DNA of 63,923 nucleotides, filler included, from Hyphochytrium catenoides (lineage: Eukaryota; Protista; Hyphochytriomycota), in NCBI GenBank assembly GCA_900088475.1. It is 9 parts of 9 records of this genome, joined end to end, with 100 filler letters (N's around TTAATTAATTAA, not from the genome) between each part and the next. Parts side by side here need not be neighbours in the genome. Positions count along the whole stretch, not along the records: positions 1 to 31,070 come from FLMG01002635.1; 8 more parts are not named here. One strand, written 5' to 3'. The position numbers were made by a program, and so were the translations under genes. How positions within the stretch are numbered: position 1 is the first letter of the stretch; each line of letters starts with the position of its first letter. The notes beneath the pieces were generated by a model. The model saw only the letters and a list, made by a program, of their open reading frames with translations, did no database searches and was not told where the DNA came from. Of the stretch, positions 1-63,923 are shown piece by piece.

Positions 1-1061
1 GCACTATCTTCGTCTTTTGTCTATGGGATAGGCTAGGCTTTCCTTCACCAACCCTGATCTCTGCCGCTCACCTCGCCTTCCCTATTCCCCTATCAGTCTC
101 TTACCTCGTCCTTAGCAGTAAGTACAAATGCGAGGTCGCCAAAGAACTTCGTAGATAGGTCAGTGAGCCATTTTTGACGCTTGGATGGACCCGTTGCCGT
201 GGAAGAGGGGTGATAGATATCGTCCGGAGAGCCTTCTGCATTTTCAGAAACCGCTAGCTCTTTTGTTGGCGGGCTCATGGTAACCTCACTCTCTAGACTA
301 ACGCCTCCTCGTAACCTGAGCGCTAGGCGCTCAACTTCAGCTTGCGGACGATTTTTCTGTCAGCAGAGTAATTTCTAAGGCATCAGCTAATGATTAACCA
401 GTCTCGGCTCAGCATGAATGAGTGACCTCAGTTAGCGCTCGCTCCAATATCGAGATCCAGAGCCACTTCTGTATGATTGAGCTCGCTAGCATACTGAATG
501 CCTCGCCGGACTTGGTCACGACTGAAAAGCCCTGGATAAGGAGAAAGATTGAACGCGAGGTATGAGATCAGCGTCAATAAACGAGGAGGAGAAGAGAACA
601 CCTAAAAAGCCAGTCGATTAGCACGGCGAAGCCTGTGCCCTGTCCTTATACCTTCAATTCAGTTTGACTGCGAGACATAAATACTCTTTGAGATCCCTGA
701 GGATGGGGGTGGATCTCGACTATCTCTGCCTCTCCTATAAGCCAGCGCGATTGATTGATTGTAAAGAGACAAGAGAGTTAGAGAGATAAAAATATTAGAG
801 AGAGAGACAGAGAGTGACAGAAGTGGACGGCCTGGGGAGAGGGAGAAGGAGCGAGGAGAACAAAATAGCAGAAAAGTATAGAGCTATACTAACCCCGAGG
901 ATCGTATCTCGCCACGGCGCTGACTTTGCTCTTGTAGTCTATAAAGGGAAGTTAGTGAGTGCGGACGAGTAAGAGGAAGACACGAGCTAGGAAGAGAGTA
1001 TGGAACCATGCACAGGGCACCAAGCGAGCGGGGAAAGACACAACTATGAGAGGGAGAGAGG

Positions 1062-1097
<36 letters not shown>

Positions 1098-1880
1098 GAC
1101 AGAGAGAGAGAAAGAGCGAAATCCAGAGTCAGAGTAAGAAGGCTCTACGACTAACGGGCACAATGGGAAAGATAGAAGACGGGACAGCGCCGACACAACT
1201 TACAAGTCATCTTCGTGCCCCTGAGCAAGAGGAATCGCGAGTTCCATTGTCCCAGTACCTTTCCTTTCTTCAGAACAAGGTCCTCCCACTCCACAGGCTC
1301 CTGGGACTCAAACCCATCGACCGTGTCGAGGATGTGACCACTGGCATGGCAGACAGAGTTAAAACGAGAAATAGACATTTCGTAAGAAGGAAAGTGAAGA
1401 ACGAAGAGAGAGACCAACGGTAAGCAATAGAGATCGGGAGGAAGAACTAGAAACAAACAGGACATTAAAGGAAGCCGTACTATAGGGGGCGACGGAATGA
1501 GAGGGAGAGAACGTGGAGAGAGTTGAAGAGAGACGCGGAAAAGGGAGGGAGGGAGAGCGGGAGGATTGAAAGAGAGGGGGAGAGAGAGAAAGAGAAGAAG
1601 AGAGAGAGAGAGAGAGAGAGAGAATGAACAGAGAGAGAGGAGAAGGCGAGAGAGAGGAAGAGAGCGAGAAAGTGGAGAGGACGGTGAGAGAGATAGCGAC
1701 AGGAGTGTGAAACCAGAGGCAGAGAGATGGCAAGAGGCTTTATACAGAAAGATAGCAAGATAACGGCGGACAGACAGCAAACCCTGTCCCAAGCATAAAC
1801 CGGCCTCACCCATGGAGCTCCCTTTGCAGAGAGTCCAAGCTCTTTCCCAGCTGGGCACTAGCGACTAGCCCGGAGGACAT
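1..1880 (-). CDS. PH-domain-containing protein (spliced, 3' end runs off the window)
   Basis: The ATG at 1880 has an upstream in-frame stop. GT-AG exons join to give MSSGLVASAQLGKSLDSLQRELHG|GHILDTVDGFESQEPVEWEDLVLKKGKVLGQWNSRFLLLRGTKMT|..DYKSKVSAVARYDPR|..|GFSVVTKSGEAFSMLASSIIQKWLWISILERALTE. This matches PH beta1/beta2 (L.KKG....W..R.F.L) and the C-terminal helix with its conserved Trp. Confidence 0.75.
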
Positions 1881-2445
1881 CTTCTCAGAAGGGCCTATTC
1901 GCCGCTAGCTCAAGACTGGACGGGAGGAGTCGCTGGCTATCCCCTCCTGGCTATCTTCTCTCCTCAACTGCCAAACTCGATGAGGTGCTGTTCCCGAAGC
2001 CCCATCAAGGGCTAGAGAGACTAGATCTATACCATGTCGTTTAGCTAGTTACCCAGGCCGAGGGAGGGCTGTTAGGTCAGTCTCCTCGCTCCACCAGCCT
2101 TCTCCCGTGTCCCGGGTGGGCACTACAGCCTCTGGCTTGTCCCCCTCTCACGATAAAGGCAAGATCCTTGATAGCCTGGCTTCTGGATTGACAATGATCT
2201 AGTCCTCTGTCACTCTTCTCCCTCTTTCTTTCTCTACTCCCTACTTTCTGTCTCCCCCTCTTTCACTCGGCTCCGCCTTTCCTTCTCTCTCTCTCTCTCT
2301 TCCCTCTCTCTCTCTTCTCTCTTCCTCTGTCTCAGAGACGCTTCATGACCTGTGTGCAGTGTGACCAGACGGGCAGATCAAATCCTGGCAGCGCTTCGAC
2401 GCGTCAATCAGCGAGCAGACAACGGAGATCGAGGAAACTGCACCA

Positions 2446-4108
2446 TCAGAACTCAAACTGACGGAGTGGCCGGTAACGACCAGCATTCCTCACTGTGTTA
2501 CTATCACGATCATCACCGATCCATCGCCATTGTCTGTTCTGTCCTGAGGAGTCAGCGAGCTTCCATCGTCTGCGTCTCCAGAGACCCAAAGAAGAGATTG
2601 TGGCGATCTTGAGCTCTATGATGTTGAGCATGGCATGTGACGGTGGTACGTAAAAGATCGGTGAGGATGCTCCTGTGCAGTCCAGACCTTGCGCATTTCC
2701 TCCTCCATCTATATAGCCTGCCGTCTTTGTATGCGGAGGTGGTGCCATCCTGTCCCTCAGCTCTGTGGCTGCGATAAAAGTTCTTAACGCATCAATAAAC
2801 TGAGAGAAATGGCTTCTCAAGAACAAAGGTATCAGCGTTTGAAATGATGTGCGGACTCTCTCTCTATCTTTATCTCTCGATTGAGGGGACGCTCGTTGCA
2901 ATCTGATGATGGAAGAGCTCGACCGTAAATCTTCATCATTTGGGGAGCTGAAGAGTCTTTCTTTATAAAGGACTCATTATTATATCATAGACGGAACGTT
3001 CGGTTGCGTTGCTAGCAAAGAGTGAGCTGAACAGGAGAGTGAGAGAAGGTAGCATGGTCACCGAAAGGGAGAGAAGTGACGGTTCGATGAACGGAGGAAG
3101 CCCCACGGCAAAAGTCCAGACGACTACCGTTAGAGATAACGGTATGGAAGAGAAGAAGACAATCTTCAGCAGGAACAGAATAAGATTATTAAAACTATCT
3201 TCAGCAAGGTTGCCTCGCGTGAGATGCGGTGGGACAAAGTTCTCTACGACCTCTAGAACGTTTGGGATCAGGTCTATACTTTGTTTCTCATGGCTTACGT
3301 TCACATTGACTTCTTCCTTCAAAGGATAGGGCCTGGATCCTTCAGTCAACAACAGAAGAAAGTCCCTGCGGTCCATAGGGTAGGAACACGTGGGGCTCTT
3401 CTCTCCTCACGAACCCAGCCAGAAGAAGACAGGATCCCGTCGTGCCATCATCCCACCCTAATGTCACTGCTAACTTATCACCTACAAGGTTGATGGCCCT
3501 CAGCTCTTATTGCCCATCAGCTGCCTGCACGCCCAAAGACCAGGAGCTTTTTTCTCCCCCCCAGCCTCCTCCTCCCTACACAGCAGCTTAGCTGTCTCTT
3601 GACAGACCATTGAAGGGCGAGAGCGGGGCAGGAGCAGCATCATTCTCACTGATCCGTTACACTTCTGAGAGCGGGTAACGGCAGCTTGAGTGTCTCCAGG
3701 GGATGATCTGGGGTGATGGATGAAGAGCAATGCAGCTCACATCGGAAAAGAAGAAGACAGAGAGAGAGGGAGAAAGAGAGAAAGAGAGANNNNNNNNNNN
3801 NNNNNNNNNNNNNNNNNNNNNNNNNNNNNNNNNNNNNNNNNNNNNNNNNNNNNNNNNNNNNNNNNNNNNNNNNNNNNNNNGAGAGAGAGTCTTGAGGTGA
3901 GGAGGGAGAGGGAGAGGCCTATAAATTGCAGGCAAAAGAGACAAGAGGGGATGGTAAGAGAGAAGAAAGAGGACTGAAAGAGAGATTAATAGAGGAGCCG
4001 AAGATGCAGAAGGTGGCATTACAAGGTAGATAAGAACCACTAAGTTACTCAGAGGAACAGCGCCAAGATTGCCTGGGAAGACGCTCTGCAAACATCATCC
4101 AATGCCAT
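2446..4108 (-). CDS. Possible spliced hypothetical protein
   Basis: Several non-repetitive exon-like segments (about 3150-3366 and 2446-2960) have plausible splice sites, and the intron CT polarity fits the minus strand. No domain is recognisable and the exon phases are unresolved. Confidence 0.3.
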
Positions 4109-4174
4109 AAGAAACCCTGGCAAGACAAGCGCTCCATTGCGCGACAAACGTAGCTACTCGGCTATCGCTGGAGG

Positions 4175-7100
4175 ATGGAGTCTAAGGCCCTGAGGGACAG
4201 CAAAAAGACAAAGTCCAAGAGCAGCTCCCGACATAGCGAGCGGTCAGAAGCCGAGAGCAAGGAGGAACGAAAGCTAGAGGCCTCTCCTAGGTGCGTTGTA
4301 GCCAGTGTCTCTTTCTCTCTCTCTTCCCGTTCTTTCCTCTCCTCGTTGTTTTCTCTCTCTTTCCTCTATTATCTCTCCCTGTCCGCGCGTCTTTCTTTTC
4401 CTTCATCTCCTAACACGCAGAGCAATGAACCTCCCTCTTCATTTCACGCCAGGCCTAGTCCACGGAGAAGAGTGCGCAAGCGTCAGCCAAAGAACCCTTC
4501 GAGTGATCGGGATGATGAAGGCAGAGGAACAGAGAAGGAGAGAAAAGCCAAGAAGGAGCAGGAGGAGAGAAATGTCAAAGATAGTGAGCCCTCCGCGGAA
4601 GGTGGACAGGCCCCTTCTCCCTCAGAGGATAACACTTCGCATTCTGAGGAGACAAAGTCAAAGCGAGGAGAAGTGGAAAAGAGGCGGAAAAAGAGGTCGT
4701 CGGCCGTGAAAAATAGTTCGTCGCTTAGCTCTTCAGCGTTAGAGGAGGAAGAGAGCCTTCAAGTCCGTCCAGAAGACATAGAAGAGGGGCTTCTACTCTC
4801 TCATGAGGCGTGCTTGCGCTATGTAGAGGTCAGTCGTGACCTCTTCACTGTCCTCCCTTCAGCATTGCCGAAGGCCTTGCCGTCCCAATCATTGTCCCTT
4901 CATGCCTAGGTTATCTCCTTTGCAAAAAGCCAAATGCCCTGTGTGGGCCACTATGCATCTTCTTCCTACAGCGTAGTTGCCTTTCTTGCCTGCTCTTCCT
5001 CAACTGTGGGTCCTCCTTCTCCAATCTCTTCAATTCTTTCCTCTTTGTCGTTATCTCTCCCTCTCTGTCCTACCTGAGGTGTGTTCCTATCGTGGCTTTA
5101 TTTTGCTTTCCCTCCTCTCTCTGACACCGCCTCTCCTCTCCAACTGCATGGCCTCCTCTTTATAGGTAGAGCTCAATGACGGCACAGGGATTTACTCTAC
5201 ATCTCCTGCCATAGAAGACACAGCCATAGAAGATGCTTCTCCTTCTTCGAAAGAAACAGGAACTCGCAAGACAAACAGTTCTCAAGACAAGAGCTTTATC
5301 TATGTAGAAAACAGCTCAGATGGTGAGTTCCTCAAGGTGGAGCGGAGGCTCTTGATGCCTGCTGGAGGCCAGGAGCAGACTTCAAGAGACGGAGATGTTA
5401 GCCCTTTGGAAGGGCTGTCTCGGACGGTCTATAGCTTATCGGCTATGATGGACACTACGATGATCTTTGTACAGGTGCCCTTACCTCCTTTAGCGCCCTT
5501 TCCCTCTATCCTTTCTTCGTGTCGTTTTCTCCTTCTTTCATAGGACTGTACTGGTTGCGGACTAAAGTCTTCGCTGTCGCTCCTTCCCGCTGTGAAAGTT
5601 TCTCTCTCCTTCCATCTCTCTTAATCTTCTCACTTCTCGTTTTCTCTACCAGGGTCTTTTGGCGGGTCTAGCCTTGATCAACATGTACCAGGCGCAAGGC
5701 TTAAAGAGTGACGCGGTGGTGCAGAGCTACAGCTCCTTTTCGAACGACTATCGGAGGCTTTTCTTCCTCTTCATATTTGTTTGCGTGGTGGGGAGCTGGG
5801 ACCGTTATGACCGTCTGGTGCTGGAGCAGAGGAAGATGACAATAGTAGACCCTTCCCAGCGTTGTAGGGTCAGTAGCCTACGTTGCACCTGGTCGACAAT
5901 CCCCATCTCTACACTCCACGTCTTCGTCATCTCTTGACAATCTCTCGCTAAATCTGAGCCTCTTTTAATCTTTGACTTTCCTTGTCCCCTGGTCCTTTTG
6001 TCACTCTCTTGCTAGCCTGTTCCTGTCTCTCTGTCCATTGCTCTCTCTACCGCCCTTGTCTTTGCAGCTTAGCCTTGTTCCCAGATAACTTGGACCATCT
6101 TGAACTGGAGTAAATCCAAGATCACGCTCTTCCCATCTCACTTATGCCTTTGATCTCCTCATGACCGTAATCCATTTGTTCCTGCCCGCTCTAATGTTCT
6201 CTCGCTTTTTCGTAGATACTCTTTGGAGCCCTTTGCTACACAGCCTCCTTTGTCCTCACTCTCGGACTGGCTCCTTTAGATCTCTGGCTCACGGACGGAG
6301 ATAGGTAAACCGCTATGCCTCTATGTTAGAGCCTCACTTCATACTCACTCCCCATTTCAACCCTCTATCTTGGGATAATCTAGCACCCAAGGCACTAGAA
6401 CGGTACGTACACCCTTGCCCCCTGCTCAACGCCATGGATCTTACCCTCACCCTTTATCTCTGTGTCTCTTTGCTAAACTTTCCTGGGTCAACATTGGCCA
6501 TCGCCCTCTTCCCTCTCTGGCGCGGCATCCTTCCTAGTGGTGGCTGCTCTTGGCTTGCGGTCGGCTCACTTTCATCTTTCTGGGCTGGATCGCTCTCTGC
6601 TATGTAAGCTCTCCTCCCAATCGCGGCAATTCCCCTCCTTTCTCGTTCAAGGTCCTTTTCTCTTCCCCGCTTTGGCTTCTTCTACAGTTCTACGCTATAT
6701 TCTCACGCTGGGAGTGCACGCAGGACAATTATATTAGCGGCATCTTCATCAGAGACAATTTGCTAGAGCTTGCCAAGCTGCAAGCTGAGCTTGCTAGACT
6801 AGAGAGAAGGTAAGGAGCTATTTTTAGGAAGAGGACCGAAGGGCAGTAAGAAAGCGATAGGGTGCGAATAGACCGTGGCAATGGAACAGGAGGCAAAGGC
6901 CGCCAACATGAAGGCTAGAAAAGGCAGGACGGCGGAGTTTAGGCAGAGAGAAAGAAAGAGAGGAGATCTACAAGGGATGAGTGACCTTGAGCACTTCACC
7001 GGCCGTGAACATCATGAACGTGAGGGATAGAGAGGATGCAAAAGGCTCAGCACAAGCCAGAGAAGGGACTCAGCGAGCCATATAGAGGCCGCTATGGGGA

Positions 7101-7388
7101 TAATGGCGAATGACTGACAGTGTCGGCCACTAGGGTTGACCGCCTAAACGGAAGGAATATTGAGACTCTCTCCCCGGACGAGCTGAAGGAGCTCATTGAA
7201 GTTCATAAGGTCTGCATATGGCGCAGTGTAGCTCTTCTTTAGAATATCTCACGGGCACTCCCCTCGCCATATACCTCCAGGCTGCCGCTGCAGATACCGA
7301 GCGGATGTATCTCTATCGCTCCAAGCTTGCGACCTCTGGGCAAGGATCGGGACCTGTCAAAGCGCCACAAGCCACTGATTCATTGTGA
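4175..7388 (+). CDS. TMEM237: TMEM237-like ciliary transition-zone membrane protein (spliced)
   Basis: A long charged, disordered N-terminus precedes four hydrophobic segments: FVQ|GLLAGLALINMYQ..VVQSYSSFSNDYRRLFFLFIFVCVVGSWDR, ILFGALCYTASFVLTLG and WWLLLACGRLTFIFLGWIALCY. This resembles the TMEM237 pattern (GxLAG...Y...LF......S.DR). A GTAAG donor after RLER leads to two more exons ending in TGA at 7386-7388. Confidence 0.6.
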
Positions 7389-8010
7389 TACGAAGGAAGC
7401 GCAGATTCAGTGCTCTCCTACTAATCCCAATATTATACTCTTAGAGGCCCCCCTGTTTGGGGACAGATGTCATCTTATAAGAGAACATTGCACATCTCCC
7501 AGCTACCTGGAGATAGTCTTGCCATCTAGATGAGTCTTTTACAGAGGTCACGACACCTACGTATAATCTCATTGGATTATCGCATGTCCCTTCATAAGTA
7601 GCATAAGTAGCTCACTCATCGTGGTAGGTGGAACCCTTAGATTGGCTCCGTAATCTCTTTGTGCGACAACAAGATCCCTGAGATTCACAATGAGAAGCGA
7701 AGTAGCGGCCATTCTCGTCAAGTTAGACGGCTTGGCTTCTCTCTTCTCTTTCTTTGGCTAAGAGGAGAGAACCAAATGGCGCCAAGACTGCTGGGAGCAG
7801 GGAGCAATGCCTTCAATGCCCCTGCATCGTCCTGGCGCGATAAAGGCAGTGCGGCTATCGACCAGCGCGTTGACTCAAGATCTGAAGAATCAGAACTTGC
7901 ACTAGAGGCCTTGCGATAGCCGGTAACCGCTCATCTCCAATGAAAAGTGAAAAGGTTACTTTCTTGTAGATTGTTTTTTTCACTTCTAAGGAGGCATCCT
8001 TGTACGTTAT

Positions 8011-8020
8011 TGAAGCTTCA
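8011..8020. promoter_or_regulatory. TGAAGCTTCA palindrome, candidate upstream element (also at 16283-16292 and 23605-23614)
   Basis: The exact 10-bp palindrome occurs in three intergenic regions 5' of genes, each within a cluster of TGAAGMT/AKCTTCA half-sites. Confidence 0.4.
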
Positions 8021-8362
8021 ATCCTCATAAAAAAGAAATCTTTCGCGGAGGATCTTGAAGACTTGAGACTTCGCAATGACGAGCTTCAGAATTCAAGCTG
8101 TGCGATCTGAAGCTGAAGCTTTTTCAGACGAATTGCGCCCCCTGGGAAGCTCTGTTGGGGCTGGAGAGTAATCTTCAAGGGCTAAGGGGCCTCCCCCGTT
8201 TATCTCGTATCGGTCAAGGCTCGATTTATCTCATTGTGTTGTTCGGGCAAGAGTTAGCGGCTTATGGCACTGATTCTTATCGGTTGAGAAGCGCTATCTT
8301 TCCTTCTGAACGTCCTCCTCTTTCTTTGGCTGCCTTTGGCTAAGGGTTTCCTGATAAAGAAG

Positions 8363-9898
8363 ATGAGCTTGCCTCCAGGATGGGCGTCTGCCAAGTCAGC
8401 GGATGGCAAGGTAAGAGATCAAACTCCTCCTCTATAAATGTCAGTCAGTCGGAACAGTTTTGGTAGCTGACTTTTCTATCATCCTCGGCATATTGTGACA
8501 CTCCTACGCCTGACAGACACTGCCGCTAATATGTTCCTCTTCTTCCGCATTGGCTCGCATATTTGTTCCTGCTCCGCTTCCTGCTTGCTTTATATCCCAT
8601 AGGAGTACTACTATAATCGAGTTACAAAAGCAACTCAGTGGGAGAGACCAACCAGCCCTGCTCTCCCAGCAGCCAGTAGTAGCAGAGCCATTGTGGCAAG
8701 GGCCCAGACGCAAGCAACGGTAGCTGCGGCCGCAGCTTCCCCTGCTCCAGCTGCCACCGGTGGTCGGGGAGACCTCCTGGCGGCCATACAGCGCGGAACA
8801 AAATTGAAAAAAGTCAGCACAAAGGAACCAGCCCCTGTTGGTGGACGGTAAGGCAGAAATTTCTCTTTGGTCTAACTCTCTTTTCGTCTCGTTTACCCTT
8901 CCCTTCCTTCATCTCTTCTGTGCCAACAAGGAAGACTCACACGTGTGCTTTTCTTTCACTACTCATCGCTCTGCAACTCTGGGTTGTCCTTGTCTTCTCG
9001 GCTATTACCATTCCGCTTTCCAGCGCTGGAGGAGACACCGGAGGTGGCGGAGGGCCGGTAGGTGGCGGCGGGGGAGGAGGAGGAGGAGGTGGGCCGTTTG
9101 GAGGTGGAGGCGGGGGCAACGACCTGATGGCTGCCATTAAAAACGCCCAGCTTAGGCGAGCTCAGAACCAGGGCAGGCAAGTCGCTCACTTCCTTGCGCA
9201 AGGTCTTTAGACTTCCCACGTCTCTCTCCTACTTCTCTCCTCATATGGTATACATACAGACATGTACTCTATCGCTTGTGCTCCCAAGGCCTTCAACTCT
9301 TACCATCCCTTAGCGTTTATCCAAGCTCCTTGTGACCCCGCCATAACCTATCGACGCTGCTCTCTCCACTATCTCTCTGTGCTCTGCACCTTCGGCATCG
9401 TCATATGTAGCCTAAGCGGCGGGAAAGAACCCAGTCCTAGCTCTTCTCCACCTCGTAGCACCGGCACAGCAGCAGCTGCCGATGCACTCAGAAAAAGTGG
9501 AATCTTTTCTTCCTCTTCCTCCACGACTCCAGCAAGAAAATTTTCCATCGGTGCTTCTAGTGTCTCTAATGGTAGGTGCTCTGTTCAAGAGAACGTGCTG
9601 CATATCGCCGTCCATATCGACCCGAATCTCTTGCTTTCTTCTGCGCGGAGCAGAGTCCCACATCACGTCTTTTCTTCTTGTGACTGAGTTGGAGATAAAC
9701 GAGGTTCTAAGCTATTATGTGCGTCCTGAGTGACCTTACTTTAAGCTTTTGCTTAACCATTATCCTTCTCTCTCCTCTCTCCCTGCAGGTGATACATCCT
9801 CAGGCAGTTTAGAGTCACGAGTGAGTGCCTTGGAGTCCCAGCTCGTGTCCATTGAGAGCAAGCTTGACAAATTGTTAGCCTTCCACAATATCACCTAA
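8363..9898 (+). CDS. WW + 2x WH2 + C-terminal coiled-coil protein (putative actin regulator), 5 exons
   Basis: The spliced product contains MSLPPGWASAKSADGK|EYYYNRVTKATQWERP (canonical WW), GRGDLLAAIQRGTKLKKV (WH2), a poly-Gly linker, NDLMAAIKNAQLRRA (WH2), an S/T-rich linker and LESRVSALESQLVSIESKLDKLL (heptads), then TAA at 9896-9898. Confidence 0.85.
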
Positions 9899-10130
9899 TG
9901 TACACTTCTTCACCCGTTCGGCAAGCCCGATCTTGCACTAGGACTAGAGGACATAATGAGGCTGGTACAAGAGATTAGAGCAAACAAGGCACCGGGTCAA
10001 TAGTGTTCGCTAGGAATCTCAGCTAGACCCTCTCTATGTCTTCTTCTTGAAGATCATCCGTGTCCTGGCAGATAGACCTGTGATGGTCTTGGAGCTGCTG
10101 CATTTTCATGTCTTTGCAGAGGAATACTCC

Positions 10131-13100
10131 TTATTGACTCTCTCCAACATTATAGTTGGCGATCTCATCCCTCAGCGCCCTGAAGGGACTTTCTTTGGCA
10201 GGGTCAAATCCCAGTGCTTCACAGTGCCTGCAGAAGAGGCAGAGCGAAGTAATCGTAAGCAGAAGATAAAGCCTGCTATTCTTTCGTGTTGCCTCTCGTT
10301 CCGTCAGTCTCTTGGGCTAACCTTCCAAATTCATTAATGTCCAGCATGAGTTGCATGTGGATCTTCTCGGTGTCGGAGACTTGATTGTCTCCGCTGGTAC
10401 TCTGCTGCAGGGCGGATCGCTTGAGCTTTCTCTTTCTAAGGGAATCTTCCGTTTGTTTGGCTGTACAAATATCCAGATGTCAGAACGCCCAAATGGAAAT
10501 CTCACCCAAGCGCACACAGAAAGCACATAGATATAGAAGTAGTAGAATTGGCCTAGAGAAGGACATCGAGACAGAAAGCAAGCATGGAGAAGATGATGAA
10601 TGTCCACCATCTAAGAGCGAGAGAATGTAGGGGCGAAAGATCTGCGCAGATGGACGTCCGCGTTTGAAAACAGCGCCGCAGGTTTTGGTACAAGAGAGAA
10701 GCGGTCGATGCTTACCACTTTGCAAGAGCTCCACGGCCATTGACTTATACGTCTCACAGACATCAGTTAGCGTCTGGGAGATGATGTGGGCTCGGCTGGC
10801 AGGAGGGATGTGCTGTCCAAACTGGTCTAGAATCTGCTTTACTGGGCTAGGACGAGCCGAAAAGTAAGGCACAAGAACAGCCATATTCAAAGCGCGACGG
10901 CTTCTTAAGTGCAGAAGGAGACGAGATAGGAAGAGCTACGACGAAAGACAGTGACGAGGGTGGTGGCTAGCTCCCAGCTTCCGGTGACAGACCAAATGAA
11001 CAGAGAAGGTAGAGGGATAGTAGTGCATAGCTCACACTCTGGCTGCCATACCTGGTGAATGTTGGGACAAAAGGTGATGGTGCGGTGGGTGCTGGTTTGT
11101 TTGTCCAGCGAAAGAGCGTAGCGATGTGTCTAGAATAGGAGGTTGATATGCTTATTAGAACCATAGATGACACTTAAGACCCACTGAAGGATCGCGGTGC
11201 CTTACTTTATGGAGTTCAGAGCTTTCGTGCACTCCTCCGTTAGCATGCCGGCGAGTCGTTTCCAGCACTCCGTTGAGAGGGTATCAAGCTCGGAGATTGA
11301 CTGCAAGCAGCCAGTGAGAAAGTGGAACGAATGACACGAAACGCGCGTCAAGGAGTGCCACAATGCCGAGGCAGCCAGGATTGACAGTACGTACATTGTT
11401 AAGAAGCGGCAGCACGGCATTAGAGACCATGGCGTGTGCTCTGCTTCTCGCTGCCTCCGCTGTCAGCTGGAGGCCATTACGAAGGAGGTTCTCTATACTT
11501 TTCTCTAGAAGAGGCAGCGCGTGCTCTATCATCTACAGGGACGATAATCAGTTTGTTATGGCTTTGCTTTTTACGATCGATTCCTCTCTTCGCCTCTTCC
11601 TTTTCGCAGCTGTCTCTCCAAGCTCCCTCTATTTTCTCAAAGCTTAAGAAGCCTTGCTCTTGGCCTTTCCTTCTCCTTCAATTCTCTTCTGTTACAGCTT
11701 GCGTCGCACCATTGCTTCATCTAGTACTCGTGGCGCGTTTCAGGTATATGGCCATTACTCCCAGTCCTTACCTTACTATGCACTGTGGCAGTCTCAGCTG
11801 CAATATAAAGGATGACTTCTGCCTTCGCTGTGCTTCCAGGAGACTGTGAGGTTCCTGCATTGTCTCCAGAAGACCCAGGTACAGCCGCGCCTGAGGCGTC
11901 TTCTCCCGCTTTCTACGGCCGTAAAAACAAGAGAGAATGATAGGACCATGTCAACTTAGCACTTAGAAGGTCAAATGAACTGAAGTTTTACTGTCCTATG
12001 ACTATGATAGGAAATGTATAGCGAAGCTTGAAGCAGGGAGAAAGCTAAGTGGAGCACTAGCAGATGACAGTCAAAGGATCGCATCTGTTAGGGCCCCTTC
12101 GGATAATCAAAGCCGTGCATAGAAAGTCAACCTGTCGCTCCTATCATCACGCTTACCTCAACTCTAACATAGGATTGTAGCCACGCTGTATACTGAGAGA
12201 GGAGCTGTAGAGCCAGGAGGACGAATTTGGGGATCAGAGGAACCAAGAGGACCTCCGGGCTCCAGGTCTTCCGGACAGCACTGAGGACTTGCTCAGTACC
12301 TGCAGAAAAATATGGAGATTCTGTTTGATCCCGAACGGGGGCGGAGGCCAAGGGAAAAGAGAGAGAGGGTGTCACGATGGAAAAAAGAGCCAGATCGTCC
12401 CTAACAAAGCAATTGAGAGCACACCTGAAGCACCACTCTCCTGCGTGGTCCCAAACTTTGGGATAAAGACCGGTGGAGAAGCGAAGACTGGCCGCAAGGT
12501 CTGGTTTAGTTCGTCAACACGGAGCTGCAAGAAAGCAGGATGAAGTTAGGAGACCTGGTCGCCAATTATTGCTTAGTGTCGGGGCACCAGGCCACTCATT
12601 ACCTGGTAGTAAACAGTCATGTTCCATCTTTTCATGAAGTCTCTCGTGCTTGCGTGGCTCTGGAAGCGAGCAGGATCGGGTGCCAGACGCTCTAACTGCT
12701 TCAGAAAAGAGATCGAAGCAGAATAGTTCTGGGATGTGCCATCGCCAGAGTGCTTGTTAGTTTAGCGTAGCCTCCAGCTAGATACAAGCTGGAAGTGAAG
12801 GCCAGCAAAGGGCGAGAGGAGCGAGACTAAGAAGGAGGCCATACCCGGTGAAATAGGGTGGCATCTCCCAGGGTAAAAATCCCTGCGAGCCGCGTAACAA
12901 GTCCCTGTTCCACCTCTTTCCAGATGCTATTGCAAAGTATGTCTAAATCTGTGAACACATGAGCGCGTACAGTGGTTCGTTAATACCTAGGAAGCCCTTT
13001 TCCATCTTCCCTCTCACTCTCTCTTTGTCCCTATCTCTCTCTCTCTCTTTCTCAGGTCTTTGGCCAACCAATTCCAGCCAGAAGAACCACTATACCTGAG

Positions 13101-15562
13101 GAAATGCCTTCCTTCTCGTCTGCAACAAGAGTAAGGAGATCCTGGCATTGAGTCTGGATGAAGGTGATGACCTGATTATATATCTCAGGCAGACCCTGAG
13201 ATGTAAGTATACACTAGCGTAAGACACATTATGAACCAAGATGCTAGACCGGTTGATACGCGGGTATTGAGCCATAGTCTAGTGGACCTCACTGTAAAGG
13301 TGATCATCGCGAGGAGGTTGTTTAGCAGAAGAGAGAGATGAAGAGAGTGAGGAATAAAGGAAGAAGCGCTAGCTTCCAGGCATTCGTTTACCTTAAAGGA
13401 ACCGCGCACACCTCCATCCAACTTCCCCTTGGTGAACTCCTCTTCAACGAAGGGCCTTACTACCAGCCGTCCGTATGTCTCCTCGGCCACGGACGCGCGA
13501 TCTAACGCGCAGTAGCCTCTGAGGCAGTGGGCGACAGCTTTCGCATTAACGCGATGCTCTCGACGATACATCGTGTCCGGGACAATCTAGCAGAGAACCG
13601 GGGACAGGATCTTCAGAGTTAGAGGTGGGCTAATATAGGGTTTAAGGTAGAGATGATAGGCAGAAGACATTGTATCAAGAGTAATACAAAAGACGAGAAG
13701 CTCGCTCAGAGGTAGGTAAACGTGTCCTCTGAGGTCGCAGAATGACAAGAGAGAGAAGCTAAGGCGTAAAAAAAATAGCTGTTGAGTGATCTGCCGGCCA
13801 ACCTCGGTAGCAAAGGCGACTTCAAGCTTTTCGAGCACCAGGTCCTGTACACTGTTCACACGCTTGCGAAGGGACTAGAGAGAGAAAGCAAAAAGCGTAG
13901 ACAGAAGGCAGAGCGGTAAACGCAGAACGGATGGTAAGGCTCAATGGGTCAAGTTAGGAGAGAAGGGCATAATATAGGTACAAACCTGTACAAAAGCGAG
14001 GTCTGAGGCTTGCGCGAAGTCATGCAGGAGCGGAAGACACATTCGCGCAACTCTTTCTAGTCTTGCGCATGCTTCTAGGGTTACTTCTCCGGCTTCGTCC
14101 TCTACAGCAAAAGATTGCGGCCAATGGAGATGAGGAAGAGAGATAGAGAGCAGAGAAAGACATTAATTGGGACCGGGACAAGAGACAGAAAGGTGACTAG
14201 ACGAAGGCAGATAGGAGAGCAATGGTCTCTTCTCACCTTCATCTCCTGGGGTATCAATTGCGCCTAAGCCGGAGGTATTCGGGACAAAGTTGCAATAGCT
14301 AGTGCCCGACCCTTCTTCATCATTTTCTGGGAGCTCAGTCTAGCATGAGTAGGTTCTTAGCGCAAGGTAGGCACGTTTCAGGCAGCACAAAGAGAGACAG
14401 AGAACGAGAGAGGAGAGTGAAGGCGAGGCATAGCAGAGAAAGACCTAAAGTCGAGGCAAATCCAACAAGCTAGAGGCAAAATAATCAGATTGGGAGCCTT
14501 TGAAAAGAAAGACTCTGTCTAACCGGGATACGATGGAGAGAGAAGCACAAGCTAAAGAAAAAGGAAAGAGGTCAATTTTTCCCAGCCGTGAACAAAGAGT
14601 CAATGATTTTGTCTACCAATAGTTCTGAGGTTAGCGCTCTCTCCTCTCCAATATCATACGACCCAAGGGTCCCCACATCATCTTCAGGGTTAGACGCAGG
14701 GTCAGCGTCTTTCTCACTCTCTTCATCCTTAGAGAAAGGAGAGAGCTTTGCACTCCCTCTCGTTGGTTTAGCACTGAGACCCAATAAGGTCTCCGCCACA
14801 TCCAGCCGCTCTGCCAGACTGAAGCCGCGAAGACGATCAGTTAAAAGAGCGGAGAAAGCGGCTATGAAGTGTGGGCACAAGAAGAAGAAGAAAGATTGCC
14901 GAGATTTGGTTGAAGATTGAGAGACAGAGTCTCCCAGGCATATCTATTTTGCTAGGGGAACTCAAGCAAAGACAGATGGGCGGATAGACGGATAGATAGA
15001 TAGATGGATAGAGATAGACAGACAGACAGAAAGACAATGACAGGGAACCCGCCACATAGGAACCGAGAAAGAGAGAGAAGCAGCGAAAAGATGCAAGAGA
15101 GAGAGAGAGAGAGCCGGTCGAGCTCAAGAAGTGGGACGAGAGAAGAGCTATCGGTGCTAGAGAACGTAGTATGAGGCAGTTATCGCTTGGTCACGAGACT
15201 GACCTGACGCAAAGATGCAGCTCCTTTTTCACCTGAGACAGTACCTTCTGCTCTTCCAGCTTCTCCTCCAGAAAGTGTAAGGAGTTTTCCTAGCCAGGGG
15301 TCGCAAGGAGAACGGCAGGATTAGAGGAGAGAAGAGGGCTCAGATGGCGAGGTAAGAGATGGCGAGGTAAGAACGTAAGGAAGAAAGAGAGGCAGCACGA
15401 GCATGAAGTGTCATAATCAGTTAGAAAGGGTTCGGAACAGGGAGAGCAGGGTTGGAGATAGCGGGATACAAAGAGACATTAAGGGAGAAGGAGAGGATTG
15501 AGGAGAGAGAGAAAGAAAGAAGAAGGGAAGAGGGGGAAGAGAAAGAAAGAGAGCGAGAGGGA

Positions 15563-15600
<38 letters not shown>

Positions 15601-16169
15601 GAGAAAAGGAGATAGACAGAAGAGAGAGAGAGACAGGGACAGGGAGGGGAGAGAGAGAGACAGAGAGATGACACTGGAGGAAAGTGGCGGAGGATAGACA
15701 GAAGGACAAGAGCCAGTTGGAAAAGGAATGAATGCTAAGAGTTAGTAGTTGACTGAGAAAGAGAGTGTGTTCCCGCCATCCAAGAGCTACGCTGCGCTCT
15801 TACCACTGCGGACCGGACAGCATAGACTTTCTCTCTAATCTCTTGCACTGTCGGTTGCAGTGAGCTAATGGTAGTATCTACGCCTACGAGCCGTGCAGAT
15901 AGCTGCAGAAAGTCCGCATAATCCCTGTTTATAAGGTGCACCAGCTATAGTCCAGGTTAGGTTATTGCCAGCGCTTCTCATAAACGTAAGAGGGACTCGA
16001 AGTAAGGCTCTACCTCCAACTGCAGGGAATGCAGGTGCTTCCGAAGGTCCTCTCTCAGCGTCTGCAGATCAATATTCCGTGCCTGGCAGACGCTAATGAA
16101 ACTCTCTTCATCAAAGGACTTAGCTGTGAAGACCGCCGGGTCAAAGGAAAGTGACAGTGCCTCTTCCAT
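10131..16169 (-). CDS. COG2: Conserved oligomeric Golgi complex subunit 2 (multi-exon)
   Basis: The N-terminus reads FDPAVFTAKSFDEESFIS..LQTLREDLRKHLHSLQLE|LVHLINRDYADFLQLSARLVG, the COG2 signature. Internal motifs include HCLRGYCALD, NSIWKEV and KRWNM-like MKRWNMTVYYQ. The C-terminus reads SDTEKIHMQLMLDINEFG..ESQ* (TAA at 10131). Confidence 0.92.
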
Positions 16170-16820
16170 CCTTCCTTCCCACCCTAAGACCACCTCAACG
16201 GTGCTGACAAACAGCTTAGGATCCTGTCATGTCCGCAAGCTTCGTTAGCACCTGTAACTTTCCGCTCCTTCCATGGTCGATGTGAAGCTTCAGTCCCCCG
16301 TCAGACTATCTTCACATCTTCACCAGCTCCAACTTGGCAGGATCTTCAGAATTATGAGGATCTGCAGATTTCTGGGCCTGAGATGAAGCTTGAAGATCCA
16401 ATTTTCGTGCATGGCCCCACTACCTTCGGCAGTAGGTCTGGCACGTCATAATCTGAATAAACCTACTATCTATTCTATATAAGACTTGATCCTGAAAAGA
16501 TGTTATTAATAAACGATTGCCCTCACGAAAGTAAATGCAAACTGCCCGAATGGAAAGGAGATTTCTGATGTTGATGTGGACAAAAGAGCAATTGTGGAGC
16601 TTTTTCATTGCATTCCTGCTCCTAGAGCAGCTTCTTTAGAGAGCCCAGTCAGTCGTTCAGCTGCTATTAAGACAGGAAGGAAGCTCGGCCCAAGCAGCGT
16701 GAGGACCTCAATGCAGAGCTGAGATGCTAATGCGGCTCGTAGGCCAAAGAGGGCATTGAGTCGGAGCAACGTTGCTAGGGAAACGGCAGGAAGGATTTTA
16801 GGTCTCAGGATGCTTTAGGG

Positions 16821-19641
16821 ATGGCGGCAAGCAAGGTTAGCACAGAGTTCATAGGAGAGATCACTGCGCTCAAGAAGCAGCAAAATGCCGATGAAGCACT
16901 CCGAACTCTGCAGAAGATTGCCGCTCATGTGGCGCCAATCATGAAGGTCTGAGCTCCTCCGTCCCCGTCTTTGCCTCGTGCACCTTCAAAGTGGTTTGAG
17001 AAAGATAGACCTAGGCCTCTAGCCTCTTTGACCCTATCAAAACAATGCTGACCGCATGGCCCTTTCAATAGAAGCGGAGCTGGTTTGTCGGCAAGCTGCA
17101 GGAATTCTTTCCTTCCAATCGCAATCTGCTGGGCATGAATGTCAACCGGGGGGCCAAAATCTTCGTTCGCTGTGAGTCTAAACTCTTTTTGGACTCCTCT
17201 TCCTGCCTACCATTTTCTCTTTCTCTCACGCTGTCAATCTTCCCTTACACCGGTGGCTTTCTCTCTCTTCTTTGCGGCTGAGAGTGTCTCCACCGTCTTT
17301 CTCTCATCTCTCTCTCTTTTACTTCCTCTGTTGGTTTATCACTGCAGTGCGGCCGGCACACGATGAGAAGAGCTTTTATCCCTATCATCATGTCCTGGGG
17401 ACGATGCTGCACGAGCTGGTGCACATGGTGAGTCTGGACTCCTTAAACTTGCTGATCTAGCTCCTTTCTTTCAATCTGCTCTTCACCTGTCGTCTCTGCT
17501 ACTTCCCATTCTGTCGGTCCTCTTTTCGGTTTGACTTGCTGCTTGCCCGCGTCGTCTCCTCGTAGATTGGTTCTGCTCTTCAGTCGCTGCCTCAGACTCT
17601 TGTATTTGTTCCCATTCTTCTCTCATTCTCTCTCTCTGTCTCTGTCTCTATCTCTCGCGCCTTAGCTCTCTCTCTCGCGCTCTCTCTCTCTCTCTCTCTC
17701 TCACGCGCTCTCTCTCTATGTCCAGCTCTCTCTCTCGCTCTCTCCCTCTCTCTTTCCATTGTGTCTCCCCTTCTCTCTTTTCTTTCTTTTTCTCTCTCTT
17801 CATCCCACTTTCCTTTTGCTGTGGACCTCTCTCCCTCCTCTCGCGCTCTTCCTCTGGCTTTTTTTCTCTCACTTTCTCACTTCCTTCCTCTCCCATTCTC
17901 TCTCCACATTCCCTACTTCTTCTTTCTTCCTAGCCTCACTTTCTCCTTTCTAATTTTCTACTTTTCTCCTTTTCTCCTAGTCTCCGTTTGTTTGTCTGAT
18001 TTGATCTCTCTTCCTACAGTTCCCTGCACTGCTCTCACTCTCTTAACGCATATCAATTGACAGAAAATCGGTCCCCATAATGACGCTTTCTACAAGGTAA
18101 CAGAGTCGATAATGCTCCTCCATTGGCTTGGATACTCAGCTTATTCTAACAGTTCTTGGATGAGCTCTGGGAGGAGGCTGACATGATCTCAGATGGTGAG
18201 GGATTTTTAGCTGTTAGCCTTTGAACTATCATACCTCGTACTCGCCTCCTGGCTTATTCATCGTCATTCATCGTCATCATTAGGGAAAATGCTGCCTGCT
18301 ACTCCTTTCTCTGGAGCAGGCCATAAACTGGGTGGCAGGAATCCGATGAGCGCCAGAACTGCAGCGGCAGAGGCCGCGGAGAGACGACGGAAGGTGCGTG
18401 GAACGAGTGACCCTCTCAGACTATCTCGTGGCGGTCGATAGCTTTCCTCTCTCTCACCTTTGATTTACCGTCTGCTCGGATCTTAGCTTCTTCTGCACAC
18501 TCAGGTGCACATCTGCCGTTGATCTATTTGTCAGTGAGCTTGCTCTACCACTCGGTCAAAGTAGTGTGTCTCTGAACAGCTTACCATTGACTGCTTCTAT
18601 AAATTATGTCTCCTTACGGTTCTGCTATGTTGGTCAATAGAAGCAGATGTGGGGCGGAGCTTCAGGAGTCCGTCTAGGCGGAGACGAAGGTACCAACAAA
18701 CAGGTGAGAAGCAGACTCACTTTCAAGTGTCAAAAGCCACGGCCTTCTTCTGCATTGCCGCTGATTATTAATCTCAAGGCAAAAAGGAAGCTGACGCCGC
18801 AAGAACTCAGACGAAGAGCTCTTGAGGCAGCAGAAAGAAGGTACGACATATGAGAAAGGGTTAGATGTCACGGATTCTTAGCGCCTCGCCTCTTGCGCTC
18901 TTCTGTCTCCATCTTACTCCCAAGGTTGCGCGACAATGAGGAGTGCCGCGCTGTCCTAGACGGTCATTCCGTCACTATCGACGGTGTTGAAGAAGAACGC
19001 AGAGTAGAGCCAGAAGATATAAAACCCACTGTCCTCGTCCGCTCTCTTTCTATCTCAAACAAGGCTAAAACTACGGCTGGGACGGCCCCCAATGCCGTCC
19101 CTACGCGCGAGAAAGAACCAGAGATTGTCATCATTGATGACGAAGTCGACAATGAGAAGGAAAAGATAGTAGAAAGGATAGAAGATTCGGAGGAGGTGAC
19201 TCTCGTTGAGGTCGTTGTGCCACGTTCTCCGCTGTCGACTTGGTCCTGTCCTGAATGTACACTGATAAACAGCAGTAAACGGGAAGATTGTGAGGCCTGC
19301 GGCTTCTCTCAACGCACGGGAAAGCCTGGTGATGAAGTGGAAGTGATCTCTTCCAAGCTTCATACAGCTGCGTCTTCCTCTTCTCTTGGTCCCTCGTCTA
19401 ATGCTCCGTCTTCGCGGGATCGAAAGCGACCAGCCCCGGTAGAAGAGACCCTGGAGGACGAGGTGAGAGCAAAAGAGTTGATACTCCATCTCGATCTTCA
19501 AAGCACTTTCTTAGCTTCCTCTGTCCGTGGCCTCTTTTTGCTGTTCGTCTCCCGTTCTTTTTCCCTCTTTGTGTCTGTATTGTGGCATTGCTTTCTGCTA
19601 CTCTTTCCTTTTGCCTCCGTCAATTTGCCTCTTCCTCTCAT

Positions 19642-19673
<32 letters not shown>

Positions 19674-20272
19674 GCTCTCACTCTCTCTCTCTCTCTCGCA
19701 CGCTCTCTCTCTCTCTCTCTCTTTCTTTCTGCTCTCTTTGCTTTCTCTCTTTTCCGAACTGTACGCCTGGCACGCTTTTCTTTACTCAATGGATTGTCTG
19801 GCACTTTGCTCTTCTCTCCCTCTCTGTGTCCCTCTCCCTCTCTCTCTCTCCACCCTCTCCCGAAGTAGGCCTGGACCTGTGACGCATGTACGTTGGTCAA
19901 CTCTCTTTCCAACCTCACATGCGGGGCTTGCGGCAACGCGCGCTTGCGAGTGGCAAGGTACTTCTTTCCCCGAAGTCTACGTCACTAATCCTGTTTCCTC
20001 TCTGTCGTCCATTGGTCTCTTGCGGAGTCTCTCAGTCCACTTCTTAGTCCACTTCTTGTTCCGGCTCTGCCTCTGCAAGCCGTGCAATTCCAACAGCTCT
20101 TATCTTCAGCCTATCCCAGCGGTAAGTCCTACTCTATAGTTGACCTTTCTCGTTTAGGCTCCCGCTCAATGGTGCCAGCAGGGATGATGAGGCGTCTTCG
20201 TCGTCCTTTAACCCTTTTCAAGCGCTCACATCGTCCTCTCATCACGCGTGGAGAGGATCAAAACCGCTCTGA
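16821..20272 (+). CDS. WSS1: WSS1-like DNA-dependent metalloprotease (WLM domain) with two RanBP2-type zinc fingers
   Basis: Exons give LQKIAAHVAPIMK|KRSWFVGKLQEFFPSNRNLLGMNVNRGAKIFVR|LRP..VLGTMLHELVHM|KIGPHNDAFYK, a WLM domain with HExxH. Two fingers follow: WSCPECTLINSSKREDCEACG and WTCDACTLVNSLSNLTCGACG. The last exons are less certain. Confidence 0.9.
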
Positions 20273-20733
20273 ATATTGCTCTCAGACAGTTCTGGATGCT
20301 GCGATGGGAACCGACACCTCTCTTGCTACCTCTCTCATCTCTATCTCTCACTCTTGATTTGCTGCCGCTGCTTTGCTGGTCTAAAGATGTTCCAGCTGAC
20401 ATTGTCCTGGCACTCCTTCTACTATTTATAAGGATAATTCTCATTATTTATAAACAGCCTCCGTACGGTTGGACGCACTCTCTTCTGTTTTTTTTGCAGT
20501 TTCCCATTCCTCAAGGCTGCTTCACACTTGGTCTCAATGTGCCTCTTGGGTTCCAAGCGCTATCCTGGGACGGCCCTGGGCACACATCCCAGTCCCGAGT
20601 AAGTGCTCTAAGGAAGCTTAGCAGCACAACCACTTTCGTCTCTACAAATGGGCGCTTCTGTTATATCCAAATGTTGTCTCTGTCTGTCCTCTCTCCCAGT
20701 GCTCCTGGGTCTGGCTACTTCCTCTCTTGTCCT

Positions 20734-23508
20734 TCATCTAAATGGCTTTTCCTTGAAATCTGCGTCTTGAATAAATTCCTCATCACGATGACGGGAAGGT
20801 GTGGTTTCCTTCTTGCGTCTTCTGAAGCTTCTGCCGCCCTCATCGTCCATCAAATTGATCCTTACGCCGTCAAAGTCCTCCACTGCACAGAACACTAGAT
20901 CAGAGGCGAGGCTCTCAAGAACAGTGATACATCTCCGCCACTCTCCAGAATAGCGGAGTACTTACCAATCAGAGACACAATCTCTACCTTTTTCTCGCTG
21001 TTGTCATTGCCAGAAGTGAAGAGAAGGCGCCCGACAGGCCTGCCGCGAGGGTCCAACAGCCCTAAGTGTGCCTTTACGCGCTGCTTCCCATTAACCTCTG
21101 AATCCATAGCCAGAGCGGTAGACATCGCACCGTCATTTGCACACGCACAGAGAGAGCGAGAGAGATTACTCGTTAAGCCATGTGCCTTGTGGGAGTTCTA
21201 GTGAATCTGCCCGACGGCGGATGACTGAGAGGAAAATTGAAGAAGCGACCAGTGAGGAAGGCAAGAGAAGGCATGGCTGGTGATACACGCGATGAAAGAA
21301 GGGCGGCACGAACGTGACACATAGTCAGGACGTGTCACGTGTCAAGAACAAATCGAGGAGACAAGAAAGGGCCCAACCTTCCTCAAAGACCTCTTCGGTC
21401 CCTCCAATCGCTACCTCACAGCCAAACAACGCCCTTGCGCGCTCATCGCTGTTGACTCTGTCTGCGGCTTCCCTGCATATAGGGAAGAAGTATCAAGAGA
21501 GCGGGAGAAAGAAGGAGGAATGAGAAAGAGAGATTAGACGCAAGAGCAAGAAGATCGTACTGCTTGTCAGGGGAAGCATCGACGACTAGCTAAGAAAAAG
21601 AGAGAGACAAAAGAAGAATGACCGGATGAGAGAGAGAACAGAGACGAATATGAAAGTGGAGAGACTCTAAGTAAACAAGGGACAACGACGGATGATAAGG
21701 CAATTAAGTCAAAGGAAAGGATCATTGAATAGGCAGTAAAACTCCTCTTTCTAGTCTGTTTTCTTACTGGAGGAGCTCCTGAAGGTCAGACATGGAGGTC
21801 AGAAGAGACTCGAACAGATTATTAATGATTGTGTCAAGAATTCCTATGACACAGAGATTCTCGCTTAGCACTCGGTGCAGCGGACGCTTGAGAAGAGAGA
21901 GAGAGACAGACGGCAAAAAGACTTGAACCTTACTGAGAAAGAAGAGCAGTCTTAAGGGCAGAGCAAGGGAACGGCGCTATCAGCTGCGTTCTTACCTCCA
22001 CTACGAGGACCGATCGTTTCCTCTCGACCTCTATACATCAAGCCATCCGGTCCGTTGCCCCTTCCTCTTCCTTTATCAAGGGCAACAGTGTGAGAGGACG
22101 GACACGCGAGGAGAAGAGATCGAATGAGAGGAAGAGAGGAAAGCCTTTACTAGCCTGCGGAGACTCAAAGGATGTGCAGGACAGGAACAGGAAGTAGCGG
22201 GGCTTCCCTGTTGGAAGTGTCTCGAAGAAGGGCGAGCCAGTAGTGCTGAGCGGGCAAATGGGAGAGTCCCGAGGAGAAGAAAGAGAGAGACAGAAGAGTC
22301 TCAGATCTACCTGAGAAGAGCTCGCGAGCCTTCCTGCTCAGCTGGCTCCCAAGGAGGAAAGCAAGGCCCACACCTCCAGCCAAGATTGCAAAGCCAACTA
22401 TGATAGGAAGAGACAAGAGATGATATGAGGAGGGGAAAAAGCAGCGGGACAAACGGAGAAAAATAAAAAGAGAGAAGGAGGGAGTCACAGTACAGGTTTG
22501 CTCAGCCTCACTGTCGAGAAGGAGAGAGAGAGAGAGAGAGAGACAGAGCGAAGAGATAGAGAGGAGAGAGACAAAGAAGGGTTCAAGAGGAAAAGGGACT
22601 GATGGGCTGAAGCAAACGTCCACAAGTATGAGGAAGGCATTGAGTGAAGAAAGATTTGGAGGGAGAGAGGAACGCAGAGGAGAAGTGACAGAGCACTGCA
22701 CTGACAGATTAAAAGAGAGAGATGGAAAGAGAGAGAGAAGGAGCAGAAAGATAAAGAGCTAAGAGAGAAAGAGACACATCGCCTTCTGCTGTGTAACATA
22801 ACCTCCAAAGGTAACCAACACGCCGCCTACTACTAGGGCTCCTGCCGAGTACAAGGCCAGCGCGAGCTTCGACGGCGGTCCTCCTCCACCGCGATTATTA
22901 AACGAAGCAAAGTGCCGGACCTGCGGCTGCTGTGAGGCGCGATGGATAGGATAGACTCTTCCAGCAATAGCCGCTAAAGGAAGAGACTGGCGTGAAACAC
23001 GCTGCAGGCCAGACTTCCTTAGTGATGTTGGCTTCTGCAGATATTTTCTAGCCCAAGAGTGGTTTCCCGTGCAAACATAGAAGGGGTAGAAGAGGAGAGG
23101 AGGAGCTGGCCGCGACTGCTTCTTTTCTTTCTCTATGTCATAGCTTGAGAGCGCAATAGGCAGATCTTCTTCGGCCTGTCCAAGGCCCAGCACCCTCTTC
23201 TTCAGAAAGGAGCACTCCTTCTCACTATTGTCCGTCCCAGTGCCAGATTTGCCGTCTAGCTTGGGCCCGTTATAAAGCAATGGCAGGCCTCGTCGCAATC
23301 GAAGGTTGTCCTTCCACTGAAGAGGAGCAGAACTGGTGCTCAAGGCGGAAAAGTGGGCTCTGGGCCCGTCAGTGTGTCTCCGAATGATCGCCGTACTGTT
23401 CGAAACGAACTTTCTCTCTATAGAGATCCGCCCGGCTTGCTGTCGGTGAACTCTGGCCACGGCTTCTCGCAGCCCGCTGGCCGAAGAAAGCCTTCTACCA
23501 GCTATCAT
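20734..23508 (-). CDS. Putative mitochondrial inner-membrane protein (spliced, possible Tim21/Coa1-like soluble domain)
   Basis: An Arg/Ser/Ala-rich presequence-like N-terminus precedes hydrophobic segments (LALALYSAGALVVGGVLVTFG|VGFAILAGGVGLAFLLG), then EAADRVNSDERARALFGCEVAIG and beta-rich exons. The family assignment is weak, and the stop is either 20783 or 20734. Confidence 0.5.
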
Positions 23509-23884
23509 CCTGCCTTCCTCATCTACGTATTGCTTCTGGTCTCTTAGCCTCGATAAAGGAGCACCGTCAATGAGATCTGCAGCTTGCGTCTCCAGATCTT
23601 CATCTGAAGCTTCAGACTGAAGATTTCTTCATCATCAGAACCACGGCCTGCGGCGAATTCTTCCCTATTGACCTGATATTATCGTAGTACCTCTGCCCTA
23701 AATGTAGTAGGGCTAAAAGAAATTTAGGTATTATATTTGAGCAGCAGAGCGGGTAGTTGTAGTGATTGAGTCCAGAGTGGCGTCATTATATTGTCGCTTT
23801 TTATAGGAGAGATAGGCGTTAGCGGCATGACGTCGTGGTGTGAGTGATGGTTCTGAAGGTGCAGTTGTCACGACTCCCCAGACG

Positions 23885-23894
23885 TCATCAGAAT

Positions 23895-23954
<60 letters not shown>

Positions 23955-24076
23955 TCATCATCAAAATGCTCTCTCTCTCTCTCTCCTCTCTCTCACACTC
24001 ATCATCAAATGCTCGCTCTCTCTCTCTCTCTCACTCATCATCGAAATGCTCTCTCTCTCTCACTCATCATCGAAAT

Positions 24077-24110
<34 letters not shown>
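23885..24110. repeat. Compound minisatellite CACTCATCATC(G/A)AAATG-(CT)n, about 5 copies
   Basis: A fixed 17-18 nt motif recurs, separated by (CT)n tracts of variable length. Confidence 0.8.
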
Positions 24111-24112
<2 letters not shown>

Positions 24113-24487
24113 CCTCGGCTCTCTCTCTCTCTGTGTCTCTCTGTCTCTCTCTCTCTTTTCTCTCTCTTGCTTTTCTCTCTCTCTCCTCCTTCCTCTCAGT
24201 CTTTCCTCTCTCTCTGGTGTCTGCTGGGTCGTTTCGTCCCATTTGCACACCATCTCCACTCTTCTCTGTTTGCTCTCTCTTCCTCTCTCTTTCCCTCTGT
24301 GGTCGCTACATACGTTCTGTCTATAAGGCCGCCAGTCCCTTTTCGCTGCAGTCCGTCTATCCATCTGCTCGCGTGTCTCGCGAGTGTTGCCTGAGCTCTG
24401 CACCATCAAGACGACACCTCTCCTGACCAGTGTCCAAGAGGGTCTCGCTTCTTTCTGGAGAAAAGAGAGAGGGAAGGAGAGAGAGAG

Positions 24488-24518
<31 letters not shown>

Positions 24519-24550
24519 GAGACGCAGAAAGCACCTGCTGGTGGTTAAGG

Positions 24551-25216
24551 ATGGCGGCATTGCTAAGGCAGAGGCCGCGCTTGCGTCTCCTGCAGCTGCG
24601 GGAGATGCCAATCTTTGACCAACTCTGTCTCGAAGAGAAGCTGTTACGACACACAGAGGACAACTGGTAAGGATAGCAACCTCTCTCTTTCTTACTCTCT
24701 TTAATGATGAACCAACAGGTCTGAGCTTGGTCTCTCTCTCTCTCTCAGTCTCTCTCTCCGCAGGCTCTCTCTCTCCCCACAGTGTCTCTCCGCACCGTGT
24801 CTCTCCCTTTGTTCCTCTCTCTCTGTCCCTCTCTCTCTCTGTCTCTCTCTCTCTCTTTGTCTCTCCTCTATATTTGCATATATCCTCTCTTCTTGCTGTC
24901 TGCAACGGTCGGTCTCTGCCTCTCTCCTTCTGTCCTTTCCCTCTTCTTCCATTCTCTCTCTGCCCTTTCTCTCTTCTTGCATTCCACATACACTGCTGGC
25001 CAAGAGAGCTTTCTCTCTGTCTTTCACTTCTCGCGCTCTTGTTTGGCCCTCGTGGACTTCTCGCATCCCTTCCCACTAATCAATTTTGGCTTCTCCGCCC
25101 TCTCTCTTTGTCTTCTCTCTCTCTCTCTCTCTCTCCCTGTCTCTCTCTCTCTCTCTCTCTGTCTGTCTCTCTCTCTCTCTTTTCTCTATCCCTCTCTGGC
25201 GCTCTCTCGTCCTTCC

Positions 25217-25248
<32 letters not shown>

Positions 25249-25453
25249 TCTCTCTTTCTTTCTCTATCTTCCCCTCTGTCTTCCTCTTTCACTGACAGGT
25301 TCGTGGTGAACGAGGGAGAGATAGCTCCCACGGTAGTGTTAGGGATAAATGGCAAGCCAGAGCGGCTGCTGCACGTTGATAAAGTTAGAAGGTGAGAGGG
25401 GGCAGTAGGACGAGAGAGAGAGATGGACGATCGATGGACGGTTTAGGGAAAGA

Positions 25454-25484
<31 letters not shown>

Positions 25485-26084
25485 CGAGAAAAATGGGTAG
25501 AAGAGAAAGCAGAGAACAGTGGGAAGTGAAAGAGACCAGAGGGTCGGTACGAGAAAAGACAGCGCGAAAGAGGACACTCGCAATAACTCACCAGAGAGAG
25601 AGAGATGGGAAGAGAGAGAAAGAGAGAAAGAGCGAGAGAGCGAGAGAGAGTACAAGAAGGAGCAAGAGAGGGAGAGAGCGAGTCGTGACGGTTAGAGTGA
25701 AGAAAAGGCTTGCTAAGAAGATCGTAATTTAGGCAGGAGTTCCTTAGAGCGTAAACCATTTCCTTGCTGTCACTAATCTGTCTCTCTCTCTCTCTTTTCT
25801 CTCCATGTCGCTCCTCTGTGGTCTCTCTCGCTGTCCCAGTGACGGGATTCCGTTGATAAAGAGATTCTCAGGCGGTGGGACGGTGGTCGTGGACCGGAAC
25901 ACTGTCTTCACGGCATTCATTTGCAACAAAGGGGACATCACAGGCGTGGAGCCCTTTCCTCGGCCCATCATGAACTGGACAGAGAGCTTCTATAGACCTG
26001 TCTTTACAGATTTATGCGGCAATAAGCAGGTCTCTCTCTCTGTCTTCCTCTTTCTCTCTCTTTTTCATTCTTTCTTTCTTTCTT

Positions 26085-26121
<37 letters not shown>

Positions 26122-26670
26122 GTATTTCTGCGCTTTTTTCTCTCTCACACGATTGACGCGGCAGGGAGCATCTCTCTCTCTCTCCTCTTTTGTCGCTCTC
26201 TCGATCTTTTCTCTCTTGCTTGCGGGCTCTCTCTCTTCTGTCCCGGTTTCTTCTTTCTCTTATTGTCCAGTGCCTATGATTCCTTCTGACTCGACCGTCA
26301 TCGTAGCTACATATCTTCTTACTGACTTCCTTTTAGATTAGTCTTTCACTAGCCTGCAGCGTCTCCTAAACCTTCTCTTCCCTTCTCTCACCGTTTGTCC
26401 GTCTCTCAAACCGTCTTTCTCTCTTTGTTTCTGCTCGCTCTTCGCCCGTCTCTTCTTTCATGGATGTCCCACTTCTCACCCATCTTCTCTTCCTTCCTGG
26501 CGTTCCGTGCTGTAGGAGTTTAGCCTTCTCGAGCATGACTACGTGCTTGGCAAAAGGAAATTTGGAGGCAATGCCCAAAGTGAGTGCAAGCGCTCCTTCT
26601 ATTGTCTCTGCTCTGTGGAACTCTCTCTGTTCTCGGGGACCGTCGCACTACTTTCTCTGCTTCTGGCCAT

Positions 26671-26738
<68 letters not shown>

Positions 26739-27242
26739 GTTCAGAGAACAGTCAGAGATATGGCGAGTGGCCCTCAAAGGCTGAGTTCTATCAAACTACG
26801 CTCTTCCTCTACTTTCCTTTCTCTTGCTCGGCATCGCCCGCCATCGTCACTTAACTTCGCTTCTCTCCAATCTCCCACTCTCTCTCTCTCTCCCTCTCTC
26901 TTCCTCTCTCCCTCCCTCTTTTCTCTCCTCCTTGCAATGCAAGGCATTATAAAAGACCGATGGATCCATCACACATCATTCCTCTGGAGCTTTGACAGCA
27001 ATAACATGAGCTACCTGCAGATCCCAGAGAAGCGTCCGGACTATAGAAAAGACAGAGATCACGATGAATTTCTATGCAGATTAGAGGAATTTGTAAGAGA
27101 GAGAGACAGCGTGAGAGACAGAATGGCAGCAGAGCTTCCTCAGTGGTTTGAAGTGGTAGAAAGTACTCTGGAGGAGGCTGAGAGTCTAGCAGAAGAGGGA
27201 GAGAAAGCGTTTACACCGCGGACATTCTGGCTACACTTTTAA
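24551..27242 (+). CDS. lplA: Lipoate-protein ligase A (BPL/LplA/LipB catalytic domain), 5 exons
   Basis: The spliced product reads MPIFDQLCLEEKLLR..NW|FVVNEG..TVVLGINGKP..|DGIPLIKRFSGGGTVVVD..FPRPIMNWT..|EHDYVLGKRKFGGNAQ|GIIKDRWIHHTSFLW..YLQIPEKRPDYRKDRDHDEFL. RxSGGG and KFGGNAQ are LplA motifs. Confidence 0.92.
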
Positions 27243-27836
27243 CGGCCTCTAACCCGGCTTGGAACGGAAAACTTTGTTCTCTTTCTTCTCTTGGCCCTCT
27301 TTTCTCTGCTGTGAGACAAGCCACGTGACTCCTCTCTTTGTCCCTCTCTTTCTGTCTCTTTCTCTGTCTCGTCTTCCGTTAGCCACCTCCTGCAAGGCGA
27401 GCAGAGGTGATTAGGTCTCTCACTCTCTCTCTATCGGTCTGTGGGTCTGTCTCTCTCTAACCCCCCCTCTGTCTCTCTTTTCACTCCGCAGTCTCTCTCC
27501 TCTATGTTCTGACATACACTTGAATCTCTTCTGGCTGACAAGGTGAATAGATGAAAATGACAAAGATAGACTGCCTCTCTTGCTGTGTTAGTGTTAGAAG
27601 AGAGGAAAGAAAGGAGGCATGGACTGTTAATGAGACAGGGGAACTTGAGATCCTGGCCATCTTCTAATCGCCTTGTTAGTTTGTTGAAGGACGTCACAGA
27701 CAAACAGCGGTTGAGAGCAAAAGAGAGAGAGAAAAGAGAGGGAAGAGAGAAACTCATGAAAGAAGACCAAGCAATAGGCTAGCCTGCGAAGGGAAAGAGA
27801 GAGAATAGGGACGGTTTGTGCCAGAGCAGCACGTCA

Positions 27837-28991
27837 TCAGCTGCTGAAGCAAGCTCCCACGGCATCATTGAGAGCTACATCTGCTGCTGTCTTTCCTGCC
27901 TTGTTCGCCGCCTTTCTATCGGCTCCAGCAGCCAGCAGAACCTTCACCACAGAGGTGAAGCCACAGCGGGAAGCGAGGTGCAAAGCAGTGTTTCCTAAGA
28001 GCAAAGGGAAGAAGAGAAGCGCAAGCAGTTAGCGGGGAAAGAGAGAGAGAGTAAAAGTATCAATAAAAAGAGAGATGGACGAGAGAGTCAACGAGAGAAG
28101 AACAGAGAGGGAGAGAGGAGAAGGGAAAAGAGAGGAAGAGAGAGAGAGTCAGAAGGTGAAAAATGGTTCGCTTCCCCATGGTAATAGGAAGGGAGAATGA
28201 GGAGAAAATTGAGTTCGAGACAGAGAAGAAAACAGAGCCGCAAGTACAAAAAGAGAGAGAGAGAGACAGAGAGAGAGAGAGAGACCGAGAAAGAGAGAGA
28301 AAGACCGAGAGAGCGAGAGAGAGAGAGCAAAGAAAAACAAGCTCACCCTCTTTATCGGCTGCTTGAGCGTTAGCGCCCATTCCGATCAGCTTCTCCACCA
28401 GGGAAGAGTGTCCGTTGGTGACTGCCCGGTGGAGAGGAGTCACAGCGTTTCCATTGACAGCGTTCACATCTCCGCCAGCGGAGAGAAACATCTCACAGGG
28501 CGCGATGACTCCCCTGGCGGCCGCCCAGTGCAGAGGAGTATTCCCCGCATCGTCCTTAGTCTTCGGGTCAGCTCCTGCTTCCAAGAGGGCCTGCAGTTGA
28601 CCAAGAGGAGTGAGAGAGAGGAAGGAAAGAGAGAGAAAGAGAGCGAGAAGGAGGGAGAGAAAAGTTTCAAGAGAGAGACAGAGAAAGAGAGAAAGAAAGA
28701 GAGGGAGCGAGAGAGAGAGAAAGAAAGAGGGGGAGCGAGTGAAGGAGAGATGAAGAGAGAGAGGTAGGTGGCACAGCGACAGGATCGGGCAAGAAAAGGA
28801 AAGAGTGAGAGAGAAAAGAGGAGGGTAGGTCAACCGCAGACAGCAAGATAGGGAGAGGAGCAAATATAAGGAGGAGAGATAATGAAAGACGACAGAAGGA
28901 CATAAAGATGTACAGAAACAGAGAAAAATCTAGTGGTAGAATAAGCCAGAGAGAGAGAGAGAGATCGCTCTGTGTAAATAGGTAGATATAG

Positions 28992-29036
<45 letters not shown>

Positions 29037-29818
29037 CGACAAGAATAGCAAGAGAGATTAAGCTAGGGGTGGAGATAGAGAGAAAATAGAGGGAGAGTAA
29101 GGAGAAAGGAGCGGGAGCACGTTAAGTGCTAGAGAGAGGAATAGACAACAGCAACCTCCTCCCCAGGTTTGGAGAAGCAGAGGAGTTGCTTGGCCCTGCT
29201 ACCTTGATAATGTCTTCTTTGATGATGTTCGCCGCGTGATGCAGAGGGCGCATTCCTCCGTACCCAGCAGTCTGCAGCGCAATGGCGTCAGTCAGAACCT
29301 TTGCCTCTGTCTCTCTCTCTCTCTCACTCTCTCTCTCTCTCATTTACGCTCCTCTCATTTGCTCGCCGCACATTGCCCCCTCTCTAATAACGTTCTCTCT
29401 CTCTCTCTCCTCTGTCTCTCTAATGCTCTCTCTCTCTCTCTGTTGTTCTTTTCTCTGTCTCTCTTCTTCTGTCTTCTTCCCTCTCCTCTCCTCTGTCTAC
29501 CCTCTCTGTGTGTGTGTCTCTCTCCCTTTGTGTCTCTCCCTCTCCCCTTCGTGTGCCCTTTTCTCTTACCCTTTGTGTCTCTCTTCCCCTTCCTCCTCTT
29601 TCACCGGCCTAATGGCCTGGCCTTACCTCTACATCCACCTTCCGACTCAAAAGGAGAGACACTACCTCCAGGTTTCCGCTTCTGCAAGCCCAGATCAGCG
29701 GAGGGCAACCGAACTCGTCCTAGAAGCAGACACAGTGTATGTGTGAGAGCGGCCGCGAGAGGAGAGGAAGAGAAGGAGAGAGCGAGCGAGAGAGAGTGAG
29801 AGAGAGAAAAAAAAAAGT

Positions 29819-29855
<37 letters not shown>

Positions 29856-30111
29856 TGGATGAGAGAAGAGAGAGTCATAGAAAACGATAGAAGTGAAAAT
29901 GAAAGAGAGAAAGGCATGGCACAAAATGGCCAGGGCCAAAGGGGTTGTGAGGAGTCTGAGCAATGAGACAGAAGCGCCGACGCATCGCTACCTTGGCTGC
30001 CAGGTCGATGCTCTGGCTCTCGATGAGCTCCTTCAAAGGCCCAATGCTGCCGAGTGCAGCCAACCGATGAGGATTTCTATCACTTTGAGGCTGAGCAAGC
30101 GTTGCCATCAT
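27837..30111 (-). CDS. Ankyrin-repeat protein (about 6 repeats, 5 exons)
   Basis: Repeats read DEFGCPPLIWACRSGNLEVVSLLL, GMRPLHHAA, GNTPLHWAAARG, VTPLHRAVTNGH and GNTALHLASRCG..GKTAADVA. All are joined by GT-AG introns, with TGA at 27837. Confidence 0.92.
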
Positions 30112-30569
30112 GGGCTAGAGCGGGAGAGAGACCACGAAGACTGAATGACAGGATCTCCGTCTTCAGACAGCTTGTATACTAGAGAGACAGCAGTTGGTGC
30201 TCGACAGCTCACCGGGAAAGCGAAGATAAGACTTGTCTCGATGGGTGTGATGGATGATGGTAGGAGAGCCAGCCCTAGAGACTCAAGGGAATGAATGGGC
30301 CATGAGAGAGAGAGAGTTGGAAGGACGAGCGATAGATGAGGAGGGGTTGAGATGACGGAAGGGAGAGAAAGAGAGAGGGGGGAGAAGGAGAGCAAGAGAG
30401 AGACAGAAAGAGAGACTGAGAGCGAGAGCGAGCGAGAGAGAGAGTGAGAGCGAGCGAGCGAGAGAGAGCGAGAGAGAGGGGGAGAGAGCGAGAGCGAGAG
30501 CGAGAGCGAGAGAGAGAGAGAGAGAGAGAGANNNNNNNNNNNNNNNNNNNNNNNNNNNNNNNNNNNNNN

Positions 30570-30605
<36 letters not shown>

Positions 30606-31070
30606 TCATCATTATTGTGTGTCTCTTCTTCAGATGCACATCCGTTTTCCACGAGGGTTGTGGTAACCAATATAAAATAACCAAATGAGCTGAAGCTCTG
30701 ATTCTTTTCAAGTCCATCCCCAGCTTTCTCTAAAAATTGATTTTTTTCGGATTCTTATTTTAGGGGGAGATTGAGGTTTGCGATGGTTGGAGACTGAGAG
30801 TTGGAGTTCTGAAGCTGCAATAATCTTCAGAAAGGCCCATGGACATTGGGATCCTAGCTATAACGAGGCATCCAATCAGCAGCAGACCAGGTGGTAGGGA
30901 GAGGACGAGTTATCTGTAAAAGCTGTGAATACCGGGACCTTTTCGCATCTTGTAGGTGAAAGCGGCACAATGACAGTTCTTAGGCGCTGCAGCTCCCTGG
31001 CGCATTTTAAGCGTAGACACGGCATTCAGCCATCATTATCTCCTTCTCTATGTTTCTCCTTGAGCACCAG

Positions 31071-31170
31071 NNNNNNNNNNNNNNNNNNNNNNNNNNNNNN
31101 NNNNNNNNNNNNNNTTAATTAATTAANNNNNNNNNNNNNNNNNNNNNNNNNNNNNNNNNNNNNNNNNNNN
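31071..31170. other. Artificial contig linker (N-TTAATTAATTAA-N). Identical linkers at 37552-37651, 42942-43041, 44236-44335, 45454-45553, 47208-47307, 50718-50817 and 52420-52519
   Basis: Eight identical 100-nt N blocks each carry a six-frame stop cassette, and genes are truncated at their edges. Confidence 0.97.
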
Positions 31171-31816
31171 TGTCCTAGAGACCGACTCCCCCAAAACCTT
31201 TCTAATCCAACAGTCGTTCCTGGAAAGAAACATTTTTTGAATCTTCCATCAAAAGGTTTCCAAACGAAAAGTATTATAAGGTTAAATGTATATACATTGA
31301 TTGCAAAACCTCAGGCGAAATATTCCAATGGTTTCATGACGATGGCTGAATTGCCGTTAGCCGCTAGATTTAAAAGGATATAGCGGTTACCGGTCCTCTG
31401 TTGAAGTGAAGATTATGAAGTGCTAGATGAAGATTTATTATTGCCAAAACCAAAGGCCGGGAAGGCCGAAGATGAGAGATTATCGGGAAGGAGAGGCGCC
31501 GAAAGAGACCGACAGGGCATGAAAGGAGAAGAGATCCTGCAAGGAGGAAAGAGTCGACGAGAGAAAGTATAGGAAAAGCGAAAAGGAAGGAGCGGGCCAA
31601 TAGATTAGGCAGAAGAACGTCCGACTGCGAGAGAGCGCCAAGAAACGAGGTCGTACTCTTCGACGGGATAAGCTACACAGGGGCTCTTCCTTCTAATAGA
31701 CTGGTGCCTCTTGGAAGGCTTCTTCAACCGAACTGGAGAACAGAATCTTGCCGTCAGTGACTTGTTGTTAGGAGGGCACGGCAAGACCGTGCTTCAGATT
31801 CTATTCCTCAGAGCCG

Positions 31817-32275
31817 ATGTGTGATCATTGGACCGCTGTCACTCGACCGCTTCATCTACTTCTCTGTCTCTGCCTCTGGCTCTCTCTGTCAGTAGAGCAC
31901 ACAGAGGCAGGCGACAAGCTAGTCAACAACGGCAATCCCATACTAGTAGAGTGCATTTGCAATGAGAACAACTTTGCGTCTCAAGAACTTGCGACCACGG
32001 AGACAGGAGATCCCGCAGCGTCAGAAGCGCAATACTTCGACTGCCGTACACAAGTCTTTGGCCCGGAGTCTAAGGGAATCAACTGGTACGAGAACGGGCC
32101 ATTTGACCCTAATGTTATCTACTGGAGAGGGACTCCTAGCCAGGCTGATCCGCAGTCTCCAGCTGTGATGAGCCTAAAGAAGAGCGGCTATGACTGCTAT
32201 AAGATCCCGCTGTATATCAAGCCAAAGACCTTGGAAGATCTTGCAGCGGAGACTGCAGCTCAGCAACAACGATAA
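31817..32275 (+). CDS. Intronless small secreted Cys-containing protein, unknown function
   Basis: This is a 152-aa non-repetitive ORF with a hydrophobic N-terminus (LHLLLCLCLWLSLS) and a TEA/G cleavage-like site. The mature part has 4 Cys. Confidence 0.65.
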   Translation: MCDHWTAVTRPLHLLLCLCLWLSLSVEHTEAGDKLVNNGNPILVECICNENNFASQELATTETGDPAASEAQYFDCRTQVFGPESKGINWYENGPFDPNVIYWRGTPSQADPQSPAVMSLKKSGYDCYKIPLYIKPKTLEDLAAETAAQQQR

Positions 32276-32936
32276 GTTTAGTCGTAAAGGGCATCCCTTT
32301 GATTCCCTAGTAATAGCGACGGAGAAACGAACAAGAGGAAGGGCTTAAGGGCTTCAATCGACCGCAGAGAGAAAAGGTTCATTGCGATTGAGAAGCCAAG
32401 CCACGGTATGACCAAGTTCTCTTCTTCTCTCTCCTTTCTTTCTTCTCTCTGCTCCCCTTAAGGAAAAAGGGATTCTCTGGCCCAGGGCGATGTCAGTGGA
32501 GGAAAAGACCTCGGCTGGCATACTCTTTGCTCCTGCCTTATATCTCTCTCAATGAGCAAAACGAGGAGATACACAGAAAGAGAGGCGGCGGGAAGAGAGA
32601 GGAGAAGAGAAAGATAGGGAGAATAGAGGTTATGCTGAAGAGTTGCAGACGAAGACACAGAGAGAGTAACAAAGGGGACAAAGAGGGTTGGGGTGTTGGA
32701 GCCGCGCGCCCGCGAGAGAGAAAGAGACGGAGAAAGAGAGAGACAGAGAGAAAGGGTCGCCGCACAGGGAGAGCGCTGCTATGCAAGACTTCTAATAAAA
32801 CAAAGGCATCGTGTTGACACAAATAAATAGAACAACAAAGTACACATACAGGCAGAAGGTGGGAGCTTCGCGTCTTAGCAAGGTTTTGTCTCTCTCTCTC
32901 GCTCGCTCGCTCTTTCTCTCTCTCTCCTTTCTGCAT

Positions 32937-34882
32937 CTAGACATCAGAAAAGTCATCCTCAAGGGAACTATAACTGACATCGCTCTCGTAGAAGCGACGT
33001 CTCCTCTTCAAGAGCCGGGAAGTTCTCTCTCTTTCCATATTCTCGTAGTGCGCCTGGGCATCTTTCTTTCTCTTGCAGGCACTCTGGAGAGCCTTAACGA
33101 TATCTCGCGGTATCTTCTCGTCCTTCTCGCCATTTAGCCAGCTGTCGGGACCCCTTCGGGCTCCTGATGGAACCTTAGGGAGAAGAAAGAAGAAGCATTG
33201 CGTGCCTGGAAGGTGACGGACAATCCGGCAAGAATGTGGACAAGAAGAAGGGAAGAGACCGAGAGGAAGGAAAGAGACAGTGGTCAGTCTCCAAGCAATT
33301 TCTATGGCAAAAAGGGTTCTGAGGCTCCTACCGATGCAGACTAAAGCTCGGGAGTCCAGCCGCTGAGGCTTGGAGAGGTGCGTTAGGACAGTGCCGTCCA
33401 CAGTCAGATCCGCGTCCATACTTAGACACTTGATCTCATAGAACTGGCAAGAGAACGACCAGACAAAATTGAAAGAGAGAGTGAGAGTGAAGCCACAGAG
33501 GCATCCAGTATGGGGAGAAAGGGAACGACAACGAGACCTACTGCCCCATCAGAGGAGCGCGGAAGAGCTAGAAGAAAGAAAACAGCTCGTGAACAGAGTA
33601 TAAGGACGAAGCCTAAGGGCCTGGAGAGAAAGGGAGAGAGAGAGAGAAGAGTGGGAGGGAGAAGTCTCACCTGTCTTCTAACGTTCCAGACGATGACGGC
33701 GTGCTTGTGGTCAATATTCAAGTCAAAGCCCAAGTGGCAGAGCCCGTCAGGACCCCGGGAGCCAGGGACGGGGCTAATCCCATACTTTCGCCGTACAGAC
33801 GCTTCAGAAGTTGAGAGCCGGCCCAGGACGAGCCGAGGTCGCAGCATGAAGTGAAGAAAGCCTAAAAAACACGGCGTTAGGAGGGACAGTGAAGAAAGGC
33901 GGGGGAGAGAACAAAGAGAATAGGGAGAAGACGGGTAGCAAAAGGCCTTAGGGTAGGTGGCGAAGCCGGAGAAGAGAGAGGGACAGGAGTAAAAGGAGAG
34001 ATAGAAAGGAGGGAAAGAGAGAAAGCGGAAGAGGTGAGAGAGAGACTAAATGGAGGACAAAAGAGATAAGCAATGGACGAAATAAGAGAGAGGGAAGAGA
34101 GAGAGGGAGAGGAGAGAGAGAGAGAGGGAGACAGGGAGGGAGAGAGAGGAGAGAGAGAGAGGAGAGAGGAGATAAGGCGGCACCTGGTCCCTCAAGCTTC
34201 GCATATGCCGCTGGTTGTGGCATCATCGCTCCTGGTATCTCTCTCGCATCCGATCTCTGCAGAGCCAGCAAGGCTCGCACATGCCGCCGCAATAGAGGAA
34301 GAGGGTGGGCCACGCTCCAAGGAGAGACTTCCACTAGGGTAAAGCGGCGCTTCCTCTGGACCTGAACAAGCAATTAGAGAAGTGGAGAGAGCCCACATGA
34401 GGGTGCTGAAGAAGAGAAAAGAAGGAAACAGTTCCATACAAAGGAGAACACCCATACAGGTAAGGCAGGAAGGATTACACTGCGAAGAGAGATGAATCGA
34501 GAGAGAGAGACCGGATTGTAAAGATACTGGAGAGATAGAGAGAGGGAAGATGGCACGCGGAGAATGTGCAGACTTACTGCGGCGGCTGCGGATGGAGGTG
34601 GCGGGTGATGCGCCCTGACGTGAGCGCCAAAGCGTGAGGGCTCCGTGAATGTTAGAGGGCACTGGGGACATGTGTAGGTCTAGGGAAGAGACAGATGGAG
34701 ACACAGCAGCATGAGCATATTGTAAGGGCCAGAAGAGAGAGCCGAGAGGGGCTTATAACACCAAGAGAAAGAGTGGCAAATGGACTGTTAAGATACTGGA
34801 GAGAGAGAGACAGAGACAGCGAGCATACAAACAGAGAGGGAGCGAGAGAACGAGAAAGGGGACGGAGTAGGTAGCGAGAGAG

Positions 34883-34925
<43 letters not shown>

Positions 34926-37551
34926 AGACGAGGACGGAGTAGGTAAAGTGTCAAGGGTATCTGTGTGCCTCTTCCACTCCTCCTAACGTTCGTCTCCTCA
35001 CCTTTTCTTCGTCTACCATTCTCTGGGAGATGAAGTCAAAATCATCTCCCTCTTCCTGCGACAAAAATCTTCCTCTTCCTGTCTCTTCTATAAGCCCATC
35101 CTTCAAATGCCGCTGCTTCTCTTCCTCTATCTTCTTCTCCACCTCTCGTAGCTTGCTCTGCAGTTCCTCTTTCCTCTGGTCCTTGAGACCAACAGGGACA
35201 GAGGGGACAGAAAAGAACTGGACGTGCTCTCTCCCTTGCTCGAGAATTTCCATCTCCTCCTCTTTCACTTTCTGGCGGAGAGGGCTAGGAGACGGCTTCT
35301 TGACTGGAGAAGAGGGAGAGAGAAGCTGCGTGAGGGCAAGCTTGTTCCCCACGGGAGCCGATGCAGGTCTTTCAGGCTTTTTCTCTGTCTTGACAGAGAA
35401 AGGGAAAGAAAGAGAGAGAGGCTTGTCCTCATCTTCGTCTTCCTCAGAGGAAGTAGACTCGCTATCGTTGCTGCTCCCGCTACTGCTACTGCTCCTTTCT
35501 TTCCTTCCTCTTTCTCTTTCCTTTCCTTCTCTTCGCTCCTCCACCATTGCCAGCTCGCTTTCTAGTGCCTCTTTCTCTTGCTCTAGGGCACTCAGGACCT
35601 CACTTTTCTCCCTCATTCCTTCTCTTGGCGTCATGGCCTTCCCTCTCTCTCTCCATCCTCGCTGTGGACTGCCCTTCCCATGCTTAGGAGCGTTGAGCAT
35701 CACAATGACTGGATTCGTGCATTTCCTGTTCTTGCAGCTCTGCTTCCTCATCCCTGGTCCTCCGTATTTCTTCATGTCTCTACAATGCGAGCAGACCATA
35801 CAATCATCAGACAAGCAGCCCGCGCACTTCCCGCACCGCATAGTTCTCTTCTGCTCTGCTGTCTCTCCCTTGTCTTTCTTCCCTCTCTCTTCTTCCCTCT
35901 TCGTGCCAGAGAGAGAAAAGGAGAGAGAAGAGTCTTCAGGAAGAGGAGGAGAGTCATCCATTCCAAGGACAGGATCAAAGCCCAGCCCGAGAGAGTCCTC
36001 ATAGTCAACCTCCCGTGCGCGCTTCCGACTCTTAGTAGAGCTGTCTTTCACGCCATTGACAGACTTTCCTCTCTTTTCCTTCTTTCCGCTCGATCGCTGG
36101 TGAGAAGAGAAGGACGAGGACCGAGAAAGGCCATTGCTCTGTCCCTTGCCCCGTCTCTTTTTCTCGACAGGCTCTTGCTCTATGTCCATCAGTGCCGTCG
36201 TGGGCGGAGAAGAGAGAGAGGCAGGACCTGCAGGTGAAGGAGGATACTCTCCGTCTTTCTTCTCTCCTCCTTTCTCCCTTCCTTCTTGCCCTAGAATGAC
36301 GACAATAGGAGTGATGCACTTGCGCTGTTTACATCCCTGTTTCCTCAGTCCAGGGCCGCCATACTTCTTCATATCTTTGCAGTGCAAGCATTCCATACAA
36401 TCCTCGGCCAAACAGCCCTCACACTTTCCGCAGCGCATTGTTCTCTTCTTCACTTTCTCTCCGTCTCTCTCTCCTCCTCCTTCTTGAAAGGAAGACTTGC
36501 GAGAGAGAGAAGGCGTCGTCTGGACTTCAGAGGCGTTCTTCCTCTTTCCCTTGGCTCCTCCTCCGCCAGATTTGGGAGTCGATTTTCCCTTCTTTTTCAA
36601 TGACGAAGAGGAAGGCGTCTTGCTCTTGGAGGCAGAACGGGGAACGACTGGAGAAGAGATCGAAGAGTCTTCGGGTCTTAAGGTGTCCAGAAGAGAGAGA
36701 GGATCGTCTTCCAGAGTGGTCACTGGCGCAACGGATGCAGAGATAGAGGAGGGTGTCAAGCTGGGCCTCCTAGAGAGAGAGAGAGAAGAGACCGCGGTGG
36801 AAGTAGGCAAAAGAGAAGGTTGTGGCAGGGAAGGCAATGGAATATGCGCCGAAAGAGAGACACAATCCTCCCCAACTCTTCGTCTGCTCTCCTTAATGGG
36901 ACGAGAGAGAGTGAAAGGCGCTGAAGGAAGAAGAGTAGGTGTTGCACTCGAAAATAGCGGCTTCTCTTTCTTTGGCCGTGGAAGCGCTTTCTCTCGTGCC
37001 TCCTCCGCCTTGCTCTCTGTCTTGATCTCTGGTTTATAGAAAAGAAAAGTGCATGTGAGAGCCCGAGAGAAAGACAAGAGAGAGAACGTGCCCAAGTCGC
37101 GCTCGCCAAGAGAAACCTACTAGGATCAACTAGGGAAAGGTAGATCAAAGAAGAAAGGCTTGTGGAAGAGACGAAACTCATAAGGGCCAAGCCATCAAGG
37201 ACAATGAACAGACCGAGAGAGACCGAGAGACGGAACGGAAAAGAGAGAAGGAAGGAAATGGGGAGGGCAAGGCACTTGATAAACTTACCGGCAGAATGTC
37301 CTTTCTCCGTCCCTGACTCCGTCACTTCTTCTTCCCTCCCATCCGCCGTCACCCGATAGTAGGTCACGATTGCCTTCTTGCACTTTCTCTTCTTGCAGCT
37401 CTTTCGTCTCTCTCCTTTGCCGCCATATTTTTTCATGTCCTTGCAGTTCCGGCACTTTCTGCAGTCTTTTGCCTTACATCCTGCACATTTTCCACAGCGA
37501 GAGACTCTCTTCTTCAACTTTCCTTTCCCTTTCTCGCTCTTCTTTTCTTTC
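32937..37551 (-). CDS. Multi-CXXC zinc-finger protein with a C2H2 finger and a C-terminal FHA domain (5' truncated)
   Basis: There are three RCGKCxGC..DC..C.xCxDMKKYGG.G.RK..CK.RKC motifs and an exon TYTCPQCPLTFTEPSRFGAHVRAHH (C2H2). The segment AYAKLEGP|GFLHFMLRPRLVLGR..NIDHKHAVIVWN..|FYEIKCLS..LTVDG..LDSRALVCIG|TQCFFFLLP is a FOXK/Fhl1-type FHA. Confidence 0.88.
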
Positions 37552-38745
37552 NNNNNNNNNNNNNNNNNNNNNNNNNNNNNNNNNNNNNNNNNNNNTTAAT
37601 TAATTAANNNNNNNNNNNNNNNNNNNNNNNNNNNNNNNNNNNNNNNNNNNNGAAGACAGGGAGGAGAAAAAAGGAAAGAAGCATGAGGGAGCTCACCCGG
37701 CCACTAAGGGCGGGGCCGGGGAAAATCCTCAGAAGGCGGTTGCGGCGGAGGGAGAACCACTGACGGAGATGAAGCGGCGAACTTATTATTAGAAGTAATA
37801 GAAGAAAAAGTAAAAAAGATGAATCTTTTACTTCCGTCTTTTCTTCTTCCTTTTCTCTTCATCTCCTTCTTCTTCCTCCTTGTTTTCTTCTTCTTCTCCT
37901 TTTTAGAACTACTTCTTCTTAGTTTATAGTAGTAGTAGCTATCATCCCTATAAATAATGACAGATCGAGCTGGTCCATATGCCGCCCGTATGCTCAATAA
38001 AGGATGATGATGGTCCCTTCTTCTTCCTCCTCTTCTTCCTCCTCCTTCTTCCCCCTCTTCTTCCGAGTAGTACAGCAGGAAATAGTCACACAGCGCACAA
38101 GTGATCCGTATTATTTATAAATCGTTGTTTTATAACGAAACATATCCTCTAATAAAAAGAGAGCACACGCAGAGAAAAGATGCGTGGTCTAGGCTTCGGT
38201 CTCTTGTCCTTCCGTAGACCCGGATCAAAGGCAGAGAGAAAGAGCACTAGAGTTCGGGCCATAGGAAAAAACTACGGAGTAATAAGTCGTATCTGTAGGA
38301 ACAACGAACCCTTAGAGGCAGTCCGCGTACATACAAAGATCTGGTCTGAAGAAGAGCCGCAGAATCCCTACCGCCGGTTTCCCTTGTAAGACCATTCTCA
38401 ATCGTTCACCAGAGTCCTACTGCATTGTTGAGGCCATCCTAATGTCCTAATGGCAACAACGTCAAGCATATTCCTTGAATCGTATGTTTACTTCCGACTT
38501 CAAGGGCGAAGGGCTAACATTCAGTCCTCGAGGGAAAAGTTGCGAATCTGGGTCTCTACGAGTATTAACTACCAGCCGCCGATGCGTGCAGCATTGCAAT
38601 CACAAGCAATTGACGCAAGCAAACGAACAAACGAAACTCTAGTTCTTCATTTTTCCTTTCTCTGGGTCGTGGTAGGCACTACCTCGTCCACAGGGAACGT
38701 TTCGGAGTTCGATTCCAGTCGATTTCCCTTCCCTCTACCGTTGCC

Positions 38746-41036
38746 ATGACAACGACAGGCTTCGTATTTCAGCAGCCTTTGGGGCGGTCGTTCCTACCAT
38801 TGTTGAGATTACTGCCTGTGGCTATGGCAATTGTACTCTGCCTGCTTGGCGTTTGCTTTAATAATGCTGTCAGCGGTCTTCAGCACCAGTTCCTGCTGCC
38901 AGGGGGAGACCCCGCTGAGATGTTGACAGCAGGAAGTAATGAGGCCCCACCAGCACTTTCCTTTTCTACAACTTCACCCAAATGGCATCCCAAGACAAAG
39001 GCTCGACGTCGACTACCAATTTTCCAATCTCTTTCCAGCTAAAGGAACAAAGAAGGCGTCGTCGAGACAGGCGTCAACCCGCAGAAAAGTCAAGTGCCTC
39101 CAGGTGGTGCGAGAAACAGTCCTCCACGTGGTAGTACGTTTATACGTCCGACTGGCAGTGGTTCTGGGCGCTCTCTCCCTCAAGCACAAGCCTTGGACAC
39201 TAGGGTTCATATAATAGAGACTCGACTAGCCACGCTGTCGGAGTCTTCCTCCAAGCCGTATATTGAGGGAGCAATAAAAGAGATTGGGAGCCTCCTGACG
39301 GAACAAAAGCAACTCGGAAACCTGCTTTATGACAAGATCATAAGCAAAAGTTACAAAGCCAAGGTATCAGAATATGTACACTGGTCCGCGAGCCTTGCGG
39401 AGTTGCTTTGCAGCATATTAGAGGACCCAGCAGCGCAAAATCTGCCTCGTCAATTTAAAAATCTTCTTGAACAGCTTCGCAACGAACCCCATCTTCGTCG
39501 ACCAGACGAATCCAGTAACAGAGGCTACAAGGCCCTTCAGGAGAACGTTCTAAATGCTATGAGGGACGCCGTATTGCTGAGAGTGATGGAGCTAGGTCAT
39601 CACCAAAAGATGGGACTTGGCAGAAGCAGGAATCTATAGCTACCTCTTTAGTCGAGCTTACCCAGCTTTTCAGAACGGCCGGTTTAGAGCCCATCCGCCC
39701 GGATGCTTCAAAATTTACCACAGACAGTGCAGACGCTGTGGCAAACATCGCGCAGCAGGCTATGAATCTGTATGGAAAGGAACAACCTTCTCTATATATG
39801 GACTTGGCATCGCTCTTTATCTCTGCCCTCGGGGGAACATCGGCTACACATAAAGATTTCAAGATGCTGCGAAGCGGTAGCCTAGATTCCGCTTCAGTCT
39901 CGGAAACCCTCAAGAGCTACTTTTACCATTTCTCTAAAAGAGAAGAGGTTTTCGCTCCTGAAAAAGCTCTCACCAACACCCAGTTACTTCGGCAAGCAAA
40001 AGCTTATGCGAATGGAGAATATTATCTAGAACTGCAGCACCTAGCAGATAAGCAGAGGGAAGCTAGAGATACTATCGTTAAGACAGGTGGGGCGCTGGGT
40101 CCGATGCTGACGATAGATGTCACCACTCCAGAGATGCTGCTACAAAGTAGTGGTCTGCTACCAGCGCTTGCTAAACAGAAAGAGGAACTGAGAGAGAGCT
40201 ATGAACGCATCTTTCAGTCAGACCTGAAGAAATATCAACAGAAGCTGCTGCCAGAAAAACGTAACTCTCTGGAGGATTTAGATCAACACACGGTTGATTA
40301 TCTCAAGAACTTTCTGCACTTATACAGAGAAGCATGTAGGGTTGAAGATCAATTCCTTCCTCACCTCGTGACGTTCTTGAAGGAAGGGCCAAGAACAAAA
40401 GATCTCAATGCTATAAGAGAATTTTATCTTAGGATGGTGGGGATCGAAGAGACGCCAGGACCTTCTCGCATCCGGCACCCAAGCGATGGCAAAATAGTAG
40501 AGGGGAACTGGCTATTCCAGTTGGGCTTCCTCAACTACCTGTTCCAAGAGTTCATACAACCAAAATTTGAGAGATTAACAGAGACTTACCCTGCGCTCAA
40601 AGGAGGAAAGCTCCCCCACAGTGTTCTTAAGTCTCCTGGCGATGATCTGAAGGACTTCGCGGTAGAGTTTGCATTGTATCGAAATGTTGTCGAAGCATTT
40701 AAGTCCAGATATGGCATAGATCCCGATCTAATCCTTAAGAAAGTCCTTTCAGCGGAGGAGGCAACAGTCAGGGGTGAGCAGCTAGGAGCGACTCAAGGGT
40801 GGAACAGCATGAACAAACTAAGAAAGGGAGGGCAAAGAGCAGTCAAGGTTGCTGGAGCAAGTCTTGGTACCTTGGCTTCGTTGGCATTTACACCCATCAT
40901 TTTTGCAGGTACGGCAGGCGTAGGTATACTGCCACTACTACAAGGATGGGCCATCATGTGGGGAGGTGCGTTGAGGACTACTATGCGAGAGCGGTTGGAA
41001 AACCTATATCTTAGAAGATATGCATATGCAGTTTAA
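38746..41036 (+). pseudogene. Disrupted ~760-codon intronless ORF: signal peptide, helical body, C-terminal Gly-rich hydrophobic segment
   Basis: ORFs 38746-39042 and 39094-39639 share a frame and are separated by one TAA (39040-39042). A 1-nt frameshift near 39558 joins them to the frame of ORF 39738-41036. Confidence 0.55.
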
Positions 41037-41348
41037 AGTAAGCTCTAGGACAGGACGAGGCAAAGGATGTACAGCTATTGAATTAATGGATAGAAAAGTG
41101 AGCCCATGAAACGTAAGTAGACCCACCGTCCCAGCGCCAGTTGGCCGCGAGAAAGGAAGCAGAAGTCAGCAGCGTATCGCTGCTGGAGAAGAGGGGCAGG
41201 CGGAGAGCTCTCCTCAAGAATCTGTGACAAGGAAAATTCCTCATCCGTACCAAACAAGGAGAGATGGGGTAGGGGTGGCAGCGGGCGAGACAGAGTGATG
41301 AAAGGAGCAAGGCAAGAAAAGCAGCAGGAGAGGAGACACTGGCGACAG

Positions 41349-41621
41349 CTCTCCCGGGTAGTCAGAGAACGAGGACGGATTCTCAATGAGGCTATAAAAT
41401 AGTGAGAGCTGTTTCATGGAGAGCAAGATAATAGTCTCTCCGGGATAGTCGTCAGAGACTGAGGACGGATTGTCAGTGAGGATATAAACTAGTGAGAGCT
41501 GTTTCATGGAGAGCAAGATAATAGCCTCTCCGGGATAGTCGTCAGAGAGTGAGGACGGATTGGGGTTAGGGTTAGGGTTATGAACTAGTGAGAGCTGTTT
41601 CGTGGAGAGCAAGAAAAAATT
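41349..41621. repeat. Three-copy tandem repeat (87, 90 and ~96 bp) with (GGGTTA)3 telomere-like motifs in the third copy
   Basis: Units start at 41349, 41436 and 41526 (ctctccgggatagtcgtcagaga..tagtgagagctgtttcatggagagcaag). GGGTTA x3 lies at 41563-41580. Confidence 0.9.
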
Positions 41622-41984
41622 CTCCCAGTGCGCGATGACGGAAAGCTTGATGTCTTGCTCAGGAGTGGCCGAGCCCACTCATTGCATAGAAGAATGCGCA
41701 TACGGAGATGGCAGTGACGACGTAGAGAGAGAGAGAAGAAGACACCATCACCGCAAGGCTCCCAGTTTGGAGGGATAAAGTCCATTGGATGACCGTGGCA
41801 CGTGGCAAGGTACTTGTTGCCCTTCTTCTGGTTCGCGACATGAGCCAGTTGATATCAAGAAACTGACCGCTGCCCGGTGTAAAGAGTTTAACTTTATTTT
41901 TGTGCGGCAGGTCCTCCAAATGAGATGCCAAAAGGCGTGATCGGGACCCGCGCAATCCATGGATTGTTAGGTACCCCGAGCTTG

Positions 41985-42021
<37 letters not shown>

Positions 42022-44335
42022 TTGCCGCATTCGAAAGAGCCGTTCTTTGCAGCGCGATTAGAGCAGCAGGTCGCGAACGACCACGACTAATAGTCTCTAC
42101 GAATAGCTCCACCACGTCCAGCTTTGCAGATCATGGGGATGGCCAAAAACGTCCAACTCAATCTCCTCGCACTGATGGCAAAGACGGAGGGATTGCACGA
42201 CGATGGGCAAGCCAGGTAATGCCTCTCAGACTTGCCCGGAGCAGAACGCTGACGAAAGAGAAAGGCACCAAAGGGAGGAGCTGCTAGACAAGCACCAACA
42301 CAGAGAGAGAGAGTGAAGGCGGGCGGCAACTGTCATGGAGGTCTTCCTGGCGCGGTTAGAGGATGCGGATGACCTCGCTCACTCTCAAACTTGTTCGGTC
42401 GGCCTCAAGCTCCGCCGCCTGCTGAGAGCCTCTAGACGACAGTGGCATCGGATTGGGAAGGCAGAGCTCACAGATCTTATGCAGTGCTGCAGACCAGTCA
42501 ACCATGATTGCACAGGACATGCCCGGTGCAGCTGTCGCGCGGAGAAGATCATGTTCTCGTTTCCAAACTGCAGAAGACGAGCTCTGGGTGAGCGGCTGTA
42601 GTTGGTCTACATCCATTCAGTGCGAGAAGATGACACTTCTGTCTAAATCCTCAGGGATTGCCGGAGAGAAGATAGAAGACAGACTCTGGGATGGCTCCCG
42701 CCCCAGAGGAATAGGCTTGGCGCAAATCCATCTGCAAGACAATGAAGGTGGATTGTCCAGGGAGGGATATTAGGGTTTCCTGGCGCGGCTGTAGGATGGG
42801 GCTGACCTCTTCCGTCACTTTCAGATTTCCTCGGTCAGCCTCAGTCTCTGCCGCCTGCTCAGAATCTTCTAGACACAGCGGCAACGGATAGAAGAAGCAC
42901 AGCTGGCTAGACCTATGCGCAGCTGCAGAACAGTCAACCCGNNNNNNNNNNNNNNNNNNNNNNNNNNNNNNNNNNNNNNNNNNNNTTAATTAATTAANNN
43001 NNNNNNNNNNNNNNNNNNNNNNNNNNNNNNNNNNNNNNNNNTACCCTCCACAGGGCAGCGAACAATATCCGGAGGAAAGTCTGGCCAACCTAGCCTAGTA
43101 CTAACCTACAAATGATGCTGCTAACCGTCTAATATTGCCCACCAATGGCCCTGCCATCATTCATTCCTCATTCTTATATATATGAAACCTTCGGCCCGAT
43201 CAAGAAGCTTGAACAAACGGTGCTTACCAAGAGGTAGGACAAGGGAGCCTATCATCGCAACGCAACCAGGTCGCAAAGTAGCTGAAGTAGTAGTTGATGC
43301 AAAGTTGTGCGCAGAGTCAGAGTCAACGCTAACAACCCTGCAACCTTATTTATCATGCATCATCTTATTACTATTCTATTGGCCTATAAGGCGGCGTTGT
43401 CGTTCATAATAAAGAGGAACAACTCGAGCATCATCATCTGCTAATGCTCCCAACAAGCAAATGAATCAGCTTCGAAGAAGCAGTATCTGCACCTAGGCAG
43501 TCCAAGATGACACCTGGTCTATGGGCCCATCTTGACATTCACCTTTCTGCTTACTTTCTCTATTATAACACTTACCATGCTCTTTGATTTTCCTTTAACA
43601 GACTACGCCCACCCTGAGCCCTTCACTGCCCAGACCTCATGCTTTTAAACCATGGAAGGTGTACTTTCGAACCACAAGAACAACTAAAGCCTGATTCATC
43701 ATGTCGCGGTCGCTAACTATAGACTGTGTCGTGGAACTTGGCGAGCTGCTGCTGCGAACTTCTGACAAGGAGCTCTTCTTCTACCATGAGGTCCCACCAC
43801 CGCTATTAAGCTTCAGCGGATTGCACCTCCCACCTTCCACGTACTCCTTTCATCGTAATCATAGCAACCTAACACATCAGACGCATCACTTCTAAATCGA
43901 CCTGTTCTGTGCGGCCGAACACTATGCCCAAAATGATGGGTAGGCAGAATGTCTGAAGTGGCTGAAGACTGCTTCTTAGGTAGTACTGAGAAGAAGTAAA
44001 CGGAAGAAGAGAATACTTTTTATTAGCAATCAGCAGATAGCATTATCCCAGCATCATCAACATATCAAACTTTTTGCGTGATGTATTGAGCCGCATGCGC
44101 AAGAGACGCATCGGTAGACAACTTCGATCCTGCTGCCTAGTATTCCTAAGGGCGAACAAGGTTCTTGCACAAGTTTAGTTTTGCTGATCTTCAATCAGAA
44201 CAAACAACGTACATGGCATCGACATCGCTCAGGCGNNNNNNNNNNNNNNNNNNNNNNNNNNNNNNNNNNNNNNNNNNNNTTAATTAATTAANNNNNNNNN
44301 NNNNNNNNNNNNNNNNNNNNNNNNNNNNNNNNNNN

Positions 44336-45453
44336 GTGCCGCGGACCTGAATTGCTTCCACAGTGCCTCGAAATGATACTGCCAACCCCATTAGGATGGA
44401 TGCAATGAGGAGCTTGTCACTGAAGTCTTCGTTGGTCATCATCTCTTTGGGCAAATCGCATTGTCTGCGTTGTTCATTCAGGAAGGTTCTTAGATCATCT
44501 CCATCCCTATGTTTGTTGGTAAGGAAAGAGACGAGGATTGTCACAATATTGTTGACATTGCGGCTCTCGAACTCCTCTTGCAATTTCAACATGCCTCCCT
44601 GGCAGTTCCCTTTCTTGGTAAGAAGCGCACGAGGTTGTCGGACACGGCAAGGACAATCTTGTTGTAGGCTTTCTTGTCATCCCTGAGCCATTTTGAGTCC
44701 TGTTCATGTCCTGCGGTTTCTTGTCCTCCTTTTTAGTGTCTTCTGTAGAGGCTCCAGGGGGTTCCGGATCCGTAATGTGGTCCAGTAGACCTAGTTCGTC
44801 CAGATAGGCTTCCATTTTGACACTTCAAATAGGGTAGTCGTCTCGTCCTTAAGCTTGTTGATGGATAGAGTTCCTGAGGTTTGGGAGTCCATTTTCTCTG
44901 GAAGTAGAGGGGATACGGGAGTTTTGATTGCAGGATCGTGATCTCCGTGAAAAACTGGGTATAGTATTCCGGTGTTTTTGGCAGTATAATTGACAAAATA
45001 TCAAAAATGGTGCTCCAAATGGTGTCAAAAAAGGTATATTTCACACCTTAGACTGGTATAATTGACACGATTTTGTGAATTAAGCTGAACTGTCAATTCA
45101 CAAGAGTGTCAAGTATGGTCAATTACTGTCAAATATCCTGTCAAATATCGGGATAATTGACAGAAAATTGGCGATAATTGACACAAAGCTGGTAAATGTT
45201 GAGTGCTACAATGTTCGTTGTCAGTAGTACAGTAGTCACTCTCTATACACACCTAGCTCTCAGGGACATAGACGTTACGGGTACAGCTGTGTTATGGGAA
45301 AGAGGGATGTGAGAAGAATTTCCGGAAGAACACAGGAGCAGTACAGGAGAGAAAGATGATGAGGGAAGCTGGGCCGAGCAAAAGATCTCGAGACCAGGCT
45401 CTGAGGACTCAGTGATCATTCATAGAAATCTCCATCACACATCAATACCAAGT
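44336..45453 (-). mobile_element. Decayed Ty1/Copia LTR-retrotransposon fragment (gag pseudogene plus probable LTR end)
   Basis: Across frameshifts the gag reads MDSQTSGTLSINKLKDE/DYPI*SVKMEAYLDELGLLDHI..KWLRDDKKAYNKIVLAVSDNLVRFL..TAREA/LKLQEEFES..DDLRTFL..SDKLLIASILMGL..F (DUF4219/UBN2-type). An LTR-like terminus TGTTGA/TCAACA lies at 45197-45202. Confidence 0.82.
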
Positions 45454-45599
45454 NNNNNNNNNNNNNNNNNNNNNNNNNNNNNNNNNNNNNNNNNNNNTTA
45501 ATTAATTAANNNNNNNNNNNNNNNNNNNNNNNNNNNNNNNNNNNNNNNNNNNNCTCTCTCTCTCTCTCTTCCGCCCTTGATCCATGGTTCTCCTTTCCC

Positions 45600-46316
45600 A
45601 TACAATGCAGGTTACTTCACCTGCAGCATCCCGTCTTGGGTCGCCCTTTGAGAAAGAAGCTCTAGGATCTGCCTCGTTCTCTCTTTCAAGTCCAGAAGAA
45701 TGGACTTTCCTCTCTCGGCCTCCTTTCCTCTTTCGGCAAGTCTTTCTCTCTGCTCTTGCATCTCCTCTTCCTCTCTCAAGTCTAAAAAGGATCGCCGCTA
45801 AGAAACATTAAAAAACGGAAAAGAGGAAGGTCAGCATAAGAAAGAGAAACATACGCACACATACACACACACGCACACAGAGAGAGAGAGACAGAGAGAG
45901 AGAGAGATAAGTGAATGAGCAGAAGAGGAAAGAGGAGAACCAGCAAAAAAGAGGACAGAAGAGAGAGAGAGGAACACAAGGAAGAGGGAAAAGAGAGAAA
46001 AGAAAAACAGAGGAAGAAGGAGAGAGAGAGAGAGAGACGCCGTGGGACACACAGACAGAGAGAGAGACGCCGTGGGACACACAGACAGAGAGAGAGAAAG
46101 GAGGAGAGAGACCCAGAGAGAAAGAAGGAAACAAGCCAAATACCTTTGCCTTGGCTACTGTGCTCTCTCTCTCTTGAATCTCTGCTTCAACGGCCTCGAG
46201 GGCTTGTCTCTGTTCCCTCACCAGCTCCTCCCTCACGATGATTGACAGAGCCTGGCGAGTAAGGTCCGACTCAAGGCCGGTCATTCAATTCTCTCCTCTC
46301 TCTCTGTCCCTCTCTC

Positions 46317-46347
<31 letters not shown>

Positions 46348-47070
46348 GTCTCTCTCTGTCTCTCTTCCTCTCTGTCTCTCTCTCTCTCTCTCTCTTTCTC
46401 TCTTTCTCTTTCTCTCTCCCTCTCTCCCTCTCTCACTCTCTCTCTCTGTCTCTGTCTTCCTCTCTCTCTCCTGTCCTCACCTTGTGGATCGCTGGCTGCA
46501 TGCGCGGCTCCTGAAGCTCTAAAAGGCTGTGGACCGCGTGAACTTGGCAATGAGTTGCGCCCTCTAACAGCGCCTAAACGGAGGAGAGAGAGAGAGTTTT
46601 ACCAAAGGGGAACGGAGAGAGGAGAGGACAGAGGGAGAAAGAGAGTGTGACAGCACAAACCCAGGAAGGAAGAAAGAAGAGAAAGAGGATGAAAGAGAGA
46701 GAAAGAGAGAGAAGAGGGGGAGAGAAAGAGGGAGAGAGAGATGGGCGAGGAGGGGGGAAGAGAGAAAGGGGGAGAGAGAGGAGGGAGGGAGAGAGAAGGG
46801 AGAGGGAAAGAAAAGAGAGAGAGAGAAAGAGAGAAAAAGAGAAAGAGAGAGAGAAAAAAGAGAAAGAGAGAGAGAGAGAGAGACAGAAAGAGAAGAGAAT
46901 ATGAGAGAGAGAGAGAGAGAGAGAAAGAGAGACCCATCTTCTCACCAGCTGCACCGCCTGAAGCCATACTTCCTCGTTGATGGGCTGGATCTTCTCGAGA
47001 ATGAGGTTCAAAATGGTCGCTGCGCCTTCTCGGGCAGCTTCCAACAGAGATTCCACGGCCTCTGACTGAA
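45600..47070 (-). CDS. Internal fragment of a spliced hypothetical protein with a coiled-coil segment
   Basis: Exon-like blocks SEAVESLLEAAREG..INEEVWLQAVQLVRR, ALLEGATHCQVHAVHSLLELQEPRMQPAIHK and LTRQALSIIVREELVREQRQALEAVEAEIQERE lie between sense-strand CT-rich introns. Confidence 0.5.
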
Positions 47071-47309
47071 GAGAGACGACACCAGGGAGAGAAAGAGAGT
47101 TCAGAGAAAGAGAGCCGGAAATAAAGAGAGAGAGAGAAGAAAGGGGAAAGAGAGAGTCGAGAATCAGACAGAGAGGGAAAGAAGGCAAAGGAGAGAGACA
47201 ATAGGAANNNNNNNNNNNNNNNNNNNNNNNNNNNNNNNNNNNNNNNNNNNNTTAATTAATTAANNNNNNNNNNNNNNNNNNNNNNNNNNNNNNNNNNNNN
47301 NNNNNNNCT

Positions 47310-47534
47310 CCTCTTCAGCTCGTCTGGGTCGACGCTTCCTCAGACGGCAGTATAGGAGAGAGACGACACCGCCAGCTTCTCCCTGTTTATCTCAACGAGA
47401 CTCGCTCTGATATCCTCTGTGAGGTGGAAGTCCCAGTCTTGGAAGGAGTTCCTTCTCACGTTTGGAGTCAGAGAGGAGTTGCTCTTCTCGTGTGGGAGCA
47501 ACTCTCCTCTTTGGAGACAGAAGAGAAGAAATAG
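47310..47534 (+). CDS. DYNC1H1: C-terminal end of cytoplasmic dynein-1 heavy chain (5' part off the contig)
   Basis: A frame missing from the ORF track reads PLQLVWV..LLPVYLNETRSDILCEVEVPVLEGVPSHVWSQRGVALLVWE..*. This matches the dynein-1 C-terminal LPVYLN.TR....V....W.QRGVA signature. Confidence 0.8.
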   Translation, partial: PLQLVWVDASSDGSIGERRHRQLLPVYLNETRSDILCEVEVPVLEGVPSHVWSQRGVALLVWEQLSSLETEEKK

Positions 47535-47781
47535 TCGGCTATTCTACAGAAGAGCTCTGAGTGCAGGCCTCGTGATGGATGGCTCCCTCTCTTTCTCTCT
47601 CTTTCTCTCTCTTTTCTCTAGGAAGAGGATTAGGCAGATTCACTCACATTGTAGGTAGGAAAAGCTCAGCGTTATACTAAATGACGAATGCGATAGGAAA
47701 TGTAGGAGAGTGCGTTAAATGCTCTTCCTGGATCATCTCATTTGCCCAGACAGCAACGCCCAAAACCATACTCCTGATCCA

Positions 47782-47835
<54 letters not shown>

Positions 47836-47920
47836 TTCTCTCTCTCTCTCTCTCTCTCTCTGTCCCTATTGCGATATCCAGTTCGCGGTAAGCCTGCTGC
47901 TAAAGAGAGTCTGGGAGTTT

Positions 47921-49894
47921 TTATGCTTTCTTCCCTGCTTGTCCCTTGAGAGTCTCAGAGCGTCCGTGAAGATAAATGAGCAGCAATCCCAAGGCCGACG
48001 TGCAGTGCCAGAGAGCGTGTCCCTGGAGCCAGCTCGAGGGCTCACAGACCATCTGCCATGCATTGAAAAAGGAAGAGAGAGAGAGAGAGTCAAAAGAGAA
48101 ACAGTTGGAGCGCATTAGTAGCTGCAAAATGGGGGGAGAAAGAGTCAGAAGATAGTCGGAGAGCAATAGAGAAAATTATTGCAGATGAGAAAGAGAGAGA
48201 GGCTGCATAAAGAAAAGCCAGAAAGATGACGGAAATGAAAAGACGCCAAGCTCTCTGCCGATGGAGACAGAGAAAGAGAGAGATGACAAACTAGAGAGAA
48301 ACAAGAGGGAGACAGAAGAGATGGAGGCTGGCTTCAGCAGACAGAGCCCAGGTACTCACCTTTCTCATGTCTGCCTTATGCGCCAAGACTCCGACCAGGA
48401 AGATCGCCATCGAGGCCACGAGAAGCAGCGGACCGCGAGGGAAAGAGATCTGAGGGAGAGACCGAGCTACCAGCTGGTCCACTACCAGATTGAGGATGAT
48501 AAGCGTAGCTGGAAGGAAGAGAGACAGAGAGAGAGAGAGGGAGAGAGAGACAAAGAGAGAGAGAGAGGACAGGTAAGAGAGAGACAGAGTGAGAAAGAAG
48601 TGGAGATGAAGGGGGAGAGAGAAAGTCAGAAAGGGGAAAGAAAGGAGCATGAGGAGAGAGTAAGGGGACGAGAGGGAGACAGAGAGAATTGACAGAGAGA
48701 GAAAGAAGCAGACAGAGAGACACAGAGGAAAGATACAGAGGGAGAGCAGCACGCAAGAGAGAGAGAGAGAGAGATGCAGCCAAACCCTGACTAGTGGAAC
48801 AGCTCTACCTACCGACAAGCGTTGTCTCTCGAAGCTCACAGTGTGGATCACTATAGTAGCTGAGGGAGAAAGGGAAGAGACACGCCATTCCGAGAAGAAA
48901 AGTTAAGAAAAAGAGAAAGACCAACGATGGTCCTTGGAGGATTCTCTTCCAATGGAAAAAACGGAAGATGTTGAGGACGAGTAGGAAGTAGATGCAGGAG
49001 CACATCCCCAATACGTCCAGCACGTGACCTAGAGACAGAAAGAGAGACAGGGAGAAAGTGAGAGACAGAAAAACAGAAAGAGAGAGAGAGAGAGAAGAGA
49101 GCAAAGAATAGAGGGAGAGCATAAGAGACAAAGGAAAAGGCGAGAGACAGGGAGAGAGCAAACCATCAGGTACGGTCAGAGGGACGATGCTAGCTTAAGT
49201 AAGACTCCCTCTTTCCTTGCTGGTCCAGTCTCTCTCTTTCTCCCTCCCTTTCTACTCCGCCGTCTCCAACACCCTCTCACTGGTGCTGTGCTCTCTCTAT
49301 CTCTCTCCCTCTCTCTCTCTGTTCCTTTCTCTCTCCTTTCCCCTCACACCTGGATGGCAGCGACAGGAGTGATTCCAGAAAGTTCCAAGGAAGTGGACGA
49401 CGTTCGCCAGGCCAAAAAGGAGAGAGAGAGACGGATACTCCAGCAAGACATTGCGCGAGACAGAGCGCTTCGGAGGCAACAAATCTGCACCAAAGCTTAT
49501 TCCAAAAGAGAGAGAGAGAAGCGAGCAGAGAAGAAAGAGGGAGCGAAAAGGGTAAGCTCAGTAGGGGCTCTTTCTCTTTGGGAAGATTTTGTCCAAACAC
49601 ATAGCGAGAGAGGCAGAGAGAAAAAGACGGAACGAGAAAGCTAACTTAGTAGCAAAACTTAGCGGTGAAGAGCCGAAGGTGGCCAAAGAAATAACTGATG
49701 AGTGTAGAAGAAAGAGAGAAAAAGAGATTGTCCTCCCTTCCCCCTCAAGCTATCCTTCTCCCACTCTGTTTGGTCTCTCTCTCTCTCTGTGTCTCTCTCA
49801 CTCTTACCAGGCGTTCTCAACCGAGTCTTTAATCGCAAACTGATAGGAGAGAGGAGAATAGAGAGAAAGTGTCATGGTATAATGGTCATTGCAT

Positions 49895-49952
<58 letters not shown>

Positions 49953-50612
49953 AGAGGGATAGTAGGAAGAGAGAAGACTGATGCGGAGAGAGTGCACGAA
50001 TAAAAAGAGAAGAAAAGAATAGTAAAGAGAAGAAGAGAAGAGTGAGACAGAGGGTGCGAAAGAGGAAAGGGAAGGGGAGGGCCATACAAGCCATAAACTA
50101 AAAACGGAGAGAACAGGGAGAAAGAAGAGGAAGAGCTCATGGGAAATGGTGCGAGAGACAGAGAAAACCAGAGAAGACAATGAGATAGCCACAGAAAGAG
50201 AAAGAGAGAACGAGAGTGCGTGAGAGAGAGAGAAATCTAGATGAAGGTTTTTTACACCGTCACTCTTACATGAAACTGCACCAGGCCAACCGCCAAGAAA
50301 GAGAGATCTGACTCCCATAAAATATGTGTCAGAGGAAAAGGAGAGAACGAAAGAAAGGAGGTCGGAAAAGTCAGCCGAAACACCTAAGAAAGAGGGACAG
50401 AGAGAGAAGGGAGAGAGAGAGAATGGAGAGAGAGAAGAGAGAGAGAGAGGGAGAGAGAGTATAAAGACAGGGGGAGTATAAACGTGCAAGAGAAGAAAGA
50501 GATATAGACTGTTTGAGAGAAGTCAGGCAACTTAGAACTGAGACAATCCCACTCACCGCTCAGAGAGTTCGAAGGTTCTCGCATAAAGTTCTTACGCCGC
50601 TCTTCTTCACAC
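47921..50612 (-). CDS. CREST-superfamily 7TM hydrolase (alkaline ceramidase/SID-1-related), 5' truncated
   Basis: Exons read WCEEERRKNFMREPSNSLS|DLSFLAVGL.., GTFWNHSCRCHPG|HVLDVLGM, several TM segments and CEPSSWLQGHALWHCTSALG. These correspond to the CREST WCE..E..N..S, [S/T]xxxH, D and HxxxH motifs. Confidence 0.82.
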
Positions 50613-50817
50613 CACTGCAGAGCAAAGAAGAGAGAGAGAGAGAGAAGAAACGAGAGGGAAGGAGGGAGGGAAAGAGAGAGAGAGAGAGAGGGAAACGCAG
50701 GGAGGGGGAGAGAGGAGNNNNNNNNNNNNNNNNNNNNNNNNNNNNNNNNNNNNNNNNNNNNTTAATTAATTAANNNNNNNNNNNNNNNNNNNNNNNNNNN
50801 NNNNNNNNNNNNNNNNN

Positions 50818-52419
50818 TCGCTCTTCCTCTGCTAGTGAAGAAGAAGAAGCCTGATGACGGGGAGAAGGAATAGCAGCAGTCGTCGACGTGGCAGTGGCGG
50901 GGACAACCTCATCCTCCGATGCTCTCGCTTCTTCCTCATTACCGTCATCATAGTTCCTGGACGTTTCTCCTTCTTCGTCTTCCGCCGTGGTGTTTAGATG
51001 CAGGTCCTCCTGTCCCTCGTCCTCGCTTCTATCATCCTCATCCAAGGTTTCTCTCCTTCGCTTGCCCGTCAAGGGAGGCGGCCGCGGAGGAGGAGGAGCA
51101 CCATTGGGGTTGTTTGCTCTCCGCCTCTCCGCCAGTGGCAGAGCAGTTCTACTTCCTATACCCGCGCAGGGGTCCTTGACCTTCCTCACCGTATGGAACA
51201 CCTCGAAGCAGGTCTTCTCGCCGTCACGAGCCACATTGCAGAGAGGGACTTGATCGCATTTTTCACACATCTTAGTGGTCTTGAAGCCACGTCGGGTATG
51301 ACTCTGCCTCCTGTAGCCATCTCCCTCCCCGCCATGAGATTTGCTGCAGCATACGATGCAACACAATTGCGCCGACGTACCCGGTGGCGAGCTTTGTATA
51401 GTCGCCTGCAGGGAAGGAATGAAATAGAGTGAGAAGATGTTAGCGAGCGTTCTTGATAACGGAGAGCTCGCGATAGATGGCTGATCGTCCTACCATTGCG
51501 TGAGGAGTATCAGCGTGACTTAGTCGCTTAGCAATGAGCTTAGGGTTGGTGTTATAATCTCGCATTAAGCGATACTTGCTGTGGACTTTCTGCTGCCCTG
51601 TCCGTGACAATGTAACAGGGGGCGGCGGGAGCACATTTCCGTTCGTGGGATGTTGGCCATGCATCACAACGTTGAGCTGACTCAACTGAGAAGAGTGAGC
51701 AACCTTCCCACAAAATACAGAGAACGAGCCAGCCAGAGCTTTCCTTTTTCGCTGAAAGGCTTGATAAGATATACAACGCTCATCCTCCATTAGAAACGCG
51801 TAGACCTAGAGGAGATAGAAGTATGAGTGACATGAGTGAGAGCTTTCTCCTAATCGACTAGATCACCTGCCTACCATACCTTAAAAAGTATACGGGTTTG
51901 ATGGGCGTTGTAAATGAGTGCCATAATCATTCGCATCCAGATTCTAGCTAAAGGATGGAGTTTGCCATGAATGGACTTATTATTGGCCAAAAGGCGACTG
52001 AACACGTCCACCCCACCCTTAATGCGGTTCCAAACTCCAATAAGCGTGGGAACGATATGCCTGGCAGGGGGAAGAGGCCTGCGTCTTTCCTTCACCTTCT
52101 TGGATAGTGCTTTCCATAGACTGAGCGTCTGTTTTACCGTATAAGCGTCAACCGCATGGCCCAAGTCGTGATCGCCTTGGACTAGATACTCTGGCCACTC
52201 GCCGTCGGCTTCATAAACCCAAGAGAGGTAAGTTCGCCTCAGCGAAGCCAGAGCTGAAAGATATGTCTGTACATCCTGATCATCGATCATGATGTGGACA
52301 ACTCGCAGGATTTGGCTTGATGAGGCACCAACATAGAACCAGTCCTTAAGCCCAGAGCAAGCCATGGAATGCAGAATCTGTGTCCTATAACGTACATCTG
52401 GAAGCACCTTCTTCAGCTT
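50818..52419 (-). mobile_element. PiggyBac-like transposase C-terminal region, with two spliceosomal introns and an upstream YqaJ-like segment (partial at both ends)
   Basis: PTLIGVWNRIKGGVDVFSR matches the piggyBac YNxxKGGVD motif and is followed by RIWMRMIMALIYNA. The Cys-rich tail is CIVC..KTTKMCEKCDQVPLC..CFEVFH. Phase-0 introns at 51806-51879 and 51406-51493 give a continuous frame. Confidence 0.72.
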
Positions 52420-52986
52420 NNNNNNNNNNNNNNNNNNNNNNNNNNNNNNNNNNNNNNNNNNNNTTAATTAATTAANNNNNNNNNNNNNNNNNNNNNNNNN
52501 NNNNNNNNNNNNNNNNNNNGAGAGAGAGAGAAAGAAAAGAAGAAGAAGAAGAAAGACGCAGACAGACAGACCAAAAGAAACTCAGAGTGAGAAAGATTTA
52601 GAGAGAAAGGCAAAGAGGAAAGAGAAACAGCCAGCAGGGAAGAAGACAGAATTTTTTTCATAGATATAGAGTGAAGGCAAGAGAGGGAAAAGGGAGAGAG
52701 AGTGAAGAGAGAGGTATATGTATATGTATATTTATTGAGAGAGAGAGAAGGGAGCGAGAGGGGAGAGATAGTACAGAGAGAGACGACGTCAGCAGAGGAC
52801 GAGCCAGAGAGGAAGATGCAACGGAGACTCGACGGGAAGAAAAAGAATGATAGAGAACAGAGACAGAGAGAGACAAAGACAGAGTGAGACAGGGGGAGAG
52901 ATCAGCGGGAAGAGTGAGACAGAGAGAGAGCAGCGGGAAGGGGTTGAGGGGAGAGACAGAGAGAGACACAAGAGAGAAAGTCTGAC

Positions 52987-53968
52987 CGATCCAGGGTCCA
53001 AGTTACGACAGCTGTCTTGGCTGTGACAGTGGCCGCACGAGGAGAGTCGTAGAGCAGCGCCAGCTCGCCAAAGTAATTCTTCCTGGAGCCGCCAGTCACC
53101 TGCCCAACAGGCAGAAGACGCGAAGACGAGAGAAGGAAAGAAAGAGGTGAGCGAGACGGCAGGCGGGAGAGAGAGAGAGAGAGAGAGAGAGTCAGAGAGA
53201 GAGAGAGGAGAAAGAGAGGGGGAGAGAGAGAGGGACAGAGAGAGAGACAAAGAGAAAGAGTGAGGGAAAGACAGAGAGAAGGAAAGAGAGAGAAAGAAAG
53301 AGAAGGAAGTCGAGAGAGGAACTAAGACAACCGAGTGGGAAAGAAAGAGAGGAGATGATGGAGAGAGAGAGGGAGAGAGGGTAGGGGCTCTGGAAGAGTC
53401 TGACAAAAATGAAAGAGGGAGAGAGAGAAGGACAGAGAGAGGAAGAGATAGTCTCCCTTACCGTCCCAACCACGCCCTGTCCTTTCACTGTTATCTCACA
53501 CTCTCCCTCTTCTACGATGTAAAAGAGGTTCCCTTCCTCTCCCTGCTCCATGATAATGTCTTCTCTCTCAAACTTCTCCTTCTTGCAAGCTGCAATCACA
53601 ATCTTCAGCTGCTCATCCTTCAGCGCTTGAAAGAGAATGTTGTCTCTCAAGCTTTCCGCTATGATCTCTCTCTCTTCGGCAGATTTTGGATACACTGGCG
53701 GCTCCCAGTTCTTCTCAAGTGCCAATTTCGTGGCCATGACAGTGCCTCTTCTCGCCGTTCTCATGGTCAAGGGAAGGCTAGGCAGGGACTTTTCATCCTT
53801 TTCGTCTGAAGATTCATCAGTGTCGTCTGACATTTTCGCCTCAGCCATCTTCAGGCGGTTCATCTTCACAGTGAGGGGAGTTCCATGGCTCTTAGACCCT
53901 TTCGCCTCTCTTATCTCCGATGAGCCCTCCTTCGCCTCTGCCTCTTCATCTCTAGGAGTGCGTGGCAT
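52987..53968 (-). CDS. PKAR: cAMP-dependent protein kinase regulatory subunit (3' part off the contig)
   Basis: The inhibitor site RRGTV is followed by the linker PPVYPKSAEE..ILFQAL and a cNMP-A domain: IMEQGEEGNLFYIVEEG..|FGELALLYDSPRAATVTA..WTLDR. Confidence 0.9.
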
Positions 53969-54933
53969 GCTATGCAGCTCTGATTGCGATGATCCGCAGT
54001 GGGACGGCGATGGATAACCGGTCTTTAGACCTACTCTCTCGCCGATAATCTCTTTTATGGAATCTATTCTGCCTCTTCTCCCTAAGTTTTCTCTTTGTTT
54101 CGGGTGACTCTGTCTCGCAGACTTTGTCTCCTAATACTGAAGCTCCTTCTGTCGCTTCGATAAGCTGCGAGGAAAATGATTCCTGATCATTTCTTGATAA
54201 AGACAGAGCACCGAAGAGGCACGTAAGAGACTCGACAGAGATGACGCCAACAGTGTCAAATTGCTACAAGGATGGTGAGCTCGAGTCAGATTTGATGTGA
54301 AACAGAGTACCGGCGACATTTTGAATAGCGAAGAGACAGAGCGGCCCAAAAAGCGATACAAAGCAAACGGAAACCTCAAGGCCAAAAACAGAAAATCGAG
54401 AAAACGTAGAAAATAAATGTCCTTTGAGTTTATTTGCCTTATACATTTCACAAATAAAAGATTCGCCATGACGTAAAAGGATACCAGTTGCACTTCAATC
54501 TTTTCCATCGGCCGGCCCTCTCCCTTGAAAGATACATGAAAGATAGCAAATTAAATGTGAGAGACTTTTATAGAAATACTTTACTGTCGTTGTTTATACA
54601 AATCTAGGTAAGGTCTGCGCCTCTGTCCCTACCTCTAGAGCTAATGTGGCAAGGTATTTATGTACCTATGTCGTAAATTTGGAGGGTTCCTATGATTAGT
54701 AGATAATAAATAAATCAAAATTTCTAAAACCGTTTGCTCCATAGAGAGCTGGAGCGGCCTAGAGCTAGCGAGAGAGAGAAAGAGAGAGAGAGGAGAAAGA
54801 CAGAGAAAGAGACAGAGAAAAAGACAGACATAGAGTGGGAGAGAGAGAAAGAGACGAGAGAGAGAGCAAACAGATATTTGAGAGAGAAAGAGAGATGAGA
54901 TGTTCCTAGCAAAACAATGAGCAGACAACACAA

Positions 54934-54972
<39 letters not shown>

Positions 54973-55281
54973 CGCTCTGTCTCTCTCCCTACCTTATTTC
55001 TGGTGCAAGCTCAAAAGAAGAGAGAGAAGTAGAGTCTCGAGCAGAACAGAGTCAACGTAGAAACGACAAGACCGCGAGCATGCATCAGACGGCGAGAGAG
55101 AGAGAGAGAGAAGAGAGAGAGTCCCTTTTTGCTGGAGAAGATGGAGCTTGCTTGGTGCTGCGCTTGACCTCCCTAGAAGGAATTAGATATAAGGAAGGAT
55201 AATCGCGGTCTCCGTCAGCCTCTTCTCTCTTCGCCACGCTTTATCATCCCCACTCTCTCTCTCGTCTCTCTTCTCTTTCCC

Positions 55282-55313
<32 letters not shown>

Positions 55314-55457
55314 CCTCTCTCTCTCTGTCTCTCTCTCTCTCTTTCTTTCTCTCTCTCTCTCTCTCTCTCTCTTCTCACAGACCCATACAAACATCTGCGG
55401 CGTTCTCTCCGTGCCACTCGCTCTCTCTCTCTCCTGATTGCGAGGGAGAAGAGAGAG

Positions 55458-56181
55458 ATGCTACAGGAAGAAAGCTCTGTAAAGAGAGACGGGCGCACAG
55501 TGCCAAAAAGAAAGAAGCCTCGGTCTTCCTCTCTCTCTTTTCTCTCTTCCCCAATGAACGCCTCTCGCTCTCGTACCCGCTCCTTCCAGAAGATGAGAAA
55601 GACCGGAGAGGAAGAGAAGAGAGAGGAGAAGAGAGAGTCTTCCTCTCTCTCTCTCTCTCGCTGGAACGCGGCACATTCTCGGACACACAGAGATTTTCCT
55701 GAGGAGAGAGAGAGAGAGTGGCAAGGCCCTTTCTTCTTTATTCAGCTGGGAGATACGCAGTTTGGGATGCTGGAGGCAAACGCCTCTTGGGAGAAAGACA
55801 TGGAGTTGGCTGAAAAGGCCGTAAGGCACATAAATATGTACGTCTCTTCTCTTCTCTCTCTCTCTCTCTCTCACTCTCTCTCTTAGTCATTCCTTTTTCT
55901 CTCTCTTTCACTGTCTCTCTCTTGCGCTCTCTCCCCTTTCTCTCCTTTCTCACCCCTCGCTCTATCTCTACCTTTTATTTCTCGTTGCTCTCTTTCTCTC
56001 TCTTTATCCTCTTTCTTTCACTTTATCATGGCTCTTCTTGTTCCTCTCTCTCTTCCGCGCAGTCTCTTTTCTTCTCTTAGTCTTGGATGTCTCTCTCTCC
56101 CTCTCTCTCGTTCTCATTTCTCTCCCCTCTCTCTACGCTTACTCACTTTTGCTCTCTCCCTCCCTCTCTCTCTCTCTCCCC

Positions 56182-56225
<44 letters not shown>

Positions 56226-56436
56226 CTCAAGCCTAAGTTTGTGGTAGTGTGCGGAGACCTGGTGGATATGTATCCCGAGGGCCTGCAGCCCGGCCAAGGC
56301 AACGATGAGATTCGAAGAAAACAGATTCTAGATTTCAAGCGAGTGTTTGATGGAGTCGACGCGGTAAGAAAGAGAGACAGAGAAAGACAGTGGTGCACCT
56401 TCTAATCCTTGTCAAAAGTGTGCTTTTTGCGGCGTT

Positions 56437-56493
<57 letters not shown>

Positions 56494-56719
56494 TTCCTCT
56501 TTCTTTTTTTTTGTTTATTTTATCCCTTCCGACTCGCCTACCTCCTATATCTCTGTCCCTTTCTGCACTCATCATTTTGCGCTCCCTTCTAACTCAAAAA
56601 CTCTCTCTCTCCCCCACCCCTTCTCTCCTCTCTCTCTCTCTCTTTCTTTCTTTTTCTCTCCCTTCCCTTTCTCTCTTTCTCTCTCTCTCTCCTTTCTCTC
56701 TTTGCCTCCCTCTTTCTCT

Positions 56720-56765
<46 letters not shown>

Positions 56766-56766
56766 G

Positions 56767-56798
<32 letters not shown>

Positions 56799-56874
56799 CT
56801 TCTCTCTCTCACTCTCTGTCCCTCTGTCTCTCCCTCTTCTCTCTCTCTGTCTCTCTCTCTCACTCTCTCTCTCT

Positions 56875-56909
<35 letters not shown>

Positions 56910-57838
56910 CCCTCCCTTTCTCTCTTTCCCTTTTCCTCTCCCTCTTTCTTTTGCAGTCCATCCCGCTGGTCTGCCTCTGCGGGAATCACGACGTGGGGAA
57001 CCGACCAAACTCTGTCTCGATCGCAAAGTATAAGAAAGACTTTGGAGATGATTATCTCTCCTTCTGGGCGGGAGGCTGTCGATGCATCATCCTTAACTCT
57101 AACCTCTACTCAGACCCTTCTCTCTCTCTTCCTGAGTACGAAGCACAGCACCGCTGGCTGGAGAGAGAGCTAGAGCAGTATTCTCTCTCTTCCTCTCTCT
57201 CTTCTTCTCTCTCTTCTTCTCTCTCTCCTTCTCTCTCTCCTTCTCTCTCTTCGTCTCTCTCTTCGTCTCTCTCTCCCTCATCAAGCTCCAAGCCGCAGCA
57301 TATTCTGGTATTTACCCACCATCCATGGTATTTATTCGACCCTGAAGAGGATGATAACATTCCTGGCGACTGGGCTTTTACCAATTTAGTGGGTGATACC
57401 ATCCATTTGCCTAACAGTTACTTCCACATCCCCAAATCACGGAGAATGCCTGTTCTAAACCTGTTTAAAACACACGGGGTAAAAGCGTGCTTTTCCGGTC
57501 ATTGGCATCGAAACGGAGGGCACAAGAGTGAGGGCCTTGAGATGGTAATTACCAGTGCGGTGGGAGCTCAAGCGGAAGGAACGGAGGGCTCAGGCCTAAG
57601 AATTGTTAAGGTTTTTGCGGACGGGATAAATCACAAGTATTTCCCATTTGCAGAGGTGCCGTCTCAGGTGTCTCTCATCGAAGAGAGGAGAGACGAGTGG
57701 ACTCTCTCTCCTTCTCTCTCTCTCTCTTCGTCCTCAAACAAGCCCGACGTGAGAGAAAAGGACAACTCCAAAAAGGAGAGAAAGAGACAGAAGACGAAAG
57801 ATGGAAAAAGAGCAGACACTCCACAGGACACGACCTAG
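55458..57838 (+). CDS. CPPED1: Calcineurin-like metallophosphoesterase CPPED1
   Basis: The spliced product reads EWQGPFFFIQLGDTQFG..|LKPKFVVVCGDLVD..|IPLVCLCGNHDVGNRP..FGDDYLSFW..FTHHPW..YFHIP..FSGHWHRN..VITSAVG. The start codon is 55458 or 55554. Confidence 0.92.
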
Positions 57839-58429
57839 CCGGGCGGGCAGAAAGTGACGGCATTGCTTCTGTTCATCTCCTTCCTCCCATCTTTCTCTCT
57901 CTCTCTCTCTCGATGGCGAGAACTCAGGCCAAAACAGGAGGTACCGTGGAATAGGAACGGAGAAGGGTCTAAAAGAAAAAGAAAGAAGAGTGATGGTGCT
58001 AGATGCACTCACGAGGAAAGATTTTATCTATTTGTCGGCATAGACGTCTCTCTCTTTCTCATGTTAGCACTCTTTCTTGCCCCTTTCTCTCTCTCTTCCT
58101 CTCTCTCCTCTCCGGACATAGTTTTTCCTGCCATCTACGTACATATTCTTGTATCTCCGCTTATCTCTCTAACCCGCTAGAGACAGACACAATGTATTTT
58201 TATGAGAGTAAGCGCTCTTGCTCTGCTGAGGTTTTTCCATCTTCTTGTTACTCTTTCTTTGTACGGCTTCTCTCTAGATCTCTCTCTCTCCTTTCCTTTC
58301 TCTCTGCTGGTTGGTTATCCCCCCTAATCCTGACTCTCTCTTGGTTGACCTGATTGTCTCTTTCTCTCTCTATCCCTCTCTTTCTTGGCTCCCTCTCTCT
58401 CTCTTGCCTTTCAATAGTCTGCTGGAGTT

Positions 58430-63875
<5,446 letters not shown>

Positions 63876-63923
63876 AAGAGAGAGAGAGAACCAACGTGTA
63901 GGAAGGAAGACAGAGAGAGAGAG

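Follow-up and report, generated by a model that had tools for sequence, protein, structure and literature searches.

The locus at positions 8363–9898 of a 63,923-nt stretch of Hyphochytrium catenoides DNA (the window, of which positions 1–31070 come from FLMG01002635.1) raises the question of whether a small protein assembled from other domains could cluster actin-binding motifs in the manner of Ena/VASP. Animals and amoebae are known to have Ena/VASP-type polymerases; we know of no report of them from the stramenopile lineage, and, as far as we are aware, how filament ends are sped up or protected in other large eukaryotic groups is poorly mapped, formins aside. Among the oomycetes are major pathogens of crops and fish that rely on actin for tip growth. 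A small, conserved protein of oomycetes and chrysophyte algae that united WH2-type actin sites with a proline-ligand module and a terminal oligomerization helix would offer a compact candidate for such a role, and one that is easy to test. If it did act in this way, it would be a clean test, set by nature, of whether WH2 motifs need nothing beyond clustering for processive filament elongation; a simple adaptor would be an ordinary domain combination.

A spliced gene of five predicted exons

By reading the DNA and translating each exon, we found a spliced gene on the (+) strand with five predicted exons and a predicted product of ~238 aa (717 nt; Table 1). An earlier sequence-only reading had claimed a gene hidden from the ORF track by its splicing; the predicted exons, four of which are matched by the family HMM described below, bear this out, while the size given there, ~245 aa, is revised to 238 aa. 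The donors are GTAAGA, GTAAGG, GCAAGT, and GTAGGT, the acceptors are all AG, and the codons split at the splices are cg/c (R), ag/c (S), and g/gt (G).

Exon 4 shows weak similarity to the family, reaching an E-value of 6e-4 with member P0181 in tblastn and 2.0 bits with the family HMM, and stretches resembling ALRKS or FRKSL also occur in members P0169, P0074, and P0187. A word-index search with region 52–104 of the ORF that contains exon 4 returned no match; the linker is too poorly conserved for relatives to be detected with it. The enumeration of splice paths held at least one alternative that keeps the frame, from donor 9203 to acceptor 9788, with exon 4 skipped. As read from the sequence, the locus is an intact, spliced protein-coding gene; its fourth exon and its third intron, of the GC-AG type, are placed tentatively.

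Table 1. Predicted features of the H. catenoides locus, in positions of the window
Feature	Position	Strand	Description	Evidence
Exon 1	8363..8410	+	Start codon and first half of the WW domain (MSLPPGWASAKSADGK)	Translation; WW profile 1–16, 12.2 bits; family HMM 1–17 maps exactly here, E 0.36
Intron 1	8411..8602	+	GTAAGA...ATAG, phase 0, within the WW domain between DGK / EYYYN	Sequence; position common to two oomycetes
Exon 2	8603..8847	+	Second half of the WW domain, Ala/Ser/Pro-rich linker, WH2 no. 1	Translation; Pfam; family HMM E 1.9e-22; tblastn
WH2 no. 1 core LLAAIQRGTKLKKV	8774..8815	+		Pfam PF02205, 35.3 bits (cutoff 23.1)
Intron 2	8848..9023	+	GTAAGG...TCCAG, splits Arg codon cg/c	Sequence; frame arithmetic
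Exon 3	9024..9176	+	Poly-Gly run (9040–9117) and WH2-like motif no. 2	Translation; family HMM 95–136, E 0.029; tblastn
WH2-like motif no. 2 LMAAIKNAQLRRA	9124..9162	+		Pfam WH2 11.1 bits, E 0.33, below cutoff; aligns with oomycete MMAAIKSGGNLRK motif
Intron 3 (tentative)	9177..9410	+	GC-AG type, CAG/GCAAGT ... ATGTAG	Best-consensus frame-keeping path in the enumeration
Exon 4 (tentative)	9411..9571	+	Ser/Pro-rich linker with ALRKSG	Translation; weak similarity to family linkers
Intron 4	9572..9788	+	ATG/GTAGGT ... CCCTGCAG	Sequence; splice-path enumeration
Exon 5	9789..9898	+	C-terminal helix and stop codon TAA (9896–9898)	Translation; family HMM E 7.9e-7
Heptad region LESRVSALESQLVSIESKLDKLL	9809..9877	+	R-hxxhE = RVSALE at 9818–9835	Read from the exon 5 translation

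A conserved family in stramenopiles

A HMMER search over 1.84 billion proteins, together with a profile search, yielded ~30 proteins of 207 to 268 aa with the same layout as the H. catenoides protein, namely a WW domain, a linker, a WH2 motif, a Gly run, a second motif, a Ser/Pro linker, and a terminal helix. They come from oomycetes (Phytophthora, Aphanomyces, Albugo, Peronospora, and Bremia), the chrysophyte Spumella, transcriptomes, and metagenomes, and include Albugo candida A0A024GB20 (P0159), Phytophthora ramorum H3GSX1 and KAL4087933 (P0095), Aphanomyces euteiches KAH9114413 (P0074), and Spumella elongata A0A7S3HE59 (P0177). At their sources they are annotated just as "hypothetical" or "WW/WH2 domain-containing," one fragment (P0186) being called "WAS/WASL-interacting protein." Pfam found both WW and WH2 in all 10 full-length relatives scanned, and many non-oomycete relatives have a single clear WH2. 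The sequence-only reading had presented the WW-WH2-WH2-coiled-coil architecture as a design of this locus; in the protein searches, it proved to be that of an existing wide family and so is not unique to the H. catenoides genome. The literature searched, itself incomplete, held no account of a family that combines WW, WH2, and a coiled coil.

An HMM of 20 family members, run against all 1,345 six-frame stop-to-stop segments of positions 1–31070, matched only exons 2, 5, 3, and 1, in that order of E-value (Table 1). Since these four top matches are colinear (and all on the (+) strand), the gene is more than a chance assembly. The region of the HMM matched by exon 3 corresponds to the poly-Gly run and second WH2 of the oomycete members, and exon 5 scored 25.1 to 25.9 bits. 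In tblastn with family members, exon 2 reached E-values of 1e-11 to 1e-17, and exon 3 was matched by P0124 (1.5e-9) and P0163 (7.5e-8).

The H. catenoides protein shows only ~40% to 48% identity to its stramenopile relatives over exon 2 but shares with them the position of the WW intron, the N and C termini, the size, and the order of elements. Its gene has four predicted introns, whereas each of the two oomycete genes checked has one, and the protein differs from its relatives in an extra upstream heptad that carries R-hxxhE. A near-invariant third family motif, the helix GFAEIMRKN[RK]EAAA, is the most conserved of the extra motifs, and regular expressions and alignments place it after the Gly run in nearly all relatives. 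It is absent or degenerate in the H. catenoides gene: exon 4 offers no more than AADALRKS, and the family region to which exon 3 aligns is that of the second WH2 and not this motif 3. Two accepted family members, P0183 and P0187, are likewise without it. Given the same layout, the colinear HMM matches, the shared intron position, and the matching termini, we place the H. catenoides gene in the family, and its predicted product thus belongs to a conserved, uncharacterized stramenopile family whose members are small, modular, and for the most part disordered.

An artefactual gene model or a decaying pseudogene would be in keeping with the need for a GC donor and with the missing motif 3, but four exons are colinear with the family HMM, the start and stop codons lie where the family has them, as does the conserved intron, and the conserved parts carry no frame breaks, so that we consider this explanation extremely improbable.

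WW domain and WH2-type motifs

The N-terminal WW domain claimed from the sequence was recovered by Pfam across exons 1 and 2. Exon 1 covers the first 16 positions of the profile and exon 2 positions 17–31 (26.1 bits); the halves join precisely where the exons are spliced, and their summed score is above the cutoff of 26.9 bits. As elsewhere in the family, the WW domain starts 2 to 5 residues after the Met and is interrupted by the phase-0 intron, which occupies the same codon boundary in P. ramorum (L004) and A. euteiches (L006) and is retained in family member P0091. The N termini of the family are also alike (e.g., MSLPPNW in P0169). The best structure matches are the WW domains of ITCH/NEDD4L and of TCERG1/PRPF40A/Prp40, and the domain belongs to the FBP11/PRPF40-TCERG1-like "YYY" type.

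Of the two WH2 motifs that had been proposed, the first stands firmly, whereas the second is weaker, a WH2-like motif that falls below the Pfam threshold (11.1 bits against 35.3 for the first); the poly-Gly run lies between them, as had been claimed. By its sequence, WH2 no. 1 is canonical: it has the pattern G-R-G-x-LL-x-I-x-x-G-x-x-LKK ~30 to 45 residues past the WW domain, where the family has it. In the family profile, the WH2 matches solved actin-bound WH2s with E-values from 5e-15 to 0.016 (N-WASP, 5e-15; WIP, 1e-4; MIM; and WAVE2), and the VASP GAB chain 2pbd_V gave an E-value of 0.029. The I-to-L spacing of WH2-like motif no. 2 equals that of the VASP GAB sequence LAAAIAGAKLRKV (PMC10340426).

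The C-terminal helix and its oligomeric state

The heptads of exon 5 read L-ESRV-SAL-ESQL-VSI-ESKL-DKL-L, and throughout the family the last 20 to 25 residues form an amphipathic heptad helix that is invariably at the extreme C terminus. The family pattern x-[RQ]-L-x-x-I-E-x-K-L-D-K-[IL]-[ML] appears in H. catenoides as QLVSIESKLDKLL, followed by AFHNIT and the stop codon; the distance from KLDKLL to the stop is 6 residues there and 5 to 6 in all family members scanned but one (P0183, 8). For exon 5, the only Pfam matches were weak ones to coiled coils (CLZ and KCNQ tail; E ~0.01). In the AF2 model of family member P0171, the segment equivalent to the heptad region is a helix with a pLDDT of ~90; the model has the WW sheet and the terminal helix, both confident, along with a WH2 helix and a motif-3 helix, the remainder being disordered.

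The heptads and their R-hxxhE motif are present as the sequence-only reading described them, and RVSALE, in which V takes position a and L position d, fits the register Arg(g)-h(a)-x-x-h(d)-Glu(e). Of 30 family tails, 24 conserve the motif; where the family has its R, the H. catenoides protein has Q, and its R-hxxhE lies one heptad upstream. The rule that had been invoked, by which R-hxxhE is the trimer motif of short coiled coils, agrees with the published one, and the motif is also found in some dimers (PMC3653964). A trimer is only one candidate state, however: the core of the tail, with Leu at a and Ile/Leu at d, fits the tetramer rule too, and the weak PDB matches of the profile are mostly tetrameric coils (pneumovirus P and KCNQ4, tetramers; YadA, a trimer; cortexillin, a dimer). 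The short trimeric coils of coronin-1 and ccbeta resemble this short helix (~3 heptads) in length and in having R-hxxhE in the correct register, but there is no sequence match to coronin. The tail helix may bind a partner instead of self-associating.

Comparison with WASP-family and other WH2 proteins

In Spire, Cordon-bleu, and VopL/VopF, multiple WH2 motifs are brought together, sometimes by a C-terminal oligomerization domain. Compared by WH2 alone, the likeness of the H. catenoides protein, with two WH2-type motifs per chain, is one of general principle only, and the KIND, Spir-box, and VCD domains are absent.

The WH2 motifs of N-WASP, WIP, MIM, and WAVE2 share with the family the pattern GRG-LL-x-I-x-x-G-x-x-LKKV, but here it comes without the GBD, WH1, IMD, and acidic CA tail of these proteins, and none of their families includes the terminal coiled coil. 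The absence of an acidic Trp-containing CA tail, on which the sequence-only reading had relied, was confirmed in the exon translations, where no acidic tail and no Trp follow the WW domain. A degenerate WASP-like factor (V, a second V, a C-like helix, and no A) that still touches Arp2/3 would account for a WH2 most like that of N-WASP and for motif 3 and motif no. 2 as basic amphipathic, C-region-like helices past the WH2. However, the acidic tail and the terminal Trp are missing; motif 3 does not fit the pattern of the WASP C domain, which has three large hydrophobic residues spaced by three, and the family is absent from the WASP inventory of the same study (PMC3298513). We therefore rate a WASP-like factor as very improbable.

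Comparison with Ena/VASP

Ena/VASP proteins begin with an EVH1 domain, which takes proline ligands, followed by GAB, FAB, and a terminal coiled coil, and their function needs clustering (PMC10340426). The general resemblance to this plan that had been claimed holds for the predicted proline-ligand module, WH2-type actin sites, and terminal oligomerization helix, which makes an Ena/VASP-like design a fair functional analogy. Specifically, both start with a proline-ligand module and end, at the extreme C terminus, with a helix for oligomerization, predicted in the case of H. catenoides; in between come a G-actin site of the WH2 type and, past a Gly run, a second basic helix. WH2 no. 1 carries KLKK, as in the GAB combination of a WH2-like motif with a KLRK/KLKK basic block. 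In contrast, Ena/VASP proteins are much larger, have EVH1 where the H. catenoides protein and its family have WW, and use a poly-proline (profilin-recruiting) stretch. Pfam found WW and no EVH1 (WH1) domain in the H. catenoides exons and ten relatives. A central poly-Pro is likewise missing, the H. catenoides linker being Ala/Ser/Pro-rich without Pro runs and those of the relatives P/A-rich without poly-Pro.

Descent instead of convergence, with the protein a true divergent homologue of EVH2 (GAB, FAB, and terminal coiled coil) in which WW has taken the place of EVH1, would explain the same order of elements (WH2/GAB-like, Gly run plus basic amphipathic helix, terminal helix), the GAB spacing of motif no. 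2, and the segment DEMAAALARRRK of P0187, identical to the human VASP FAB core at 9 of 12 residues. Yet the VASP FAB peptide scored just 3.3 bits against the family HMM, where it fell on the second-WH2 region and not on motif 3. VASP_tetra, the Pfam domain of the right-handed VASP tetramer coil, was not among the matches listed for exon 5 (E ≤10) or for ten relatives (E ≤1), and no chain of the VASP tetramerization domain was among the PDB profile matches (E ≤10). Moreover, a comparable basic helix, DQLSMAMEKRRK, is present in P0134, a protein of the WCA type, so that helices of this kind are not specific to EVH2. When the EVH2-like part of P0171 was used for a feature search of the ESM Atlas, no usable match came up. 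We hold EVH2 homology to be distinctly improbable.

Proposed function

We propose, with a probability of about 60%, that the product is an oligomeric WW-WH2 protein that clusters actin sites for Arp2/3-independent, Ena/VASP-like filament assembly. The WW domain would dock the protein on a proline-rich partner, WH2 no. 1 would bind an actin monomer, and WH2-like motif no. 2, past the Gly hinge, would offer a second actin contact, while the C-terminal helix would self-associate into a parallel trimer or tetramer. The cluster of 6 to 8 actin-binding motifs that this would create at a WW-defined site could promote filament assembly without Arp2/3, by barbed-end elongation or anti-capping, as in Ena/VASP, or by nucleation, as in oligomerized tandem-WH2 proteins. 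The ~6 WH2 per trimer, the nucleator or polymerase activity, and the convergence with VASP put forward in the sequence-only reading are each tentative. That the family might be a previously unrecognized stramenopile class of oligomeric WH2-based assembly factor, equivalent to Ena/VASP in function and perhaps distantly homologous to it, WW taking the role of EVH1, is a wider proposal that we think possible but doubtful.

Alternatively, the protein could be a monomer-binding adaptor or buffer (WIP/verprolin- or thymosin-like) that holds one actin monomer for, or delivers it to, a WW-bound partner such as a formin FH1; its C-terminal helix would then bind another protein, and it would have no intrinsic assembly activity. 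Such a role is consistent with the presence of only one canonical WH2 (and of a single clear one in many non-oomycete relatives), with a WH2 closer to WIP (1e-4) and N-WASP than to VASP GAB (0.029), with a WW of the formin-binding-protein type, and with the name that one source gave to fragment P0186. However, the a/d core of the terminal helix is regular and its R-hxxhE is conserved, as is typical of short coils that self-associate, and the helix is always at the very C terminus, like the oligomerization modules of VASP and coronin. We regard an adaptor or buffer as rather unlikely.

Other features at the locus

Two further candidates for coding sequence were rejected. A motif-3-like peptide just 3′ of the stop codon (9941–9991) comes after the terminal helix, has a chance-level E-value, and is without an HMM match, and a poly-Pro ORF on the (−) strand (8937–9137) mirrors the Gly-coding run and is without support. 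A neighboring LplA-like exon, which points to a plastid-bearing host, has only distant matches, at ≤65% identity, in plants, a haptophyte, green algae, and chlamydiae.

Gene structure and domain content

Reading the DNA and translating exons individually, we found that the gene at 8363-9898 (+) comprises five exons (see table) with a coding total of 717 nt (238 aa) and a frame that runs unbroken through the split codons cg/c, ag/c, and g/gt. The donors are GTAAGA, GTAAGG, GCAAGT, and GTAGGT, with AG acceptors in every case. The hidden spliced gene proposed in the sequence-only reading is thus borne out as a frame-continuous model, at 238 aa rather than the claimed ~245.

Features of the contig, by position along the whole stretch
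Feature	Position	Strand	Description
Exon 1	8363-8410	+	translates as MSLPPGWASAKSADGK
Exon 2	8603-8845 (translated span)	+	begins EYYYNRVTKATQWERP, ends GGRGDLLAAIQRGTKLKKVSTKEPAPVGG
Exon 3	9025-9174 (translated span)	+	Gly-rich, C-terminal end NDLMAAIKNAQLRRAQNQG
Exon 4 (tentative)	9412-9570 (translated span)	+	Ser/Pro-rich
Exon 5	9791-9898 (translated span)	+	DTSSGSLESRVSALESQLVSIESKLDKLLAFHNIT, then stop
Poly-proline-rich ORF	8937-9137	-	66 aa
Peptide past the stop	9941-9991	+	GLEDIMRLVQEIRANKA, exon 5 frame
RanBP2-type zinc-finger exon	19241-19306	+	belongs to another spliced gene
Lipoate-protein ligase exon	25814-25993	+	LplA-B_cat, 32 bits
Ankyrin repeat block	28363-28602	-	belongs to another spliced gene
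(CT)n/(GA)n tracts	e.g., 1151-1858, 23840-25395, 29236-29799		long; translate as SLSLSL or RERERE
Assembly gaps (N runs)	near 3.8 kb and 30.5 kb		two

The middle of the model (intron 3 and exon 4) is uncertain. The best-consensus path takes a GC-AG intron (CAG/GCAAGT, 9177) to the acceptor at 9410 and then ATG/GTAGGT (9572) to the acceptor at 9788, and alternative paths also keep the frame, notably donor 9203 (AAG/GTCTTT) directly to 9788 with exon 4 skipped. Exon 4 similarity is weak, consisting of a tblastn match to the family member P0181 (E 6e-4) and small ALRKS-like resemblances to relatives. The WW, the two WH2-type motifs, and the terminal helix stand whether or not exon 4 is included.

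Pfam searches matched exon 1 to WW profile positions 1-16 (12.2 bits) and exon 2 to positions 17-31 (26.1 bits); therefore, intron 1 bisects one WW cleanly, and the N-terminal WW noticed earlier stands as two half-matches meeting across that intron. Of the two WH2 motifs claimed, no. 1 (exon 2) scored 35.3 bits against a cutoff of 23.1, whereas no. 2 (exon 3) fell below the cutoff (11.1 bits, E 0.33). Exon 5 gave weak matches to coiled-coil families (CLZ and KCNQ tail, E ~0.01-0.02). The poly-proline-rich ORF is the mirror of the Gly-coding GGN run in exon 3, with nil coding support, and could mislead readers relying on ORFs.

A family in oomycetes and chrysophytes

All searches were run on single exons or database relatives. 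With exon 2 as query, exhaustive HMMER returned many multi-WW proteins and, as a separate group, proteins of 224-268 aa whose alignments span the entire exon from residue ~17-20 and whose layout is that of our gene. These came from Aphanomyces, Phytophthora, Albugo, Peronospora, and Peronosclerospora; a profile search added Bremia, Thraustotheca, Globisporangium, and the chrysophyte Spumella, and further members occur in transcriptome and metagenome contigs, so that the architecture extends beyond this genome. Source names are just "hypothetical," "WW domain-containing," or "WH2 domain-containing," and no published account of the family was found in the literature searched.

Family proteins gave colinear tblastn matches to exons 2, 3, and 5. 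When a 20-member family HMM was run on every one of the 1345 six-frame segments from 1-31070, its best four matches were colinear on the (+) strand: exon 2 (E 1.9e-22), exon 5 (7.9e-7), exon 3 (0.029), and exon 1 (0.36), the last at exactly the exon 1 coordinates. In Phytophthora ramorum and Aphanomyces euteiches, the gene has a single phase 0 intron, between DGK and EYYYN, which is the position of intron 1, and our gene shares the family's ends (start MSLPPGW; stop 6 residues past KLDKLL). Against the rival explanation that the gene is an artefact, the colinear HMM matches, common intron position, and family-like ends establish it as real and complete at both ends. The deposited family protein P0091 (Peronosclerospora sorghi KAI9909712, 400 aa) reads through the WW intron (DGK/VRPLV...LLQ/EYYYN) and has ~140 extra residues beyond the usual C-terminus; it seems mis-modelled.

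Alignments and motif scans gave the family order as WW, P/A/S-rich linker, canonical WH2, variable second WH2, Gly run, motif 3, Ser/Pro linker, and terminal helix ([VL]E-x-RL-x-x-IE-x-KLDKIM-x-HL-x-I). The second WH2, with whose region exon 3 aligns (HMM positions 95-136), is clear in oomycetes (MMAAIKSGGNLRK) and degenerate in other members. Motif 3 (GFAEIMRKN[RK]EAAA[RK]K) is near-invariant in oomycete and chrysophyte members; in our gene, alignments and the motif scan found at most a remnant, AADALRKS, in exon 4, and the scan did not find the motif in members P0183 and P0187 either. This predicted helical motif (e.g., residues 157-173 of the member P0171) had no match among Pfam families or solved structures. 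An AlphaFold2 model of P0171, made with the family alignment, contains a confident WW sheet (pLDDT ~90) and helices at the first WH2 (69-75), motif 3 (158-173), and the terminus (212-229, pLDDT ~90), the remainder being disorder. The peptide just past our stop codon is ~50% identical to family motif 3 (GFADIMRKNREASARKA), at chance level (E 0.6-2) and with no family HMM match; the likeness is probably a coincidence, though an odd one.

Comparison with Ena/VASP and WASP proteins

Among solved structures, the family WH2 matched N-WASP (5e-15), WIP (1e-4), the VASP GAB peptide (0.029), and also MIM and WAVE2. For the WW, the best matches were ITCH and NEDD4L, and at the level of single domains the "YYY" WW domains of TCERG1, PRPF40A, and Prp40, which hints at PPLP- or PPxY-type ligands. 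We give a probability of about 0.6 to the product being a putative WW-targeted, self-associating, WH2-based actin assembly factor, Arp2/3-independent and similar to Ena/VASP or to clustered tandem-WH2 nucleators. The WW would target the protein, the terminal helix would self-associate, and the WH2s would drive actin assembly independently of Arp2/3.

Ena/VASP proteins consist of EVH1, a proline-rich region, and EVH2, the last comprising GAB (APGLAAAIAGAKLRKVS), FAB (20 residues), and, at the very C-terminal end, a tetramerisation coil (PMC10340426). This logic recurs in the family, with WW standing where Ena/VASP has EVH1. A rival reading takes the product as a true EVH2 homologue: WH2 no. 2 is spaced as in VASP GAB, and DEMAAALARRRK of P0187 has 9/12 identity with the VASP FAB core. 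Homology is not established, however, because on the family HMM the VASP FAB peptide reaches 3.3 bits and is placed on the second-WH2 region, Pfam scans of the exons and relatives and the PDB profile search listed no match to VASP_tetra or WH1, the family has no poly-proline where Ena/VASP has its proline-rich region, and a similar basic helix occurs in the WCA-type protein P0134.

P0134 (455 aa, ENA metagenome) carries a C-like helix together with four WH2 motifs and has an acidic tail, ...DSDWE. Its WH2s share the "NPFGGGG-RGG-LL" lead-in of the family WH2, which suggests that the family WH2 and the WASP-like WH2s of the P0134 lineage have a common origin. On a further rival reading, the product would be a WASP relative without A. 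The sequence-only reading held that this protein is not a WASP-family member, and neither is the family: an acidic/Trp tail is lacking, and motif 3 misfits the C-domain pattern (PMC3298513).

Oligomer state of the terminal helix

In a rival reading, a WIP-like monomer adaptor, the terminal helix would bind another protein instead of itself. The heptad register of our gene has V, L, L at a and L, L, I, L at d, and in it RVSALE reads Arg(g)-h(a)-x-x-h(d)-Glu(e), a trimerisation motif that some dimers carry too (PMC3653964). The motif occupies the family's equivalent heptad in 24/30 tails; our gene has Q there and its own copy one heptad upstream. The family core has Leu at a and Ile at d, an arrangement also linked to tetramers. 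Tetrameric coils (pneumovirus phosphoprotein, KCNQ4) predominated among the weak PDB matches (all E > 0.01), alongside one trimeric coil (YadA) and one dimeric coil (cortexillin). Of the trimeric coil proposed earlier, the heptads and RVSALE motif are present, but the core and PDB matches fit a tetramer as well, leaving a trimer plausible.

Other features of the contig

The best relatives of the LplA-like exon are distant (≤65% identity) and belong to plants, the haptophyte Prymnesium, green algae, and chlamydiae, a hint that the DNA comes from a eukaryote with plastids and with sparse coverage in protein databases. The (CT)n/(GA)n tracts, found at many places, show strong local purine/pyrimidine strand skew.
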